This document shows, in pieces, positions 1 through 64,000 of a stretch of 64,000 bases of DNA (positions within the stretch are counted from its first letter, which is position 1; each line of letters opens with the position of its first letter). The DNA comes from Candidatus Latescibacterota bacterium. Lineage in GTDB: Bacteria > Latescibacterota > UBA2968 > GCA-2709665. The DNA is taken from the NCBI GenBank assembly GCA_965203805.1, contig OZ241917.1, forward strand, positions 1,152,001-1,216,000, written 5' to 3'. The notes beneath the pieces are model-generated. The model was not told the DNA's origin and ran no database searches. It saw only the letters and a list, made by a program, of their open reading frames with translations. The position numbers and the translations under genes are program-made.

Positions 1-1
1 A

Positions 2-523
2 CTCAATAAATATCAGAAGCGAGCCTTCAGAATCGGGGAAGCGCGCGTCAACGGCGAAAATATCGGAACGCTGATAGACCTCTCCCTCAGCCCCCATCCG
101 GAAGATCGCGAAACCGCCGCCAGATTCCTGTGCCCCTGCCACGTCCGCCGCCGCAGGGAGGACGTCTGGCAGGCGCTTTACCGGATGCTCGAAGACCCCG
201 ACCGTCGTGTGCGCAAGGCCGCGTGGCACACCCTGGAAGACGGCGGGAGACCGGACGACCCCGTTCTGGATACCCTATTCGAACGTGCGGCGCAGGAAGA
301 TCCCGAAAGGGGCATTCGCCGGCAGGCGGCCGCCTATCTGAAGGCACGACGGGGACCCGGGCACGCCGCACTTCAGGCGGATGCTGAAGCCGGTTACCGA
401 ATACGCGGCAAGTGCGACTTCTGCGGCTCAACGGATGTATTCGTAAGAACAGACATTGAAACCGAAATCCCTGACAACGGACGGATGCGCTTCAGTCTCG
501 TGTGCGAGGCGTGCGCCAACTGA
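2..523 (+). CDS. HEAT-repeat protein with CPCH motif and C-terminal CxxC..CxxC zinc ribbon (5' partial)
   Basis: The frame of ORF 185..523 stays open to the window start (LNKYQKRAF...RETAARFLCPCHVRRR..VWQALYRMLEDPDRRVRKAAWHTL). LEDPDxxVRxAA is HEAT-like; CDFC...CEAC lies at the C-terminus. Confidence 0.65.
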   Translation, partial: LNKYQKRAFRIGEARVNGENIGTLIDLSLSPHPEDRETAARFLCPCHVRRRREDVWQALYRMLEDPDRRVRKAAWHTLEDGGRPDDPVLDTLFERAAQEDPERGIRRQAAAYLKARRGPGHAALQADAEAGYRIRGKCDFCGSTDVFVRTDIETEIPDNGRMRFSLVCEACAN

Positions 524-551
524 GCCCGGCGTCCGGAGCGGAGGACGAAAC

Positions 552-1343
552 ATGCAGATCATTGTCCGAAACGAAGGCGAACTCAAGGACCGCTGGAACA
601 GACTTCAGAACTTTCTCTTCGACCCTGAGTACTTCCGGTTTGACATGGAGTTTCCCCCCGCGGAAGAGATCGTGGACATTCTCCGAAAGGACAGTCAGGC
701 GCGAATCAACATTCCCGGCGACCTTCCGGAAGACGAAGAAAATGAGAAGCGTGAGGAATTCAAAACGCTGCCCATCGCCGACGTCATCGACCGCCCCTTC
801 TCACTGGCCCACTTTCACCTTCAGAACTTCTACGGCGAGGGTCAGTTCCTGCGGGACTTCCAGAAGAAGGTGATGATTCCGTGGCGCACGTTTCTTGCGT
901 CGAGTGGATTCACCTGGCAAAGATGCTATCCCATCATTTTCATTTCCGGGAAGCATTGCAGTTCTTCCTTCCACATGGATACGTCGCACGTCGTCGCGTG
1001 GCAGGTATGGGGGACAAAATACTTCAATGCGTTCAAAGATCCCTACAAATATGCGCCCCTGTATGACGCCGTCAACAACCGCGAGTCACTCAGAGGGCCC
1101 GACGGGCCGCCTGAACACGATCCCGGTGACGTTCTTTCCTACAAAATGGAAAAGGGCGACCTGCTCTGGAACCAGCTTCTCACCCCCCACTGGGTACCCG
1201 CAGGAGACAGCGTTGCCGTGAGCGTCAACATCTCGCACGGCGGCATCGCCTGCGGCGGGCGGTTCAGCCCCAACGAAACGGCACTGAGAGAACGCTGGAA
1301 GACCCATCCCGGGGAAGCCTGGCTTGTGGATACCCGGTACTGA
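552..1343 (+). CDS. JmjC/cupin-like Fe(II)/2-oxoglutarate oxygenase family protein
   Basis: FHMD..H..WQVWGTK and distal TPHWV give the HxD...H triad; GGAGG RBS before ATG 552. Confidence 0.7.
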   Translation: MQIIVRNEGELKDRWNRLQNFLFDPEYFRFDMEFPPAEEIVDILRKDSQARINIPGDLPEDEENEKREEFKTLPIADVIDRPFSLAHFHLQNFYGEGQFLRDFQKKVMIPWRTFLASSGFTWQRCYPIIFISGKHCSSSFHMDTSHVVAWQVWGTKYFNAFKDPYKYAPLYDAVNNRESLRGPDGPPEHDPGDVLSYKMEKGDLLWNQLLTPHWVPAGDSVAVSVNISHGGIACGGRFSPNETALRERWKTHPGEAWLVDTRY

Positions 1344-1490
1344 CAACGCATGCTTTCTGAATGCGCGTCGCCGCGACCCGATCGCTGATTGACGACTACC
1401 CGTTCACACGGAACCGCGGCCGGTTTACAATCTCAGCGCGAAACACAAAGCCCTGGCGGAAGTCGAATTTCGCTTCATTGTCAAATCCAT

Positions 1491-2321
1491 ATGGCATACG
1501 TAAGACAAGACGCCCATCGGGTTTCAGGATGGCGTCTGCACGTTCGGAAAATCATTTTTGCATCGGAGACTCGCGCGGCCAAGCGTTTTGGTCTTCTGCT
1601 CATTGCAAGCATCGTTCTGAGTGTCCTGACCGTAATGCTGGACAGTATCGATACGGTCAGGGCGACCCACGGCGAACTGCTGTACGGCTTCGAATGGTTT
1701 TTTACGCTGATCTTCACCCTCGAATACCTCATGCGGTTGATCTGCGTCGGCCGTCCATTGAAATATGCAACATCCTTCTTCGGTGTCGTTGACCTGCTTG
1801 CAATTATCCCGACTTACATCAGTCTTCTCCTGCCGGGCAGCCAATATCTCGTGGTCATCCGCATCCTCCGCGTCCTGCGCGTATTTCGCGTCCTTAAACT
1901 CGTACAGTACCTGGAAGCCGCCCAGATGATGGTCCGGGCGGTCCGTTCAAGCTATCGAAAAGTGGCGGTTTTCGCGGTAACCGTGATGACGGCAGTCGTT
2001 ATCCTTGGCTCTCTGATGTACGTAATTGAAGCCCCGGAAAACGGCTTCACCAGCATCCCGCGCAGCATCTACTGGGCCGTTGTCACCCTCACGACCGTCG
2101 GATACGGCGATATTTCGCCCAAAACCGCACCGGGCCAGATCCTTGCGGCCATTATAATGTTACTCGGCTACAGCATCATTGCCGTGCCTACGGGCATCCT
2201 GTCCGTAGAAATCATGCAGGCTGTGAAAGGTCGGTCCGCCTCACGGTTCTGCCCGGAATGCAACGCCGAAACCCGTGACGCCCATGCGAATTATTGTCCA
2301 ACTTGCGGCGCAAAACTATAG
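1491..2321 (+). CDS. Voltage-gated potassium channel (ion transporter) with C-terminal zinc ribbon
   Basis: TTVGYGD selectivity filter, S4 segment RILRVLRVFRVLK, 6 TM helices, CPEC..CPTC tail. Start uncertain. Confidence 0.9.
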   Translation: MAYVRQDAHRVSGWRLHVRKIIFASETRAAKRFGLLLIASIVLSVLTVMLDSIDTVRATHGELLYGFEWFFTLIFTLEYLMRLICVGRPLKYATSFFGVVDLLAIIPTYISLLLPGSQYLVVIRILRVLRVFRVLKLVQYLEAAQMMVRAVRSSYRKVAVFAVTVMTAVVILGSLMYVIEAPENGFTSIPRSIYWAVVTLTTVGYGDISPKTAPGQILAAIIMLLGYSIIAVPTGILSVEIMQAVKGRSASRFCPECNAETRDAHANYCPTCGAKL

Positions 2322-3294
2322 GCTGCTGGCCGTGTTCGTCGCGGCGGGGCTGGCGGTCGTCTTCTTTCGGCCGGCTTCCGGGACGACGGAACAGCGGGCG
2401 GCTGAACTGTGCGCCGGCGCCGAAGCAGCAATCAGGTACGGGGATGACGAATCGGCGATCGTGACCTTCAGGGAAGCCGTGGGCATACACGCCGAATCGG
2501 TTTGCGCGCGGCTCGGGCTTGGGGTCCTTCTTGCCGGGCGGCGGAGATTCGACGAAGCTACCGAAATCCTGAAAGCGATTTCACCCGCTCTGCTCAGTCC
2601 GCCGGAATGGATTGAATACGCGCGCGCCCTTAGAGACGCACGCGCCGACAGCGAGGCCGAGTCTGCATACCTTACGGCCTCCGCAAGAATGCCGAAGAAC
2701 CCCCGTCCCGCCCTGGAACTGGCCGAATTCCACCTCGCGGCGGGAAAACTCGACAACGCGGAATCCCAGTTCCGGCGCGCAGGGTCTCTGGGCGGCGATC
2801 GGGGCGCAATTTACGCCGGCCTGGGGCGGGTCTTCTTCAGCCGCGGTCAACTCGACTCGGCCGCGGTCTGCTTCCGGCTTGCGCTTCGCGAAGATCCGGC
2901 AGACGTCGACCTGCTCTGCGACACCGCCCGGAACGAACTCCGGCGGAAGCGGCCGCGCGACGGGTTGCGCCACGTCCGCCGGGCCGTTGCACTGGATCCA
3001 TACAGGCCTCGCGCCCGGTACCTGCTGGGACGGGCGCTGCTCGCGCTCGGGCACGAAAAGGAAGCCCGGACTCAACTGACCATCTTCGACCGCCAGAACA
3101 GGCTGGCCGATCGCATACGCGTAATGGAACATCGCGTTGCGGAGAACCCGACGGCGGAAGCCTATCAGGCGCTGTCTCACCTTTACAGTCTGACGGGACG
3201 GGACAACCTGGCGTCGTTGTGCCTGCAGCGGGCCACCGCGCTGAACCCGCTGGTAACCGCGCCGCACGAGGCCCAGGGCGCCGTCCGCTTCTGA
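2284..3294 (+). CDS. Tetratricopeptide repeat protein with N-terminal membrane anchor/signal
   Basis: Repeated A..LG..Y/A..P helical TPR patterns; hydrophobic N-terminus. Confidence 0.75.
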   Translation: MRIIVQLAAQNYRLLAVFVAAGLAVVFFRPASGTTEQRAAELCAGAEAAIRYGDDESAIVTFREAVGIHAESVCARLGLGVLLAGRRRFDEATEILKAISPALLSPPEWIEYARALRDARADSEAESAYLTASARMPKNPRPALELAEFHLAAGKLDNAESQFRRAGSLGGDRGAIYAGLGRVFFSRGQLDSAAVCFRLALREDPADVDLLCDTARNELRRKRPRDGLRHVRRAVALDPYRPRARYLLGRALLALGHEKEARTQLTIFDRQNRLADRIRVMEHRVAENPTAEAYQALSHLYSLTGRDNLASLCLQRATALNPLVTAPHEAQGAVRF

Positions 3295-3309
3295 CTTCGT
3301 CGTTTAGCG

Positions 3310-3341
3310 AAAAGGCGTCCCTCGGGCCGGCGCCTTCTTTC
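3310..3341 (+). terminator. Probable intrinsic terminator
   Basis: AAAAGGCGTCC-CTCG-GGCCGGCGCCTTCTTT imperfect hairpin with a T-rich tail just after the TPR gene. Confidence 0.45.
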
Positions 3342-3393
3342 ACCGCGCCGGACGTCGGACAACCTGTGCCGCGTTCGAGAAAACGTCCATCTC

Positions 3394-5403
3394 ATGTCAA
3401 TGCCATCGCCGAAATCGAGAGATTCCCGGGTCGATACCGCCTCCGGATCGGACGCAGTGAAAAATCGCGGCGTGACCGTGAGGGCCATTGTCTACGGGCT
3501 CCTGCTTTCCGTGGCCATCGGGATTCTGGGCGACACGGTGCGTTATGTCCTCCACGCGTCGTTCATGGCGTACAGCCATATGCCCATGGGCAACCTGATC
3601 CTCACGCTGGTCTCGATCATCGTCTGCTCGCTGCTGGCCTACAGGTTCGGCCGGCGCTTTGTCTTCTCCTCTTCGGAATGGATCACCATCTTCTGCATGG
3701 GGTTCATCAGCTCTCTGGGGCCTACCTACGGGATCAGCGGCTACCTCGTGGGTATCATGGTGGCGCCGCACTATTTCGTGACCCTGGAGAACGAGTGGGT
3801 AAGGTACCTTCATCCCTATCTTCCCGGATGGCTGATACCGGAAAACGAAGGCAATGCGATGGCCTGGTTCTACGAGGGCCTGCCACAGGGCGCATCGATA
3901 CCCTGGGGCGTCTGGGCCGTGCCTCTTTTCTGGTGGTTCACTTTTCTCTGCGCGGTCGCCCTCGCCGTCGCCTGCCTTTCCATCATCTTCCGCAAGCAGT
4001 GGTCCGAATACGAACGGCTCGTCTTTCCGGCGATGGAACCCATCATAGAATTCACAACACAGGCTGGAACGGGAAAACGCCGGTTGCCGGAATTCATGAA
4101 GGGTAAGGCGTTCTGGGCCGGGTTTATGCTCACCACGTTCGTTTTCGGCTGGAACATGATTGCATGGTTCTATCCCCAGTTTCCCCGTTTTCCCACGGCT
4201 TCCGCCCGGTGGGTCTTTTTTTCGCGTGACTATCCGCCCGGCTTTTTCTTTCTGAGCGCCGTTGTCATCTGTTTTTCTTACTTCGCCAGCCTCGAGATTC
4301 TCTTCAGCCTCTGGTTTTTCGACGTCCTGTTCATTCTCGAGGGCGGCATCCTCAATGAACTCGGCGTATCGGCGATTTCGCCCTACTACGGCAGAGGTCG
4401 ATATATCTGGCAAACGGCCGGGGGATTCACGGCCTTCGCCCTCTGGGGGATCTGGGTCGCGAGACACCACCTGCGGGACGTCTTTGCGAAAGCGCTGAAT
4501 CCGAGCCGGCCCACCCCGGACGACAGCACCGAACTGCTTTCCTGCCGGGCTGCCGTGCTGGGGCTTGTTGTCGGCTGTCTTTACATGGCGCTCTGGCTCG
4601 CGTGGATCGGGATGCAGGTGAAAGTGATTGTCCTTCTCATCCTTTGCATGCTCATCGTCTACACCACCGTTTCAAAGATGCTGGCGGACTCCGGCATCAT
4701 CTACCTGAACCCTCCCACGTCGGCGTGGGGGCTCCTGAGCCGGTTTCTGGGCGGTTCACACACCTTTACCGCGTCGACCAAAATGGCGTTGAGCCTTTCC
4801 TCTCGGGCCGTAAATCACTACCGGGGCCTGTCCATGGGTACGATGGCCCACATCAACCGCCTGGCTGAGTTTCTGCCCGCCGGAAAACGTCGGCTGTTCG
4901 GGGCGATCTGCGGCGCGTTCGTGGTGGGAATGGTTACGTCGACGCTTTATACCGTGTGGCTCGGCTATACCATTGGCGGGTACAATATACAACCCAACTG
5001 GCTGATCATCCACGCGGGCATCCGGCAGATAACCGGCATCGCCAATTCAATCAAGGCCGTCGACAGCCCTATCGAACCGGTCAACTACTGGTTCTTTCTG
5101 GCCGGAGCCGCCGTCATGGCAATTCTGAATCTGATGAGGTACCGATTCGTCTGGTGGCCGCTGCATCCGATCGGGTTCGCGCTGTCCGGCACCGCGCTTT
5201 CGAGGCTGACCAGCGCGACCATATTCGTGGCGTGGCTGGTCAAACTGACGATGCTCAAGCTCGCGGGCGCCGCCTTTTACCGTAAGTCCAGACCCTTCTT
5301 CATCGGCATGCTGGTGGGTTATATTCTCTCCGTCGCCGCCGGCGTTGTCGTGGACGCCATCTGGTTCCAGCCGGATGGCCACGTGGTACACAAGTGGTAT
5401 TAA
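3394..5403 (+). CDS. Polytopic membrane protein, DUF6785/DUF6784-like (putative peptide transporter)
   Basis: 669 aa with many TM helices; motifs W...ERL.FP and C-terminal WWPLHPIGF...PFFIG recalled for this family. Confidence 0.7.
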   Translation: MSMPSPKSRDSRVDTASGSDAVKNRGVTVRAIVYGLLLSVAIGILGDTVRYVLHASFMAYSHMPMGNLILTLVSIIVCSLLAYRFGRRFVFSSSEWITIFCMGFISSLGPTYGISGYLVGIMVAPHYFVTLENEWVRYLHPYLPGWLIPENEGNAMAWFYEGLPQGASIPWGVWAVPLFWWFTFLCAVALAVACLSIIFRKQWSEYERLVFPAMEPIIEFTTQAGTGKRRLPEFMKGKAFWAGFMLTTFVFGWNMIAWFYPQFPRFPTASARWVFFSRDYPPGFFFLSAVVICFSYFASLEILFSLWFFDVLFILEGGILNELGVSAISPYYGRGRYIWQTAGGFTAFALWGIWVARHHLRDVFAKALNPSRPTPDDSTELLSCRAAVLGLVVGCLYMALWLAWIGMQVKVIVLLILCMLIVYTTVSKMLADSGIIYLNPPTSAWGLLSRFLGGSHTFTASTKMALSLSSRAVNHYRGLSMGTMAHINRLAEFLPAGKRRLFGAICGAFVVGMVTSTLYTVWLGYTIGGYNIQPNWLIIHAGIRQITGIANSIKAVDSPIEPVNYWFFLAGAAVMAILNLMRYRFVWWPLHPIGFALSGTALSRLTSATIFVAWLVKLTMLKLAGAAFYRKSRPFFIGMLVGYILSVAAGVVVDAIWFQPDGHVVHKWY

Positions 5404-5491
5404 CGTACATGCCGGGAGCGGCGGCCTTGATCTGAAAGCCGAATCCGGGGCGGCACGCTGCCGAAATCCTTCGCCTGATGCAGGTGTCTTC

Positions 5492-8400
5492 GTGAAAACA
5501 AACAACGTCACGCTCGGTCTGTGCATCCTGATCGCCTTTCTCCTGTTGACCCTGGTCTCACCGCAGGCGATCACCGACCGCCTGTTCCAATGGTTCGATA
5601 TCCGCTATCCGGAACCTCCGCCCGTCAGGGTAGCCTCCGGGCAGCAGGAACTGGCCGACACCATCACAGACTGGATAACGCCCGCGGAAGTCGAGTCGCG
5701 CCTGCGCCGGCTGGCCGAATCGGGTTCGAGGGTGGTGGGCTATCCGGGCCACGCCGCCGCATCACGATACATCCAGGCAGAGTTCGAGCGTATGGGCCTG
5801 GAGAACGTCTCCATCGAAAGCTACGACGTCACATCGCCCGTGGACAAGGGCGGCGGACTGCGCATCATCGGCGAGCCTGGCGTGATACCCATTCATGCGG
5901 TCTGGCCCAACCTCGTCCGCACGTCCACGCTGCCGCGCGCGGGCCTGCGAGCCCCGCTGATCGACGGCGGCGCCGGAGAATTCGCGGATTTCAACGGCAA
6001 GGAACCCGGCGGTAGCGTCGTGCTGATGGATTTCAACTCCTGGAACCGCTGGATGAACGCCTCGATGCTGGGCGCACGGGCAATTGTCTTCGTCGCGCCG
6101 GATTCCACCACAACGGCTGAAGCAGAGCAGAAGTTCTTCCAGGTTCCACTCAACGCGCCCCGGTTCTGGATCGGAAGGTCCGAAGGGGAACGCCTCCGAA
6201 GGCGCCTGGCCGCCGGCGAGCGGATCGACGTGGAACTGAAGGCGCGAATGGACTGGGAAAGGCACTCCGCAGACAACATTATCGGCTGGATAACAGGTAC
6301 GGACCCGCAGCTTCGGGAACGCGTGGTACTCATCGACGCCTATTACGACGCGATGTCGGTGGTACCCGCGCTCGCCCCCGGCGCCGAACAGGCATCCGGC
6401 ATCGTGGGCCTTCTGGAAATGGCCGAGTACTTCAAGGCGCATCCGCCCGCCCACACCATCCTCTTCCTCGCGACGTCGGCGCACCATCTCGGTTTTCGCG
6501 GCGTCTGCGACTTTCTGGGAAGACATGCCAGAAAAGAGGAACACTTCGCCGAGCTGATGACGGATCCCATCGATATCCGGCTCTGGATCTCGCTGGATCT
6601 CACCTCGCAGACCGACCAGATGGCGGTCTGGAACGGCTCCACGGCGTTCTATTTCCAGCGTTTCTTCACGCCCCTTGGCAAACGCTTCAGCGGCCTTGGC
6701 GCGGACCTGGCGCCGGCATTCGGCATGGACGCAAAGGGGTCGCTTGTCGACGGCATCAACCCTCCATCGGGCATGAGTTGGCGGATGTTCATTCCGGGCG
6801 GCAATCTGAAGACCGACTCGCAGGTGGTACTCACCGCGGGAATGCCGACCCTGGCTTTCGTGACTATAAACGACGCACGATTCAGGGTGGATACACCCCA
6901 CGACACGGTAGACCATGTCAATCTGACCCAACTGACGAATCAAATCAGGCTGCTTGCGGCGGTACTCAGCAAAGCCCTGAATGAACCCGATTTCCTGCCC
7001 GACTACCGTGTGAAGATGAAGGACAGGATGCGGGCCCTGAAGGGGCGCCTGCTTACGTACCCGCGGCGCAGCATCACCCCGGACCGGCCGCGCAAAGGCG
7101 CGGTGGCGGTATTGCGAATGACTTCCGAAAAAACGGTCAAGGGCGTGCGCGCCATCTTCTACGATCTGGCCGACGAAAACGGAGAGTTCTACGTCCCGGG
7201 TCTCGCCGTACGGTGGGTTGGCCTGGACGCCTATTACCTCGACCCGGAGAGCGGTGAAATCACCTACGCGGCGGATCGGGGTCAGGCAGCGCGGATCTAC
7301 AAGCCCGAATTCGGCATGGACTGGTGGATTACACGCGCCACCCGCATCATGTTTCCCTGTGTGTCGACCGACTTCTATGAAACCGTAGATCCGCGATATC
7401 TCACCAAGCTCCCGAGCCTTTCCCTGTACGGCGACGGAAACACCGCCCCCCGGGAATACGGATATACCCTGGGTTACGGACCCAACGAACCGGTCGGCGT
7501 GGTCTTCACGCCCCCGGGCGTCAAGCTCAAGATCACGATGCAGACGAAGGGGATCGGCATCCGCTACATGCTGCTGAACGCCACCGATACGACCAGCGTG
7601 GAGGCCGCGCGCAAGAGCGGGTTCGTGGCCGCCACCCACGGCGCGATCACCCACACGGCCTATCAGGCCGCCAAAGACATGTGGGTCCTCGACCACGCCA
7701 GGATGCGCGAGCTCAACGAATACGGAATCGAAAACGACCGGCTTTCCGATCTGCACAACCGGGCGGCGGCACATCTGGCGCGCGCGGACTCGGCCCGGCA
7801 GCAATTGCGGTGGGACGAATTCATCAGGCATTCGCGCGCGGCGCTCGGCCTGGAGTCGCGCGCCTATCCGGACGTGAAGGGGACGCAGAACGACGTGATC
7901 CGCGGCATCATCTTTTTCATGGCGCTGGTTCTGCCCTGTGCCTTTTTCGGTGAACGGCTGATTTTCACCGCGGTGGACATCCGTTGGCAGATAGTGGGCT
8001 TCGCCGGAATATTCGTGGTTATCTGGGTCTTTCTGTCCATCGTTCATCCCGCATTCGACCTTTCCAATCCTTTTGTCATCCTCCTGGCCTTTGTGCTCCT
8101 CGCGCTCGCAAGTTTCGTGATCAGCCTGGTTTTCTCCCGCTTCAACAGTCAGATGCGCAACCTGCGCACCGAGGCCGCTGTCATCCACGACGTGGACGTG
8201 GGACGGATTTCCGCCTCGCTGGCGGCCTTTCAACTGGGCATCGCCAATATGAAGCGGCGCAAACTCAGAACGGCGCTCACCTTTACCACGCTCGTCCTGC
8301 TTACCTTCACCGTGTTGTCCTTCTCTTCGATCAAGTCCCAGCTCAAGTTTCACCAGATTTCACGGGACAATCTGGGCCCGTATCCGGGAATGCTCATCCG

Positions 8401-10030
8401 GAGCAAGTACTGGGCGCCCCTTGAGGAATCGGTACTTGACTATGTAAACGCCAACTTCGGCCGGGAAGCCGTTGTGGCGGCGCGCAGCTGGTACGCCTCC
8501 AAGGAGAAAAAGGCCATCCAGGTCGTATCGGACAGCGCGTCGGCCAACGCGCTCGGCATTGTGGGGTTGACCGCACAGGAAACCGACGTGATCGGGATTC
8601 AGGACTGTCTGGCGGCCGGTCGGTGGTTCCTCCCGGGCGAGCGGAACGTCGCCGTTTTGCCCCAGGCGATGGCCGACCTTCTGAAGATCGGCGAAGCCGA
8701 TATCGGACAGGCGGAGGTCCGGCTCTTCGGCGAACGATTCAAGGTGGTGGGACTGATCGACGCCGAGCGCATGAAAGACCTCGAAGACCTCGACGGAGAG
8801 CCCCTTACGCCCGCGGATTTCGTGCTGACCGATGAGAACGTGTTCATGCAGATGGCGCAACAGGAGAAACGCGAAAAAGCCGGCCTGGAAGAGACCGACG
8901 TCGAGATCATGGAATTCGAACACCTCGACCCGGCCAATGTCATGGTGGTACCCTACCAGGCGCTCAGGGAAGTCAACAGCCCGCTCCAGGCCATCGCCGT
9001 GAGGTTCCGGGACCCGTCGGTGGTCAGGCAGCGGGTGGAAAGCTTTATCTCGCGGCTCTCCGTCGTCCTCTTTGCGGGGGTCCCGGAAATCTCTCCCGAC
9101 GGAAAGATCGGACGCATTGCCGTTTCCGTGTACTCCTCTTTCGGACGGGCGTCGGCGCAAGGCCTGAGCAACCTGTTTATTCCCATCGCCATCGCCGCCC
9201 TGATCGTATTGAACACGATGATGGGGTCGGTTTACGAACGATTCCGTGAAATCGGCATCTATTCCTCGGTCGGCCTGGCGCCGGTGCACATCGCCTTCCT
9301 GTTCCTGGCCGAGTCCTGCGTTTACGCGGTGCTTGGCGCGGTCTCGGGTTATCTGCTTGCCCAGGGTGTCTCCAAAATCGTGCTCTGGCAGGGGCTTCTG
9401 GAGGGCATCACCGTGAATTACTCCTCCATCTCCGCCATGGCCTCCTCCACGCTCGTGATGCTCGTGGTGATCCTCTCCACCATCTACCCCGCCCGCCGGG
9501 CTTCGCAGCTGGCGGTTCCGGATATCACCCGGCGCTGGAAACTTCCGGATCCGGAAGCGGACCGGTGGGATTTTGAATTCCCGTTCACCATATCCGGCAA
9601 CGAAGTCCTGGGTCTGTTTACGTTTCTCACCAGGTATTTCGACTTTCATACGGAAAGCTCGATGGGCACGTTCTTCACGCATGGCGCCAACCTGTCCGCG
9701 TACGACACGACCCGGGGCCGCGGGTACCGGATCGACACGACCATCTGGCTCGCGCCCTTCGACCTCGGGGTCAGCCAGACCATCCGCCTGGCGTCCGCCC
9801 CCGCGGGCACCTTCGACATCCACACGCTTGAGATCACCATAGACCGGCTGTCCGGCGACCTCGCGTCGTGGAAGCGGTGCAACCAGCGCTTCATGAACCA
9901 GATCCGGAAACAGTTTCTCATCTGGCGCACCATCCCGGAAGAAAGCCAGCGTCAATACAGAGACGATGGCGATGAACTGATCGGTGAGGGGCGCACCGCC
10001 GCCCCGGCATCCGGAAGAGAGACCGCCTGA
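5492..10030 (+). CDS. Large membrane protein: PA/M28-peptidase-like ectodomain fused to FtsX/MacB-like permease
   Basis: SRVVGYPG, NIIGWITG, AYYD, APGAEQASG (M28 fold); C-terminal NMKRRKLRT and SVYERFREIGIYSSVGLAP..I..LFLAE (FtsX signature). GTG start at 5492 is likely. Confidence 0.8.
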   Translation: MKTNNVTLGLCILIAFLLLTLVSPQAITDRLFQWFDIRYPEPPPVRVASGQQELADTITDWITPAEVESRLRRLAESGSRVVGYPGHAAASRYIQAEFERMGLENVSIESYDVTSPVDKGGGLRIIGEPGVIPIHAVWPNLVRTSTLPRAGLRAPLIDGGAGEFADFNGKEPGGSVVLMDFNSWNRWMNASMLGARAIVFVAPDSTTTAEAEQKFFQVPLNAPRFWIGRSEGERLRRRLAAGERIDVELKARMDWERHSADNIIGWITGTDPQLRERVVLIDAYYDAMSVVPALAPGAEQASGIVGLLEMAEYFKAHPPAHTILFLATSAHHLGFRGVCDFLGRHARKEEHFAELMTDPIDIRLWISLDLTSQTDQMAVWNGSTAFYFQRFFTPLGKRFSGLGADLAPAFGMDAKGSLVDGINPPSGMSWRMFIPGGNLKTDSQVVLTAGMPTLAFVTINDARFRVDTPHDTVDHVNLTQLTNQIRLLAAVLSKALNEPDFLPDYRVKMKDRMRALKGRLLTYPRRSITPDRPRKGAVAVLRMTSEKTVKGVRAIFYDLADENGEFYVPGLAVRWVGLDAYYLDPESGEITYAADRGQAARIYKPEFGMDWWITRATRIMFPCVSTDFYETVDPRYLTKLPSLSLYGDGNTAPREYGYTLGYGPNEPVGVVFTPPGVKLKITMQTKGIGIRYMLLNATDTTSVEAARKSGFVAATHGAITHTAYQAAKDMWVLDHARMRELNEYGIENDRLSDLHNRAAAHLARADSARQQLRWDEFIRHSRAALGLESRAYPDVKGTQNDVIRGIIFFMALVLPCAFFGERLIFTAVDIRWQIVGFAGIFVVIWVFLSIVHPAFDLSNPFVILLAFVLLALASFVISLVFSRFNSQMRNLRTEAAVIHDVDVGRISASLAAFQLGIANMKRRKLRTALTFTTLVLLTFTVLSFSSIKSQLKFHQISRDNLGPYPGMLIRSKYWAPLEESVLDYVNANFGREAVVAARSWYASKEKKAIQVVSDSASANALGIVGLTAQETDVIGIQDCLAAGRWFLPGERNVAVLPQAMADLLKIGEADIGQAEVRLFGERFKVVGLIDAERMKDLEDLDGEPLTPADFVLTDENVFMQMAQQEKREKAGLEETDVEIMEFEHLDPANVMVVPYQALREVNSPLQAIAVRFRDPSVVRQRVESFISRLSVVLFAGVPEISPDGKIGRIAVSVYSSFGRASAQGLSNLFIPIAIAALIVLNTMMGSVYERFREIGIYSSVGLAPVHIAFLFLAESCVYAVLGAVSGYLLAQGVSKIVLWQGLLEGITVNYSSISAMASSTLVMLVVILSTIYPARRASQLAVPDITRRWKLPDPEADRWDFEFPFTISGNEVLGLFTFLTRYFDFHTESSMGTFFTHGANLSAYDTTRGRGYRIDTTIWLAPFDLGVSQTIRLASAPAGTFDIHTLEITIDRLSGDLASWKRCNQRFMNQIRKQFLIWRTIPEESQRQYRDDGDELIGEGRTAAPASGRETA

Positions 10031-10122
10031 TGCGTACCCCGCCTTCCCTCCCGCGCCCCACGTCCACCGCAACCCCTCGTCCCGCGCGTCGATGCGCGGG
10101 CAGGCGACGAGTGGCGTAGACC

Positions 10123-11421
10123 GTGCCGCTCGGCAGACACATTCTGGTGGAGCTCTACGGGTCTCCCTCATCCGTACTGGACGACGTCAACCGCATCGAA
10201 GCGTGCATGGTTCGCGCGGCGAACGCGGCGAACGCGACCGTCATCAATACTTCCTTCCACCATTTCTCGCCCTACGGCGTCTCCGGCGTGGTCGTCATCC
10301 ACGAGAGTCACCTCTCCATCCACACCTGGCCAGAGCACGGTTTCGCCGCCGTCGACCTGTTCACCTGTGGCGACACCATCGATCCGTGGGCTGCGTACGA
10401 AGTGCTGAAATCGGACCTGGAAGCCAATCACGGCACGACCCGTGAAATCGACCGGGGACAACGCATTGCGCCGGCTCAAACCGGCGCCGCGCCGGCGCCG
10501 GCAACACTTGATGCGACACCGGCATACGTTCGCAATCTCTGGTTTACCAGGCGAGAAGAACAGATCGCCCTTTCCCTCAGGCACGCGGGCGTGATCTTCC
10601 AGCACCGGTCGAGGCACCAGAAGATCGAAGTCCTCGACAGCTACGGGTACGGCAGAGTGCTGGTCATCGACGGGGCGATCGTCTGTACCGAGCAGGACGA
10701 GCACATCTACCACGAGATGATCGTGCACGTCGCCATGCAGACCCGCCCCCAGGCCCGCCGAGCCCTGGTCATCGGGGGCGGCGACGGCGGCGCCGTCCGG
10801 GAACTGATGCGTTACAAGCGCATCGGGGAGGTCGTTGCCGTCGAACTCGACGCCGCCGTTGTCAGCGCCTGCAGACAGCACTTCCCCGACCTCGCGCCCG
10901 CATTTGAAGATCCCAGGTTCTCGCTGCAGATTGCGGACGGATTCGACTTCGTACAAACCTGTCGCGACGGATCCTTCGATCTCGCGATCGTCGACGTCGC
11001 GAACCCCTCCGGCGGATCCCCGCGCCTCTTTTCGGAACCGTTTTACCGTCGGGTACGGGAATGCCTTCGTCCCGGCGGCGTCATGGTTGCGCAGACCGAA
11101 CCGCCGGCTCTGAACAGCCGGACGTTCGCGGCGATATACACACGCCAGGAAACGGTCTTCGGTCCTGGAAACGTACATTGCTACCTCGCCTGCATTCCAA
11201 CCTATACGACCGGGCTGGTCAGCTTTTCCTATGCCGCGAAGGAGCCGTCGGACCCTGCCGGAGACTTCAATCCGGCAAAGGCCCGAGGCTTCTCGGAAAC
11301 CCACGGCCTGCAATACTACAATGACGAAATTCACCGCGCGGCCTTTGTACTCCCCCCTTTCGTGAGACGTCTTCTGAAAGTCGAACCCCCGAAGCCGGCG
11401 TCTTTTGAAGGCGTCAGGTAG
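10123..11421 (+). CDS. speD-speE: Fused S-adenosylmethionine decarboxylase / polyamine aminopropyltransferase (SpeD-SpeE)
   Basis: N-terminal [10 protein letters not shown]...[20 protein letters not shown] (ES cleavage site); C-terminal [20 protein letters not shown]. Confidence 0.92.
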
Positions 11422-11725
11422 GTAACGCGTGGTATCATGGGATTGCTGCCCGGCCTGCGCGGAACTGTTGGGGGTTACAGCCCTGGCCCCGACCGGCGCT
11501 TTGTTTCGTTTCCTGTTGACAACGACTCCGGCCCGGCGTAGCTTCAGCGACGACCGCCACAGGGATTTGCGAACGTCAATGGTTCAGACTGCCGTGTTTT
11601 CCGCGCGAACGCGCGCCTGAACCGTATCCCGATGTCGAAATTCTCCCCGAGCGGTTTGCCCCGGGGAGAATTTCGTATATTCTACGGAAACATCCGGCGA
11701 ATTGAGACGCGCAGGAGAGAGTCCC

Positions 11726-12457
11726 GTGCCGAGGTCACACACGGTCGATACCCTGAGCAGGGACCTGAAGCACCTCGGACTCGAGTCGGGCGATACCGTT
11801 TTCATTCACGCATCGTTCAAGAGCCTGGGGCTGGTCGATGGCGGCGCGCTCACGGTCGTGCGCGCCCTGGAGAATGCGACGAATCCCGGGGGCCTTATCC
11901 TGATGCCCTCGTTCAACCTCCTGGCGAACACCCGGTTGCGGGCCGAAGCGTGGGACCCGGATACGACCCCATCCACGGTGGGCTGGCTCACCGAATTCTT
12001 CCGCACCATGCCCGGTACGTTTCGCTCGGACCATTATTCCCATTCCGTTGCCGCACGCGGCAGGAACGCCCGGACGTTCGTTGCCGGCCATCGCGACAGA
12101 ACCGGCCGCTCTTCGCCCTGGGACCGCGATCCGTGGGGCAAGACATACGGCAACAATTCTCCGATGGTCAGGGCCTATGGGGCCGGCGGCAAACTGCTCA
12201 TGCTGGGCGTTACCTATGAAACGTCAACCTATATTCACCTTGTGGAAGTCATCTGCTGGCACCGGCGCCGCGAAATCGAGCCGGATGCCGGATACGGCAG
12301 GATCGACCGCCCGGCGCTGGGGGCATACTGGGAGGGCAACGGCGCGCTGAACCTGGGGCGGGTGGGCGATGCCCGGTGCCGGCTTTTCCCCATCCGGACC
12401 TACGTCGATGCGCTTGTCCAGGAGGTCGAACGCCGGCCGGAGGCCTATCTCAGATAG
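11726..12457 (+). CDS. AAC(3)/YokD-family N-acetyltransferase
   Basis: LGLESGDTVFIHASFKSLG, MPSF, RSDHYSHSVAARG, LGV...TYIHLVE; AGGAG before GTG 11726. Confidence 0.85.
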   Translation: MPRSHTVDTLSRDLKHLGLESGDTVFIHASFKSLGLVDGGALTVVRALENATNPGGLILMPSFNLLANTRLRAEAWDPDTTPSTVGWLTEFFRTMPGTFRSDHYSHSVAARGRNARTFVAGHRDRTGRSSPWDRDPWGKTYGNNSPMVRAYGAGGKLLMLGVTYETSTYIHLVEVICWHRRREIEPDAGYGRIDRPALGAYWEGNGALNLGRVGDARCRLFPIRTYVDALVQEVERRPEAYLR

Positions 12458-12501
12458 GCTGTTTTCGCCGGTCGACTCGCCGACCGCCGCTTTTGCACCC
12501 G

Positions 12502-12528
12502 CCTGCCTTGCCTGCGGCAGCAGGCAGG
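12502..12528. repeat. CCTGCCT...AGGCAGG palindromic element (variant, intergenic)
   Basis: CCTGCCTTGCCTGCGGCAGCAGGCAGG has the same terminal arms as the two palindromes inside the IS1380 transposase. Confidence 0.55.
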
Positions 12529-12575
12529 CGCGAATACCACTGGGGATTCTAAACCAGCTTCTGAAGGAGATTGCC

Positions 12576-12824
12576 ATGACAACGGAACAGGCCGCGGCGC
12601 TGAAAGACGCCCTCGAATCCATGATGGACGCGATCGGGAAGAAGGAGCCGATCACGGAACACCTGCTTCGCCTGACCGCACTCCAGCGGACGCTCGCGTC
12701 CGTCTCATCCCCGCAGCTGAATCACTTCCTGCAGAACAGAAGTTATACCAAGGCGCTGGAATACCTCCGGAACGGAGTCGTCATCGAGGACCCGCGCCGA
12801 CCCGACTGTGACGACGACGCATAG
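12576..12824 (+). CDS. Small helical hypothetical protein (82 aa)
   Basis: AAGGAG RBS before ATG; motif PQLNHFLQNRSYTKALEYL. Confidence 0.7.
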   Translation: MTTEQAAALKDALESMMDAIGKKEPITEHLLRLTALQRTLASVSSPQLNHFLQNRSYTKALEYLRNGVVIEDPRRPDCDDDA

Positions 12825-12876
12825 TCGCGCCCTGCCCGATCGATCCAGACGACCACGCACGCAGAGAGGGTTCACC

Positions 12877-13644
12877 ATGATCAAAACCATCCGACAACGC
12901 GCGCTTGACCGCGACCTGGTCGCCGGGACGTTCCTGAATCTGGGTTCGCCGGTAACGGCCGAAATCGCCGGGAAGAGCGGACTCGACTGGATCCTGATCG
13001 ACATCGAACACGGCGCGTCGGACCTGGAAACGCTGCGAGTCCAGCTTCAGGTCGTCTCCGGCACGCCCGCCGTGCCCATCGTCCGCATTGCCGCCAACGA
13101 ACCCCCGCGTTTCAAGCGCGTGCTGGATATGGGCGCATCGGGAGTGATGGTGCCTTACGTGAGCACGGTGGCCGAGGCCGAGCAGGCGGTGGCCTCGACC
13201 CGCTATCCCCCGCGCGGCATTCGGGGTGTGGCCAAGTTGAACCGGGGCAGCGAGTTCGGCCGCGATTTCGATAATTATTTCGAATCCTCCCACGAGTTCC
13301 TCACGACCGTCGTTCAGATCGAAACCCCGGAAGCCGTGGACGCCATCGACGATATCGCGGCGGTAGACGGCGTGGACGTTCTGTTCATCGGCCCGCTCGA
13401 CCTCAGCGTCAACCTGGGAATTCCGCAGCAATTCGACCATCCCAGGTTTCTGGATGCCAGGGCCAGGGTCTCCGAAGCTGCAAGGCGAGCGGGCAAAGCC
13501 GCGGGTATCCTGCTGCTGGACCCCGGTCACCTCGACGCCGCGGTGCGCGACGGATTCACTTTTGTCGCGCTCGGATCCGACGGCGGCCTTGTCGCGGCCG
13601 GCATGCAGAACATCGCGGCCGCATTCGATCCTCACAGGGGGTAG
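12877..13644 (+). CDS. HpcH/HpaI family class II aldolase
   Basis: DWILIDIEHG, RYPPRGIRG, VQIET, DVLFIGPLDLS. Confidence 0.92.
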   Translation: MIKTIRQRALDRDLVAGTFLNLGSPVTAEIAGKSGLDWILIDIEHGASDLETLRVQLQVVSGTPAVPIVRIAANEPPRFKRVLDMGASGVMVPYVSTVAEAEQAVASTRYPPRGIRGVAKLNRGSEFGRDFDNYFESSHEFLTTVVQIETPEAVDAIDDIAAVDGVDVLFIGPLDLSVNLGIPQQFDHPRFLDARARVSEAARRAGKAAGILLLDPGHLDAAVRDGFTFVALGSDGGLVAAGMQNIAAAFDPHRG

Positions 13645-13701
13645 CGACACGCCGCGGCGGCCGGAAGTTGGACGACGGGCGAAGGCGACGGGAAACCAAC
13701 G

Positions 13702-14652
13702 ATGAGCGAATGCCGCACATTGAGGGAATCGATGAACGCGCGAGGGGTTTTCGTCTTTGTCATGACCCCGATGAAGACGGCCCTCAACCGCCAGGGCGAC
13801 TACCGGATCGATACGGCTGGCCTGGAGAAAAACACGCGTTATTTCGCAGGAGTCAAGGGCCGGAAGACCCTGGTAATCTGTGGCGGTTCGGGGGAATTCT
13901 ACGCCCTGTCGCCATCGGAGGTCAGAGACCTGGCCGCGGCGGCTGTTGCGGGCGCCCGGGGGAAGTGCGCAATCGTGTGCGGCATCGGCGGAAGCACCGG
14001 AACCGCCGTAAAGATGGCGGGGAATGCCCAGGAGGCGGGCTGCGACGCCCTGCTTGTAATGCCGCACGACCCGATCGTCGCCCGCGGAGAGGGGGCGATC
14101 TGGCGGCATCATGGCGCAATCTCCAAAGCCGCGGACGTCGGCATGATCCCCTTTCGCGCCCCGCGGCAACTCCTATCGATCGATCTGGTAGAGCGGTTTT
14201 CCGGGATGGAAAGGGTCGTGGCCATCAAGGAGGAGAGCAACGCGGTGGACTGGGTGCGTACCGGCTGCAGGGTTGTGGGCAACCGCGTACCCATCATCAC
14301 AGGGGGCGGCGAGAATATGGCGCCCTACTACTATCTCGCGGGCGCCCGGGGGTTCACGACGGGGATGGCCAACCTTACGCTGCCGATGTCCATCGCGATG
14401 CACAACGCCTGCATTCGACGCCGCTGGAACGCCGCGATGGATCTTCGCGACACCTTCGAGCCGCTGACTTCCCTGAGGGGCGAACTCGGAACGCCCATGC
14501 TCAAGGCGGGGTTGGAAATGATGGGCCTGGCCGGCGGGCCGATGCGGGTCGCGCCGGAATCGCAATCGACCGGCGTCCCGTCCGGCGACGTATTGACGGC
14601 GAAAGACCGCGCCAGGGTACGACGCCTGCTCAAAAAAAAGGGCGTGCTGTAA
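13702..14652 (+). CDS. Dihydrodipicolinate synthase family lyase (5-dehydro-4-deoxyglucarate dehydratase-like)
   Basis: GGSGEFYALS, GCDALLVMP, Schiff-base Lys in VAIKE. Confidence 0.85.
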   Translation: MSECRTLRESMNARGVFVFVMTPMKTALNRQGDYRIDTAGLEKNTRYFAGVKGRKTLVICGGSGEFYALSPSEVRDLAAAAVAGARGKCAIVCGIGGSTGTAVKMAGNAQEAGCDALLVMPHDPIVARGEGAIWRHHGAISKAADVGMIPFRAPRQLLSIDLVERFSGMERVVAIKEESNAVDWVRTGCRVVGNRVPIITGGGENMAPYYYLAGARGFTTGMANLTLPMSIAMHNACIRRRWNAAMDLRDTFEPLTSLRGELGTPMLKAGLEMMGLAGGPMRVAPESQSTGVPSGDVLTAKDRARVRRLLKKKGVL

Positions 14653-14732
14653 GCTGCACACTCCGGCACGACGCCCTTGCGCCACTGAGGGTTGAACATC
14701 CCGCGCTTGCCGCGTCCGTCAACCGCCGGGCA

Positions 14733-16004
14733 TCACCCGGACCGCGGTACGGACATCGTCAGATTGCCTTCCCCGTCGAAGTTCATTGCTTCCGGTTCAC
14801 CTGAGATTTCCACCTCCGCCAACGCCGAGAGTTCGGGAAGAAGAGACTCGGACGCCCGGAGATGCTCCAATTCCAGCGTCGAACGTATCCGCATTACCCT
14901 CGCGTCCGGGTTACCGCCGTTGCCGGACGCGGCAAGCGCGATCTCAATCGCCTCCCTGTCGTTTCCGCCCACGATGGGTATGTACGCGCGATTCAGGAAC
15001 GTGCTGGTCATCGCGTTGGCATACGTCGCCTTGAAATCGATACTGTCGACAAGCCGGCGCGTGGTCACGTCGGCCAGCCCGATTCCATTGGCGTTGCCGT
15101 GCGTTTCGGGTGTCAGGTCCAGCACGACGATGCGTCCGATACGCGGTGTATCCGGCTCCTCGATCCCCGCCAGCCATATCCGTCCGATGATGTTGGGGTC
15201 CATTCCCGTACCGCTGATGTTCTTGCCGATCCGGTCCACGATCAGGACGTCGATCCGTTCGACGGGCAACCGGGGCATCAATTCCCGGGCCTCGTCCAGC
15301 AGTCGCGGCTCAACCGCCGCCAGTTCGTCCGCCGCCACGGCAACCACTCTAGCGGTTTTCTCGTAAGCGTTTTCAAGGATCGCCACCCCCAGGGCAATGG
15401 GCGCTTCCCGCAGGATCATCCGACCCCACGCCGGAATCATCCGCGGCAGGCCGGCCGCGCCCATCGAATGCGCCAGCGCGGCGCCCCGGTGCGACCCCAG
15501 CCCGATCGTCATCATCTTCATCAATCCGCTTTCGAACGGACCGCGAAACGACGTGTGCGGCTTGATCCGGTTCACCAGCACGACGGCGTCGGCCTCTCTC
15601 GCCATTCGGTTCAGGACAACCGGAATGCCGTCATCCGTTTCCCCGACCTGTACCACGTCCATCGTGGCTTTGACGGGCGCTCCCATCGTGCATTCGTCGA
15701 TGCCGTACGAGGCGAGGATCTCCTTCTGCCCGTCGGCCGTGGCCCCGCCGTGACTGCCCATCGCCGCGAGTACGAACGGCATGCCCCCCAGTTCCCGGAC
15801 GCAGTCCACGATGGCCCGGGTCAGCGGCGCGATCCCGTGAATGCCCCGGCTGCCGGCGGTAATCGCGACCCGGTCGCCCGCGGAAATGCGTTCGCCCAGC
15901 GACGAGTTCATGACGCAACTTCGGGTCTGCGCGACGGGGTCCGGCAGGCTCGCCGCGGCGAATCTCTGCCGCAATGGAGACATCCTGGGGAATTCCATCT
16001 CCAT
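14733..16004 (-). CDS. LarA/lactate racemase domain-containing protein (DUF2088-like)
   Basis: VAITAGSRGI, AMGSHGGAT, NRIKPHT, GKNISGTGMD. Confidence 0.8.
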   Translation of the reverse strand: MEMEFPRMSPLRQRFAAASLPDPVAQTRSCVMNSSLGERISAGDRVAITAGSRGIHGIAPLTRAIVDCVRELGGMPFVLAAMGSHGGATADGQKEILASYGIDECTMGAPVKATMDVVQVGETDDGIPVVLNRMAREADAVVLVNRIKPHTSFRGPFESGLMKMMTIGLGSHRGAALAHSMGAAGLPRMIPAWGRMILREAPIALGVAILENAYEKTARVVAVAADELAAVEPRLLDEARELMPRLPVERIDVLIVDRIGKNISGTGMDPNIIGRIWLAGIEEPDTPRIGRIVVLDLTPETHGNANGIGLADVTTRRLVDSIDFKATYANAMTSTFLNRAYIPIVGGNDREAIEIALAASGNGGNPDARVMRIRSTLELEHLRASESLLPELSALAEVEISGEPEAMNFDGEGNLTMSVPRSG

Positions 16005-16080
16005 CCTTCCTGGTCAGGTCGAGGGCTTCGAGCGGCAGATCCGGGAGGGTCGCAATCGATCGGAGAGGACTCCGAGCGGC

Positions 16081-16929
16081 CTACGAAATCCGGAACACCT
16101 TTGCCGCATTTTTCGCCGTGATGCGTTCAAAGGCATCCTTTGAGAGACCGGCTTCCCGGATATAGCCCAGCATCGGCGGCGTGCCCACAATCGAACACGC
16201 CGGCGACGGCCGCGTATGAATGGTGTCCGTGGCGAACATCAACCGATGCTTCCATCGCTTCAGGAATTTCAGCCCGAATGCCGGATCTCGTGTGATGGCG
16301 TTGTAGCCCGATTGCGCCGAAAGGTCCGCATACAAATTCGGGTAATTCCGAAACAATGTATCCAGACGCCCTCCGGGCGTCACCGGCCCCTCCGGATAGC
16401 GCTCGCCTTCACCGATCTCCGCGGAGATCTCCCGCCAGAAATATTGCGCGTGGCCCACCCACTTCACGTTTCCGTAGGTCTTCAACATCCGCTCAAAACC
16501 GGGCAACCCGGTTTCGTCCCGGTTGATCCAGTGGTCGATGTGCATCACGATTGCCAGGCCCAGCCGGTCGCATGCCTCGTACACGCGCTGCTGCATCGGG
16601 TCGTCCACCGGCAACCCGCACAGATTCTCCCCGTATCCCACGCAACCCTGGTCCATATAGTGTTCGAGGATCGGGTACGGATTGAAACTCCCCGGGTACC
16701 TGTGTCTCGGATCCACGGCGCACAACGGAAGCAGCCGGTCCCGGTGCGGCCGGGTCAGCTTCAGCAACTCCTTCGTTGTCAGGTAAAAGTCAAGCTCTTC
16801 CGGCACTTCCACCGCCATCACGATCCCCTTTTCGATCCCGTGGCGGTCCATCCAGCGCAAGAGTTTACCCGGGGTCAGGCCGGGGTCTTCCAGAACGAGT
16901 TGTCCAAGATGCAAATGCGTGTCGATCAT
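16081..16929 (-). CDS. Amidohydrolase family protein (paralog 2)
   Basis: IDTHLH, GYGE, H...H, LYADLSA, LMFATD. Confidence 0.88.
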   Translation of the reverse strand: MIDTHLHLGQLVLEDPGLTPGKLLRWMDRHGIEKGIVMAVEVPEELDFYLTTKELLKLTRPHRDRLLPLCAVDPRHRYPGSFNPYPILEHYMDQGCVGYGENLCGLPVDDPMQQRVYEACDRLGLAIVMHIDHWINRDETGLPGFERMLKTYGNVKWVGHAQYFWREISAEIGEGERYPEGPVTPGGRLDTLFRNYPNLYADLSAQSGYNAITRDPAFGLKFLKRWKHRLMFATDTIHTRPSPACSIVGTPPMLGYIREAGLSKDAFERITAKNAAKVFRIS

Positions 16930-16962
16930 TGTCTGTTCTCTCGTGTGGGCCGAAGGGTCCAA

Positions 16963-17784
16963 TCAGAGCCTGAACACCTTTTCGGCATTCTTCCGCGTGA
17001 TGCGATCAAAGGCGTCTTTCGACAGCGGCGCATTCTTGATGTACTCGACAATCGGCGTTTCCTGTCCCACCCTGAGATAGTCGGTGGCGAACATCAGCCG
17101 ATGTTTCCATCGCTTCAGGAATTGCAGGCCGAACTCCGGGTCCCGCGTTATCGCCCCGTATCCGGACCCCGCGGAAAGGTCCGCGTACAGATTCCGGTAC
17201 TCTCGAAACAGCGCGTCGACCCTGCCGCCCGGGGCCACTTTCCCACGGGGATAACCCACTCCCCCTTCCACGTTTCCCGATATCTCGCGCCAGAAATGGG
17301 GTGAATGACCTATGAATTTCACGTTTCGGTACGTCTTCAGCATGTTCTCAAACCCGGTGAGGCCCGGTTTGTCCCGGTTGATCCAGGAGTCGAAATGCAT
17401 GACGATGGCAATATTCAGCCGGTCGCACGCCTCGTAGACCCGTTGCTGCATCGGATCGTCCACCGGCAATCCGCACAGATTCTCCCCGTACCCGACACAT
17501 CCCTGGTCCATGTACCCGGCAATGATGGGGTAGGGCTCGAACCGCCCCGGATACCGGTGACGGGGATCCACGGCGCAAAGCGGCTTCAGCCGGTCGCGAT
17601 GGCGGCGCGTCATTCTGAGCAGTTCCTTCGTTGTTACGAAGAAATCCAGTTCCTCCGGCACTTCCACCGCCATCACCACCGCTTTTTCAATGCCCTGCCG
17701 GTCCATCCATCGGAGCAGTTTGGAGGGCGTCAATCCCGGGTTGTCGAACAGGAGTTGCCCCAGGTGAACGTGTGTGTCGATCAT
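16963..17784 (-). CDS. Amidohydrolase family protein (paralog 1)
   Basis: IDTHVH, LYADLSAGSG, LMFATDY; highly similar to the adjacent paralog. Confidence 0.88.
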   Translation of the reverse strand: MIDTHVHLGQLLFDNPGLTPSKLLRWMDRQGIEKAVVMAVEVPEELDFFVTTKELLRMTRRHRDRLKPLCAVDPRHRYPGRFEPYPIIAGYMDQGCVGYGENLCGLPVDDPMQQRVYEACDRLNIAIVMHFDSWINRDKPGLTGFENMLKTYRNVKFIGHSPHFWREISGNVEGGVGYPRGKVAPGGRVDALFREYRNLYADLSAGSGYGAITRDPEFGLQFLKRWKHRLMFATDYLRVGQETPIVEYIKNAPLSKDAFDRITRKNAEKVFRL

Positions 17785-17859
17785 TTCCGTCGCTCCATCT
17801 GAAAGCGTTTGACTGTTAACCCTGCGGCTCGATCTCGCGTTTGCGGATCCGCCACCGGT

Positions 17860-19008
17860 TTACCCGTCTTTCGGACCCTTCCGAAGTGTGTCCATGATGA
17901 GCAGCGCAATCGACTGCACGGTCTCGTCGAGGTCCGAATTCTCGAATGCCGGCACGCCGGATCCGTCGCCAACGTCCAGAATGTGCTGTTGGATTTTCAT
18001 GATCTGTTCCAGGTATTTGACGTACCGGTGCCGCGTGCGACGGAAGGCGCCCTTTCCCCGACTCTCAAACCGATCTGTAAATTGTTGCAAATCAGTTAGA
18101 TATAGATTTACATGAATGAATAGCGCCTTTTTGGCGTATTCTTCCAGTTCAAGCAGGCCCGGCATCAGATGAACGCCGTCCACGATCAGGCTGGCATTTT
18201 CGTCGATCGCCCGTTCGATGGTCGCCCTCACCCCCACGCAGACGCGGGCCGCCTGTTCGCGAAAGCCGTAGATGACGGGATCGGGCGCCTCGACGGTGGG
18301 TGCGGGGATCACCTCCCACGCCGCGTATGACGATACCTGGAGCGCGGGCATGAGATCGGACGCGATCATCAATCGCATCACCTGCCGGATCTCGTCGGTC
18401 GACGCCACCCGCGACACCCGCAGCAGATTGGCCAGCGCCACGCCGACCGTTGTCTTGCCGACGCCCGTCGCGCCGCCGATCAGGACGATCAGGGGTGTTG
18501 TCGGCCCGCCCTTGCGAAACTGGTTCCAGATGCCGTACCGCTCCGCAAACGCGTCACCGGAGTCGCTTCGGAGCATCTTCAGCGTCGCCTTCAAAATGTC
18601 GTCGCGGGTAACCACCGTCCGGTCGTTCTGGATGAAGTCGCCCTCGATTCGTTCGGCGATCCGGTAGGCCTGGCTCTCGTCCACGCCGGTGATGGCCAGA
18701 GAGTCGGAGAGATGGTCTTTCGAAAACGGCCGGGTGCCCAGGTGGTCCTCGACCAGGATCTGCCGCGACCGCGGCGCCCAGAAAACGCCGTCTCCCACGG
18801 TACGATCGGCGAAGAGCTCGCGGGCGTGGGTATGGACCAGGTCGATCATCTTGCCGGCGGACACCTTTTTCTGCTTCTGAATGGAACTCCTGACCCGGTC
18901 CGCGACCTGGTACGCCTCTCTGAACGAGAATCCCTGCTCCAGCAGATAGTGCGTGAGCATTCCTCTCAGGAACGGAATGCGCCGCCCGCTATCCACGATG
19001 ATGGCCAC
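17860..19008 (-). CDS. 2-phosphoglycerate kinase-like protein (ATP-cone domains + P-loop kinase)
   Basis: Two PF(L/S)xxxL..L ATP-cone-like repeats; IGGATGVGKTT, STDEIRQVMR, L..SSY.AW, IVDGVHLMPG. Confidence 0.8.
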   Translation of the reverse strand: MAIIVDSGRRIPFLRGMLTHYLLEQGFSFREAYQVADRVRSSIQKQKKVSAGKMIDLVHTHARELFADRTVGDGVFWAPRSRQILVEDHLGTRPFSKDHLSDSLAITGVDESQAYRIAERIEGDFIQNDRTVVTRDDILKATLKMLRSDSGDAFAERYGIWNQFRKGGPTTPLIVLIGGATGVGKTTVGVALANLLRVSRVASTDEIRQVMRLMIASDLMPALQVSSYAAWEVIPAPTVEAPDPVIYGFREQAARVCVGVRATIERAIDENASLIVDGVHLMPGLLELEEYAKKALFIHVNLYLTDLQQFTDRFESRGKGAFRRTRHRYVKYLEQIMKIQQHILDVGDGSGVPAFENSDLDETVQSIALLIMDTLRKGPKDG

Positions 19009-19193
19009 GATTGCCCCCTGAGACGACGCGGTGAGGACCTGCGTTCTGACTGAAATGAGACAGCGCCGCCGCGAAGAACGACCCTGCTGGAATTAGGCCG
19101 GCCGGCCAACGGATGTCAACCGAAAACGCACGCGACCGGCGTTGGACTTCGCAGGCTCGAACGCTCGTGCGGCGGGTCCGTCTGCAGGAATGA

Positions 19194-20333
19194 TCACCCC
19201 TTGAAAGGGATGAGATCCAGCGGATACTCAGACAGCGTTTCCACGCCCGCGGGCGTGATCGCGAACGTGTTTTCAAGGCGGATTCCAGTGCGAAGGTCGT
19301 CGCTGTACGCCCCGGGTTCGCAGGAAAAAACGTCTCCGACTTCAAAGACCGCGTCCCGGTCCCGATTGATGTCCGGCGCCTCGTGGGGCCGCAGCCCCAC
19401 GCCGTGGCCGCCGTGGTGGATCAATCCCGTGTCCGCCAGGTGCGGGTGTTCGCGAATGCGCGCGTCGATGGTCTTCCATAGTGCCGTTGCGCTTTTCCCC
19501 GGCCCCACCAGGCCCGGAATGTCGTTCAGAATTCCCGCGAGGTGCACATACACGGACATCTGCAGGTCCGTTGGCTGCCCGCACACGGCAAAGGTGCGCG
19601 CGAGGTCCGACCAGTACCCTCGATAGGTGGACTGCGCGTCAATGATGTAGAGTTCGCCCGCCTCAATCCTTCGATCTCTTGCCGTCCCGCCGATGACGCC
19701 CGCCTGATAGTCGCCCCCGTGGTACACCACCTCCCCCGCTGCTCCCATGGCCGCCTGCTGCGCCTCCGCCAGCACGTCCAGTTCGTTCACGCCGGGTTCC
19801 ATCACTTCCTGCGCGCGCGTATAGGCGGCCAGATCGACCTGGATGCTCTTTCGCAGCAGCGCCAGTTCGTCGGCATCCTTCCGTTTGTGCATTTCCGCGA
19901 GCAGGTCGTCAATGGGCGTCCAGATATCCGGCGAAAGCCGGGCGTCCACCGTTTCCGCCAGCAGCCGTTCCAGGCCCTCCTCCTGCCAGCCCACGCGGGA
20001 AACCGGCCTCGCGCCGCTCAGTCGGGCCGCCACCGCACCGTTCAGCAGCCGGAGGGGGTCGGGATTCATGGTACTCATCACGTGCCATTCGTAGGTGATC
20101 CGGTCGTCCACCAGCGCCTCGCCCTCCACCGTATGTGCCGCCAGCCACGAACCGCCGTGCGTCTCGAAGAAAAGGAACGCCGGGAAGGTAAACGCCGGGA
20201 ATGCCGACAACAGCAGGCCCGTCAGATAGTAGATTTCAACGGGGTCGGTAAGCACGACCGCGTCGATTCCCTCCGCATCGAGCTTCGCGCGCAGCCTGTG
20301 CTGCCGGTCCCTGCAGCCTTCGGGTGTCAACAT
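19194..20333 (-). CDS. Xaa-Pro peptidase family (M24) protein
   Basis: GYWSDLART, HHGGHGVGL..HE.P, EPG.Y, GIRLENT. Confidence 0.9.
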   Translation of the reverse strand: MLTPEGCRDRQHRLRAKLDAEGIDAVVLTDPVEIYYLTGLLLSAFPAFTFPAFLFFETHGGSWLAAHTVEGEALVDDRITYEWHVMSTMNPDPLRLLNGAVAARLSGARPVSRVGWQEEGLERLLAETVDARLSPDIWTPIDDLLAEMHKRKDADELALLRKSIQVDLAAYTRAQEVMEPGVNELDVLAEAQQAAMGAAGEVVYHGGDYQAGVIGGTARDRRIEAGELYIIDAQSTYRGYWSDLARTFAVCGQPTDLQMSVYVHLAGILNDIPGLVGPGKSATALWKTIDARIREHPHLADTGLIHHGGHGVGLRPHEAPDINRDRDAVFEVGDVFSCEPGAYSDDLRTGIRLENTFAITPAGVETLSEYPLDLIPFKG

Positions 20334-20476
20334 CGAAAAGACTCCTTTCACAAGCCGGACGGTTTCTCTGTTCAGAAATCGGATTCCGTCGTATGATAAC
20401 AGCGACGCAGGCGGCCAGTCAAGCGAATTGGCGGCCACATAAACAAAACCAGGTACGAAACACTGAAAGGAACGCT

Positions 20477-21511
20477 ATGGCATCTTTTCGTGCCGGTGTG
20501 GTCGGCGCGGGGAGCATTTCCCGCAGACACATCAGCGCATGGCAGGCCCATCACGACGTGGATCTGACCTGCATCGCGGATATCAGCGGGGAGGCCGCGC
20601 ACAGCCGAGCGGATGAATCCGGCATTCGAAGCCGGTATACCAGCTACCTGGATATGTTCAACGAGGAGCGTCCCGATATCGTCAGTATCTGCACCTGGAT
20701 GAATACCCACGCCGAGATCGCCGTTGCCGCGGCGGAAGCCGGCATTGCCGGTATCCTGTGTGAAAAGCCGCTGGCCGGCAGCCTGGAGGAAGTGGACCTC
20801 ATCCTGGATGCCGCGGAAAAACACGGAACCCGCGTCGCCGTGGGGCACCACCACCGCTTCCGCAGCGCGTGCGAGAAGGGCCGGGAACTCGTGCTCGGTG
20901 GGGCCATCGGGCAGCCCGTACTCTTTCACGGCAGCACGTCCGGCGGCCTGCTGAACAACGGCACCCACTTTGTCGACATCGCGCGTTTCCTGATGGACGA
21001 TCCGGCGCCCGCGTGGGTGATTGGGCAGGCGGTACGCCGCACCGACCGGCACGAGCGTCACGACCCCATCGAAGACCTCTGCGCGGGTATCGTCGCCCTC
21101 GAAAACGGGGCCCGGATCGTCATTGAAAGCGATATGCCGGAACCCGCGCCACCGGACGGCGCGATGACGCTTCAGGGAACGGAGGGCACGCTCGTCGTCA
21201 CGTCCAGAGGCGCACGGCTGCTCAATGAAAACGGATGGCGGGACGTTGATGCGGCAGACGAGACGGACGTCGGCGTCGCGCAGGCCGCCGAACTCGTGGA
21301 CTGGATGGATGGAAGGGTGAGCGAGCACCGCAACGCCATCCGGAAGAACCGCACGGTGATTGAAATCCTGATGGGCCTCTACGAATCCGCGCGAATCCGC
21401 GACACGGTCACCTTTCCCCTCGCATCGGGGCCCTCGCCCCTGCATCGGATGATCGAGAGCGGCGACCTGCCGGTCACGGTCCCGGGAAAGTATGATATCC
21501 GGATAAGATGA
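20477..21511 (+). CDS. Gfo/Idh/MocA family oxidoreductase
   Basis: GVVGAGSIS, CEKPLA, HHHRF, NGTHFVD. Confidence 0.92.
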   Translation: MASFRAGVVGAGSISRRHISAWQAHHDVDLTCIADISGEAAHSRADESGIRSRYTSYLDMFNEERPDIVSICTWMNTHAEIAVAAAEAGIAGILCEKPLAGSLEEVDLILDAAEKHGTRVAVGHHHRFRSACEKGRELVLGGAIGQPVLFHGSTSGGLLNNGTHFVDIARFLMDDPAPAWVIGQAVRRTDRHERHDPIEDLCAGIVALENGARIVIESDMPEPAPPDGAMTLQGTEGTLVVTSRGARLLNENGWRDVDAADETDVGVAQAAELVDWMDGRVSEHRNAIRKNRTVIEILMGLYESARIRDTVTFPLASGPSPLHRMIESGDLPVTVPGKYDIRIR

Positions 21512-21557
21512 CTTGATCGATGTGGTTTTGAGGATGGCTTGAGCGGAGGGTTGTGCG

Positions 21558-22784
21558 ATGGCGTCGAAACGAGGGAAGCCTGCGGTTACCGTCGGGCAGT
21601 CCGGGGCGGATATCGCCGGCGGCGACAACAGGGCGCTACAGGCCGCGGTGGACTACATCGCGGGTCTGGGCGGCGGGACCGTGGAAATCGGCCCCGGGAC
21701 CTACACGATGCGGGACTCGCTTCACCTGAGAAATCATGTCACAATCCGGGGCTGCGGAAAGGAATCGGTCCTGCTGAAAGCCGACGCCGTGGAGAGTCCA
21801 CTCGTCCTGGACGGCGACTATGGCGAAGAGCAGATCACCGTTGCCGACCCGTCTGGATTCGCGCCGGGTGCAGGCGTCAGCGTCACGGACGACGCCTCGG
21901 GCGGATTCCACACCGTCGTATGTACCTTGATCCGGGCGGATGGAAACACGTTCGGCGTGAACAATCCCATGTTGGGCGATTACCTCGTGTCACGTAACGC
22001 CCGGGCGGCCACCACGTTTCCGGTCATCAGCGGGTACGGCGTTCAAGGGGCCGCAATCGAAGACCTGACGATCGAGGGCAACAGGGAAAACAACCCGTAT
22101 CTCAATGGTTGCAGAGGGGCGGGAATCTTCCTGTACCGCGGCCACGGGACGAGGATTGTCGGCTGCACGATCGAAGAATACAACGGCGACGGCATCAGCT
22201 TCCAGCAGAGCAACGGGGTGACCGTGGAGAACTGCGCATGCCATGGAAACACCCACCTTGGCCTGCATCCCGGCAGCGGCAGCGGCTCACCCGCGATCCG
22301 CAACTGCCGGTCGGTCGGGAACGGACGCATCGGCCTGTTCCTCTGCTGGAGGGTCAAAAACGGAATCTTTGAAAACAATCGCCTCAATGACAACGGCGAG
22401 ACGGGAATCTCCATCGGCCACAAGGATACCGACAACACGTTCCTGAATAACGAGGCGAACGGGAATGGACGGGAAGGCGTGCTATTCCGCGACGAATCCG
22501 AGCCCATGGCCGGGCATCGGAATTTTTTCGAGAACAACCGGATCCTGGACAACGGGACCGGATCCGACGGCTGCGGCGTCCGCATCCTGGGGGAAACCCG
22601 CGATCTGACCTTCGTCAACAACAGCATCGGCAATTCGCCGAATGGCAAACAGCGTATCGGCGTCTTCATCGGATCAAAAGCGGACCGTATCGAACTCAGG
22701 GACAACGATTTATCTGGAAATCTTGATCGGGAAATCGAAGACCGCAGGGAAGGGGCACAACACCAAAAATCGGATCAGGATTAG
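21558..22784 (+). CDS. Right-handed parallel beta-helix repeat protein (pectin-lyase-like)
   Basis: ALQAAVD...GGGTVEIGPGTY cap; Asn-ladder repeats (N...G.GI); GGAGG RBS. Confidence 0.85.
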   Translation: MASKRGKPAVTVGQSGADIAGGDNRALQAAVDYIAGLGGGTVEIGPGTYTMRDSLHLRNHVTIRGCGKESVLLKADAVESPLVLDGDYGEEQITVADPSGFAPGAGVSVTDDASGGFHTVVCTLIRADGNTFGVNNPMLGDYLVSRNARAATTFPVISGYGVQGAAIEDLTIEGNRENNPYLNGCRGAGIFLYRGHGTRIVGCTIEEYNGDGISFQQSNGVTVENCACHGNTHLGLHPGSGSGSPAIRNCRSVGNGRIGLFLCWRVKNGIFENNRLNDNGETGISIGHKDTDNTFLNNEANGNGREGVLFRDESEPMAGHRNFFENNRILDNGTGSDGCGVRILGETRDLTFVNNSIGNSPNGKQRIGVFIGSKADRIELRDNDLSGNLDREIEDRREGAQHQKSDQD

Positions 22785-23116
22785 CTGCGATTGACCCCGA
22801 TTAAGAGCCGATTAGAAACCGGGAATAGACTTTAAGGGACTGATGATAGTGAGATGTTTTACGTGACGCGGAGCATTGACGGAACGGATACGCCATTTTT
22901 GCATAATTATGCCAAATTGGCATATACCGTTGTGGGTAATCGAACATAGCGGTCGGCCGGCAGTGCGATATGGCCCCAGGAACTCGCTCAGATCTGCCGA
23001 TGTTCAATCCTCCTCGTCAACGAGACGTTATAGTTGTCTGGAAGGCCGTATGAATCGCGGTTCGTTTCGATCCAGACACGCAGAACCGCAATTATTGACT
23101 TCGTGAGGACAAGAAT

Positions 23117-23641
23117 ATGACAGCTCGAATGGCGGTCATCATCGCACTTGCGGCGATTGCTCCGGAGGTTTGGGCGGAGACGGAAAACCTTTCCAGGACA
23201 AAGGGTTCGATAGAAGAATTCAGAATCTACACGAAATGCCTGGGTGTCATTCTCGTGGTTGAGCACCTGTCCGACGACGCAGAGAAAATCGGACTCAGGC
23301 GGGAGGAGATAATTGCTGCAGTGGAATCCAGATTGCGCGCCGCCGGCCTGTATCAATCCGGTTATTTCGGGTTCCCTGAAGGATCCGTAGTCTTCTTCCC
23401 GCACTTATATGTGGATGTCAATGTGAAAGGAAACGCGTACAGCGTTCTCGTTGAATTGAAAAAGTGGGTTAACGAACCCCTTTCCGGGCAGCTGAACTTC
23501 GCGCAAACCTGGCGGATCGGGACGCTCGGGACCCAGGGCTCAGAGAACCCCTCCATCATGTCTGCCGTGCGCAGCCTGACGGATCAGTTTGTCGACGAGT
23601 GGAACAAGGTGAACAAGCCGGACGGGAAGTGCGTTGAGTAA
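23117..23641 (+). CDS. Secreted hypothetical protein
   Basis: GAGG RBS, signal-peptide-like N-terminus, 174 aa. Confidence 0.7.
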   Translation: MTARMAVIIALAAIAPEVWAETENLSRTKGSIEEFRIYTKCLGVILVVEHLSDDAEKIGLRREEIIAAVESRLRAAGLYQSGYFGFPEGSVVFFPHLYVDVNVKGNAYSVLVELKKWVNEPLSGQLNFAQTWRIGTLGTQGSENPSIMSAVRSLTDQFVDEWNKVNKPDGKCVE

Positions 23642-23687
23642 GGCTGTCCGCTAAACCGGGGCAAGTCCAATATGTCTGCACGTCATT

Positions 23688-24371
23688 TTATTCTTCCTGC
23701 ACGAATTCTTCAAGATTCGTCCGCACAACAACTGTCCCGGCGATAAAGTCGTGAACGGCTCGTCGTTTCTTATTTAAAAGCATTGTGACAAACTCAGCAA
23801 ACCACCAAATTATCGCAACAATGGCCGTCCACATTTCCCACGCAGTTGCTGCAACATCTGACCATACATCCTGTCTGGTTATAAACTCACTGATCGAAGC
23901 CCCCATTATCAAATGACAGGACTCATATACAATTAGTGGAGTAATAATAATCAGAGGGATACTATCCCGGAGCAATGCATGTCTGAAAGTAATCGGTTCT
24001 TCAGTTTTATTATCGACGACTTTCACACGTGTGGCTTTCTTTCCTACTGTTTGCCCGAATCGGCCATGCATCCCAATTGTATAAGCCCACCAATAGTAGC
24101 CGCTCACCACATAAATAAAAACGAAGAGCCAGCGAATCATTGCCCAATCTGAAATATCGAGTGATAAATAATAATTGATGAAGGCAGTTATTGGCGCAAG
24201 TACGAAAGCATCAGTACAACTGGCCCACAATCGGGGCCAGAATGTACGATACTTCTGATCAGGAGAAGCCATATACTCCTTATAAAATCGCCAACTGAGA
24301 AACGGAACTATGAAAATTGATCCACCTATTATCAATCCGATAATAAGCAGCAACAGATAAACATATATCAT
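23688..24371 (-). CDS. RDD family membrane protein
   Basis: FWPRLWASCTD, GQTVGKK, RRAVHDFIAGTVVV. Confidence 0.9.
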   Translation of the reverse strand: MIYVYLLLLIIGLIIGGSIFIVPFLSWRFYKEYMASPDQKYRTFWPRLWASCTDAFVLAPITAFINYYLSLDISDWAMIRWLFVFIYVVSGYYWWAYTIGMHGRFGQTVGKKATRVKVVDNKTEEPITFRHALLRDSIPLIIITPLIVYESCHLIMGASISEFITRQDVWSDVAATAWEMWTAIVAIIWWFAEFVTMLLNKKRRAVHDFIAGTVVVRTNLEEFVQEE

Positions 24372-24595
24372 ACGCTGGGACCCCTTCCGCTTAAGCGGGT
24401 GCTACAGTCGATCGATGAACCTCAATGTGAAATAAATCAGGCGGCATTCTGTAGTGCGTTGCAGATTTTGCGGTATTGTTTTTCGGTGTGCTTGTTGCGT
24501 TGGAGACGCAGGGTAAGCCGCCCTTCGGGTCGGATAAGGTGTCCGGCGCGGTTGATGATCTGGAACCGTAGGGTGCGTATGGATTTGAGTGGCCA

Positions 24596-24614
24596 CCTGC
24601 CTGCAGCAGGCAGG
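24596..24614. repeat. 19-bp palindrome CCTGCCTGCAGCAGGCAGG
   Basis: 9-bp perfect arms with a 1-nt centre; sits exactly at a transposase frameshift. Confidence 0.9.
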
Positions 24615-24870
24615 TCGGTTGGTATTTTTCAAGGTGCGATTGCGTTTTGTCAGTCCGGTTTCAATCTGGAAGTTGACCAGGAGGTTGTGCGCGAGAATGA
24701 CGAACTGTTGCCAGGCGCTATTGGCGTCGTAATCGTGTGTGGGGATGGTATCGAAGCTGAGACCGGTCTTGAGTTCGCCGATGGCTTTTTCGTGCACGCC
24801 GCGGCCTGCCATGAAGCGCCAGAGCGCGCGCAACTTGAAGGGTAGATTGGTGGCCACCGCAGCGTATTCG

Positions 24871-24890
24871 CCTGCCTGCCGGCAGGCAGG
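24871..24890. repeat. 20-bp perfect palindrome CCTGCCTGCCGGCAGGCAGG
   Basis: Sits exactly at a transposase frameshift (DGTF^EYAAVATN). Confidence 0.92.
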
Positions 24891-26055
24891 AAGGTGCCGT
24901 CATCGGGGTCGAACAGGTCCAACTGGTAGTTCTTGCGGGTTTTATGGAAGACGCGTTTTCGAAAGATGGCAATGTTGAGGGTGCGTTCCCATTTTTTGAC
25001 CGTCAGCGTTGACGTAAAGCCGTCGACGCCTTTCTCGATGTGCTGCCAGTTGCTGCATTGACGGATTTTGTGCTGTAAGTCCAGGCCTTTCCAAAAGGGC
25101 ACCTTGATGGCATACGAGGCCTTGTTCTTGTCGAGCCTGTTGATCACATCTTTCTTGAAAAAGTCGCCATCCATGCGGAATCGCAGGGAGTAGGCGTGTC
25201 CCAAGCTCTCTTTGATCTGAGAAAACACATCCTTTATAAACTCGATGGAGGCACTGCCATCGTTGATGTTGCCGGGCCGGTTGTGGGCGCGGAGAAAATG
25301 ACCACTGTCGGCCAGGTAGGCGGTAATCGGATAGTAACTGGGGACTTTGCGATGATGCGGATTATACCCGCGGCGGGCGCCGCCGACGCGTTTTCCGGTG
25401 CACAAGACGGTGCCGTCCACGTCGATCGTCAATTTCCGGGCGCGCAACACCTTGATCTTTTGAGCAACAACGTTGGCGTTGAGGGCTTTCAGGGCCTTCA
25501 AACCCTTGTCGGAAAACCGTCTCAGAAACGTGCTCATGCTGCGGGGCGTCGGTAGATCCGTCAGACCGCAGAACCGCTGCAGCAGGGGATCTCCTTTCAA
25601 GAAATCCAGATGTCGCAACCGACGGCCGCCTACCCACAGCAAACCCAACAGAACACGGGAAAGGCTCACCACACCGAAATCGCCGCCAAAGCACGCACTG
25701 CCCAGGTGACGGCGCAATTGCCTGTTCCAATCGATGGTTCGCAAATACCGCATCAACAACTCCAAACCCGCATACGAGGTGAGGCCTTCACCCGTGAATT
25801 CCATCTTCAAATCGTCGTTGACACGCGCGTGCAAATCCGCTTTCTTTCGTCTCACTGTACGTGGCCTTTCGTTTCGGGTGAATTGGGGGTTTCGTCGCTT
25901 CCCAATATACCAAAATGGAAGGCCTTTTCCTATTGAAAAATATAGACTTATCGCCATATTTGCTTCGTCTTCAATACACCGAAATTCATCAACATTATTT
26001 TCACATTGAGGTGAATTCTTGAATAGTCGAACATGGTCGGATTTGAAGGTGGTGA

Positions 26056-26751
26056 GTGGTGGAATCGTGGAGAATATTGGCCTGGTTGATAACCATTGGC
26101 GCCCCGCTTTTTTTCCTGTCTCTCCTGGCGATTCCTCCGATTACCTGGTGGGTCTATAAGCGTTCTTCCGTTTCCTTAGAGCAGCGATATAAGACCTTCT
26201 GGGCCAGGCTTTGGGCGAGTTGGACTGATGGACTGGTCTTGATGCCAGCAGCTCTACTCTTCGCGTACTTACTGGACCCCAAAACTTCATTGTGGGAGAC
26301 CGTACGCTGGCTGGCGGTTATTGTCTTTGTAGCGGATAATACCTATTCCTGGTTCTATTCGATATTTATGCATGGTCGATGGGGCCAGACCATTGGGAAA
26401 ATGGTCACACGGGTAAAGGTTGTCGATGCAACAACCGAGGAACCGATTACCTACAGAAAAGCCTTCCTTCGCGACGCTGTCCCAATTCTGCTCGTATTTC
26501 CATTGCATGCCCATTCGCTCTATCAGTTGATAACTGGCGCCGAATATCAAGGGTTTCAGTCAGATCTGGATCTGAGTGCGCAAGCTGGCGGCAGTGTCTG
26601 GACAGCATTTATTGTCTGGATCTGGTGGTTCGCCGAGATTGTAACGATGCTCACGAATGATAAGCGGCGAGCTTTGCATGATTTTATTGCGGGGACGGTT
26701 GTGGTAAGGACGAATATTGAGGAACCAATGGAGGACGAATCAGGTGCCTGA
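26056..26751 (+). CDS. RDD family membrane protein
   Basis: FWARLWASWTD, GQTIGKM, RRALHDFIAGTVVV. Confidence 0.9.
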   Translation: MVESWRILAWLITIGAPLFFLSLLAIPPITWWVYKRSSVSLEQRYKTFWARLWASWTDGLVLMPAALLFAYLLDPKTSLWETVRWLAVIVFVADNTYSWFYSIFMHGRWGQTIGKMVTRVKVVDATTEEPITYRKAFLRDAVPILLVFPLHAHSLYQLITGAEYQGFQSDLDLSAQAGGSVWTAFIVWIWWFAEIVTMLTNDKRRALHDFIAGTVVVRTNIEEPMEDESGA

Positions 26752-26953
26752 ACACCAATACGCAACCGGATACACACCAATTGTAACCAGGTGGCCTGAT
26801 TAACCCGATCCTGCAGTGGACGCAGATTGACGATCATTGACAGATTGCGCCAGCCCTCCCGTTCGCCAGGATGCCCTGCCCGCCCTGCTGATTTATCCGA
26901 CCGTGGACTTCCGCATTGTTATTGGAAGTGTCTTCAAGCATACGAGGTCCATC

Positions 26954-27415
26954 ATGCAATCGTACGATTGGCTGAATACGCTTCTGTGGTTGATTCTGGT
27001 GCTCTGGGTACTCATAAACGCTAATCTACGTAAGAATAATGTTGTCGGGTGGACTGCGCTAGCGCTTCTGACCGGCCCTTTCGTGATGCCGTTCTACCTG
27101 GCCCATCGGAACTTACGTCGGGAAGAAGTACGCAAAGGTGGAAGGGCCTGGAATGTATTGCGCAACTGGGTTGTGCTTTGGGTAGTATTGATGAGCTATT
27201 GGTTTTTTATCGCTCCGATCAGAATTACTCACACGTCGCACGACGTCTGGGACGTACATTTCGGACTGATAAACGCGAGCTCTTCGGTAATAGAAATGGC
27301 CGTGATTTTCGGTTTATGTGCATGGGCCGCCATTTGGATTATTGCTATCGTTTCTAAAAGGAAAGACGCTATTGAAAAAGGACCAACAGGTAGATTAAAG
27401 GAAACAGAATTATGA
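26954..27415 (+). CDS. Hypothetical membrane protein
   Basis: GAGG RBS before ATG 26954; about 4 TM segments; P.YLA.R.L...E.R.GG.AWN.LRN. Confidence 0.7.
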   Translation: MQSYDWLNTLLWLILVLWVLINANLRKNNVVGWTALALLTGPFVMPFYLAHRNLRREEVRKGGRAWNVLRNWVVLWVVLMSYWFFIAPIRITHTSHDVWDVHFGLINASSSVIEMAVIFGLCAWAAIWIIAIVSKRKDAIEKGPTGRLKETEL

Positions 27416-27583
27416 TTATCGGGAGGTCTCTTGGACCTGGCTGTCGATCCAGCTCCAAAACTGGACAAGGGCAGTAGAGTAGAGAACTTGCCAGCCGGTA
27501 GTATTGCGTCTCACCGGAGACACAATAGACAAACCTACCCAGGATATCGTTACTGAAATCATTACAGGAGCAATGAATATATA

Positions 27584-28723
27584 ATGAGTTTCCGATTTTT
27601 CTACATCGCCTGTCTCCTTTCCCTGTCGCTCTCCTGCTCCAAGACCCAGGACCCGATCTCCAACGATACGATAAGAGTCGGCTTCCTGGTCTCGGGCGAT
27701 CGGTCCTCGTATGCAGACGCGGCCCAGTTGGCTGTAGACGAGATTAACACGAACGGTGGGCTGCTCGACAGGACAGTCGAACTGGTAACACGAATCAATA
27801 TCGAGGAGGCGTCCGCAGCGGTCCAGGCCGCTGAGCAGATGATCCAGGATGATGGGGTCTTCGCGATTCTCGGCCCCAACCGTTCAACCCACGCGGTTCA
27901 AGTGGGGCCGGTTGCTCAGCGGGCACAGATCCCGATGATCACGACCTCAGCCACGAACCCGAACGTGACGCGGGCGGGTGACTTCGTATTCATGGCAGCT
28001 TTTACCGATCAATTCCAGGGCGCTGTTCTCGCCCGTTTTGCGCGGGAAGATCTGGGTAAGTCCGTGGCGGCGGCCCTGACTCTGGAGGGTGACGTCTATA
28101 CTGAAGGTATTTCGATGTTCTTCGTTTCCCATTTCACGGAGTTGGGCGGGACGGTCATCGCAAACGAGGTTTATTCTGCCGGCGATACCACCTTTACAGA
28201 ACAGCTCAGGCGGATCTCCGATGCGGAACCGGATGTGTTCTTCATTTCGGGACTGGTCTCGGATATGACCTATGTGGTTCGAGAAACAGCGTCTTTCCCT
28301 GTACCGAATGCCCAGGGCGCACCGGTGACCCTCCTGGGCGCTGATGCGTGGGACAATCCATTGTTCTTGGATGAAGTGACAGCAGAGGTCGAAGGGAGTT
28401 ACTTTAGCGGACACTTTTCCGCGGAGTCAACGGAACCCGGTGCGAGGATGTTTGTAGAGGCGTACGCGGCCGCATACCAACGCACCCCCAGCGGTGGGGA
28501 TGCGGTCAGCTATGACGCTGTACGGGTGCTCTCCGAGGCGGTAGAACGGGCTGGAAGTCTGGAGGGAGAGGCAATTCGGGACCAGCTGGCGGCAACGCGA
28601 AATTACCGGGGAGCGACTCAGATCGCGCGGTACAATGAAGACCGGCATCCGACCAAGAGTGCGGTGATATTGACGACTCGTGATGGGGAGAGAAGGTTAT
28701 TCAAGGAGGTTGGGGCGGATTGA
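27584..28723 (+). CDS. Branched-chain amino acid ABC substrate-binding lipoprotein (LivJ/K-like), orphan
   Basis: Lipobox LSLSC; LAVDEIN..GGLL, ATNP.VT..GD.VF...FTD.FQG, YDAV. Confidence 0.9.
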   Translation: MSFRFFYIACLLSLSLSCSKTQDPISNDTIRVGFLVSGDRSSYADAAQLAVDEINTNGGLLDRTVELVTRINIEEASAAVQAAEQMIQDDGVFAILGPNRSTHAVQVGPVAQRAQIPMITTSATNPNVTRAGDFVFMAAFTDQFQGAVLARFAREDLGKSVAAALTLEGDVYTEGISMFFVSHFTELGGTVIANEVYSAGDTTFTEQLRRISDAEPDVFFISGLVSDMTYVVRETASFPVPNAQGAPVTLLGADAWDNPLFLDEVTAEVEGSYFSGHFSAESTEPGARMFVEAYAAAYQRTPSGGDAVSYDAVRVLSEAVERAGSLEGEAIRDQLAATRNYRGATQIARYNEDRHPTKSAVILTTRDGERRLFKEVGAD

Positions 28724-28956
28724 AGGTGTAGAGAGAAACCGGGAGAAGGCGCTTGCGTAACGCAACAAGGCCCTTGGGCTATTACTCGATTGCTTCAAAT
28801 TGCCACGGGCTCGCCTACGAGGTGCCATTCTCTACAAAATCGGTACACAAACTTATCTCGTGCTCTCCTCTCCGCCCAGGATACAACGTTAATCTCGGAG
28901 GGGGAGCTGTCTCACTCTAAATTGGCACGTAGGTTTGTGGCGAAATCGCTCAAGAT

Positions 28957-29499
28957 TCAAACGGACATAGGAGAAATCACTATCTCTTCACGAAATAAGA
29001 GATTTCGCAAAGCAGATAGGACTAGGGCATCGGATTCTGATATAAAAACATCCAATAACAAGCTGAGTTCCGATTCTTCTATATGTCGAATAAGGTTCGG
29101 ACGATACCGATAAATTGAATCCAAACTAAACGAGAGTAAAAGTGCTGCGCTCAGTGTAGGTATCAATGGCTTATGCTTCATACCTCGCCAATAATTCGTG
29201 ATATTTAAATTACCCCCAGCAACCGGTGTGGTCAAATGTCCACCATAATTCACTAATTGGAAACAATTTTCGGCATGAATCTTCAGGAATCTGCCGAAGC
29301 TATTTCCATTGCGGAATTCGATCGCGACAATTTCAGCATTACTGCTGACAATGGAGGCATGTAATTTCGCCATTTTAGCATTCCATGTTGAAACCCCCGC
29401 CGCTTTTGCAGCAGCCATGGCCTCATCTGCTTTCTTCGTTAGAACGGTGGCGGAACGTTTTGAATTAGCGACGAAGTGAGAGAATATATGTAGCGACAT
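28957..29499 (-). pseudogene. Possible 5'-truncated YaaC-like protein fragment
   Basis: C-terminal LLLSFSLDSIYRYRP resembles the recalled YaaC-family motif (F.L.S..RY.P); no clear RBS. Confidence 0.35.
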
Positions 29500-29639
29500 A
29501 CATGACTAAATGCAAGGAAATGTGTAAGCGTGTCAAAACTATGTTTAGCAGCTATAGTAGATATTACGTTAAGTGTGGTGGGACAGGTAATAATTACCAC
29601 ACTCACATTGAGTATGATCCTAACAAAGGAAAAAGTAAA

Positions 29640-30761
29640 ATGAAAACTTGGGTAGCGTCATTTGTGCTTTGGCCTGTGGTGATATTTGCTCAGGAACCGA
29701 CTTTCGTCGTTTCTCGCAAATCACAGGAACAAATAAGAGGCATGACCTTTAGAGATGTGGGTCATACCTATTCTGTTAATCCCAATGAAGTAATAAATAG
29801 TGCATTCATTGCGGATTTTAAAGGTCTTGGCCAAAAGGGAATGTGGTTAAAAATAACCGAGACGTTAGATTATATCAGTCGTCTCGCTTTTTATGATCCA
29901 CAGTCACAACAGGAATTATTCACGGTGGCGTTGAAGGGTGCTGTATCTATATATCAAGGTGATTTTGATGGTAATGGCGTCTCAGAAGTTGCGGCTATTA
30001 GATCGAGGATTCGTAGACCAGCTACCTTGGAAGATCCAGCTATTAAGATTTTCCAAGTAGTTGATAATCGGTTATTTCAATCTGACTATACTGAATTTTT
30101 CGGGCTGTGGAGTAGCGTGGGGAATATAACGGGTGATACAAAAGATGAGATACTTTTGTTTCATTATCCCAAGCCTGAGACTTATAATGATGGTCCTGTA
30201 GACATATTGGCTCTTTCTTGGAACGGTTACAGGTTTGAACAGATTGCCAGTGTTTCTTTACCAAGAATGAGTTTAGATGTAGAAATCGTTGATTTGGATA
30301 ATGATGGACAAGAAGAAATTGTTCTTTTGCAAGTTATTTGGCAAGACAATCAGGAAATCGGGCCAGTGAAATTGTCAGTCTATTCCTACAAAGGTAATCC
30401 TGAATTAACCTTGTTGGATGAAATAGAACTGTCAGTGGATTTAGGTGATGAAATAGGCATGGGGCTCTGGACACAGCCCTTGGCAGAAGGAGGACACCGT
30501 ATTTTAGTCCCTATTCCGGAGCCATGGTTCTTAGATCAGGAGCATCGTAAGGGTGTGCTGGAATATCGAGGTTATCGTTTAATTGCGAATCGTTTAGTCA
30601 GAGAACCAGAACTATTGGATTTTGAATGGGAGTACTACCATGATATACCTGCTTCATTTTCTACTACAACACCACAAATCGTCGATGGGTACTTACAGAT
30701 CCGCGACAGTAAACGTCTCGAACTCATAAAGGAACTTCCTCCGGCGTTGCCGAAGCGATAA
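29640..30761 (+). CDS. Secreted FG-GAP/VCBS-repeat protein
   Basis: Signal peptide MKTWVASFVLWPVVIFA; repeats ADFKGLG, GDFDGNGVSEV, GNITGDTKDEI, VDLDNDGQEEI. Confidence 0.8.
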   Translation: MKTWVASFVLWPVVIFAQEPTFVVSRKSQEQIRGMTFRDVGHTYSVNPNEVINSAFIADFKGLGQKGMWLKITETLDYISRLAFYDPQSQQELFTVALKGAVSIYQGDFDGNGVSEVAAIRSRIRRPATLEDPAIKIFQVVDNRLFQSDYTEFFGLWSSVGNITGDTKDEILLFHYPKPETYNDGPVDILALSWNGYRFEQIASVSLPRMSLDVEIVDLDNDGQEEIVLLQVIWQDNQEIGPVKLSVYSYKGNPELTLLDEIELSVDLGDEIGMGLWTQPLAEGGHRILVPIPEPWFLDQEHRKGVLEYRGYRLIANRLVREPELLDFEWEYYHDIPASFSTTTPQIVDGYLQIRDSKRLELIKELPPALPKR

Positions 30762-30809
30762 AGCTGAGCCTGTTCGCACAGAGATATGTTTATTTTAAGG
30801 AGGCTCCAC

Positions 30810-31078
30810 ATGACCTGGGTAGATATTGCCACAATAGCGAATCCTGATTCTGCTTAGTATGGTGGCACACCAGGCGAATACTCTTGTGACGGGATCGGTC
30901 ACTATTGATGTTTATGTCGGAGGGAAGGTCACACTCGAGACGAATGCAATAGCCTATGTGCTTATAGCCTGGTATCTGGCCGAAGCTCACGAATCGCCGA
31001 CGCCGCGCCATTCACGACTTTATCGCTGATACAATAGTTATCCAGACAAATACTGAAACAGCGGTTGCGGAGGAATAA
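30810..31078 (+). pseudogene. Degraded third RDD-family copy
   Basis: AGGAGG-ATG MTWVDIATIA, then out-of-frame pieces ..IAYVLIAWYLAE and LTNRRRRAIHDFIADTIVIQTN..* that match the C-termini of the two intact RDD genes. Confidence 0.75.
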
Positions 31079-31107
31079 GGCAGCCTATTCTCGTTTGGAG
31101 GTTGGTT

Positions 31108-31325
31108 ATGGACTTCGGCAGTACGATGGATTGGTTCACTTTTGTGATGGCGTTAGGTTGGATCGCACTCATCATCATCGGGAGATATTTTATCTCTGGT
31201 TGGCGAATCGACTTGTTCGTGCGGTAGAAGATTTGCTGGTTGTATTGAAGGGAAAATTCGGATCAGGACCGAAGTTGGAGGAGGAAATCGCGGCTGTGCG
31301 GCGAGGAGAGCGGCCGAGAACGTGA
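31108..31325 (+). pseudogene. Frameshifted small membrane protein
   Basis: GGAGG-ATG MDFGSTMDWFTFVMALGWIALIIIG; the hydrophobic helix appears to continue in another frame (IFYLWLANRLVRAVE). Confidence 0.4.
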
Positions 31326-31476
31326 AATCCGTTGGGATGCGGTGATGTAGGACGATTGCCACGCCATTCTTGATTTGTGTATTTGTGCCTACGATTGGAT
31401 GCGCATGCGTCCGGCAGCTTGGGCATTGTGGCCAGGCTGGCCGTGACGTCGTTCATTGGCCCCCATCGTCAGGGGC

Positions 31477-32562
31477 TCAGCTTCCCGCCTCCCCCTCCCC
31501 TACCAAATCCACCCCGAATTCCGCGCCGATTTCGCAGACCGTCTCCCACGTCCGGTCGTCCACCTCAATGCCTTCTTCTTGCCGGATGCGCGCGGTCCGG
31601 AACTCCGGTTCGCCCGGGGCCAGGATTTCATCGAATCCCTCCGCGAGGCGGCTGGATTTCACGTGGCGCATCAGGCCTTCCACTTCGTCGTAGAACGTCT
31701 CCATGTCCGTGAAGTGTTCGATATCGTACGCGTTAATCAACACGCCGTTGCTGATCATCTCCCGGTCCCCCGCCGCGCAGCCCTGGCCGCTGAGCGCCCC
31801 GCCCAATAGCTCGACCATGATGCTCAGCCCGTATCCCTTGTGTCCCGCGCCTCCCCCCAGCGGCAGAATGGCCCCCGGTGGATCGTCCTTGAAATCGTTC
31901 GGCTCCGTGGTGGGCGCCCCGTTCCCGTCGATCAGCCATCCTTCCGGCACCTTGACGCCCTGGTTGATCGCCAGCCGGATCTTGCCTTCGGCGACGATTG
32001 ACGTGGTCATATCCACGAGGATCGGATCCGCGTCCCGGCGCGGGGCCGCAAACGCGATCGGGTTCGTACTCAACCGGCCGTCAATGCCGCCAAACGGCGC
32101 GATCTGATAGCCCAGCCGCCCGGCGTTCACGAAAATCTGCCCGATCATCCCCTCGCTCGCGACCATCAGCGGATACGCGCCCACCCGCCCGATATGGCTG
32201 GTATTTCGCAGTACGACGGTCGCAACACCGCTCCGGCGGGCCTTCTCCATCGCCATCCGGGTCGCGAACGTCGCGCCGACCTGACCCATGGCGCCGCCGC
32301 CGTCCACAACGGCCGTACATGCGCGCTCGGAGATCACCTCGGGAGACGCATCCGGGCTGAAACGGCCGTCCTGTATCGCTTTCGCGTACTCGTAGAAGCG
32401 GATCGCGCCGTGAGAGTCGTGCCCGAACAGGTTGGAGTCCACCAGGTGGTCCACCACCGTCCGCGCGTCCTCGTCGCGGCACCCCGCCGCGCGAAACAAC
32501 CGATACCCCACACCGCGCAACACGTCGGGCTCGAATCTGGGCACATCAACTCCTTCCGTCAA
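31477..32562 (-). CDS. Ldh_2 family (malate/L-lactate/sulfolactate) oxidoreductase
   Basis: GHDSHG, HIGRVG, STNPIAFAAP, GHKGYGL, PGEPE. Confidence 0.92.
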   Translation of the reverse strand: MTEGVDVPRFEPDVLRGVGYRLFRAAGCRDEDARTVVDHLVDSNLFGHDSHGAIRFYEYAKAIQDGRFSPDASPEVISERACTAVVDGGGAMGQVGATFATRMAMEKARRSGVATVVLRNTSHIGRVGAYPLMVASEGMIGQIFVNAGRLGYQIAPFGGIDGRLSTNPIAFAAPRRDADPILVDMTTSIVAEGKIRLAINQGVKVPEGWLIDGNGAPTTEPNDFKDDPPGAILPLGGGAGHKGYGLSIMVELLGGALSGQGCAAGDREMISNGVLINAYDIEHFTDMETFYDEVEGLMRHVKSSRLAEGFDEILAPGEPEFRTARIRQEEGIEVDDRTWETVCEIGAEFGVDLVGEGEAGS

Positions 32563-32757
32563 TGTCGTTTACGATGAACACATACTCCTTGCCCCGTTAC
32601 GCACTTCACGAACTCCCCAGTTGTTTTTTTGAGGGATGCAATGGGAAAATCTCGCCATTTCAACATCGTGCCCAATTACAAACTGATCGCAGGGAGGAAC
32701 AACCATGCGCCGTCGTCTTATCACAGGATCTTGAACGTTCACCGGGGCACGAACTCT

Positions 32758-32931
32758 CTACCCCCGATGTTCGGCACTGACGTCTTTAAATATTTCGGCG
32801 TATCGGCAACTTGACCTGGCGATTTCCTTGATTTGTTCATCGCTGGTGGCGCCGGTATCTAACTTGCCTATCAGCTCGACGAAAATTCGTTCACGCAGGG
32901 TCGCCCCTGCTCGCGCGTAATCTAAAGGCAT
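32758..32931 (-). CDS. Small hypothetical protein (57 aa), below the ORF-track cutoff
   Basis: AGGAGG 6 nt before ATG; MPLDYARAGATLRERIFVELIGKLDTGATSDEQIKEIARSSCRYAEIFKDVSAEHRG*. Confidence 0.6.
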   Translation of the reverse strand: MPLDYARAGATLRERIFVELIGKLDTGATSDEQIKEIARSSCRYAEIFKDVSAEHRG

Positions 32932-33247
32932 TTTACGCCTCCTGGTAAGTATGGGTTTAGCCTTAAATCGACAAAAGCCGCAACGCGGCGGCGCGACAAC
33001 ACCTTCCGATTCGGGCCGAAGTGGTCGAACGGAAGAATATTTATTCCGTTCACGTCCAGTGACCTGAAGGATCCTGGAAGTCCGACGTCAAATCGCCTTT
33101 GTCCATTGGCAGATACCGGAATTGACGTCCCCGAAAAACCACGAATCAAGAGTAACTGTGACCACGCCAATTTTACCCTGTAGGCGCAATGGAAAAAGAG
33201 GGAATTCGACGAGTGGCTGGAAAGGCGGCAGGGGGAAAGGCGGGAAT

Positions 33248-33517
33248 CTATTCAGAGGCGTCTAATCTGGCTTCGTTCTTGGCGATACGCTCGCCAAAGG
33301 AGTCCAGGCGCTTCTCGACTCTCTCGAAGCGGTTGTTCATTGTGTCTTCAAGCCTGTCTATGCGTTGGGTAAGTCTGTTTTCAAGGTTGTTTATCCGATG
33401 AGTGAGTCTGTTTTCGAGGCTGGAGGTAAGTGTCCACATCGCGCCTATTAAAACGAACAGGAAGGTAACCATTCGTAAGTTTTCAGCGTTGAAAAAAGAT
33501 TTCGCGTTCATAGCCAT
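33248..33517 (-). CDS. Small membrane-anchored coiled-coil protein with 11-aa repeats
   Basis: TM helix, then LENRLTHRINN/LENRLTQRIDR/LEDTMNNRFER/VEKRLDSFGER; GGAGAGG RBS. Confidence 0.75.
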   Translation of the reverse strand: MAMNAKSFFNAENLRMVTFLFVLIGAMWTLTSSLENRLTHRINNLENRLTQRIDRLEDTMNNRFERVEKRLDSFGERIAKNEARLDASE

Positions 33518-33543
33518 ACCTCTCCAGTGCAGGTATTTCCGGA

Positions 33544-33572
33544 AAAGTACGTGGATATGCCTGACCTGTCAA
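33544..33572 (-). promoter_or_regulatory. sigma70-type promoter for the coiled-coil gene
   Basis: TTGACA-17 nt-TACTTT on the minus strand. Confidence 0.6.
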
Positions 33573-33632
33573 GCACAAAGTACGGCAAGGCCGGCACGCG
33601 AATTCCGGGCTCGATTCGGTCGCAGGTAGGCA

Positions 33633-34670
33633 TCAACCTCCTGACGCCGCCTGATATGCCTGCACCTGCGCATCGCTCGCCTGTTTTCTGTATTGCGCGG
33701 CCGTCATTCCGTGTTCGGACATGCGGAGTTGGAAATACTGGCGACCGATGCCGCTGTTTCTGGCTGCCCGCGATACGTTTCCGTCGGCTCGAAGAAGCGC
33801 CCGGTGCAGATACTCCTCTGTGAAACGCTCCATGCACACCCTGCGCGCGTCCTTGTACGGCAGGCTGTAGATGCCGCGGTCCGGTCTTATCTCAGCGTCC
33901 TGGACTTCGTACGGCAGGTCGTCCGGCGTGATCACGTCTCCGTCGGTCAGCGCCAACGCGCCCGCGATGGTGTGCGCGAGTTCCCGGATATTCCCGGGCC
34001 AGTCATAGCCTTCCAGCAGGGCACGGGTTTCGGAGTTGATCCGGCATGCGGCTCTTCCGGCGCCGCCGTATCGATCCAGAAAATGTGCGGCCAGAATGGG
34101 AATGTCGCTTCGACGTTCGCGCAGCGCCGGCAGATGGAGATGAATCACCCGAAGGCGGTAATACAGGTCGTTTCGAAAACGTCCCGCCTCAACCCCCTGC
34201 TTCAGGTCCCGGTTCGTCGCCGCGACCACGCGGATCCGCGCCCGTTTCCATCGGTGGTCCCCGACCGTCCTGTATTCACCTTCCTGGATCAGGCGAAGCA
34301 GTTGCCGCTGCAGGGGCTCATCGAGTTCCCCCACTTCATCGAAAAAAAGCGTCCCGCCGCGTGCGACGCCCACCAGCCCAGGTCGGGACTCCGTGGCGCC
34401 GGTGAACGCCCCCCTGACATGCCCGAACAGTTCGCTCCGCCCCATTTCCTTCGCCAGAATGCCGCAGTCCACAACCACGAACGGCGCGCCGGCGCGGGGA
34501 CTGCGATCGTGCACTTCGCGGGCGATGAGTTCCTTCCCGGTCCCGGACTCGCCGGTGACCAGCACGGGAAGTTCGCTCTCTCCCGCCCGGCGCGCAAGTC
34601 TTCGCACCGCGCCGAATGCGGGATGAGCGCCCACCATGGAGTCGTGCCTGCAACGGGAACTCTCAAACAT
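33633..34670 (-). CDS. sigma54-dependent activator lacking an N-terminal regulatory domain
   Basis: GESGTGKE, GAFTGA, FFDEVGE, DLYYRL, WPGNIREL, Fis-type HTH; the AAA+ domain starts after about 10 aa. Confidence 0.9.
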   Translation of the reverse strand: MFESSRCRHDSMVGAHPAFGAVRRLARRAGESELPVLVTGESGTGKELIAREVHDRSPRAGAPFVVVDCGILAKEMGRSELFGHVRGAFTGATESRPGLVGVARGGTLFFDEVGELDEPLQRQLLRLIQEGEYRTVGDHRWKRARIRVVAATNRDLKQGVEAGRFRNDLYYRLRVIHLHLPALRERRSDIPILAAHFLDRYGGAGRAACRINSETRALLEGYDWPGNIRELAHTIAGALALTDGDVITPDDLPYEVQDAEIRPDRGIYSLPYKDARRVCMERFTEEYLHRALLRADGNVSRAARNSGIGRQYFQLRMSEHGMTAAQYRKQASDAQVQAYQAASGG

Positions 34671-34771
34671 GCTTGGACACAGGGGCCGCCCGCCAGGTCG
34701 CAGGACGGCAAGCTGGATTCAAATTGCGGTATGCCGGAGATACGCGGATCTGCGGTACAAGCGTTTCATCT

Positions 34772-34787
34772 TGCAAACATCGTACCC
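34772..34787 (-). promoter_or_regulatory. sigma54 -24/-12 promoter
   Basis: Minus strand GGGTACGATGTTTGCA = GG-N10-GC, close to consensus TGGCACGN4TTGCW; about 100 bp upstream of the 345-aa activator. Confidence 0.65.
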
Positions 34788-35027
34788 AAAAAAAGGAAAA
34801 GCGTCCCGATTCATCGCAGGCGCTTTCAATACAACGGTTTAGGTTTGCAATCGCCAGACGAATCCGATCTCCAGTCATCCCTCCGGGTGCCAACACACGT
34901 AGACGCCGATTTTGCCAAACAAAACGACATCTGCGCGAACACGCGTAACCTGTTGATACCAATAAGCATATCGACTGTCAACGTGAGTTGACGAAAAGTT
35001 CCGGTCGTGCCCGCCCGTCAACAGTTG

Positions 35028-37745
35028 TTACCGCGCGCCCCTGAGGCCGTGCCGATCCAGCTTTTTGTACAACCCGGAACGCGTCAGCCCCAACTCCAGA
35101 GCCGTTCGGGAGATGTTCCCTTTGTTCTTTTCGATCACCTCGGATAGAAAGCGCTTTTCAACCGACTGAATAAAGGCTTTCAATGTACCTGCCGGTCCCT
35201 GTCCGCTACCCGTTTCTTGACGTATGCGTTCAGAAAGCAATTCAACGTCGATAACCCCGCCATTTTCCAACAGGGCCACCGCTCGGCGTATCTCGTTATC
35301 CAACTGGCGCACGTTACCGGGCCAGTCGAATCTCAATAGGACCTTCACCGCCCCCTCCGTGAAACCTGTCACGGTTTTCCCGGCGTCGCGGGCGGCGATT
35401 CGCAGCAAGTGTCCGGCCAAGAGCGGGATGTCGTCTTTCCTGTCCTTAAGTGGCGGCATCTCGACTGTCAACACCTGAAGTCGGTAGAACAGGTCTTTGC
35501 GAAACGCCCCGGCGGTTACCGCCGCTTCCAGATCCGCGTTCGTCGCCGCGATGACGCGGACACTGACCCGCCGCGGAGCGTTCTCACCCACCCGCCGGAC
35601 CTCTCCGTCCTGCAGAACCCGGAGCAGGCTGGCCTGGACTTCGGGCGCGGCGTCCGCAATCTCGTCGAGAAAGACCGTGCCGCCTTGCGCGGACTCAAAC
35701 AGCCCGGCACGGTCCGACGTGGCGCCCGTAAACGATCCCTTCCTGTGACCGAATAACTCGCTATGGAGCAACCCACCGGACAGCGCCGCGCAATTCTGCG
35801 ATAGAAACACACGGTCACTGACGGCGCTGTTGTCGTGAATCGCGCGGGCCGCGAGTTCCTTGCCTGTACCCGTCTCTCCCTGTATAAGCACCGTCACGTC
35901 CGTGCGGGCCGCGCGGTCGATCAGCCGATAGACCGTCTGCATCGCGCGACTGGCGCCAACCATACCGCCCAATCCCTGCCTTCCGGCCGGGTCGCGCTCC
36001 CGATACAACGTCCCCTCCTCCAATCTGCTTCGCATCCGGGCCTGAACCATGCCCGCGGACAGAAGGCCGACCAGTGCGATCAGAAACCTGCGGTCCGCTT
36101 CGGAAACGCCGGCACGGGTACCGCGAAGATCCAGATACAATGCCCCTGGAGAACCTGACTCCGTCTGGGTCAGCGGTATACATGCCACCGGGCGTTGGTC
36201 GAAGTCAAATACGCGCTGCCGTTTCCGGAACCGCATATCCGTCTCGGCTTTTGCGCCAAAAACCGGTTTTTTGTTCTCGATCACCCGTCGCGCCACGTCC
36301 CGGACAACGTCCGTCGGCGCGGGCTTTTTGCCATCGCGAGACCGCACCGCTTCGATACCCAACGCTCCCGACGCGGCATCTTTCACCACAACGGCGGCCG
36401 TGTCCGCCCCCAAGGCCTCCAGACATACGTCCAGTGTCCTGTTCATCAGTGAAGCCAAATCGAGGCCCCGACCCAGATCCGCAGCAAGGTTGGAGACCGC
36501 CACAATCCTGTCGAGGGCCGGTCGACGCGCCGGTGAAACCCCGGTTTCAGATCGATCTCTCAGCCTGGCCAACCTGGCAAGGAGATTCGACGCCTGACGA
36601 ACATAGTGGGGTGTCTGCAGGTCCGCTGCCTTGCGCGCTGCCGACTCGAGCCGCATCCGCGCCATATCCGAATTGCCGTGGTCAAGATAGTACCGGCCGG
36701 CCGCCAGCAGCGAGCGGCACCATTCAAATCGCTGGCTTGAGCAGTCGCCCGCGACGGACCGCTCGAACGCCTCTTCGGCCTCACCATGGCGATTCGCGGC
36801 CGCCATCGCGACCCCGATCCCGCGCCAGGTCACCGTAGGAGTTTCGCCGGCCATCCGGGTGCCGGCGCGGGCGCTGTCCGCCCATCTCACCGCCTCGTCG
36901 GGGCTCCCCAGTGCCGAGCATGCCTCCGCCATCAGGCCGAACGCCCAGTAGAGCTGATGCGCGTCCTTAACATGCGACAAAATCTCAACGGCCTTTCTTC
37001 CATATACCAAAGCGGCCTTCGCGTCGTTCTTCTCCAGTGAGATCGAACCGAGGTAAAACTGGCTCACGCCCTCTGTCACGGTTCGTCTCCAGTCACCGTC
37101 GGACGCCAGCTGTGCGCGGAAGAATTCTTCAGCACGTTTGAAATCTCCGGTTTGAAATGCGGTCGTGCCGGTCAGATGCAAATCGCCGATCGGGCCGACC
37201 CGGCTAACTGCTTCTTCCGACCGAACCAGAGCGGATTGGAACCCCGTATGAGCATCTCCAAGACGATCGTCCAAATGGGCAATACAAGCCGTGAAATAGC
37301 TGGCTTTCGACCTGCTCGCTGCGTCATCGGCTCTCTCGAAATGTTCGGATATGCGGCCCAGTTCCATCCTGGCTTTCTCCCGCCGTTCCATTCGCACATA
37401 AAGATCGGCCAGCCACCCCCTCGCATCCATTTCTTTCTGTGGAAGCCCGAGCCTTCGGTAGATTGCAATCGCATCCAGAAACGCCCGTTCGGCGGCGGCG
37501 TACAACCGGGAACGGGCGTTGAGAATACCGAACTGGCACAGAACCATCGCCTTCTCGTCGGGGGCGTCGTCTGTAATCAGCGACCACGCATCCTGGGCTT
37601 TCTCCCTGGCCTCCTCGACATAGCCCTTTGAGGACAGCGCGTTGGAATAATCGCACAGGAACCTTATCGCGGATCTGACGCTATCGGCAGGCACAGCATC
37701 CGCATCATCAATCCTGAAACACGGCTTCGATACGCCCTCAAACAT
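35028..37745 (-). CDS. sigma54-dependent regulator: TPR repeats + GAF + AAA+ + HTH
   Basis: N-terminal TPRs, GAF-like region (ACIPL...GALYLD), [33 protein letters not shown]. Confidence 0.9.
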
Positions 37746-37902
37746 AATTTATGCGCGGTCTACGGATGAGTTAGCCACCCGGCTCAATTGCGTTTCACGC
37801 GAGAAGCCGGGACATTGTCTACAATCGAATGATTACAGCTCTACAAAAAACAGGCCGGATTGAACCGGTTACGTTCTTTCCTGCTATTGCAAACCGAGTG
37901 GT

Positions 37903-40062
37903 TCACCCGGAATCCTCTTGCCCCACCAACAACTCCAGCGGATGGATGACGTCGATGCCCGTGCCCTCGCGCAGGTGGATGGCGCACACGCTGCTTTCGG
38001 TGACGATGGTATCCACCTTCGCTTCCTGGAACGCCTGAAACAGCGGTTCTCCCACGGCCTGCGAGAGCTCGTATCCGAGCATTCCCTTTTTCATCCCGAA
38101 CGTTCCCGCCATGCCGCAGCAGGTGCCTGTCTCAACCAGCTCGACCTCGGCGCCGCGCCGCCTCAGATAGTCCATCGCCTGGCGGCCCCCATCGAGCGGC
38201 CGCTGGTGGCACGAGACGTGGAATCCGAACCGCCGGCCCTCATATTCAGCCGAAGGGGGCCCGCCTCCGGCGCGCGACTCGAGCATTTCGAGATACGCGA
38301 ACAGCTCGTGCGTGCGTTCCGATACGGCTTTCGCATCCGCAAGACCGTATAGCAGCTTGGGATAGGATATTTTCAGACAGTACGCGGCCGTTGGCTCCGT
38401 GGCGACGATATCGTAGCCCGACTCGACGTAGGGCGCCATGAGGCGCACGTTCTCCTCGGCCAGCTTCTTCGCCCGCTTGAGGTCTCCGTAGCCGATGTAC
38501 GGGTATCCGCTGCCGCGCTGCCTGGGCAGAACGACCTCGCATCCCAGCGCTTCCAGCGCTTCTACGGCCGCCCGGCCCAGTTCCGGCGCATTGTAATTCG
38601 CGAAAAGGTCGGCAAAGAATACCACCCGGCCCGCCGGTTCCGCCATCCGAGGCGCTGCGCCCCTCCTCCTGAACCATTTCGCCAGCGTCTGTCGCCTGAA
38701 CGGGGGCAACGCCCGTCGCCGGTCGATGCCCGTAAACGCCTCCATCGCCCACCGGAACGCGCGGTTCCTCATCATCCAGTTGGAGACGGGCGCCGTGGCG
38801 CAACCGAACTTCGCCATCCCCTCCGCGGCCATGAGAACCCGGTTGACCCGGGGGTGTCCGTTTTCCTCGCCGTCGCGGTCCTTCACGCCGGCAATCATCA
38901 TGGGAATATCGATTCCGGCGGGACAGATCTCCTTGCAGAGCCCGCATGAGACACAAAGCGGCGCGAATTCGGCGGCCTTGTCCAGTCCGTGGACCTCCGA
39001 CGTCCAGGGGATCCCGATCGGTCCCGGATAGATATAGCCAAATGTGTGCCCGCCGACCACTCCGTAGGTCGGACAGATATTCATGCAGGCGCCGCAGCGG
39101 ATACAATTCAGCGCGTCCTTGAACAGGGGATCCTCACGCATCCGGCTGCGTCCGTTGTCCAGGATGATGATATGCGATTCCCGCGGTCCACGTCCGTTCC
39201 CCGTTCCCAGAGGAGACCGCCCCCCCATCATCGTCACGTACGTCGTCAGATGCTGCCCCACGGCGCTGATGGGATGCGCAAGCATCATCTGCAGTGCATC
39301 CTCAACCGTATCCACGATCTTTTCACACCCCATGATGCAGATATGGACGTCGGGTATGCTCGAAACCAGGCGCGCGTTGCCTTCATTCGTCTCGATTACG
39401 ATCGCACCGGTCTCCGCGACCCCCACATTGGCCCCCGTCATCCCGATATCCGCGTTCAGAAAAATCGGCCGCAGGTACTTGCGCACGATTCGCATGATGG
39501 CGTCCACGTCATTCGGCACGTCCTCCTGCGTCACCTCCCGGAATATTTCCGCGACTTCCACCGCCGTTTTATGCACCGCGGGGAAGACCAGGTGAAAGGG
39601 TTTTTCCTTCACTTTCTGGATGATCAGTTCACCCAGGTCCGTCTCGATCACGTCCACCCCCGCCGCTTCCAGAGGATGGTTCACCTCGATTTCCTCGCTT
39701 GTGAGAGACTTGGACTTGGCCACGGTCCTGGCCCCGCGCTTATTCACGATGTCCAGAATGTATGCAATCGCGGCGGGGCCGTCGTTCGCCCTGAAAACCT
39801 CCGCGCCGCGCTGCCGCACCTTTCGCGCAAACCTGTCCACAAGTTCGTCCTGCTGGTCCAGACACCGGACCTTGACGGAACGAACCGCGTTCCGGAACCC
39901 CTCGCCTCCCGGCAGCGCGCCGACGGCTTTATGCCGGCTGTCGCGGCCGCGTTTCATGGCGCGGTAAAGCGCCGTCCGGCTGGACCGCGCTTCCAGCGCA
40001 CGATCGATTTTCTCTTCCAGTTGCTGGCACCGACCCTTCAGCATCGTCCGCTTCCTTTGCAC
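37903..40062 (-). CDS. LutB-like LUD/4Fe-4S protein fused to CCG (GlpC-like) domains
   Basis: KSKSLTSEEI, ETDLGE, NEGN, CIRCGACMNICP, CVSCGLCKEICP, then FHVSCHQR, CCGMAGTFG. Confidence 0.88.
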   Translation of the reverse strand: MQRKRTMLKGRCQQLEEKIDRALEARSSRTALYRAMKRGRDSRHKAVGALPGGEGFRNAVRSVKVRCLDQQDELVDRFARKVRQRGAEVFRANDGPAAIAYILDIVNKRGARTVAKSKSLTSEEIEVNHPLEAAGVDVIETDLGELIIQKVKEKPFHLVFPAVHKTAVEVAEIFREVTQEDVPNDVDAIMRIVRKYLRPIFLNADIGMTGANVGVAETGAIVIETNEGNARLVSSIPDVHICIMGCEKIVDTVEDALQMMLAHPISAVGQHLTTYVTMMGGRSPLGTGNGRGPRESHIIILDNGRSRMREDPLFKDALNCIRCGACMNICPTYGVVGGHTFGYIYPGPIGIPWTSEVHGLDKAAEFAPLCVSCGLCKEICPAGIDIPMMIAGVKDRDGEENGHPRVNRVLMAAEGMAKFGCATAPVSNWMMRNRAFRWAMEAFTGIDRRRALPPFRRQTLAKWFRRRGAAPRMAEPAGRVVFFADLFANYNAPELGRAAVEALEALGCEVVLPRQRGSGYPYIGYGDLKRAKKLAEENVRLMAPYVESGYDIVATEPTAAYCLKISYPKLLYGLADAKAVSERTHELFAYLEMLESRAGGGPPSAEYEGRRFGFHVSCHQRPLDGGRQAMDYLRRRGAEVELVETGTCCGMAGTFGMKKGMLGYELSQAVGEPLFQAFQEAKVDTIVTESSVCAIHLREGTGIDVIHPLELLVGQEDSG

Positions 40063-40101
40063 TAAGACCGTCTGTATCGAATTAGAACCACAGACAGTAT
40101 C

Positions 40102-40671
40102 CTATACGTCCAGAATCACCGCGTGAGCCATCTCCGGGCCATGGACACCCAGCGTGAGCCGCATCTCGATATCGGCCGTCCGGCTCGGGCCCGATATAAA
40201 CGTCACGGTGGCATTCTCCGGCTGATCTGTCATAAACTCCCGGATCCGGGGTCCGGCGTCCATCAACGTCTCCTTAATCTCCTCGGCCCGAACGACGCCC
40301 AGATGCGCCCTTGGCAGCGTGGAAACGAGTCGGGTCGCGTCGTTTGTCGCGAATTCGACGAGCGCGCCCGCGTCGGCCACGGCAAACTCCGCCCAGGACA
40401 CCCCGACATCCGCGGCGTCGATGGCGCCCGGCAGCGTTGAACCGTCGTAGGGCGGCCTCAACAGCTCGACCCCCGCATCGGCGCACCGCGACGCCAGTTC
40501 CCGCATCAGCGCGTCCGGAAGCTCCGCCGCGGCCAGCCGGGTTCCCCCGGACTCGCGAACGACCGAGAGCACCGCCGCCGCCGCCGCCGCCATGCTGTCG
40601 GCTATGTGTACGCGTCCGGAGAGCGTTTCGTACTTTGATACAAACCTCTCGATGACATCGGCCGACATCAT
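40102..40671 (-). CDS. LutC/LUD domain protein
   Basis: FISGPSRTADIE..L..GVHGP. Confidence 0.9.
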   Translation of the reverse strand: MMSADVIERFVSKYETLSGRVHIADSMAAAAAAVLSVVRESGGTRLAAAELPDALMRELASRCADAGVELLRPPYDGSTLPGAIDAADVGVSWAEFAVADAGALVEFATNDATRLVSTLPRAHLGVVRAEEIKETLMDAGPRIREFMTDQPENATVTFISGPSRTADIEMRLTLGVHGPEMAHAVILDV

Positions 40672-40971
40672 CCTCCCCTTTCAATGATAACCCGACACCA
40701 TCCGTTTCGGGCGCCAACAAGGTAAGCGCAAAACGGTCCCGGGTCAACCGTCACCCGGACGGACTGTGCTTCCGAACCGGTCCGTTTTCGTTTGTCGCCG
40801 TTGCACGGGAATCGTATATTCGTCGGCCCCGGATCGAGGCCGATTCAGCGTCTCGTCAGACCGGGTTCTTTCCGATCTTTTCCCGGCGATGCTGTCGCGC
40901 GTTCCCGTCGATTTCCCGGGGCTCCCCGCTGCTGCTTTTTTGACGTACGCGTCAACCCACGGAGCATTTCA

Positions 40972-42081
40972 ATGGTGAAGCCCATTCGCATTCTGCACAT
41001 CGGCCTGGGGCCGCTCGGACAGATGCTGGGACCGTACCTGGCGGAGAAGGATCACCTGAAACTGGTCGGCGCCATCGACATCGATCCGGAAAAGGCCGGC
41101 CGCGACCTGGGAACCCTGTATGGCCTCGAGCGGCCGCTGGACGTCGCTGTGGCGTCAGAACCGGACGCACGGACGATGAACGGTCCGGACGTCGCCGTCG
41201 TCACGACGGTGTCCGAACTTCGCTCGCTGTTCCCCACGCTTGAACGGATGATTTACGCTGGCCTGAACGTCGTCTCCACATGCGAGGAACTGGCGTATCC
41301 CTGGATTGCGGAACCGGAACTCGCACGTCGTATCGACGATATTGCGAAGGCCAACCGTGTATCCGTACTGGGCACCGGTGTGAACCCGGGGTTCCTGATG
41401 GACTTTCTGCCGACCGCGGCCACAGCCGTCTGCCGGAACGTGAAATCCATCCGGATCGAACGCATCCAGGATGCCTCCCAACGGCGTCTGCCCTTCCGCC
41501 GGAAGATCGGCGCCGGACTCTCCGTACACGCGTTTGAGAAACGGGTCCACAAACGTCAGATCCGCCACGTGGGTCTGGCGCAATCCATGCATATGGTCGC
41601 ATCCGGACTCGGCTGGCGGCTGGACAGGACCGAGGATATCGTGGAACCGGTGATCGCGCGAACGGAGGTGCGCGGGAAGGACTGGTCCGTTCCGGCCGGA
41701 AGGGCCACGGGCGTCAACCAGACGGGCAGGGGATACGTGGACAACCGGGAGGTGCTCACGCTCGTTTTTCGCGCAGCCGTGGGCGAAACGCGCCCCAGAG
41801 ACCGCATCCGCGTCTTCGGTATTCCGGAAATCGATCTCACCGTCGCCGGCGGCATCAACGGAGACGTCGCCACCTGTTCCATCGTCGCCAATGCGATTCC
41901 GGCTGTCCACCGTGCGCCGCCCGGCCTGCGCACCATGGTCGACATCCCCCCCATATCGGCAGTCCAGCGTGGTGCCCCCACGGGAGGATTCCCGCATCCC
42001 GCACAGCCCGATACTCCGCCTGACTCCCACCTCGACGCCGCCCCGCACGCGCCCCCCGGGCGTACGCCGGAATCCACATAA
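40972..42081 (+). CDS. 2,4-diaminopentanoate dehydrogenase / DapB-like oxidoreductase
   Basis: GLGPLG, NVVSTCEELAYP, LGTGVNPGFLMD, KIGAGL, GD.AT. Confidence 0.85.
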   Translation: MVKPIRILHIGLGPLGQMLGPYLAEKDHLKLVGAIDIDPEKAGRDLGTLYGLERPLDVAVASEPDARTMNGPDVAVVTTVSELRSLFPTLERMIYAGLNVVSTCEELAYPWIAEPELARRIDDIAKANRVSVLGTGVNPGFLMDFLPTAATAVCRNVKSIRIERIQDASQRRLPFRRKIGAGLSVHAFEKRVHKRQIRHVGLAQSMHMVASGLGWRLDRTEDIVEPVIARTEVRGKDWSVPAGRATGVNQTGRGYVDNREVLTLVFRAAVGETRPRDRIRVFGIPEIDLTVAGGINGDVATCSIVANAIPAVHRAPPGLRTMVDIPPISAVQRGAPTGGFPHPAQPDTPPDSHLDAAPHAPPGRTPEST

Positions 42082-42259
42082 CTGTTGCAAAATATACACA
42101 TCTGTGTTATTCTTTCACAGGCCCAGGCGATGCGCCGGATCTGGTTCCGGGCGCAAACACCTGTTTTTGCGTCCAATTCGTGATCAACGAGATACGGTCA
42201 TCCTGGTACGGTTTTTGCGCACTCCGATTAACCTCCTTGCACGTGGTCGGCGGAAACCC

Positions 42260-43636
42260 GTGGAGGTTAGCGCCCTGCCTCAAAGCGTTCTCACCATTCG
42301 GCCGAATCCCGGCACAGTGTTCAGGCCACCGAACACCGGCGCGCTGTGGCGCACAATTGTCCTGCTTTCCCTGCTCTTTGCCTGGACGGACGCCTCGCGG
42401 TTGTGCGCTCAGGATGCCACCGGATACGTGGTGGAACGCATCGAGGTTCGCGGCAATCGCAAGACAAAAGCCGATATCATCCTTCGTTCCCTGCCAATCC
42501 ACGCGGGTGATCGGCTCACGCCCGGCCGACTGGATGCCAGCCGCGAATCACTCTACCGCACGCGCCTTTTCCGAACGGTGCACGTCGCGCCAAAACCCGG
42601 CACCGAACAGGGCAAGGCCGTGCTGGTGGTCTACGTCGACGAAAAACGGTTCGGCGACGCCGGTGTCAGCTTCGAATACACCGAACTGGACGGGTTCGGG
42701 CTTGCCGCCGACGCCTATCATGTCAACCTCGGCGGCGAGGGCAAGACCGTGGGCGTCGAGTATTCGCAGGGTGAGCGACTGCAGCGCTTCGGCTTCAGCT
42801 ATGCCGACCCCTGGCTGACCAGCGGATATATCTCCCTTCATGTGAAAGCCCACTTTTCGCGGGCCGACCGGGACATGTACCGCAGTTCCGATCCGCTGAA
42901 GCGCGGCCTGTACGACGTGGACAGACTCGGCGGCGCCATTGGCGTTGGAAGGCCCGTCGGCGAGGAATACCGTCTGGTCGCCCGTTACGCCTTCGACGAG
43001 ATCCGCGTCAACGACTTTGAAGCGCCGGAAGTCTTCATTTCAGGGCCGGAGTTCACCCGGGAGATCAGCGCGGCCCTGGGCCGCACGCCGATATCCACCT
43101 TCGGCATCGAGCTCTACCGGCAGCCCGCCTCGAGATTCTGGGGCAGCACCCCGGGATTCGATTTTAACTTCCGAATGGACTTCGCGCCCGGCGCCCTGGG
43201 AAACAACCCGAGCTACCTCCGAACCCGAATGGAGGCCTACCGCCATTTCGCAACCCTGCCCGGCCAGAGCCTGAGCATCGGGGGACGCGCGGGTCACATT
43301 TTCGGTACACCCCCGTTTTTTGACCGGTTCTACTTTGACGGTCAGAATCAGCTCCGGGGGTTCGAACGGCGCGCGATCGGCCCCGAGGGCGGTACGGAGT
43401 TTGTCTCGATAGAAGGCGTGTATGCAATTGCAACCCGGCCCATCGGCAGGATCTACTGCTTTACCGAGTGGGCCGCGATTCGCAGACCGGTCGGGAACGG
43501 CCACGTCAGGGACTCGAACGGCACCTATGGTATCGGCGCATTGCTGTTTAACCGGATCGACATCAGCTACGGCTTGAAAAGGGGCACGCTCATCGTGAAA
43601 TTCCACCGGTTCGGCGGGATCAACATGGGTCTGTAA
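42260..43636 (+). CDS. BamA/TamA (Omp85) family outer-membrane protein with POTRA domain
   Basis: IEVRGNRKTK (POTRA), LRGF...IGP, beta-strand-rich C-terminus. Start uncertain. Confidence 0.8.
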   Translation: MEVSALPQSVLTIRPNPGTVFRPPNTGALWRTIVLLSLLFAWTDASRLCAQDATGYVVERIEVRGNRKTKADIILRSLPIHAGDRLTPGRLDASRESLYRTRLFRTVHVAPKPGTEQGKAVLVVYVDEKRFGDAGVSFEYTELDGFGLAADAYHVNLGGEGKTVGVEYSQGERLQRFGFSYADPWLTSGYISLHVKAHFSRADRDMYRSSDPLKRGLYDVDRLGGAIGVGRPVGEEYRLVARYAFDEIRVNDFEAPEVFISGPEFTREISAALGRTPISTFGIELYRQPASRFWGSTPGFDFNFRMDFAPGALGNNPSYLRTRMEAYRHFATLPGQSLSIGGRAGHIFGTPPFFDRFYFDGQNQLRGFERRAIGPEGGTEFVSIEGVYAIATRPIGRIYCFTEWAAIRRPVGNGHVRDSNGTYGIGALLFNRIDISYGLKRGTLIVKFHRFGGINMGL

Positions 43637-43697
43637 GCCGGAGCGACCGGCACCCGGTTACCCGCCCATACGGAACGAAACAAACCAAGCTCCCGAA

Positions 43698-44324
43698 ATG
43701 CATACCTATCGAGGCAAAGCAGAGGCGTCCACGCGAATTGTCGGCATTTGCGCTTGCCTCTTTTTTTTTGCGGCATTCCCCGTACGTTCCGGCGCCCGGG
43801 ACGTCACCGTAGCGGCGCGGACGGTCTACGTGCAGGCGGACACGCTGAAACTGAATATCGAGTTGGACTCTCTTTTTTCGCGTCGCGCGCTGGATGCCAT
43901 CGCGTCCGGCCTGATCACGTCGGTGGTCATGGAATTCAGGCTGGATTCGGATCTGCACTCGAAAGCACTGGAATACGCGGTAGGGATGCGTCTGGACCAC
44001 GACATCTGGGAGGGAAGGTACCGGGTGGTGCGCGACACCGGCCGTCTGGACACCCTGCGGACGACCCATTTCGATACCGTCAAGACGTTCTGCTCGGTCC
44101 TCCGGGGCATCTCGATCGGGCCGCTTCCCAACGGACGTGATTTCAGGCTGCGCCTTCGCGTTGGCGTCACCCCCATTTCGGTGGAACAGGAGCAGCGCTC
44201 ACGCCGCTGGCTCAATGTCCTGCAGAGAGGAAGCCTGTTGGAGCTTTTCATTTCACTGGACCGGCCCACGAAACGCACCCCGTGGATCGATGTAAGCCAA
44301 TTCTCGCCGGAGGATCTGCAATGA
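43698..44324 (+). CDS. DUF4390-like periplasmic protein
   Basis: Signal peptide, AIASGL, L.HDIWE.RY.V; directly upstream of an NtrY-like kinase, a known synteny. Confidence 0.65.
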   Translation: MHTYRGKAEASTRIVGICACLFFFAAFPVRSGARDVTVAARTVYVQADTLKLNIELDSLFSRRALDAIASGLITSVVMEFRLDSDLHSKALEYAVGMRLDHDIWEGRYRVVRDTGRLDTLRTTHFDTVKTFCSVLRGISIGPLPNGRDFRLRLRVGVTPISVEQEQRSRRWLNVLQRGSLLELFISLDRPTKRTPWIDVSQFSPEDLQ

Positions 44325-45817
44325 GATCCCTACCCCTGCGCTGGCGCATCGTCATCGCCCTCATCGCCCTCACGCTGGGCACCACGCTGGCACTGTCCCT
44401 GCTTGCCCAACATTTCCTGGAATCAGGCCTGCGGTTGCAGGACAACATCAGCGCAGGCACCAGCCGGGCATTGAACGACGCGGTCGAACTGGCAAGGAGC
44501 CACTACGAGAGCCGCAAGGCGACCCTCGGCGATGCGGGGACCCGCCTCTTCCGGTCTCCGATGCCGTCGGAAGCCGTCCGCACGCGAGACCTGCGGCCGA
44601 TCCGTGCCTTCCTGGACAGTCACGATCTGGTTGACACCCGTCTTCGGTTCGCGGATGCCGCGGAAGTCGCGTCGCTCAACCTGCGGGGGAACGCATTCGG
44701 ACCGGCCGTGCGCAGGGCCGGTGAGCGCGACGCGTCGCTGGAACTGTACGTGCCCGCCGGGCGGGTTGGACCGGCCGAAGCGGCCCTCGTCATCACCAGC
44801 CCGATGGTCGAACTCAACAACGTTGAGCAGGCGGTCCAGGCCCATCAGTACCTGCGCATGATCGGAAGCGACCTCCGGGGCGAGTTCTTCTTCTATTTCG
44901 CGCTGGCAACCGTCGGACTTCTCGTGCTGGCCTGCCTCCTGGGCGTTCGAATCGGCTTCGGCGCGACCCGTCCGCTGCACGAACTCGTCAAGGGCACCCG
45001 CGAACTGGCGCAGGACAACCTGGACTACCGTATTCCTCCGGGCCGGGACGATGAGATCGGACTGCTGATCGGTTCCTTCAACCGGATGGCGGAGGACCTG
45101 ACGCAGAACCGGCGGCAGCGCCTCGAGGCGGAAAAGATCGCGGCCTGGCGCGAAATCGCCCGGCGCCTTGCCCACGAAATCAAGAATCCGTTGACACCGA
45201 TACAGCTCACGGTCCAGCAGATCCGCGACAAATACCCGGGCGAAGACCCCGCCTACCGGAAGCTTGTCCAGGACTGCACCGAAATCGTCACGGAAGAGGT
45301 GGAAAGCCTCAGAAAACTGGTTCAGGAATTCGCCGACTTCGCTCGCATGCCGTCCCTTTCGCTCGGGAGGCACAGCCTGAACGGCGTGGTTACCGATATC
45401 GTGCGGCTCTATCCTGAAGCCGGAATCGTCCTCGAACTCACGCCGGAGATTCCGGATCTGGATCTGGACAGCGAACAGATGCGCCGCGTGCTGATCAACC
45501 TGATCGAAAACGGCCTGGAAGCCGCCGGACAGCGGGGCCGGATCGTCATTCAGACCGAATGTCATCCGAACGCGGTCAAGCTCCTGGTGTTGGATTCGGG
45601 TCCAGGCGTACCCGAACTGGACCGGGAGCGAATCTTCCAGCCGCATGTGTCTTCCAAACAGAGCGGCATGGGCATGGGACTGGCCGAAGTCCGCAGCATC
45701 GTCGAGAGCCACGGCGGCCAGATCGTCGCGGCGGGCGCGCCGGGAGGAGGTGCGCAGTTTGAGGTTACCCTGCCCGTTCCGAAGGAACGGTCCAGACAGC
45801 CGGAGGAGAGGATATGA
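44321..45817 (+). CDS. ntrY: NtrY-like HAMP sensor histidine kinase
   Basis: DEIG.L..SFN.M, AWREIARRLAHEIKNPLTPIQL, N/G boxes. Confidence 0.88.
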   Translation: MRSLPLRWRIVIALIALTLGTTLALSLLAQHFLESGLRLQDNISAGTSRALNDAVELARSHYESRKATLGDAGTRLFRSPMPSEAVRTRDLRPIRAFLDSHDLVDTRLRFADAAEVASLNLRGNAFGPAVRRAGERDASLELYVPAGRVGPAEAALVITSPMVELNNVEQAVQAHQYLRMIGSDLRGEFFFYFALATVGLLVLACLLGVRIGFGATRPLHELVKGTRELAQDNLDYRIPPGRDDEIGLLIGSFNRMAEDLTQNRRQRLEAEKIAAWREIARRLAHEIKNPLTPIQLTVQQIRDKYPGEDPAYRKLVQDCTEIVTEEVESLRKLVQEFADFARMPSLSLGRHSLNGVVTDIVRLYPEAGIVLELTPEIPDLDLDSEQMRRVLINLIENGLEAAGQRGRIVIQTECHPNAVKLLVLDSGPGVPELDRERIFQPHVSSKQSGMGMGLAEVRSIVESHGGQIVAAGAPGGGAQFEVTLPVPKERSRQPEERI

Positions 45818-47196
45818 CAGAACCAACCATTCTGGTGGTGGACGACGAACGCAATATTCGTCGAACCCTGGAGATGATCCTGTCTGCGGAAGGATACCGG
45901 GTGGTCTGCGCTGCTTCGGGCCAGGAAGCCCTGGCCGCGATGAAATCCGAATCGCCGCAGGTGGTCCTGCTGGATATCGTCCTGCCGGGATCGAACGGGA
46001 TTGAAATCCTGAAAACCGCCCGGCATAGCTACCCCGACCTGGCCGTCATCATGATTTCCGGCCACGGAACCGTCCACGACGCCGTCGTGGCGACGAAGCT
46101 GGGCGCCTACGATTTCCTGGAAAAGCCGCTGTCACGTGAGAAGGTGCTGCTGACCATCTCCCACGCACTCGAGAGTATCGAGCTGAGCGAAGAGAATCGC
46201 AATCTGCGCCGAAAATTCGAAACGCGATTCGAGATGGTGGGCGAAAGCCAGGCCATCGCGTCCGTTCGCGAACAGATCGCGAAGGTCGCCCCAACGAACG
46301 GCCGCGTCCTGATCCTGGGCGAGAGCGGCACCGGCAAAGAACTGGTCGCCCGGGACATCCACCGGAACAGCCGGCGATCCACGGGACCGTTCGTGAAAGT
46401 CAATTGTGCCGCGATACCGGAAGAACTCATCGAAAGCGAGCTGTTCGGCAGCGACCGCGGCGCGTTTACAGGCTCGGTGAAGACCCGCGACGGCAAGTTC
46501 CTGCTTGCGGACGGCGGAACGCTCTTCCTGGACGAAATCGGCGATATGAGCTTGAGCGTCCAGGCCAAGGTCCTGCGGGCGCTCGAGCAGGGTGAATTCG
46601 AGCGCGTTGGCGGGTCCAGGACTCTGAAAGTGGATGTGCGCGTGATTGCCGCAACCAACAAGAACCTTCAACAGCAGGTCGAGAACGGGGCATTCCGGGA
46701 AGACCTCTACTTCAGGCTCAACGTCGTGCCCATCACGGCCCCGCCATTGAGGGACCGCAAGGAGGACATACCCCTGCTCTCGGCGCATTTTCTCAAGGGA
46801 TATGCCGACGAAAACGACTTCCGCCCCAAGAAACTCAGCCCCGGAGCAATGGAGGCCCTGAAGAACCACGGATGGCCGGGCAACATCAGGGAACTGAAGA
46901 ACCTGATAGAACGCCTTTCCATTATGGTCGCCGAAGATACGGTCGACGACCATCATCTGCCAGGCCTGGACGGTCCGCAACTCGGCCGCGGCGCCGAGAC
47001 TCCGGCGGCCGCCGGCTCACTACCCGGCATCGAGTCCGGGAAGAGCCTGCATGAAGTCCGTGAAGCCGTGGAAAAGGCCTACATTTCCAATGCATTGAAA
47101 GGAAACGGCTGGAACGTTACGAGGGCCGCCAGGTTGCTGGGCGTCGATCGCACCAACCTCCACAAGAAAATCAAGTACTACAATATCGAGCGCTGA
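45814..47196 (+). CDS. ntrX: NtrX-like sigma54-family response regulator
   Basis: REC domain (MISGHG, GAYDFLEKP), AAA+ (GESGTGKE, GAFTGS) and HTH; ATGA overlap with the kinase. Confidence 0.88.
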   Translation: MTEPTILVVDDERNIRRTLEMILSAEGYRVVCAASGQEALAAMKSESPQVVLLDIVLPGSNGIEILKTARHSYPDLAVIMISGHGTVHDAVVATKLGAYDFLEKPLSREKVLLTISHALESIELSEENRNLRRKFETRFEMVGESQAIASVREQIAKVAPTNGRVLILGESGTGKELVARDIHRNSRRSTGPFVKVNCAAIPEELIESELFGSDRGAFTGSVKTRDGKFLLADGGTLFLDEIGDMSLSVQAKVLRALEQGEFERVGGSRTLKVDVRVIAATNKNLQQQVENGAFREDLYFRLNVVPITAPPLRDRKEDIPLLSAHFLKGYADENDFRPKKLSPGAMEALKNHGWPGNIRELKNLIERLSIMVAEDTVDDHHLPGLDGPQLGRGAETPAAAGSLPGIESGKSLHEVREAVEKAYISNALKGNGWNVTRAARLLGVDRTNLHKKIKYYNIER

Positions 47197-47268
47197 CAGG
47201 GCGGGAGACGGCCGCGTTTCCGCACGCGCGGACGCCGCGGTCCGGCGGCCCCCGCCCGGAGGCAACCA

Positions 47269-48405
47269 TTGAAAACGGCGTTCCTCATCCTCCTCCCGAT
47301 ACTTGCCTGGGTCCAGGATGCTCACGCGCAGCCGGACGACGTTTCGCTGATCGAGAAGCTCTACCGGGGCGCACGGCTCCGATACAATCGTGTCGAAGGC
47401 GCCTACCTGGGGTATCGCCTGTCCATCCGCCATAGAGATCGGCCGCGTCTAACGGTTTTTGCAGAAAGTGGATACGGCACTTCCAGCGGCTCGGTCCGGT
47501 GGGAAGCGGGTGTGGACTACCAGGGCCCGGAAACCAGCCTGAACGTCGCTGTTTTCGACAGATCCGACACGCCAGACCGGGGCATTGTCGGCACCACCGA
47601 AAACAGCCTGCTCAGTCTCCTCTTCAAATGGGACCATCGCGACTATTTCCGGGCGAAGAACGGATTTGAAGCGAACGTCACCCTCAGGCCGAAACGAAGG
47701 CTCTCCTTCGTCGGGGGCCTGACCGCGTACCGCTGCGAGCCCCTGCCGGTCAGGACCGCATGGAGCCTGTTCTTTCACGATCGCCCGTTTCGATTCAACC
47801 CGCCTGCCCGGCGCGGCGACGTCGGCATGTTGTACGCCGGCGTTGTGGTCGACACGCGCGTCAGGAGCCCGCTCTTCCGTAATGCCTGGCACGGACGAAT
47901 ACACGTTGAGCGCGGCTTTCGGGACTACGCTTTCCACGGGCTCACCCTGGAGGGCAAGCGCTACCAGAAGGTAAAGTTCGGCCGTCAGGGCCTGATTGTG
48001 CGGGCCCGGCTCAGCACCCGCGAGAGCACGGCGCCGCAGTTTCTTTTCCGTCTGGGCGGCGTCGGCACCCTGCGCGGGTACGACATCAAGGAATTCTCCG
48101 CCAACCGGCTGGTCCTGTTCAACCTCGAATACGCCTTTCGCGGCGACGTCCTTCCGAAAATTCCCGTCAGGGGATTCCGTCTTCTCAACCTCACCGTTTT
48201 CGCAGACGCCGGATGGTCCGCGGTCGTGCCGGAATCCGCCCGCCTGATCGAAGGATTCGGAGACCTGGACTTCGCCTCCTTCAGAACGAGCACCGGCTTC
48301 GGCATTGCGCTTCCGCGCCAGCTCCTCAGGCTGAACGTGGCCCGCCGGCTGGACAGGTCCGATGCCGCCTGGGCCCTGTCCCTCAGGCTCCGGTTCAGTC
48401 TCTGA
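47269..48405 (+). CDS. Outer-membrane beta-barrel protein (Omp85-like barrel, no POTRA)
   Basis: Signal peptide, RYNRVEG, LGG.GTLRGY..KEF, F.DAG, C-terminal amphipathic strand. Confidence 0.75.
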   Translation: MKTAFLILLPILAWVQDAHAQPDDVSLIEKLYRGARLRYNRVEGAYLGYRLSIRHRDRPRLTVFAESGYGTSSGSVRWEAGVDYQGPETSLNVAVFDRSDTPDRGIVGTTENSLLSLLFKWDHRDYFRAKNGFEANVTLRPKRRLSFVGGLTAYRCEPLPVRTAWSLFFHDRPFRFNPPARRGDVGMLYAGVVVDTRVRSPLFRNAWHGRIHVERGFRDYAFHGLTLEGKRYQKVKFGRQGLIVRARLSTRESTAPQFLFRLGGVGTLRGYDIKEFSANRLVLFNLEYAFRGDVLPKIPVRGFRLLNLTVFADAGWSAVVPESARLIEGFGDLDFASFRTSTGFGIALPRQLLRLNVARRLDRSDAAWALSLRLRFSL

Positions 48406-48437
48406 CTCTGCCCCCCGTCCGTCCTCAAGAAAAACAG

Positions 48438-48470
48438 AAAGGCCCCGGAATCTCTCTCTCCAGGGCCTTT
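48438..48470. terminator. Probable bidirectional terminator
   Basis: AAAGGCCC..GGGCCTTT hairpin between convergent genes. Confidence 0.6.
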
Positions 48471-48569
48471 ATATTTGCATGCCAGCGACCGCATTTCAGC
48501 GGTCTGGCGACGTCCACACGCTGCCGGCGCATGTGAAATCCCAGGGCTCGCGCCGGTTGATCGTCCGGA

Positions 48570-49844
48570 TTATGTACCCTCCTGCCAGGAACTGAGATAC
48601 CGCTCCTGGTCTGAGGTCAGCGAATCGATCTCTACGTCCATCGCCTCCAGCTGCAGCCGCGCGACCTCCCTGTCGATCTCGTCGGGCAGCCGGTACACCC
48701 TTGGCTCCAGCCTATCGGCGTTCCTGATGCCGTATTCCACCCCGAGCGCCTGATCGCAGAAAGACAGCGACATCACGGTGGACGGGTGCCCCTCCGCGCA
48801 CGCCAGGTTCACGAGACGACCCTCGCCACAGAGGAACAGCGACCGCCCGTTCAGGTGATATTCGTGAAACAGAGGGCGCACTTCCTCCTTCTTTTCCGCC
48901 ATCGTTTCCAGCCCGTCGACGTCAATCTCCAGGTCGAAATGGCCGGCGTTGGCCACCACCGCGCCGTCCTTCATGGCCTTCATATGTTCCCTGCTCAAGA
49001 CGTGCTTGTTTCCGGTTACCGTGACGAACAGGTCGCCAATCCCGGCAGCGTGCGCCATCGGCATCACCCGGAACCCGTCCATCCGAGCCTGCAGCGCCCG
49101 GAAGGGGTCCACTTCCGTGACAATGACCTCGGCTCCCAGCCCCCTCGCCCTCGAAGCCACGCCCTTTCCGCAACTTCCATAGCCGACGACGACGACCGCC
49201 TTGCCGCTGATCAGCAGATTGGACGCTCGCACGACACCGTCCAGCGCGGACTGCCCCGTGCCGTAGAAATTGTCCATCAGGTGTTTGGTGTCGCAATCGT
49301 TGACGGCAATGATGGGATACTTCAATGCGTTGTCCTTCTCCATCGCTCGCAGCCGGATGATGCCCGTTGTGGTCTCTTCGCAGCCGCATACGATTTCCGG
49401 AATCAGATCCGGGTATTTCGTGTGCACCTCGTTGACCAGGTCGCAGCCGTCGTCGATGGTCACGTGGGGCCGGGTCTCGATAACCGCGCGGAGGTACCGG
49501 TAGTAGTCCTCCCGCGATTCGCCCTTGTAGGCATAGACCGCAACGTCTTCGGCAGCGAGGGCCGCCGCCACGTCGTCCTGTGTGGAAAGCGGATTGCAGC
49601 CGGTGATCGACACGGTGGCGCCGCCGGCCCGCAACGTCCGCACGAGCACGGCCGTCTCTTTGGTGACATGGAGCGCCATGCCGATCCGGTATCCGCTGAG
49701 CGGTTTTTCGCGTTCGAAGCGTTCCCGTATCTTCAACAGCGCGCCCATCTGCTTCTCGGCCCATTCGATGTTTCTGAACCCCTGTTCCGCCAGACCGATG
49801 TCCTTGACCTCGTATCCCACGCCTTTCTCCTCTCGATCCTCCAA
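48570..49844 (-). CDS. ahcY: Adenosylhomocysteinase
   Basis: CNPLSTQD, EETTTG, DN.YGTGQS, GRLVNL..A.GHP. Confidence 0.97.
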   Translation of the reverse strand: MEDREEKGVGYEVKDIGLAEQGFRNIEWAEKQMGALLKIRERFEREKPLSGYRIGMALHVTKETAVLVRTLRAGGATVSITGCNPLSTQDDVAAALAAEDVAVYAYKGESREDYYRYLRAVIETRPHVTIDDGCDLVNEVHTKYPDLIPEIVCGCEETTTGIIRLRAMEKDNALKYPIIAVNDCDTKHLMDNFYGTGQSALDGVVRASNLLISGKAVVVVGYGSCGKGVASRARGLGAEVIVTEVDPFRALQARMDGFRVMPMAHAAGIGDLFVTVTGNKHVLSREHMKAMKDGAVVANAGHFDLEIDVDGLETMAEKKEEVRPLFHEYHLNGRSLFLCGEGRLVNLACAEGHPSTVMSLSFCDQALGVEYGIRNADRLEPRVYRLPDEIDREVARLQLEAMDVEIDSLTSDQERYLSSWQEGT

Positions 49845-49847
49845 TGG

Positions 49848-51014
49848 CTACGCCAGCTTCCGCGCGGCCGCCTCAAGGGCTTCCGCCTTGTCCGTACGTT
49901 CCCAGGTAAACCCTTCGTCTTCCCGGCCGAAATGTCCGTAGGCGGCAGTGCGTTTATACACCGGACGCAGCAAATTGAGAGACCGGATGATTCCGGCCGG
50001 CCGCAATTCGAAATGCGAACGGATCAGCGTCGAAATATCGGCTTCGCCGATCGTACCCGTACCGAACGTATCCACCACAATGGACACCGGCTCCGCCACT
50101 CCGATGGCGTAGGCCAGCTGCACCTCGCACCGGCTGGCAAGGCCGGCCTTCACCACGTTCTTTGCGACGTAACGCGCGGCATAGTGCGCGCTCCGGTCGA
50201 CCTTGCTGGGATCCTTTCCGGAGAATGCCCCGCCGCCGTGCCGTCCCACGCCGCCGTACGTATCCACGATGATCTTCCGGCCGGTCAACCCCGTGTCTCC
50301 GTGGGGTCCGCCAACCACAAATCGCCCGGTGGGGTTGATGTGATAGACCGTGTCGCCGTCCAGGTAACGCGCGGGGATGACCTCTTTGACGACATGTTCG
50401 ATCATATCGCGGCGGATTTGGCTGTGGCACACGTTCGGGTCGTGCTGGGTGGAGATCACCACCGTGTGCACGCGTACGGGCGTGTCGTCCTCGTATTCCA
50501 CGGTGACCTGCGACTTGCTGTCGGGTCGCAGATAGGGAAGCGTTCCGCTGTGGCGGAGCTCAGCCAGGGCCATCACCAGCTTATGGGACAGCATAATGGG
50601 CATCGGCATCAACTCGGGCGTCTCCCGGCAGGCGTACCCGAACATCATGCCCTGGTCGCCCGCGCCCTGCTCCTCATGCAGGCCCTCGCCCTCCGTCACG
50701 CCCTGCGAGATGTCGGGCGACTGCGTATGCAGCGCGAGCAGCACGCCGCAGGAGTGGTGGTCGAATCCGTACGCCGAGTCCGTATATCCGATGCATCGAA
50801 TGACGTCTCGCACAAGTTCCTGGATATCCACCCGGGCTTCTGTGGTCACCTCGCCCGATACGATCACCTGCCCCGTGGTCACCATGGTCTCGCACGCGAC
50901 GCGCGACCGGGGGTCCTCTTCCAGCATTGCGTCCAGGACCGCATCTGAAATCTGATCGCAGATTTTGTCCGGGTGACCCTCGGAGACCGACTCTGAGGTA
51001 AATAAGCGCCGCAT
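49848..51014 (-). CDS. metK: S-adenosylmethionine synthetase
   Basis: [28 protein letters not shown]. Confidence 0.98.
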
Positions 51015-51077
51015 GAATGCCTCTTTTCCTGTCACAGGAATCCCGACAATGCCCGCGACCGCGGTTGTGCGCCCGCT

Positions 51078-52856
51078 TTATCGATCGAGTCCGGCTGGCA
51101 CTTTTTCCAGCTTTTCCTGTGTCTTCCGGGGTTGCACTTTCGCCAGCGCAGCGTACAGGTATTCCCGAATGGCGCCCCGGGTGGGCAGGGCAAGCACCTC
51201 GTCGGCCATCCCCCTCGCCTCTTCCATGGTGATCGACCGAATCGCCTGTTTGATCTCGGGAACCATACGCGGGCCGACGCTGAATCCATCCACCCCGAGC
51301 CCCATCAACAGAACGCAACTGTGCGGGTCGCCCGCCATCTCCCCGCAGACCGTTACCGGGATGCCGTTCCGGTGCCCTGCGTCCACAACGGACTTGATCA
51401 GGCGCAATACAGCGGGATGAAACGGATCGTAAAGGTAGGCCACCCGCTCGTTGCCCCGGTCCACCGCGAGGGTATACTGGACAAGATCGTTGGTGCCTAT
51501 GCTGAAAAAACTCACCTCGCGCGCCAGTTGATCGGCCACTACGGCCGCGGAGGGCACCTCGATCACCGCGCCCAACTCGCACCCCTCGTCGTAGGGCACG
51601 CCTGTACGCTTCAGTTCGTCGCGGGCGTCACCGAGCACCGACTTGGCATCCATCAGTTCTTCCACGCCCGATATCATCGGGAACATCAGTTTCACGTTTC
51701 CGTGTGCGCTGGACCGGAGGATGGACCGCAACTGAGTCCGGAACAGGTCCCTGTTGGCCAGGGAGTGCCGGATGGCGCGCCAGCCCAGAAACGGGTTGGT
51801 CTCTCTGTCGGCATGCGAAGCCTGCTCCAGCTTGTCGCCGCCCAGGTCCAGCGTGCGCACCACCAGCGGATGGGGCGCCATTTGTTCGGCAAGTCGTGTG
51901 TACGCCGCCGTTTGCTCGTCTTCGCCGGGCAGACTCGATCCGGCGAGGTAAAGGTATTCGGTACGGAACAGGCCGACCCCCTCAGCGCCATACGCCAATG
52001 CGGACCGTCCCTCTTCCGGCAGTTCGATGTTGCCCTGGAGGCACACGCGAACGCCGTCCAGGGTTTCGGCGGGCACGTCGGTGAACCTCAGCAGCCCCTT
52101 CTGCAACTCCGTGAACCGGCTGGCTTCGGCGCGGTACCGGCCGAGCGTTTCCGAGTCGGGCCGGATAAAGACCAGCCCGCGATTCCCGTCCACAATCGCT
52201 GTGTCGCCCGGCTCGGCCGATGCCAGAGCCGCCTCGACACCCACCACCGCCGGAATCTCCAGCCCTCTTGCAATAATGGACGCATGCGACGTCGCCGCGC
52301 CAGCAACGGTGACCACGCCCAGCACGCTGTCGCGCTTCATGCGGGCCGCCTGGGAGGGTGTCAGCTCGTGAGCGATCACGATTGCCGGGGCGGTCATCCC
52401 ATCCAGCAACGCGTCTTCCCGCCGGCACAATCTCGCCAGTACGCGTTTCTCAACGTCCAGGATGTCAGCGCGCCTGGCCCTGAAATACTCGTCCTGGATC
52501 GCCTCGAACTGCCGGCGCACTTTCTGAAGGGTGAGCCAGAACGCATATTCCACGTTCACCCGATCCTTCCGGACAGAAGCCAGGGTGGGCTCCCGCAGGG
52601 CCGGATCCTCCAGGATCATCAGGTGTGCGTCGAATATCTGGGCGTGTTCCGGGCCCAGATTCTCCTCGACCCGGGCGCGCGTTCCCTCCAGATCCTCCGC
52701 GACGGAAACCAGCGCTTCCTGAAACCGCCTCACCTCTCCCTCGACCTCATCGCCCGAGATGCGCCGGTAATCCACCCATGGCTCTTCCGGGTCGTGAAGA
52801 TAGACGGGACCGATGGCGATGCCATTCGACGCCTGGATGCCTTCCATTACTTTCAT
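51078..52856 (-). CDS. ptsI: PEP-protein phosphotransferase (PTS enzyme I)
   Basis: TSHASIIAR, GLFRTE, NPFLGWRAIR, SIGTNDL, CGEMAG. Confidence 0.97.
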   Translation of the reverse strand: MKVMEGIQASNGIAIGPVYLHDPEEPWVDYRRISGDEVEGEVRRFQEALVSVAEDLEGTRARVEENLGPEHAQIFDAHLMILEDPALREPTLASVRKDRVNVEYAFWLTLQKVRRQFEAIQDEYFRARRADILDVEKRVLARLCRREDALLDGMTAPAIVIAHELTPSQAARMKRDSVLGVVTVAGAATSHASIIARGLEIPAVVGVEAALASAEPGDTAIVDGNRGLVFIRPDSETLGRYRAEASRFTELQKGLLRFTDVPAETLDGVRVCLQGNIELPEEGRSALAYGAEGVGLFRTEYLYLAGSSLPGEDEQTAAYTRLAEQMAPHPLVVRTLDLGGDKLEQASHADRETNPFLGWRAIRHSLANRDLFRTQLRSILRSSAHGNVKLMFPMISGVEELMDAKSVLGDARDELKRTGVPYDEGCELGAVIEVPSAAVVADQLAREVSFFSIGTNDLVQYTLAVDRGNERVAYLYDPFHPAVLRLIKSVVDAGHRNGIPVTVCGEMAGDPHSCVLLMGLGVDGFSVGPRMVPEIKQAIRSITMEEARGMADEVLALPTRGAIREYLYAALAKVQPRKTQEKLEKVPAGLDR

Positions 52857-52941
52857 CGGTATGCAGCCCTTCGAGTGGAGGAGGACCCCGTGATGCCGTG
52901 CGGCGCGCGGGACGGCGGGATCCGGTCCCCGGTGCGGTACG

Positions 52942-53202
52942 TCAATCGAATTTGCCTTCGATCATCCGCACAATTTCATCCAGCGCTTCCTCTTCATCCG
53001 GCCCCGCGGCACGCACGCGAATTGTTGAGTCCGTCTCCGCGGCGAGCATCATCACGCCCATGATGCTCTTCCCGTTGACTTCGATTCCATCCTTGATCAG
53101 GGTGATCTCCGATACAAACTTTGCGGCCGCCTGCACAAGAAGGGCCGACGGCCGCGCATGGATACCCAACCTGTTTTTCACCGTGGCTTGTCGTTCCGCC
53201 AT
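52942..53202 (-). CDS. ptsH: HPr phosphocarrier protein
   Basis: GIHARP, NGKSIMGVMML. Confidence 0.97.
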   Translation of the reverse strand: MAERQATVKNRLGIHARPSALLVQAAAKFVSEITLIKDGIEVNGKSIMGVMMLAAETDSTIRVRAAGPDEEEALDEIVRMIEGKFD

Positions 53203-53244
53203 AGCCTGTTCGTATTGTTATGTTAGTCCATACCGGAAGGCTAC

Positions 53245-53273
53245 AATCTATCTAAATCCCGCAGTCATGTCAA
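53245..53273 (-). promoter_or_regulatory. sigma70 promoter for ptsH-ptsI-metK-ahcY
   Basis: TTGACA-17 nt-TAGATT. Confidence 0.65.
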
Positions 53274-53337
53274 GCGCCGCCGAGCCTGTCCGGAGCCGCC
53301 TTCACCCCCTTCACACGCCGGCCCCCCGCGCTGCAGG

Positions 53338-53366
53338 AAAAAAACCGCCAGGCACCTGCCTGGCGG
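53338..53366 (-). terminator. Intrinsic terminator after the GGGP synthase gene
   Basis: Minus strand CCGCCAGGC-AGGT-GCCTGGCGG followed by T7. Confidence 0.75.
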
Positions 53367-53399
53367 CTGCGACCACCCGGGATTCCGGCCGGCGGATTC

Positions 53400-54146
53400 C
53401 TACCCGCCGTGTACGGCGCCGGCAAACTCGCGCACCAGCGCCGGGTCGCGCCGGGCTTCCAGAATGCTGCCCACCACGACAAAATCCGCGCCGGCCGCCG
53501 CTTTCGCCCCGGCATCGCCGGGTGTCCGGATGCCCCCACCGGCAATCACCGGAATCGCGACATTTCCCGCAACCGCCGATATCATTTCGTCAGACACCAT
53601 CCGTTCCGCCCCGCTGCCTGCATCCATATAGACGCACTGCATCCCCAGGTACTGGGCGGCCAGGGCGTGCGCGGTCGCTATCTCCGGCTTGTCTCCGGGC
53701 ATCGGCTTGGTGTTGCTGATATACTCAGCCGTAGTCTGCCGCCCGGAATCCACCAGCATGTAGCCGGTTGAAATCGTCTCCAGGCCGAATGCCCTGACAA
53801 TGGGGGCCGCTTTCACCTGCTGCCCGATCAACAGATCCGGATTGCGCCCGCTGATCATGCACAGAAAGAGAATGGCGTCGGCGGCCGACGAGACCTGGTT
53901 CATATCGGGACCGGGAAAAATCAGCACCGGAATTCCGATCGCGCGTTTGACTTCTCTGACCACCCGGTCGAAATCGGTGTAGAGCAGAAAGCTGCCGCCA
54001 AGCAAGATAGCGTCGGCGCCGTTTTCGGCGCACATACCGGCCGTATGGACCACGTCCTGCTTGTCCATCCGATCGGGATCCAGAAGGCACAGAAAGCCCG
54101 TGCCCCGCCGTCTGAGAACCCCTTTAAGTTGGTCGTAGGTCGTCAT
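53400..54146 (-). CDS. Geranylgeranylglyceryl/heptaprenylglyceryl phosphate synthase family protein
   Basis: LLDPD, GGS, IFPG....S..ADAILF, ISGRNP..LIG.Q, TGY.L...G, Y.DAGSGA, GGGIR. Confidence 0.92.
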   Translation of the reverse strand: MTTYDQLKGVLRRRGTGFLCLLDPDRMDKQDVVHTAGMCAENGADAILLGGSFLLYTDFDRVVREVKRAIGIPVLIFPGPDMNQVSSAADAILFLCMISGRNPDLLIGQQVKAAPIVRAFGLETISTGYMLVDSGRQTTAEYISNTKPMPGDKPEIATAHALAAQYLGMQCVYMDAGSGAERMVSDEMISAVAGNVAIPVIAGGGIRTPGDAGAKAAAGADFVVVGSILEARRDPALVREFAGAVHGG

Positions 54147-54156
54147 GAGTCTCGAC

Positions 54157-56778
54157 TTACCTTCCCAATTGCGCACGAACGATGCCGGGAACCCGGGCGA
54201 GTGCGTCGGGCAGTTTCTCGGGATGCCTGCCCCCCGCCTGCGCGAGGTGGGGACGTCCGCCGCCGCCGCCGCCTACCAGTTCAGCCACCGCCTTGACGAT
54301 GGGTCCCGCCTGCACGCCCCGCCGGATGAGGTCGTCCGTCACGACCGCGATCAGGGAGGCCTTTCCGTTCAAGGCCGCGCCCAGCACGCCCACGCCGGAC
54401 CCCAGGGTTTCCCGAAGCCGGTCGCCCATTTCACGAAACGCCTCCATGTCCGCCGGTTGAACGGCGGTCGCCACCACCCGAACCCCGTCCACGTCGACGG
54501 CTTCGCCGGCCAGGTCGCGCATCCGCTCCCCCGCCGACGCGCTGCGCAGAGATTGAACCGTCCGCTCGAGATCCCGGTTTCTGGAAATCAACCGTTTGAC
54601 CCGATCGGGCAGAAAGTCCGCTTCCACGCTCATCAGATCCTCAAGAGCGGTGAGCGTGGACCGCTGCTTCCCGAAGAGCGCTTCAACGCCCGCCGCGGTG
54701 ACAGCCTCCACCCTCCGGACGCCGGATGCCGTGCCCGTCTCGGCCGTCAGCTGGAGCATGCCGATCTGACCCGTGGAATCCACGTGGGTGCCCCCGCATA
54801 GTTCCAGGCTGAAGTCCCCTGCACGCACCGTCCGTACGACGTCTCCGTATTTTTCGGAAAACAGCATGCGGGCGCCCATCCCACGGGCCTCCTCGAGGCC
54901 GACCATTTCGGTTTCCACGGCGAGGTCGCGGCGAATGACCCGATTCACGAGTTGCACGATCTGCTTCTGCTGATCGGTTGAAACGGCTTCGAAATGATTG
55001 AAGTCGAAACGCAGCCGGTCCGGCGCCACCAGCGAACCGGCCTGATTCACGTGGTCGCCGAGCACCTGGCGAAGGGCTTCGTGAAGCAGGTGGGTGGCCG
55101 TGTGATTGCGGGCTGTATCCGTCCGGCGCCCGGCGTCGACCCGCGCCTCCACAAGGGCGTCTTCCAGTGTGTTGGCGCATCCCCGCGACAGACGCCCCCG
55201 GTGCACAACGCCCTCACCCGCCCGGAACGTCTCCTCGACCCGGACCTCGACATCCCCGTTTCCGATGCGCCCCTGATCGCCTACCTGCCCGCCCGCCTCG
55301 GCGTAGAATGGCGTTTCCTGAAGATAGACGTCCACCCGCCCGTCCGCTCCGGATTTCCACGCCACGACACGGGTATCCAGTGCAAGACGCTCGTACCCCA
55401 GAAAAACGGAGTGTTCCTCGGGAAGGAAATCGTCCGAAACCGCCTCCTGAGACGCGAAGACCCGGCGCCCCGCCTCCCGTGAACGCGCCTGCTGGGCCGC
55501 CATCTCCGTTTCGAAACCCTGCAGGTCCACCGCCAGACCGCGCTCCGCGCCCATCAGCTGAGTGAGGTCGATCGGAAAACCGTAGGTGTCATACAGGCGA
55601 AACGCGTCCGGGCCGGATATTCTCCCCTCGCGGGAGACGACCTCGAACATCTCCAGCCCGCGGTCGAGCGTCTTCCCGAACCCTTCTTCCTCGGAACGGA
55701 TGACCCTGGATATATGCTCGGCCTGTTCCGCCACCTCGGGAAAAACGTCTCCCATGACCCGTACGACGACGGGCACCAGCCCGTGGATGAACGGTTCGTG
55801 CATCCCCAGCGTGCGCCCGTATCGCGCCGCACGCCTCAGGATCCGCCGCAGCACATACCCGCGCCCCTCGTTGGAGGGCAGCACCCCGTCCGCGACGGCG
55901 AAACAGAGGGTGCGGACATGATCGGCGATGACCCGCATGGCCACGCGGTTTTCATCGTTGTACGTTTTACCGGTGATCTCGCCGATCGCGGCAAGAATGG
56001 GCTGGAACAGATCGGTATCGTACGTCGAGGCCACGCCCTGCAGCACGGTGCAGATGCGCTCGAACCCCATTCCGGTATCCACGTGCTTATCGGGCAGCGG
56101 ATGCAGCGCGCCGTCGGCGTCGCGGTTGAACTGAATGAAGACCAGATTCCAGATTTCAACCGAATCGGGCCCGTCCAGGTCGGGGCTCTCACGGTACCAG
56201 GACGCGGGATCGTCTCCCAGATAGTAGTGCACCTCCGAACACGGTCCGCACGGGCCGGTCTCGCCCATCTGCCAGAAGTTATCGGTCTTGTCCAGCCGGA
56301 ACACCCGGTCCGCCGGGAGCTCCGTCACTTCCGTCCACAGCGCCTCCGCCTCCTCGTCCGCCGCCAGACCGTCGGCGTCGTCTCCGCCAAATACCGTGGC
56401 GCACAGCCGATCCCTGGGCAGCCCCCAGACCTCGGTCAGCAATTCCCACGCCCACGCGATGGCCTCCCGCTTGAAATAGTCTCCGAACGACCAGTTGCCC
56501 AGCATTTCGAAAAACGTATGATGCTGAGCACTGAAGCCCACCTCCTCCAGGTCGTTGTGGTGCCCCGAGACACGAATGCACTTCTGCGTATCCACCGCCC
56601 GGCTGTAATCCCGGCGGCCGGTTCCCAGAAACACATCCTTGAACTGATTCATCCCCGCATTGGTAAACAGCAGGGTGGCATCGTCCTGCGGCGCGACGGG
56701 CGCGCTCGGCACGATCCTGTGACCCTTCTGCTCGAAGAACCGCAGATAATCCGCACGTATGTCGGTTGAAGTTTTCAT
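54157..56778 (-). CDS. alaS: Alanine--tRNA ligase
   Basis: LLFTNAGMNQFK, HHTFFEMLGN, NHTATHLLH, ELCGGTH. Confidence 0.98.
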   Translation of the reverse strand: MKTSTDIRADYLRFFEQKGHRIVPSAPVAPQDDATLLFTNAGMNQFKDVFLGTGRRDYSRAVDTQKCIRVSGHHNDLEEVGFSAQHHTFFEMLGNWSFGDYFKREAIAWAWELLTEVWGLPRDRLCATVFGGDDADGLAADEEAEALWTEVTELPADRVFRLDKTDNFWQMGETGPCGPCSEVHYYLGDDPASWYRESPDLDGPDSVEIWNLVFIQFNRDADGALHPLPDKHVDTGMGFERICTVLQGVASTYDTDLFQPILAAIGEITGKTYNDENRVAMRVIADHVRTLCFAVADGVLPSNEGRGYVLRRILRRAARYGRTLGMHEPFIHGLVPVVVRVMGDVFPEVAEQAEHISRVIRSEEEGFGKTLDRGLEMFEVVSREGRISGPDAFRLYDTYGFPIDLTQLMGAERGLAVDLQGFETEMAAQQARSREAGRRVFASQEAVSDDFLPEEHSVFLGYERLALDTRVVAWKSGADGRVDVYLQETPFYAEAGGQVGDQGRIGNGDVEVRVEETFRAGEGVVHRGRLSRGCANTLEDALVEARVDAGRRTDTARNHTATHLLHEALRQVLGDHVNQAGSLVAPDRLRFDFNHFEAVSTDQQKQIVQLVNRVIRRDLAVETEMVGLEEARGMGARMLFSEKYGDVVRTVRAGDFSLELCGGTHVDSTGQIGMLQLTAETGTASGVRRVEAVTAAGVEALFGKQRSTLTALEDLMSVEADFLPDRVKRLISRNRDLERTVQSLRSASAGERMRDLAGEAVDVDGVRVVATAVQPADMEAFREMGDRLRETLGSGVGVLGAALNGKASLIAVVTDDLIRRGVQAGPIVKAVAELVGGGGGGRPHLAQAGGRHPEKLPDALARVPGIVRAQLGR

Positions 56779-56831
56779 GATTCGAAACGGCGATGGCTCG
56801 GGCACACGGGAATCGCGGCGTCGATTCCGGC

Positions 56832-57362
56832 TCACGCCTCCGGTGCGTCCTCGCGTCCGCTGTCGCTGAATTCCAGCCAGGCCCGCTGCGCCGCCGCCTG
56901 TGCCACGGCCCCGAATCCGCGACGCCCCAAGAACCCGTACATTCTGGAGAGCGCCTTCTGCCTGTCAACGCCGTCGTATTGCCGGCGACGCGACCTCAGA
57001 AGCTCCATTGCGACGGCTTCCTGATCCACGTGGGCGAACACCTCATCCAGCGCCTCATCGGCCGTCGCGGCGTCGATGCCCCTTTTCCTCAGATCGTGCC
57101 GGAGAAGGGCAGAGCCCGAGGGTCGACGACGCATTCGTTCCTCAACGAAGCGGAGGGCGAAATCCCGGTCGTCGACCAGCCTGAGCCGGTGCAACACCTC
57201 GAGGGTCTGCTCGATCGCAGAATTGGCAAACCCCCGCCGGCGCAGCCTTTCTTTCACTTCCGCACACGAGTACGCGCGCGCGCTCAGCAGCCGAAACGCC
57301 GCGTTCTTCGCCTTTTCGACCTCAGTCTCTCGATCCGACGGCGAACGGGAACCCGGTTTCAT
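56832..57362 (-). CDS. recX: Regulatory protein RecX
   Basis: AFRLLSAR..S..E...RL, DD..FA, L..RGF; downstream of recA. Confidence 0.9.
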   Translation of the reverse strand: MKPGSRSPSDRETEVEKAKNAAFRLLSARAYSCAEVKERLRRRGFANSAIEQTLEVLHRLRLVDDRDFALRFVEERMRRRPSGSALLRHDLRKRGIDAATADEALDEVFAHVDQEAVAMELLRSRRRQYDGVDRQKALSRMYGFLGRRGFGAVAQAAAQRAWLEFSDSGREDAPEA

Positions 57363-57452
57363 CCGCGGCACTTCGATGACTGGATCTCCTGTCTCCCGGC
57401 CTGACAATCCGTTGGAAAGGTCCATCCCGGCGTGTGCGCCGCCCAACCCGGC

Positions 57453-58493
57453 TCAGCCGTTGCCGCCCGCCTCCGCCTTGCCGTTATCCGCCAGACCCAC
57501 GGCCTCGCGCACGCGCGTCTCGATCTCCTCGGCGAGCGCCGGATGCTCCTTCAAATGGTTCTTTACGTTTTCACGTCCCTGCCCCAGGCGGTCGTTGCCG
57601 TAGGAGAACCACGTGCCGCTCTTGTTCACGATTCCGTGGAGTTCGGCAATATCCAGAAGACTGCCTTCTTTCGAGATGCCCTCTCCGAACATCAGATCGA
57701 ACTCCGCTTCCTTGAACGGCGCGGCCATCTTGTTCTTGACGACCCGGACGCGGACCCGGTTGCCCGTAACTTCCTGGCCGTCCTTGATGGCCCCGATCCG
57801 ACGGATGTCCATCCGCACCGACGCGTAGAACTTGAGCGCGTTGCCGCCGGAGGTCGTTTCGGGATTGCCGAACATGACGCCGATCTTCATCCGGATCTGG
57901 TTGGTGAACATCACACATGTCTTGGACCTGCTGATCGAGCCCGAGAGCTTCCGCAGCGCCTGGGACATCAGCCGCGCCTGCAATCCCACGTGGGAATCGC
58001 CCATGTCTCCCTCGAGTTCCGCGCGGGGCACAAGCGCCGCGACCGAGTCCACCACCACCGCGTCGAATCCGCCGCTGCGCACGAGCGTGTCGGTGATTTC
58101 AAGAGCCTCTTCACCGGTATCGGGCTGTGAAATGAGCAGGTTCTCCAGATCGACCCCGATCCGCTCGGCGAGCTCTACGTTGAGCGCATGTTCCGCGTCG
58201 ACGAACGCGCACGTGCCGCCGGTCCGCTGCGCCTCCGCGATGACGTGCAGGGTCAGCGTGGTCTTACCGGATCCCTCCGGGCCGTAAATCTCGACGACGC
58301 GGCCCCGCGGCACGCCGCCCGCCCCAAGGGCGACGTCCAGCGCGAGCGCGCCGGTCGGAATCACTTCGACGGCCACCTGCCCGTCCTCCTCACCGCCCAG
58401 CCGCATGATGGAACCCTGACCGAACTGCTTTTCGATTTGCGAGATGGCCAGATCAATGGCCTTCTCCTTGCCGGCGCCATTCCGTTTCGACAT
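57453..58493 (-). CDS. recA: Recombinase RecA
   Basis: [35 protein letters not shown]. Confidence 0.98.
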
Positions 58494-58592
58494 CGCGTTG
58501 CCCCTCCTGACTGGATTTGCCCGTTGGATCACGGCGCAGCCCACGGCCTGTGAGGAGCCCGATTCCCTGCGCCGAAACACATGCGAACGCCA

Positions 58593-58621
58593 ATTGTGAC
58601 GAACATCCGTTCATGAGTCAA
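58593..58621 (-). promoter_or_regulatory. recA promoter with GAAC-N4-GTTC LexA box in the spacer
   Basis: TTGACT-17 nt-CACAAT on the minus strand; GAACATCCGTTC at 58601-58612. Confidence 0.75.
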
Positions 58622-58826
58622 CAACCAATCCCGGATGGTGGGTAAAATTCCCCGGAAGAATCGGGGAAGCCGCGCGGTGTCCCGTCCCGGGATGGTGTGA
58701 CCCGAACATGGGACGGAACACACGATGCACGAATTAATATATCCGCAGTCTGATGAGAAGTCAAGCCCTCCCCGGCTCGAAAAAGCCCCCCGGAGGTCGC
58801 GTTGCCGTTCGAACCGGTCAACCCGA

Positions 58827-59387
58827 CTATCGCGACCCGGTTAGACGCGCACGTCCCAGCGCCTTATACACTGCGCCGCCCGACCTCAACTGGCTGCTGT
58901 ACAACACGATACGGTCCACGCCGAAGCGAACCGACGGGACCGCGCCGGCCAGTCCCGCGGGCAGACGCACCGCGCCTTTTTTCGCGCGCGCAAGCGTCAG
59001 ATGAGGATGGAACCGCCGCTCCTCCTTCTTGAACCCGATCCTGCAAATCATGTCCTCCAGGTCGGCCCGGAGCCTGTCCAGAAGTGCGGTCTCGCCACCC
59101 ACGTCCAGCCAGATCACCCTCGCGCGATCCGGGTTGGGTGCGCCCACGTCCGTGGTGTGCAAGGCCATCGGGGGCGTCCGACCGGCCACCGACCGCATGG
59201 CCTCCAGGATGAGCGGCACCGAGGCCGATTCCACGTTACCCAGGAACTTGAGGGTGAGATGCATGCCCTCCGGCCTCACCCACCTGAGCCGCGCATCCAG
59301 TTCTGCAAGACATCCCCGCGCGGCCGCGCAGGCCGGGGCCACCGCCCTTGGGAGTTCAATGGCAACAAATGCGCGCAACGTCGTCAT
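58827..59387 (-). CDS. thpR: RNA 2',3'-cyclic phosphodiesterase (2H family)
   Basis: RAFVAI, HLTLKFLG, FHPHLTLAR. Confidence 0.93.
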   Translation of the reverse strand: MTTLRAFVAIELPRAVAPACAAARGCLAELDARLRWVRPEGMHLTLKFLGNVESASVPLILEAMRSVAGRTPPMALHTTDVGAPNPDRARVIWLDVGGETALLDRLRADLEDMICRIGFKKEERRFHPHLTLARAKKGAVRLPAGLAGAVPSVRFGVDRIVLYSSQLRSGGAVYKALGRARLTGSR

Positions 59388-59444
59388 CGATGTCCCGTCC
59401 CTGAACAAGGTACAGGTCGGGCAGTCTGTTACCGGGATGGTACG

Positions 59445-59906
59445 CTATCCGCTCCACAGGGCCAGGCCCGCCCGAATCAGGAGATTTCCGTAAATCCCCG
59501 CGATCACGTCGTCCATGACCACACCCCACCCTCCGGGCAGTTTTTCGGATGCCCTTGCAGGCGGCGGCTTCAGGATGTCCAGCACGCGGAAAATAAAAAA
59601 TCCGGCAACCCCCACCCCTGGCGACAGCGGCAGGAAGGCTACCGTGAAATAGAACCCCGCAAATTCGTCGATGACCACCGGTCCGGGGTCCGGACCCCAG
59701 GCCCTTTCTCCCGCGGAGGCGGTACGGACGGCGACCGCAACCGTCAGGACCAGCAAAAGACACCAGGCAGGAAACCCGATCCCCGGCACCAGGAAACAGG
59801 CCGCGAGGTACGGAACCATCGCCACGGCCGTACCCGCCGTGCCCGGCGCGACCGGGACGTATCCGGAGAAGAATCCCGTGGCGAGCACCCGGGTCCACAG
59901 ATTCAA
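59445..59906 (-). CDS. pgpA: Phosphatidylglycerophosphatase A
   Basis: APGTAGT, DP..VVIDE, FR..DI.KP.P, G.GV..DD..AG. Confidence 0.93.
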   Translation of the reverse strand: MNLWTRVLATGFFSGYVPVAPGTAGTAVAMVPYLAACFLVPGIGFPAWCLLLVLTVAVAVRTASAGERAWGPDPGPVVIDEFAGFYFTVAFLPLSPGVGVAGFFIFRVLDILKPPPARASEKLPGGWGVVMDDVIAGIYGNLLIRAGLALWSG

Positions 59907-59937
59907 GTCAGCGGCCTCCGATCCCCGGTTCAGGCTG

Positions 59938-60588
59938 TCAGGCCTGGTCCCGGCCGTGTTCCACCAGGTAGAGGACGCCCGACACGACCGCGAGCAGGGT
60001 AACCGCCGCCACAAGGACGTTGAGCACCATCTGCGAACCGGTATCCACCAGTACGAGAGGCTGAGAGGTCAACTCAGCGGTAATCACGCGCACGTTGATG
60101 AAGACCAGGATGCCGAATGCCAGCACCAGTTGCAGCATGGTCTTCCATTTCGCCAGCCGGGACGTGACCACCGGTCGTCCTTTGCGGATCGCGTACACCC
60201 GCAGGGAGGTGATCACGGCATCGCGGAACAGCATGGCGCCCACCAGCCATGCCTCGACCATCCCCAGGAGCACGAATGAAATGAGGGCCGAGGAAACCAG
60301 CAGCTTGTCGGCAAGCGGATCCATGAACCGCCCGAGGCTGGTCACCGTTTTGTCGCGGCGCGCGAACCAGCCGTCGAAGAAATCGGTCAGCGACGCCACG
60401 GTAAACACCAGCAGCGCAAGAATCTTGTTGAATCCGCTGTCGGAAAAAATCAGCGCCAGAAAGACCGGGGTCAGGACAATCCTCAATCCGGTCAGGATGT
60501 TCGGAAACGTGACCATCCGGTCGGCGGGCTGCGGCTTCGGCAGCCGGATCCCCTGCGGCCTGCCGCGAAGTGTATCGGTGCGGTTCAT
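59938..60588 (-). CDS. pgsA: CDP-diacylglycerol--glycerol-3-phosphate 3-phosphatidyltransferase
   Basis: PN.LT..RI, TD..DG..AR, G..DP.ADK, K.KT..Q. Confidence 0.92.
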   Translation of the reverse strand: MNRTDTLRGRPQGIRLPKPQPADRMVTFPNILTGLRIVLTPVFLALIFSDSGFNKILALLVFTVASLTDFFDGWFARRDKTVTSLGRFMDPLADKLLVSSALISFVLLGMVEAWLVGAMLFRDAVITSLRVYAIRKGRPVVTSRLAKWKTMLQLVLAFGILVFINVRVITAELTSQPLVLVDTGSQMVLNVLVAAVTLLAVVSGVLYLVEHGRDQA

Positions 60589-61178
60589 AGTTCTCTACGT
60601 CCGTCCAGGGCCCGGGCAAGCGTGACCTGGTCGGCCAGCGCGAGGTCGCTCCCAACGGGCAGGCCGCGGGCGATCTGCGTGACGGTCACGTCGTGCGCTT
60701 CCAGGATCTGCTTGAGGTACTGCGCGGTCGCGTCGCCCTCGACGGTGGGTCCGTTCGCCAGAATCACTTCCCGAATCCCGCCGCCGTTCAGCCGCGCCAT
60801 AAGGGGTTGAATGTTCAGTTCGTCCGGCCCGATACCGTCCAGGGGGGATATCCGGCCTCCCAGGACGTGATAGAGGCCGTTATATGCCCGCATCCGTTCC
60901 AGTGCCAGCAGGTCGCCGACGAAATCGACCACCATCACCTGCGACCGGTCCCGCCGCTCATCCCGGCATATGGGGCAGGGATCGCTCTCCGACAGATTAA
61001 AACATGAGCCGCATGCCAGGACCCGGGTCTTCACCTCCACCATCAGTTCGGCCAGCGCGCGCACGTCTTCCGACTTCCACGTTAGAACGTCCAGCGCGAT
61101 CCGCCGCGCGGACTTTTCGCCGATGCCCGGCAGCCGTCCCAACCCGGCCGCCAGCCGGTCGATGGCATTGGAAGCCAT
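60585..61178 (-). CDS. recR: Recombination mediator RecR
   Basis: LPGIGEKSA, C4 zinc finger, YHVLGG.ISP.DG, T.EG.AT. Confidence 0.96.
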   Translation of the reverse strand: MASNAIDRLAAGLGRLPGIGEKSARRIALDVLTWKSEDVRALAELMVEVKTRVLACGSCFNLSESDPCPICRDERRDRSQVMVVDFVGDLLALERMRAYNGLYHVLGGRISPLDGIGPDELNIQPLMARLNGGGIREVILANGPTVEGDATAQYLKQILEAHDVTVTQIARGLPVGSDLALADQVTLARALDGRREL

Positions 61179-61258
61179 CCTCACTCTCCTCGAATGCGGT
61201 AACCGGGACCCTCCGTCCGTCTGCCGGGGTTTTCCGCATTTCAAGCGATCGACATTTG

Positions 61259-61582
61259 CTATATGCCCAGGTTGACGCCCGGCGGCAACATCCCTGCCGT
61301 TGCCCTCTGCATTTCCCGGTCGGCCATGTCCTGCGCCTTTTCCCTGGCCTGCTGTATTGCGGCCATGATCAGGTCTTCCAGCATCTCCACGTCCTCGGGG
61401 TCCACGACTTCCGGGTCGATCCTGACTCCCACGATATGCTGCTGCCCGTTGGCCCGCGCCACCACCATGCCGCCGCCCGCCGAACCCTCCACCTCCCTGG
61501 ACGCCAGTTCCTCCTGCACCTTCGCCAATTTGGCCTGCAGCTTCTGGGCCTGCTTCATCATGCCCGCCATGCCTTTCGCCAT
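61259..61582 (-). CDS. ybaB: YbaB/EbfC nucleoid-associated protein
   Basis: MMKQAQKLQ, G.AGGG.V, D.EMLEDL; located between dnaX and recR. Confidence 0.95.
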   Translation of the reverse strand: MAKGMAGMMKQAQKLQAKLAKVQEELASREVEGSAGGGMVVARANGQQHIVGVRIDPEVVDPEDVEMLEDLIMAAIQQAREKAQDMADREMQRATAGMLPPGVNLGI

Positions 61583-61595
61583 CGCGTCCTCCCCG

Positions 61596-63281
61596 TTACC
61601 GGCTTACGACTTCTCCGTCGAAAATCTCGAGTGCCATCTGGACGCGTTCGTCCGTCGCCGTTCCCTGGTGCTGCGCTGCGCCGCCGTCATCCGCCCTGTC
61701 GACGTCACAATTGACACGAAGGGAAACGCCGAAAAATTCGCCCGTCGCCGCCTCCAGAAACTCCCCGTTGCGCCGGACCTGTTCCGCGTGGAACGAATTT
61801 CCCGCCTTGAAGACCAGTTCAAGCCGGCGGTCGCTCAGTGTCGCCGGCCGGCCCTCCGCCAGAAACGTCCCCAGACTCACCTTCTCAGACTTCACGTGCA
61901 CAACGAAGTCCGGCCACTTCTCACGGACGGCTTCTAGCGTCAATCCGTCGCCGCGGGACAGCCCGGGTTCGGCCTGGACCGGCGCGCCGGGGACCTCCGG
62001 CGCCTCGACTTCGGGCGGCGGCGCTTCACCGGAAACGTCTGCCGACGCGGACGGGTCCGCGGGACGGGGGCGTGCAGGCGGCCCGGGTTCGACGCTCGGT
62101 TCGGGCCGCGGTGTCGCGGGAGGCGCGGTCTTGCCTGTACGCAGTAGGTCTTCCAGTCGGTCCAGCCGGGCCATCACCTCGTCGACGGCCAGGGACGGCG
62201 CCATTTTCACCAGCTTCATCACGGTCAGTTCCAGCCAGAACCGTGGATTCGAAACCCGGCCAAGCCGCGCTTCCAGGTCGGACACCGCCTGCAACATCCG
62301 CAGGAGGTCCTCCTCCTGGAATCGCCCGCCCGCCTCGCTGTACCGCGCCCGGTCGGCCGCGGACAGATCGTCTCCGGCAAGGCCGTCTGACACGCGCGCC
62401 ACCAGCAGGTAACGCACGTGTTCGAGCAGCCCCTGCGTGAATTCGCCGGTATCGCCGCCGCCGTCCAGAACGCGTTCCACCGCGCGCAGCGCGGACGCCC
62501 CGTCCGAATCGAGCGCGGCCTGGGTGAGTTCGAAGTAGACGTCGGCGGGAATGACACCCAGCAGTTCCCTTACCGCCCCGGCCGAAACGGGTCCGTCCGT
62601 ATACGCGAGGGCCTGGTCGAGCAGGTTCTCGGCGTCGCGCAGCGCGCCGTCGGCTTTACGGGCCAGCAGAAAGAGCGCTTCGTCTTCCGCCGTGACCCCC
62701 TCCGCCTCCAGGATCTTCCGGAGCTGCCCGACGATGGCCTCGGTGGAAATCCGACGGAAGTTGTACCTCTGGCAGCGGGAAAGAATCGTCTCCGGCATCC
62801 GATGCGGTTCGGTGGTGGCCAGGACGAACACCACGTGGGGCGGCGGCTCTTCCAGCGTTTTCAGGAGCGCGTTGAAGGCCTCCGCCGTGAGCATGTGAAC
62901 TTCATCGATGATATAGACCTTGCGTTTGCCCCGGGAGGCTGCAAAGCCGACCTCTTCGCGCAACTGACGGATCTCATCGATGCCCCGGTTCGACGCGCCG
63001 TCGATTTCCAGGACGTCCATGCTTTTGTTTTCGGCGATCCCCGTGCAAAGTCCGCAACTGCCGCAGGGCTCCGGCGTGGGCCCCCGTTCGCAGTTGAACG
63101 CCTTGGCCAGCAGCCGTGCCATTGTCGTCTTGCCCGTTCCCCGCGGGCCGCAGAACAGATAGGCCTGCACAACGCGGTCCGATCGGATGGCATTCTGCAG
63201 CGTCTGAACGATGTGGTCCTGCGCCACCACGTCCTGAAACACGCTGGGTCGCCATTCGCGGGCGATCACACGATAGGCCAT
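61596..63281 (-). CDS. dnaX: DNA polymerase III subunit gamma/tau
   Basis: MAY.VIAR.WRP, GPRGTGKT, IIDEVHML, NALLKTLEEPP, SRCQ. Confidence 0.97.
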   Translation of the reverse strand: MAYRVIAREWRPSVFQDVVAQDHIVQTLQNAIRSDRVVQAYLFCGPRGTGKTTMARLLAKAFNCERGPTPEPCGSCGLCTGIAENKSMDVLEIDGASNRGIDEIRQLREEVGFAASRGKRKVYIIDEVHMLTAEAFNALLKTLEEPPPHVVFVLATTEPHRMPETILSRCQRYNFRRISTEAIVGQLRKILEAEGVTAEDEALFLLARKADGALRDAENLLDQALAYTDGPVSAGAVRELLGVIPADVYFELTQAALDSDGASALRAVERVLDGGGDTGEFTQGLLEHVRYLLVARVSDGLAGDDLSAADRARYSEAGGRFQEEDLLRMLQAVSDLEARLGRVSNPRFWLELTVMKLVKMAPSLAVDEVMARLDRLEDLLRTGKTAPPATPRPEPSVEPGPPARPRPADPSASADVSGEAPPPEVEAPEVPGAPVQAEPGLSRGDGLTLEAVREKWPDFVVHVKSEKVSLGTFLAEGRPATLSDRRLELVFKAGNSFHAEQVRRNGEFLEAATGEFFGVSLRVNCDVDRADDGGAAQHQGTATDERVQMALEIFDGEVVSR

Positions 63282-63353
63282 ACGGGACAAGCCTCTCACC
63301 CATCCATCCGGCACGCACGAACAGGATAAAACATCGGGAAGGGACGTTGAAAA

Positions 63354-63625
63354 GGCCGTGCACCCCGCTTCGGCTCTCAGGCCGGGTTTTCGGAAAGCGC
63401 CAGCTCCCGCCAGGGGCTCCCGCGGCACACGGGCCGGGTTGCCTACCGCTGCTACCTTCCGGTCCTGACGGGGTTCGGCAATCGTCCGTTGCGCAGGACC
63501 TGGCGATCAACACCACGTTCTGACCGAAACACGTCCCGGTATGAAAAGCCTCAGACGGGGAATTCAACCCCGCTATAGCGGATTGCGGGCTACAGGGCGC
63601 CGCTACTCCCCCGTCTAGCACGACC
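63354..63625 (-). ncRNA. ffs: Large (Alu-domain-containing) bacterial SRP RNA
   Basis: Helix 8 motif GTCAGGACCGGAAGGTAGCAGC; 5' GGTCGTGCTAGACGGGGGAGTAGCGGCGCCCTGTAGCCCGCAATCCGCT resembles Bacillus scRNA; 5' and 3' ends pair; upstream of dnaX. Confidence 0.9.
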
Positions 63626-63690
63626 TGAAAACAGGTTCAGCACCGGGCCGGAGGGCGGTGGGAGCCGCCGACGGCCGCCGGCGTTATGCC

Positions 63691-63766
63691 TGGTGGAGCT
63701 GATGGGATTCGAACCCACGACCTCCAGAGTGCGATTCTGGCGCTCTCCCAGCTGAGCTACAGCCCC
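63691..63766 (-). tRNA. tRNA-Ala (CGC)
   Basis: GGGGCTG..TAGCTCAGCTGGGAGAGC, anticodon arm CCAGA-AT-CGC-AC-TCTGG, GTTCGAATC, encoded CCA; 76 nt. Confidence 0.97.
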
Positions 63767-63819
63767 ACGCAATGTTTTACGACGCGCGAAGCATAAGGCC
63801 GGACAGGGACGTCCTCGTC

Positions 63820-63999
63820 TTATGCGTCGCTCTTTTCAATTGTGATCCCGTCCGCCCGGGAGGCCTCTTTCAATGCCTCAGCGCCGGAAAGCACGCGTCC
63901 GACGGGGTTTACGGGGCTGGCCGGCCGGATCTCGTCCCCTTCGCTGGCAGGGGTCGGGCCATAGAAGATACAGAAAGCCTTGCCCGGCGGCCAGTAGGC
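63820..63999 (-). CDS. Cyclophilin-like fold protein (TM1367-like), 5' partial
   Basis: AYWPPGKAFCIFYGPTPASEGDEIRPASPVN.VG...*. Confidence 0.8.
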   Translation of the reverse strand, partial: AYWPPGKAFCIFYGPTPASEGDEIRPASPVNPVGRVLSGAEALKEASRADGITIEKSDA

Positions 64000-64000
64000 C

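What the first reader, a model, noticed from the sequence alone, without database searches (positions are those of the whole stretch)
24596..24890. Two near-identical 19/20-bp palindromes inserted into, and inactivating, an IS1380 transposase
Seen: CCTGCCTGCCGGCAGGCAGG (24871-24890) and CCTGCCTGCAGCAGGCAGG (24596-24614) each sit exactly at a frameshift. Deleting them gives DGTF-EYAAVATN and NTNR-WPLKSIRTLRF, i.e. a clean 459-codon transposase, with no target duplication needed. The IS ends and TSD are intact, and I saw no such palindrome in any chromosomal gene here. Recollection, unverified: LPAGRQ/PACRQAG-type peptide scars occur in mobile-element proteins of other bacteria. Inference: a dedicated system writes or inserts a short hairpin into mobile DNA. 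It could be a host anti-transposon knock-out mechanism or an ultra-minimal REP-like parasite mobilised in trans (e.g. by an HUH/RAYT-like enzyme or an RT). No candidate enzyme lies in this window.
Basis: partly seen in the sequence, partly recalled or inferred. Interest (0 to 1): 0.88.

Follow-up and report, generated by a model that had tools for sequence, protein, structure and literature searches.

The report
Tiny mobile hairpins riddling transposase genes
The two 19/20-base palindromes that split this jumping-gene enzyme are copies of a tiny hairpin element that inserts cleanly into DNA, is found with the same sequence in many unrelated bacteria and phages, and spreads by a mechanism nobody has identified.

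Summary
Observation confirmed. Both palindromes are real, clean insertions. Two paralogous IS1380 copies in the same genome show the empty sites, with no target duplication, and independent contigs of a public run cover both.

They are not a special mark on this IS. They are the minimal members of a hairpin family, CCTGCCTG(C)...(G)CAGGCAGG, 19-58 bp, with 187 copies in this genome. Long forms are mostly intergenic. Short forms sit mostly in transposase genes (IS1380, IS5, IS630, IS21), a group II intron, a MITE and other hairpins. Thirty insertion sites have empty paralogous sites. The target here is G|C.

The identical 19/20-mer occurs in 88 of 401 sampled genomes of a candidate-phyla-radiation phylum, at 602 copies in one gammaproteobacterial genome, and in 51 phage contig stretches.

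"Inactivating" is doubtful. An IS5 element carrying a frameshifting 19-mer has five near-identical copies at five sites. Hairpin-bearing transposase ORFs also show dN/dS of 0.15-0.26.

No mobilising enzyme was found. The two RAYT genes have their own REPs, and the densest genome has no Y1 transposase.

Best reading: a trans-mobilised, REP/SDR-like micro-element. A host anti-transposon system is unlikely.

The parts
24416..24419 (.). Target-site duplication TGAA of the IS (left copy)
   Evidence: Sequence read; the same 4 bases stand at 26012-26015.
24420..26011 (-). IS1380-family insertion sequence, 1592 bp including the two palindromes. Terminal inverted repeats CCTCAATGTGAAA(T/A)AA at 24420-24435 and 25996-26011.
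   Evidence: Pfam DDE_Tnp_1_4 on the ORF pieces. Two paralogous copies in the genome.
24437..25957 (-). Transposase reading frame, broken into three frames by the two insertions. It reads as one open frame when both are left out.
24596..24614 (.). 19-bp hairpin element CCTGCCTGC-A-GCAGGCAGG. Inserted between codons CGA and TGG of the transposase, shifting the frame by +1.
   Evidence: Empty site in paralog 1894746-1896284; the same insert is present in paralog 3754270-3755832. Bridged by X1 contig record 3.
24871..24890 (.). 20-bp perfect palindrome CCTGCCTGCC|GGCAGGCAGG. Inserted inside codon TTC (TT|C), shifting the frame by +2.
   Evidence: Empty site in both paralogs. Bridged by X1 contig record 4.
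26012..26015 (.). Target-site duplication TGAA of the IS (right copy)
12502..12528 (.). Possible degenerate member of the same hairpin family (CCTGCCTTGCCTGCGGCAGCAGGCAGG, 7-bp terminal stem). Not examined further.
   Evidence: Listed at genome 1164502-1164528 by the one-mismatch scan.

Best explanation
The two palindromes are independent insertions of a very small, non-autonomous hairpin element. I call it the CCTGCCTGC hairpin family.

Shown:
- The element is a defined sequence, 5'-CCTGCCTG(C)...(G)CAGGCAGG-3'. Its minimal forms are 19 and 20 bp.
- It is added to DNA exactly at its own ends, with no target duplication and no loss of target bases.
- In this genome it goes preferentially between G and C. 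In another genome the preference is between A and T.
- It lands often in other repeated or mobile DNA and in copies of itself.
- It occurs with identical arms in distant phyla and in phage contigs.
- It carries no gene, and no longer parent element exists in this genome.

Inferred:
- It is mobilised in trans by a nuclease/ligase that recognises the hairpin and cuts at its foot. A single-strand, HUH-type (Y1 or Y2) enzyme is the leading but unproven candidate.
- IS elements and phages are its vehicles between genomes.

Effect on this IS1380 copy: the insertions shift the transposase frame twice, so standard decoding cannot give the full protein. Evidence from other hairpin-bearing IS suggests such insertions attenuate an IS rather than kill it.
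For: Real, clean insertions:
- Empty sites for both window palindromes.
- Genome-wide, 187 exact-arm hairpins fall into 121 site clusters, and 30 of these have at least one empty paralogous site. All 33 distinct filled/empty junctions have a gap of 0.
- No flanking direct repeat of 5 bp or more in 0 of 187 (G000), 0 of 50 (G035), 1 of 72 (other genomes) and 2 of 59 (viral).

Defined ends and target:
- Base -1 is G in 55 of 66 pooled flanks, and A in 9.
- In G035, -1 is A in 62 and G in 36 of 112.

Family:
- Lengths are 19 (12 copies), 20 (3), 27 (14), 31 (46), 33 (65), up to 58.
- Nested copies, and hairpin-to-hairpin deletions.

Preference for mobile or repeated DNA:
- Both flanks are repeated for 116 of 187 hairpins and for 54 of 121 site clusters. 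The figures are 69 of 1500 random positions and 193 of 1500 random intergenic positions.
- Hosts are IS1380 (two families), IS5, IS630, IS21, a DUF772 transposase, a group II intron, a roughly 190-bp MITE, and the REP hairpin of a RAYT.

Spread:
- 17 of 31 relatives have the family.
- The exact 19/20-mer is in 10 of 151 genomes of the same phylum and 88 of 401 genomes of the phylum of a 0.9-Mb CPR genome.
- It stands at 602 copies in G035 and in 51 IMG/VR stretches.
- The reversed-pattern control gave 0 in every genome.

Non-autonomous:
- No longer element with these termini: 1 dubious pair among 270 x 286 solo half-sites.
- No protein family recurs next to the hairpin in 80 loci.

An HUH enzyme is possible: every genome tested that has more than 1 copy has a Y1 or Y2 gene. 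G000 has 2 Y1, G034 has 2 Y1, G032 has 2 Y1, G033 has 1 Y1, G035 has 9 Y2.

Attenuation rather than killing.
Against: No enzyme is linked to the element.
- RAYT#1 orthologs in 5 genomes are flanked by GAGGGCA..TGCCCTC palindromes with GTAG. RAYT#2 orthologs are flanked by GCGGGCGTCCCGCCCGC-type hairpins. Neither carries this family.
- G035 has no Y1. G000, G001 and G016 have no Y2.
- G015 has 100 family copies but only a weak RAYT-like hit and a Y2 hit with a stop.
- HUH genes are common anyway; Y1 rings in 6 of 14 control genomes.

Other points against:
- No orientation bias by replichore, which IS200/IS605-type single-strand transposition would predict.
- Insertion into the loops of other hairpins is enriched only modestly and not everywhere. 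G000 gives 7 of 132 against 47 of 528 controls; G035, for stems of 7 or more, gives 7 of 50 against 7 of 200.
- Identical arms across phyla are hard to explain by any one known transposase family.
- A few sites (3 of 131) have 7-8-bp flanking direct repeats.
- My gene map is a crude home-made caller.
- Site clusters are an upper bound on independent events.
Confidence: 0.55

Rival explanations
1. Host anti-transposon defence: a dedicated host system writes the hairpin into mobile DNA to knock out transposases.
For: Genic copies in G000 lie almost only in MGE genes. In G035 one 344-codon rve transposase ORF carries 7 hairpins and another carries 3, against a genome average of about 1 per 6 kb. 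Enrichment in repeated DNA holds at the level of site clusters.
Against: Hairpin-bearing IS keep spreading: the IS5 element has 5 copies at 99.8-100% identity with 5 different TSDs, all carrying 3 hairpins, and there is no clean copy. ORFs sharing hairpins evolve under purifying selection. Most family members are intergenic (136 of 154 long forms), and 11 of 21 CPR sites lie in no frame of 70 aa or more. Identical targets exist in both filled and empty states. No candidate system was found. Loss of insertions in useful genes by selection explains the MGE bias among genic copies.
Confidence: 0.1
2. Tolerated 'mini-intron' or recoding element: the hairpin is neutralised during expression. Possible routes are removal from the RNA, skipping by RNA polymerase or the ribosome, or hairpin-induced +1/-1 frameshifting. 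Interrupted transposases would then still be made, possibly as a brake that benefits the IS.
For: The two IS1380 copies that share the 19-mer differ at 89 sites, have no stop or indel, and give dN/dS 0.26. Only 5.7% of random-substitution simulations stay open. Two G035 copies share three 19-mers: 19 differences, Sd 12.5, Nd 6.5, dN/dS 0.15. The IS5 element with a frameshifting 19-mer transposed at least 4 times. In-silico excision restores 18 of 33 short-hairpin sites to long open frames.
Against: In a Saccharibacteria FtsK the 20-mer is read in frame (LPAGRQA), and removing it would break the gene, so there it is translated. No take-off/landing codon match exists at the three sites inspected by eye in the sequences. 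19 and 20 nt need opposite frameshifts. Sharing could also come from gene conversion or repeated insertion at one site. No RNA data: RNA runs X16 and X17 laid nothing.
Confidence: 0.12
3. No dedicated enzyme: the hairpin is copied from existing copies by replication template switching or gene conversion. Stalling at hairpins and 1-3-nt microhomology (ccG / Cgg) would help.
For: The G000 target consensus (C/G)CG|CG(G/C) equals the usual flanks of donor copies. Hairpin-to-hairpin recombination is seen: 1369844 fuses the flanks of 434584 and 434717, and there is an 87-bp loss in IS630 copies. There are no TSDs.
Against: The ends are exact even where the flanks give no homology: A|T, G|A and G|T sites. 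In other phyla the flanking bases are complementary in only 21 of 72 sites. Arms identical across phyla and bursts to 602 copies argue for specific recognition.
Confidence: 0.1
4. Excision footprints: the palindromes are the two terminal inverted repeats left behind by a larger transposon that has gone.
For: The 9+1/2+9 layout looks like two abutted transposon ends. 3 of 131 sites outside G000 have 7-8-bp flanking direct repeats.
Against: No element with these termini exists in G000. 30 site clusters have clean empty sites without TSD. The family includes 27-58-bp forms with varied inner hairpins.
Confidence: 0.03
5. Sequencing or assembly artefact.
For: Short GC-rich palindromes can be created or lost by some pipelines.
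Against: Independent Logan contigs bridge both sites. The 19-mer is shared by a paralog that is 8% diverged. The family has many sequence variants. It appears in assemblies from many studies, including isolate genomes.
Confidence: 0.01

Closest known systems
REP / REPIN elements with RAYT (TnpA_REP) transposases (Nunvar 2010 PMC2817692 and Corneloup 2021 PMC8266576: search listing and abstract only; Bertels & Rainey 2011 PMC3116915: abstract and passages)
   Same: Short GC-rich palindromes in tens to hundreds of copies, mostly intergenic for the long forms, non-autonomous, thought to move as hairpins without target duplication. This genome also has two canonical REP-RAYT sets.
   Different: No GTAG or CGTC tag. 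Not flanking any RAYT. The minimal unit is 19-20 bp. The same sequence occurs in different phyla and in phages, whereas REPs are lineage-specific (recalled). It is frequent inside transposase ORFs.
Small dispersed repeats (SDR) of Nostocaceae, Elhai et al. 2008 Genome Res 18:1484. Not held in the library. Its content is recalled; it is seen only as a citation and one sentence in PMC5861425 and in the reference list of PMC3116915.
   Same: Recalled: 21-27-nt hairpin-forming repeats that behave as mobile DNA, nest in other mobile elements, and have no known transposase.
   Different: Unrelated sequence. PMC5861425 states that SDRs are confined to one cyanobacterial lineage, whereas this element crosses phyla. 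I could not compare insertion anatomy because the paper could not be read.
Intragenic REPs and Rickettsia palindromic elements (Di Nocera et al. 2013, PMC3733652; passages read)
   Same: Palindromic repeats found inside protein-coding genes and translated in frame. This parallels the 27/30/33/36-nt forms here and LPAGRQA in FtsK.
   Different: Those inserts are GTAG/CGTC REPs or elements of 100 bp or more in housekeeping genes. Here many inserts are frameshifting 19/20-mers, and in G000 and G035 they concentrate in transposases. Additional file 3 of that paper, the list of target ORFs, could not be seen.
MITEs mobilised by DDE transposases
   Same: Two inverted ends and no gene; many copies; found nested in other elements.
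   Different: No target-site duplication and no parent IS with matching ends.
Rolling-circle HUH transposons: IS91/ISCR and Helitrons (features recalled)
   Same: Insertion without duplication between specific bases (Helitrons insert between A and T); a terminal GC-rich hairpin; G035 carries 9 IS91-like Y2 genes.
   Different: G000, G001 and G016 have no Y2 gene. The element is only a hairpin, with no 5' end motif.
Programmed translational bypass elements: T4 gene 60 (bioRxiv 10.1101/2022.08.31.505936, search listing and abstract only) and mitochondrial 'byps' (recalled)
   Same: Short mobile inserts with a hairpin inside coding sequences that do not abolish the gene product.
   Different: No matched take-off and landing codons at the sites inspected. 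The inserts are 19-20 nt. One 20-mer is demonstrably read in frame.

Membership tests
REP/REPIN-RAYT system | Imperfect palindrome of 20-40 bp in many copies | tested here: met
   187 exact-arm copies of 19-58 bp. RNA-parameter fold energies are -13 to -37 kcal/mol.
REP/REPIN-RAYT system | Conserved GTAG (or CGTC) tetranucleotide at one end | tested here: not met
   The flanks show only G|C (55 of 66), with no tetranucleotide tag. By contrast, the palindrome next to RAYT#1 does carry GTAG.
REP/REPIN-RAYT system | Cognate RAYT gene flanked by the repeats in inverted orientation | tested here: not met
   One hairpin lies 3' of RAYT#1 in G000 only; 0 of 5 orthologous loci have it. Both RAYTs are flanked by other palindromes. 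G035, with 602 copies, has no Y1_Tnp.
REP/REPIN-RAYT system | Extragenic location | tested here: inconclusive
   136 of 154 long forms are intergenic, but 21 of 33 short forms lie in genes. This rests on my own crude gene map.
MITE (DDE-mobilised) | Target-site duplication flanking terminal inverted repeats | tested here: not met
   33 of 33 filled/empty junctions have no duplication. Flanking repeats of 5 bp or more occur in 0 of 187 G000 sites.
MITE (DDE-mobilised) | Autonomous parent IS with the same termini | tested here: not met
   One dubious pair only in G000.
IS200/IS605-derived hairpin elements (PATE-like) | Insertion orientation biased to one replication strand | tested here: not met
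   Both orientations occur in both replichores for all asymmetric subfamilies.
IS200/IS605-derived hairpin elements (PATE-like) | Insertion 3' of a fixed tetra- or pentanucleotide | tested here: not met
   Only the bases at -1 and +1 are strongly constrained, and differently in G000 (G|C) and G035 (A|T). There is no preference in other genomes.
Translational bypass element | Matching take-off and landing codons around the insert | tested here: not met
   IS1380 site 2 is CGA...AGG, site 1 is TTC...GGC, and the IS5 site is CCC...GGC. These were read from the sequences.
Self-splicing intron (group I/II) | Catalytic RNA core | tested here: not met
   19-20 nt is far too short for a catalytic core. 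Rfam hits in the host loci are to the host group II intron and to tRNAs, not to the hairpin.
IS1380 family (the host element) | DDE_Tnp_1_4 transposase, terminal inverted repeats, 4-5-bp TSD | tested here: met

The most novel reading that the evidence does not exclude
A 19-20-bp palindrome is a pan-bacterial micro-transposon and perhaps the smallest mobile DNA known. It moves by an undescribed hairpin-specific cut-and-join machinery and travels between phyla on IS elements and phages. It colonises transposase genes so densely (up to 7 per ORF) because it is tolerated or neutralised during expression. In effect it would be a bacterial counterpart of the tiny internal eliminated sequences or bypass elements known in eukaryotic systems.
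Probability: 0.3. Interest if true: 0.9.

Novelty: new variant of a known kind. Interest (0 to 1): 0.72.

Why it matters
**Insertion anatomy.** How very short palindromic repeats (REP, SDR and the like) spread is a long-standing open question, because filled and empty sites are rarely available. Here, multi-copy IS elements, a MITE and a group II intron act as natural traps. They give 30 site clusters with clean empty sites. The anatomy of insertion can therefore be read directly: exact ends, no duplication, a purine|pyrimidine target.

**Cross-phylum identity.** The same 19/20-mer is in 88 of 401 sampled small candidate-phyla-radiation genomes, in a sponge symbiont, in flavobacterial isolates, in phage contigs, and at 602 copies in one gammaproteobacterium. 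That is unusual for a repeat family. It also makes the search for the enzyme tractable by phylogenetic profiling in roughly 1-Mb genomes.

**Consequences for IS biology and annotation.** Transposases carrying frameshifting hairpins may still be expressed. If so, that would bear on recoding and on how IS activity is tuned. It would also affect annotation, since such genes are now called pseudogenes and LPAGRQ-type peptides appear in protein databases.

Tried and rejected
- RNA evidence: metatranscriptome runs X16 and X17 laid no contig on the IS. Nothing can be said about transcripts. Only contigs, not raw reads, were available, so mixed filled/empty alleles could not be sought.
- RAYT link: pursued and rejected as shown.
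- Other TSD-less transposase families in G000: Cas12f1-like_TNB/TnpB 0 hits, Resolvase 0 hits, Y2_Tnp 0 hits. One IS110-like gene at 4837832 has a hairpin about 900 bp downstream; it was not followed up.
- Parent element with the same termini: none.
- A protein family recurring next to the hairpin in 80 loci from other genomes: none beyond unrelated housekeeping families.
- A phage contig with at least 6 copies was inspected for an enzyme. Only noisy GC-rich ORFs were listed, and it was not annotated.
- Replichore/orientation bias: none.
- Targeting of hairpin loops: only a modest enrichment in some sets and none in G000. My first impression from single cases was too strong.
- tRNA idea: in CPR/Omnitrophota loci the 20-mer sits in tRNA-like fragments next to intact tRNAs. 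After in-silico excision, 0 of 74 sites gave a tRNA spanning the junction, so these are fragments, not interrupted functional tRNAs.
- TSD idea: 7-8-bp flanking repeats at 3 of 131 sites, and one more by eye in L222. These are probably insertions within local tandem repeats.
- Gene conversion around the shared IS1380 19-mer: the mismatch-free run around it (38 + 34 nt) is not exceptional. Runs of up to 124 nt occur elsewhere in the alignment.
- Literature: none of 7 exact strings of the palindromes occurs in the library. CCTGCCTGC + palindrome gave one unrelated paper. Phrase searches for palindromic or hairpin insertions, and for bypassing, gave nothing pertinent. This library lacks most subscription journals, so 'not in print' holds only for these searches.
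- Supplements were closed. Additional file 3 of PMC3733652 may list comparable intragenic repeats.
- The structure, complex and protein-homology tools were not used, because the element encodes nothing.
Full report
**1. The observation**

The window holds exactly two matches to CCTGCCTG-N0-12-CAGGCAGG: a 19-mer at 24596-24614 and a 20-mer at 24871-24890. One hundred dinucleotide-preserving shuffles gave none.

They lie in a minus-strand IS1380-family element at 24420-26011. The element has 16-17-bp terminal inverted repeats and a 4-bp TSD, TGAA. Its ORF pieces match Pfam DDE_Tnp_1_4 at profile positions 6-250 and 311-375 of 435. It sits between two RDD-family genes.

The genome is one 5.87-Mb contig at 59% GC. 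It holds two more copies of this IS. One, at 86% identity, lacks both palindromes. The other, at 92%, lacks the 20-mer but has the 19-mer at the same place. The junctions are clean, with no base duplicated or lost.

Contigs built independently from public run X1 bridge both palindromes without gaps. X1 may be the source sample.

**2. The palindromes belong to a large family**

The genome has 187 hairpins with the exact arms CCTGCCTG...CAGGCAGG and up to 45 bases between them. By length there are:
- 12 of 19 bp
- 3 of 20 bp
- 14 of 27 bp
- 46 of 31 bp
- 65 of 33 bp
- the rest up to 58 bp

All share the basal 8-9-bp stem and differ in the inner part.

I mapped genes with a crude codon-usage caller of my own (4159 genes, 82% coding). 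On that map:

| Form | In genes | Intergenic | Excision restores a long open frame with coding signal on both sides |
|---|---|---|---|
| Long (>30 bp), n=154 | 18 | 136 | 3 |
| Short (≤30 bp), n=33 | 21 | 12 | 18 |

The hosts of the short forms are:
- a second DDE_Tnp_1_4 IS (E 1e-118)
- an IS5-family element (DUF772 + DDE_Tnp_1)
- IS630 (DDE_3) in three loci
- an IS21 IstA-like gene
- a DUF772 transposase, which carries a 30-mer in one paralog and a 33-mer at the same site in another
- an ORF-less group II intron (RF02003 + RF00029)

Only one non-MGE host was recognised: a weak GH20-like ORF with an in-frame 33-mer. One 563-aa host has no Pfam match.

**3. Anatomy of insertion**

I blasted the 120-bp flanks of every hairpin against the genome. 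The 187 copies fall into 121 site clusters, an upper bound on independent events. Thirty of these clusters have at least one paralogous empty site. All 33 distinct filled/empty junctions have a gap of exactly zero.

The base before the insert is G in 55 of 66 pooled flanks and A in 9. The base after is the complement. Beyond that there is a weak CCG|CGG context.

No G000 site has a flanking direct repeat longer than 4 bp.

Hairpins are found in several kinds of host sequence:
- Inside hairpins: a 36-mer lies in a 33-mer, and there is a triple nest.
- In a roughly 190-bp MITE, at two different sites, with about 20 empty copies.
- In the loop of the REP hairpin that flanks a RAYT gene. That site is empty in four orthologous loci of three other genomes.

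Two cases show recombination between neighbouring hairpins with loss of what lay between them: 100 bp in one case and 87 bp in IS630 copies.

Near-identical repeats (100% over both 120-bp flanks) differ only by presence of a hairpin. Gain or loss is therefore recent.

**4. Preference for repeated DNA**

Both flanks are repeated elsewhere in the genome at the following rates:

| Set | Both flanks repeated |
|---|---|
| Hairpins | 116 of 187 |
| Site clusters | 54 of 121 |
| Random genome positions | 69 of 1500 |
| Random intergenic positions | 193 of 1500 |

Part of this is hitch-hiking and part may be clustering of repeats. Among genic copies, selection against insertions in useful genes would by itself leave mainly MGE genes.

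**5. Do the insertions kill the IS?**

By standard decoding this IS1380 copy cannot make its transposase. Three results argue that such insertions are not the end of an IS.

(a) The 1310-bp IS5-family element carries a 27-mer, a frameshifting 19-mer that splits the DUF772 domain between profile positions 39 and 41, and a 36-mer. It has five copies at 99.8-100% identity, at five sites with five different 4-bp TSDs. No hairpin-free copy exists.

(b) The two IS1380 copies that share the 19-mer differ at 89 sites of 1326. They have no stop or indel, and dN/dS is 0.26. That is the same as against the hairpin-free copy (0.24 and 0.23). Only 5.7% of 5000 simulations with random substitutions stay open. 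The mismatch-free run around the 19-mer is not exceptional, so a recent conversion tract is not indicated.

(c) In G035, two copies of an rve transposase share three 19-mers, one of which has since mutated. They differ at 19 sites, with Sd 12.5 and Nd 6.5 (dN/dS 0.15) and no stop. A second rve ORF carries 5 hairpins in two copies and 7 in a third. It is fully open after excision, but two copies have a 1-nt gap, and there are too few differences for a meaningful ratio.

Against a general 'splicing' of the hairpin: in a Saccharibacteria FtsK the 20-mer is read in frame as LPAGRQA, and removing it would break the gene. No codon pairs fit ribosomal bypass at the sites I inspected.

I conclude that the hairpins attenuate or are tolerated. 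How that happens is open.

**6. Distribution**

The family is patchy among relatives. Seventeen of 31 genomes have it, with counts from 1 to 151, and several genomes of the same genus have none.

Of 85 matches in the 80 loci returned, 50 are the exact 20-mer and 19 are 19-mers. The hosts are Patescibacteria, Omnitrophota, Bacteroidota (including isolates), Gammaproteobacteria, Planctomycetota, Acidobacteriota and others, often at 35-48% GC. Chance would spread matches over all spacer lengths and centres.

The exact 19/20-mer occurs as follows:
- in 10 of 151 sampled genomes of the window's phylum
- in 88 of 401 sampled genomes of the phylum of G034, a 0.9-Mb CPR genome, with up to 25 copies
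- 602 times in G035
- in 51 IMG/VR stretches, one contig having at least 6 copies

The reversed-pattern control was 0 throughout.

Outside G000 and G035 the flanking bases show no complementarity preference: 21 of 72 and 18 of 59 sites.

In 21 CPR sites examined, 11 lie in no frame of 70 aa or more, and 5 are within 600 nt of a tRNA. Several earlier CPR/Omnitrophota loci have the 20-mer in tRNA-fragment duplicates, with the intact tRNA beside them showing the empty site.

Run metadata place the window's organism in sponge metagenomes.

**7. The enzyme**

G000 has two Y1 (RAYT-like) genes.
- RAYT#1 and its orthologs (77-91% identity) in five genomes are flanked on both sides by GTAG-tagged GAGGGCA..TGCCCTC palindromes. 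The CCTGCCTGC hairpin 3' of it is in G000 only.
- RAYT#2 lies in frame inside a 1252-codon DUF1156-like ORF. It is flanked by GCGGGCGTCCCGCCCGC-type hairpins, also in G008, G011 and G016.

G000 has no TnpB, no resolvase-type recombinase, no Y2 and one IS110-like gene. G035 has no Y1 but has nine IS91-like Y2 hits.

Orientation shows no replichore bias. No parent element and no linked protein family were found.

A hairpin-specific HUH-type activity remains my best guess. The reasons are the clean, TSD-less insertion of a hairpin between a purine and a pyrimidine, and the fact that every multi-copy genome I tested has some HUH transposase. It is not shown.

**8. Comparison and verdict**

The element works like a REP/REPIN or like the small dispersed repeats of Nostocaceae (the latter recalled, since the paper is not held). 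It fails the defining REP-RAYT features that I could test: the tag, the RAYT flanking and lineage specificity. It also fails the MITE feature of a TSD.

None of the exact strings is in the searched literature.

I file it as a new variant of a known kind, namely very small non-autonomous palindromic mobile DNA. Its unusual traits are:
- minimal size
- exact cross-phylum identity
- documented insertion anatomy
- dense colonisation of transposase genes that nevertheless stay under selection

Its 'parasite mobilised in trans' alternative is the better of its two readings, and the 'host knock-out system' is unlikely.

Noticed in passing
G000:C1:4546926-4550684 (L002); orthologs in L035, L036, L037, L038: A RAYT-like Y1 transposase domain lies in frame inside a 1252-codon ORF. 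The ends of that ORF look by eye like a DUF1156-type DNA methyltransferase (no family search was run on them). The RAYT domain is bracketed by inverted GCGG(G/A)CG...CG(C/T)CCGC hairpins. The same arrangement, open frames of 1203-1441 aa, occurs in G008, G011 (twice) and G016. It resembles an intein-like or domesticated insertion.
   Followed up: partly
G000:C1:4532012-4535614 (L001/L023): A canonical REP-RAYT locus. A 201-aa RAYT is flanked by arrays of GTAG-tagged GAGGGCAGGGATGCCCTC palindromes (29 copies genome-wide). The arrangement is conserved around orthologs in G001, G008, G011, G013 and G016.
   Followed up: yes
G000 genome, e.g. 26440-26830, 5075060-5075450: A MITE-like family of about 190 bp with terminal inverted repeats CAGCCCGTTGATAAAGTC...GACTTTTTCAACGGACTG, in about 25-28 copies. 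It serves as a trap for hairpin insertions at two sites.
   Followed up: partly
L003 2250-3008 and L007 2333-3097 (G000 134700-135460, 689630-690400): An apparently ORF-less group II intron of about 760 nt (RF02003 + RF00029), in at least 5 copies. One copy lies next to a tRNA cluster. Copies carry 1-3 hairpin insertions.
   Followed up: partly
window 23688-24371 (-) and 26056-26751 (+): The IS sits between two divergently oriented paralogous RDD-family membrane protein genes (Pfam RDD, E 1e-21 and 1e-19).
   Followed up: no
G000 1369844-1369876; L009/L010 versus L016/L015: Deletions whose end points are two neighbouring hairpins: 100 bp lost in a DDE_Tnp_1_4 IS copy and 87 bp lost in two IS630 copies. 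This suggests hairpin-to-hairpin recombination.
   Followed up: partly
G035 (L164-L169): This gammaproteobacterial MAG also has dRS3-like ATTCCC-N8-GGGAAT repeats and TTCCGG...CCGGAA hairpins with 19-mers inserted at the loop/stem border. A 24-bp palindrome, GCCTGAGTAATA|TATTACTCAGGC, is split at its centre. There are nine IS91-like Y2 genes.
   Followed up: partly
L058 5955-5974 (a Saccharibacteria contig): The 20-mer lies in frame in the variable loop of an FtsK/SpoIIIE-like gene (707 aa) and is read as LPAGRQA.
   Followed up: partly
L044, L039, L082, L061, L093, L081, L213: In CPR, Omnitrophota and one phage contig the 20-mer lies inside partial tRNA-gene duplicates (D-arm or T-loop) next to intact tRNAs. 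In L081 there is an array of tRNA 3' halves.
   Followed up: partly
G000 3.24-3.47 Mb: A region unusually dense in 31-bp family members with conserved flanks (agacctctcccc ... gaccctctcct). At least 25 copies belong to one larger repeat unit, which was not characterised.
   Followed up: no
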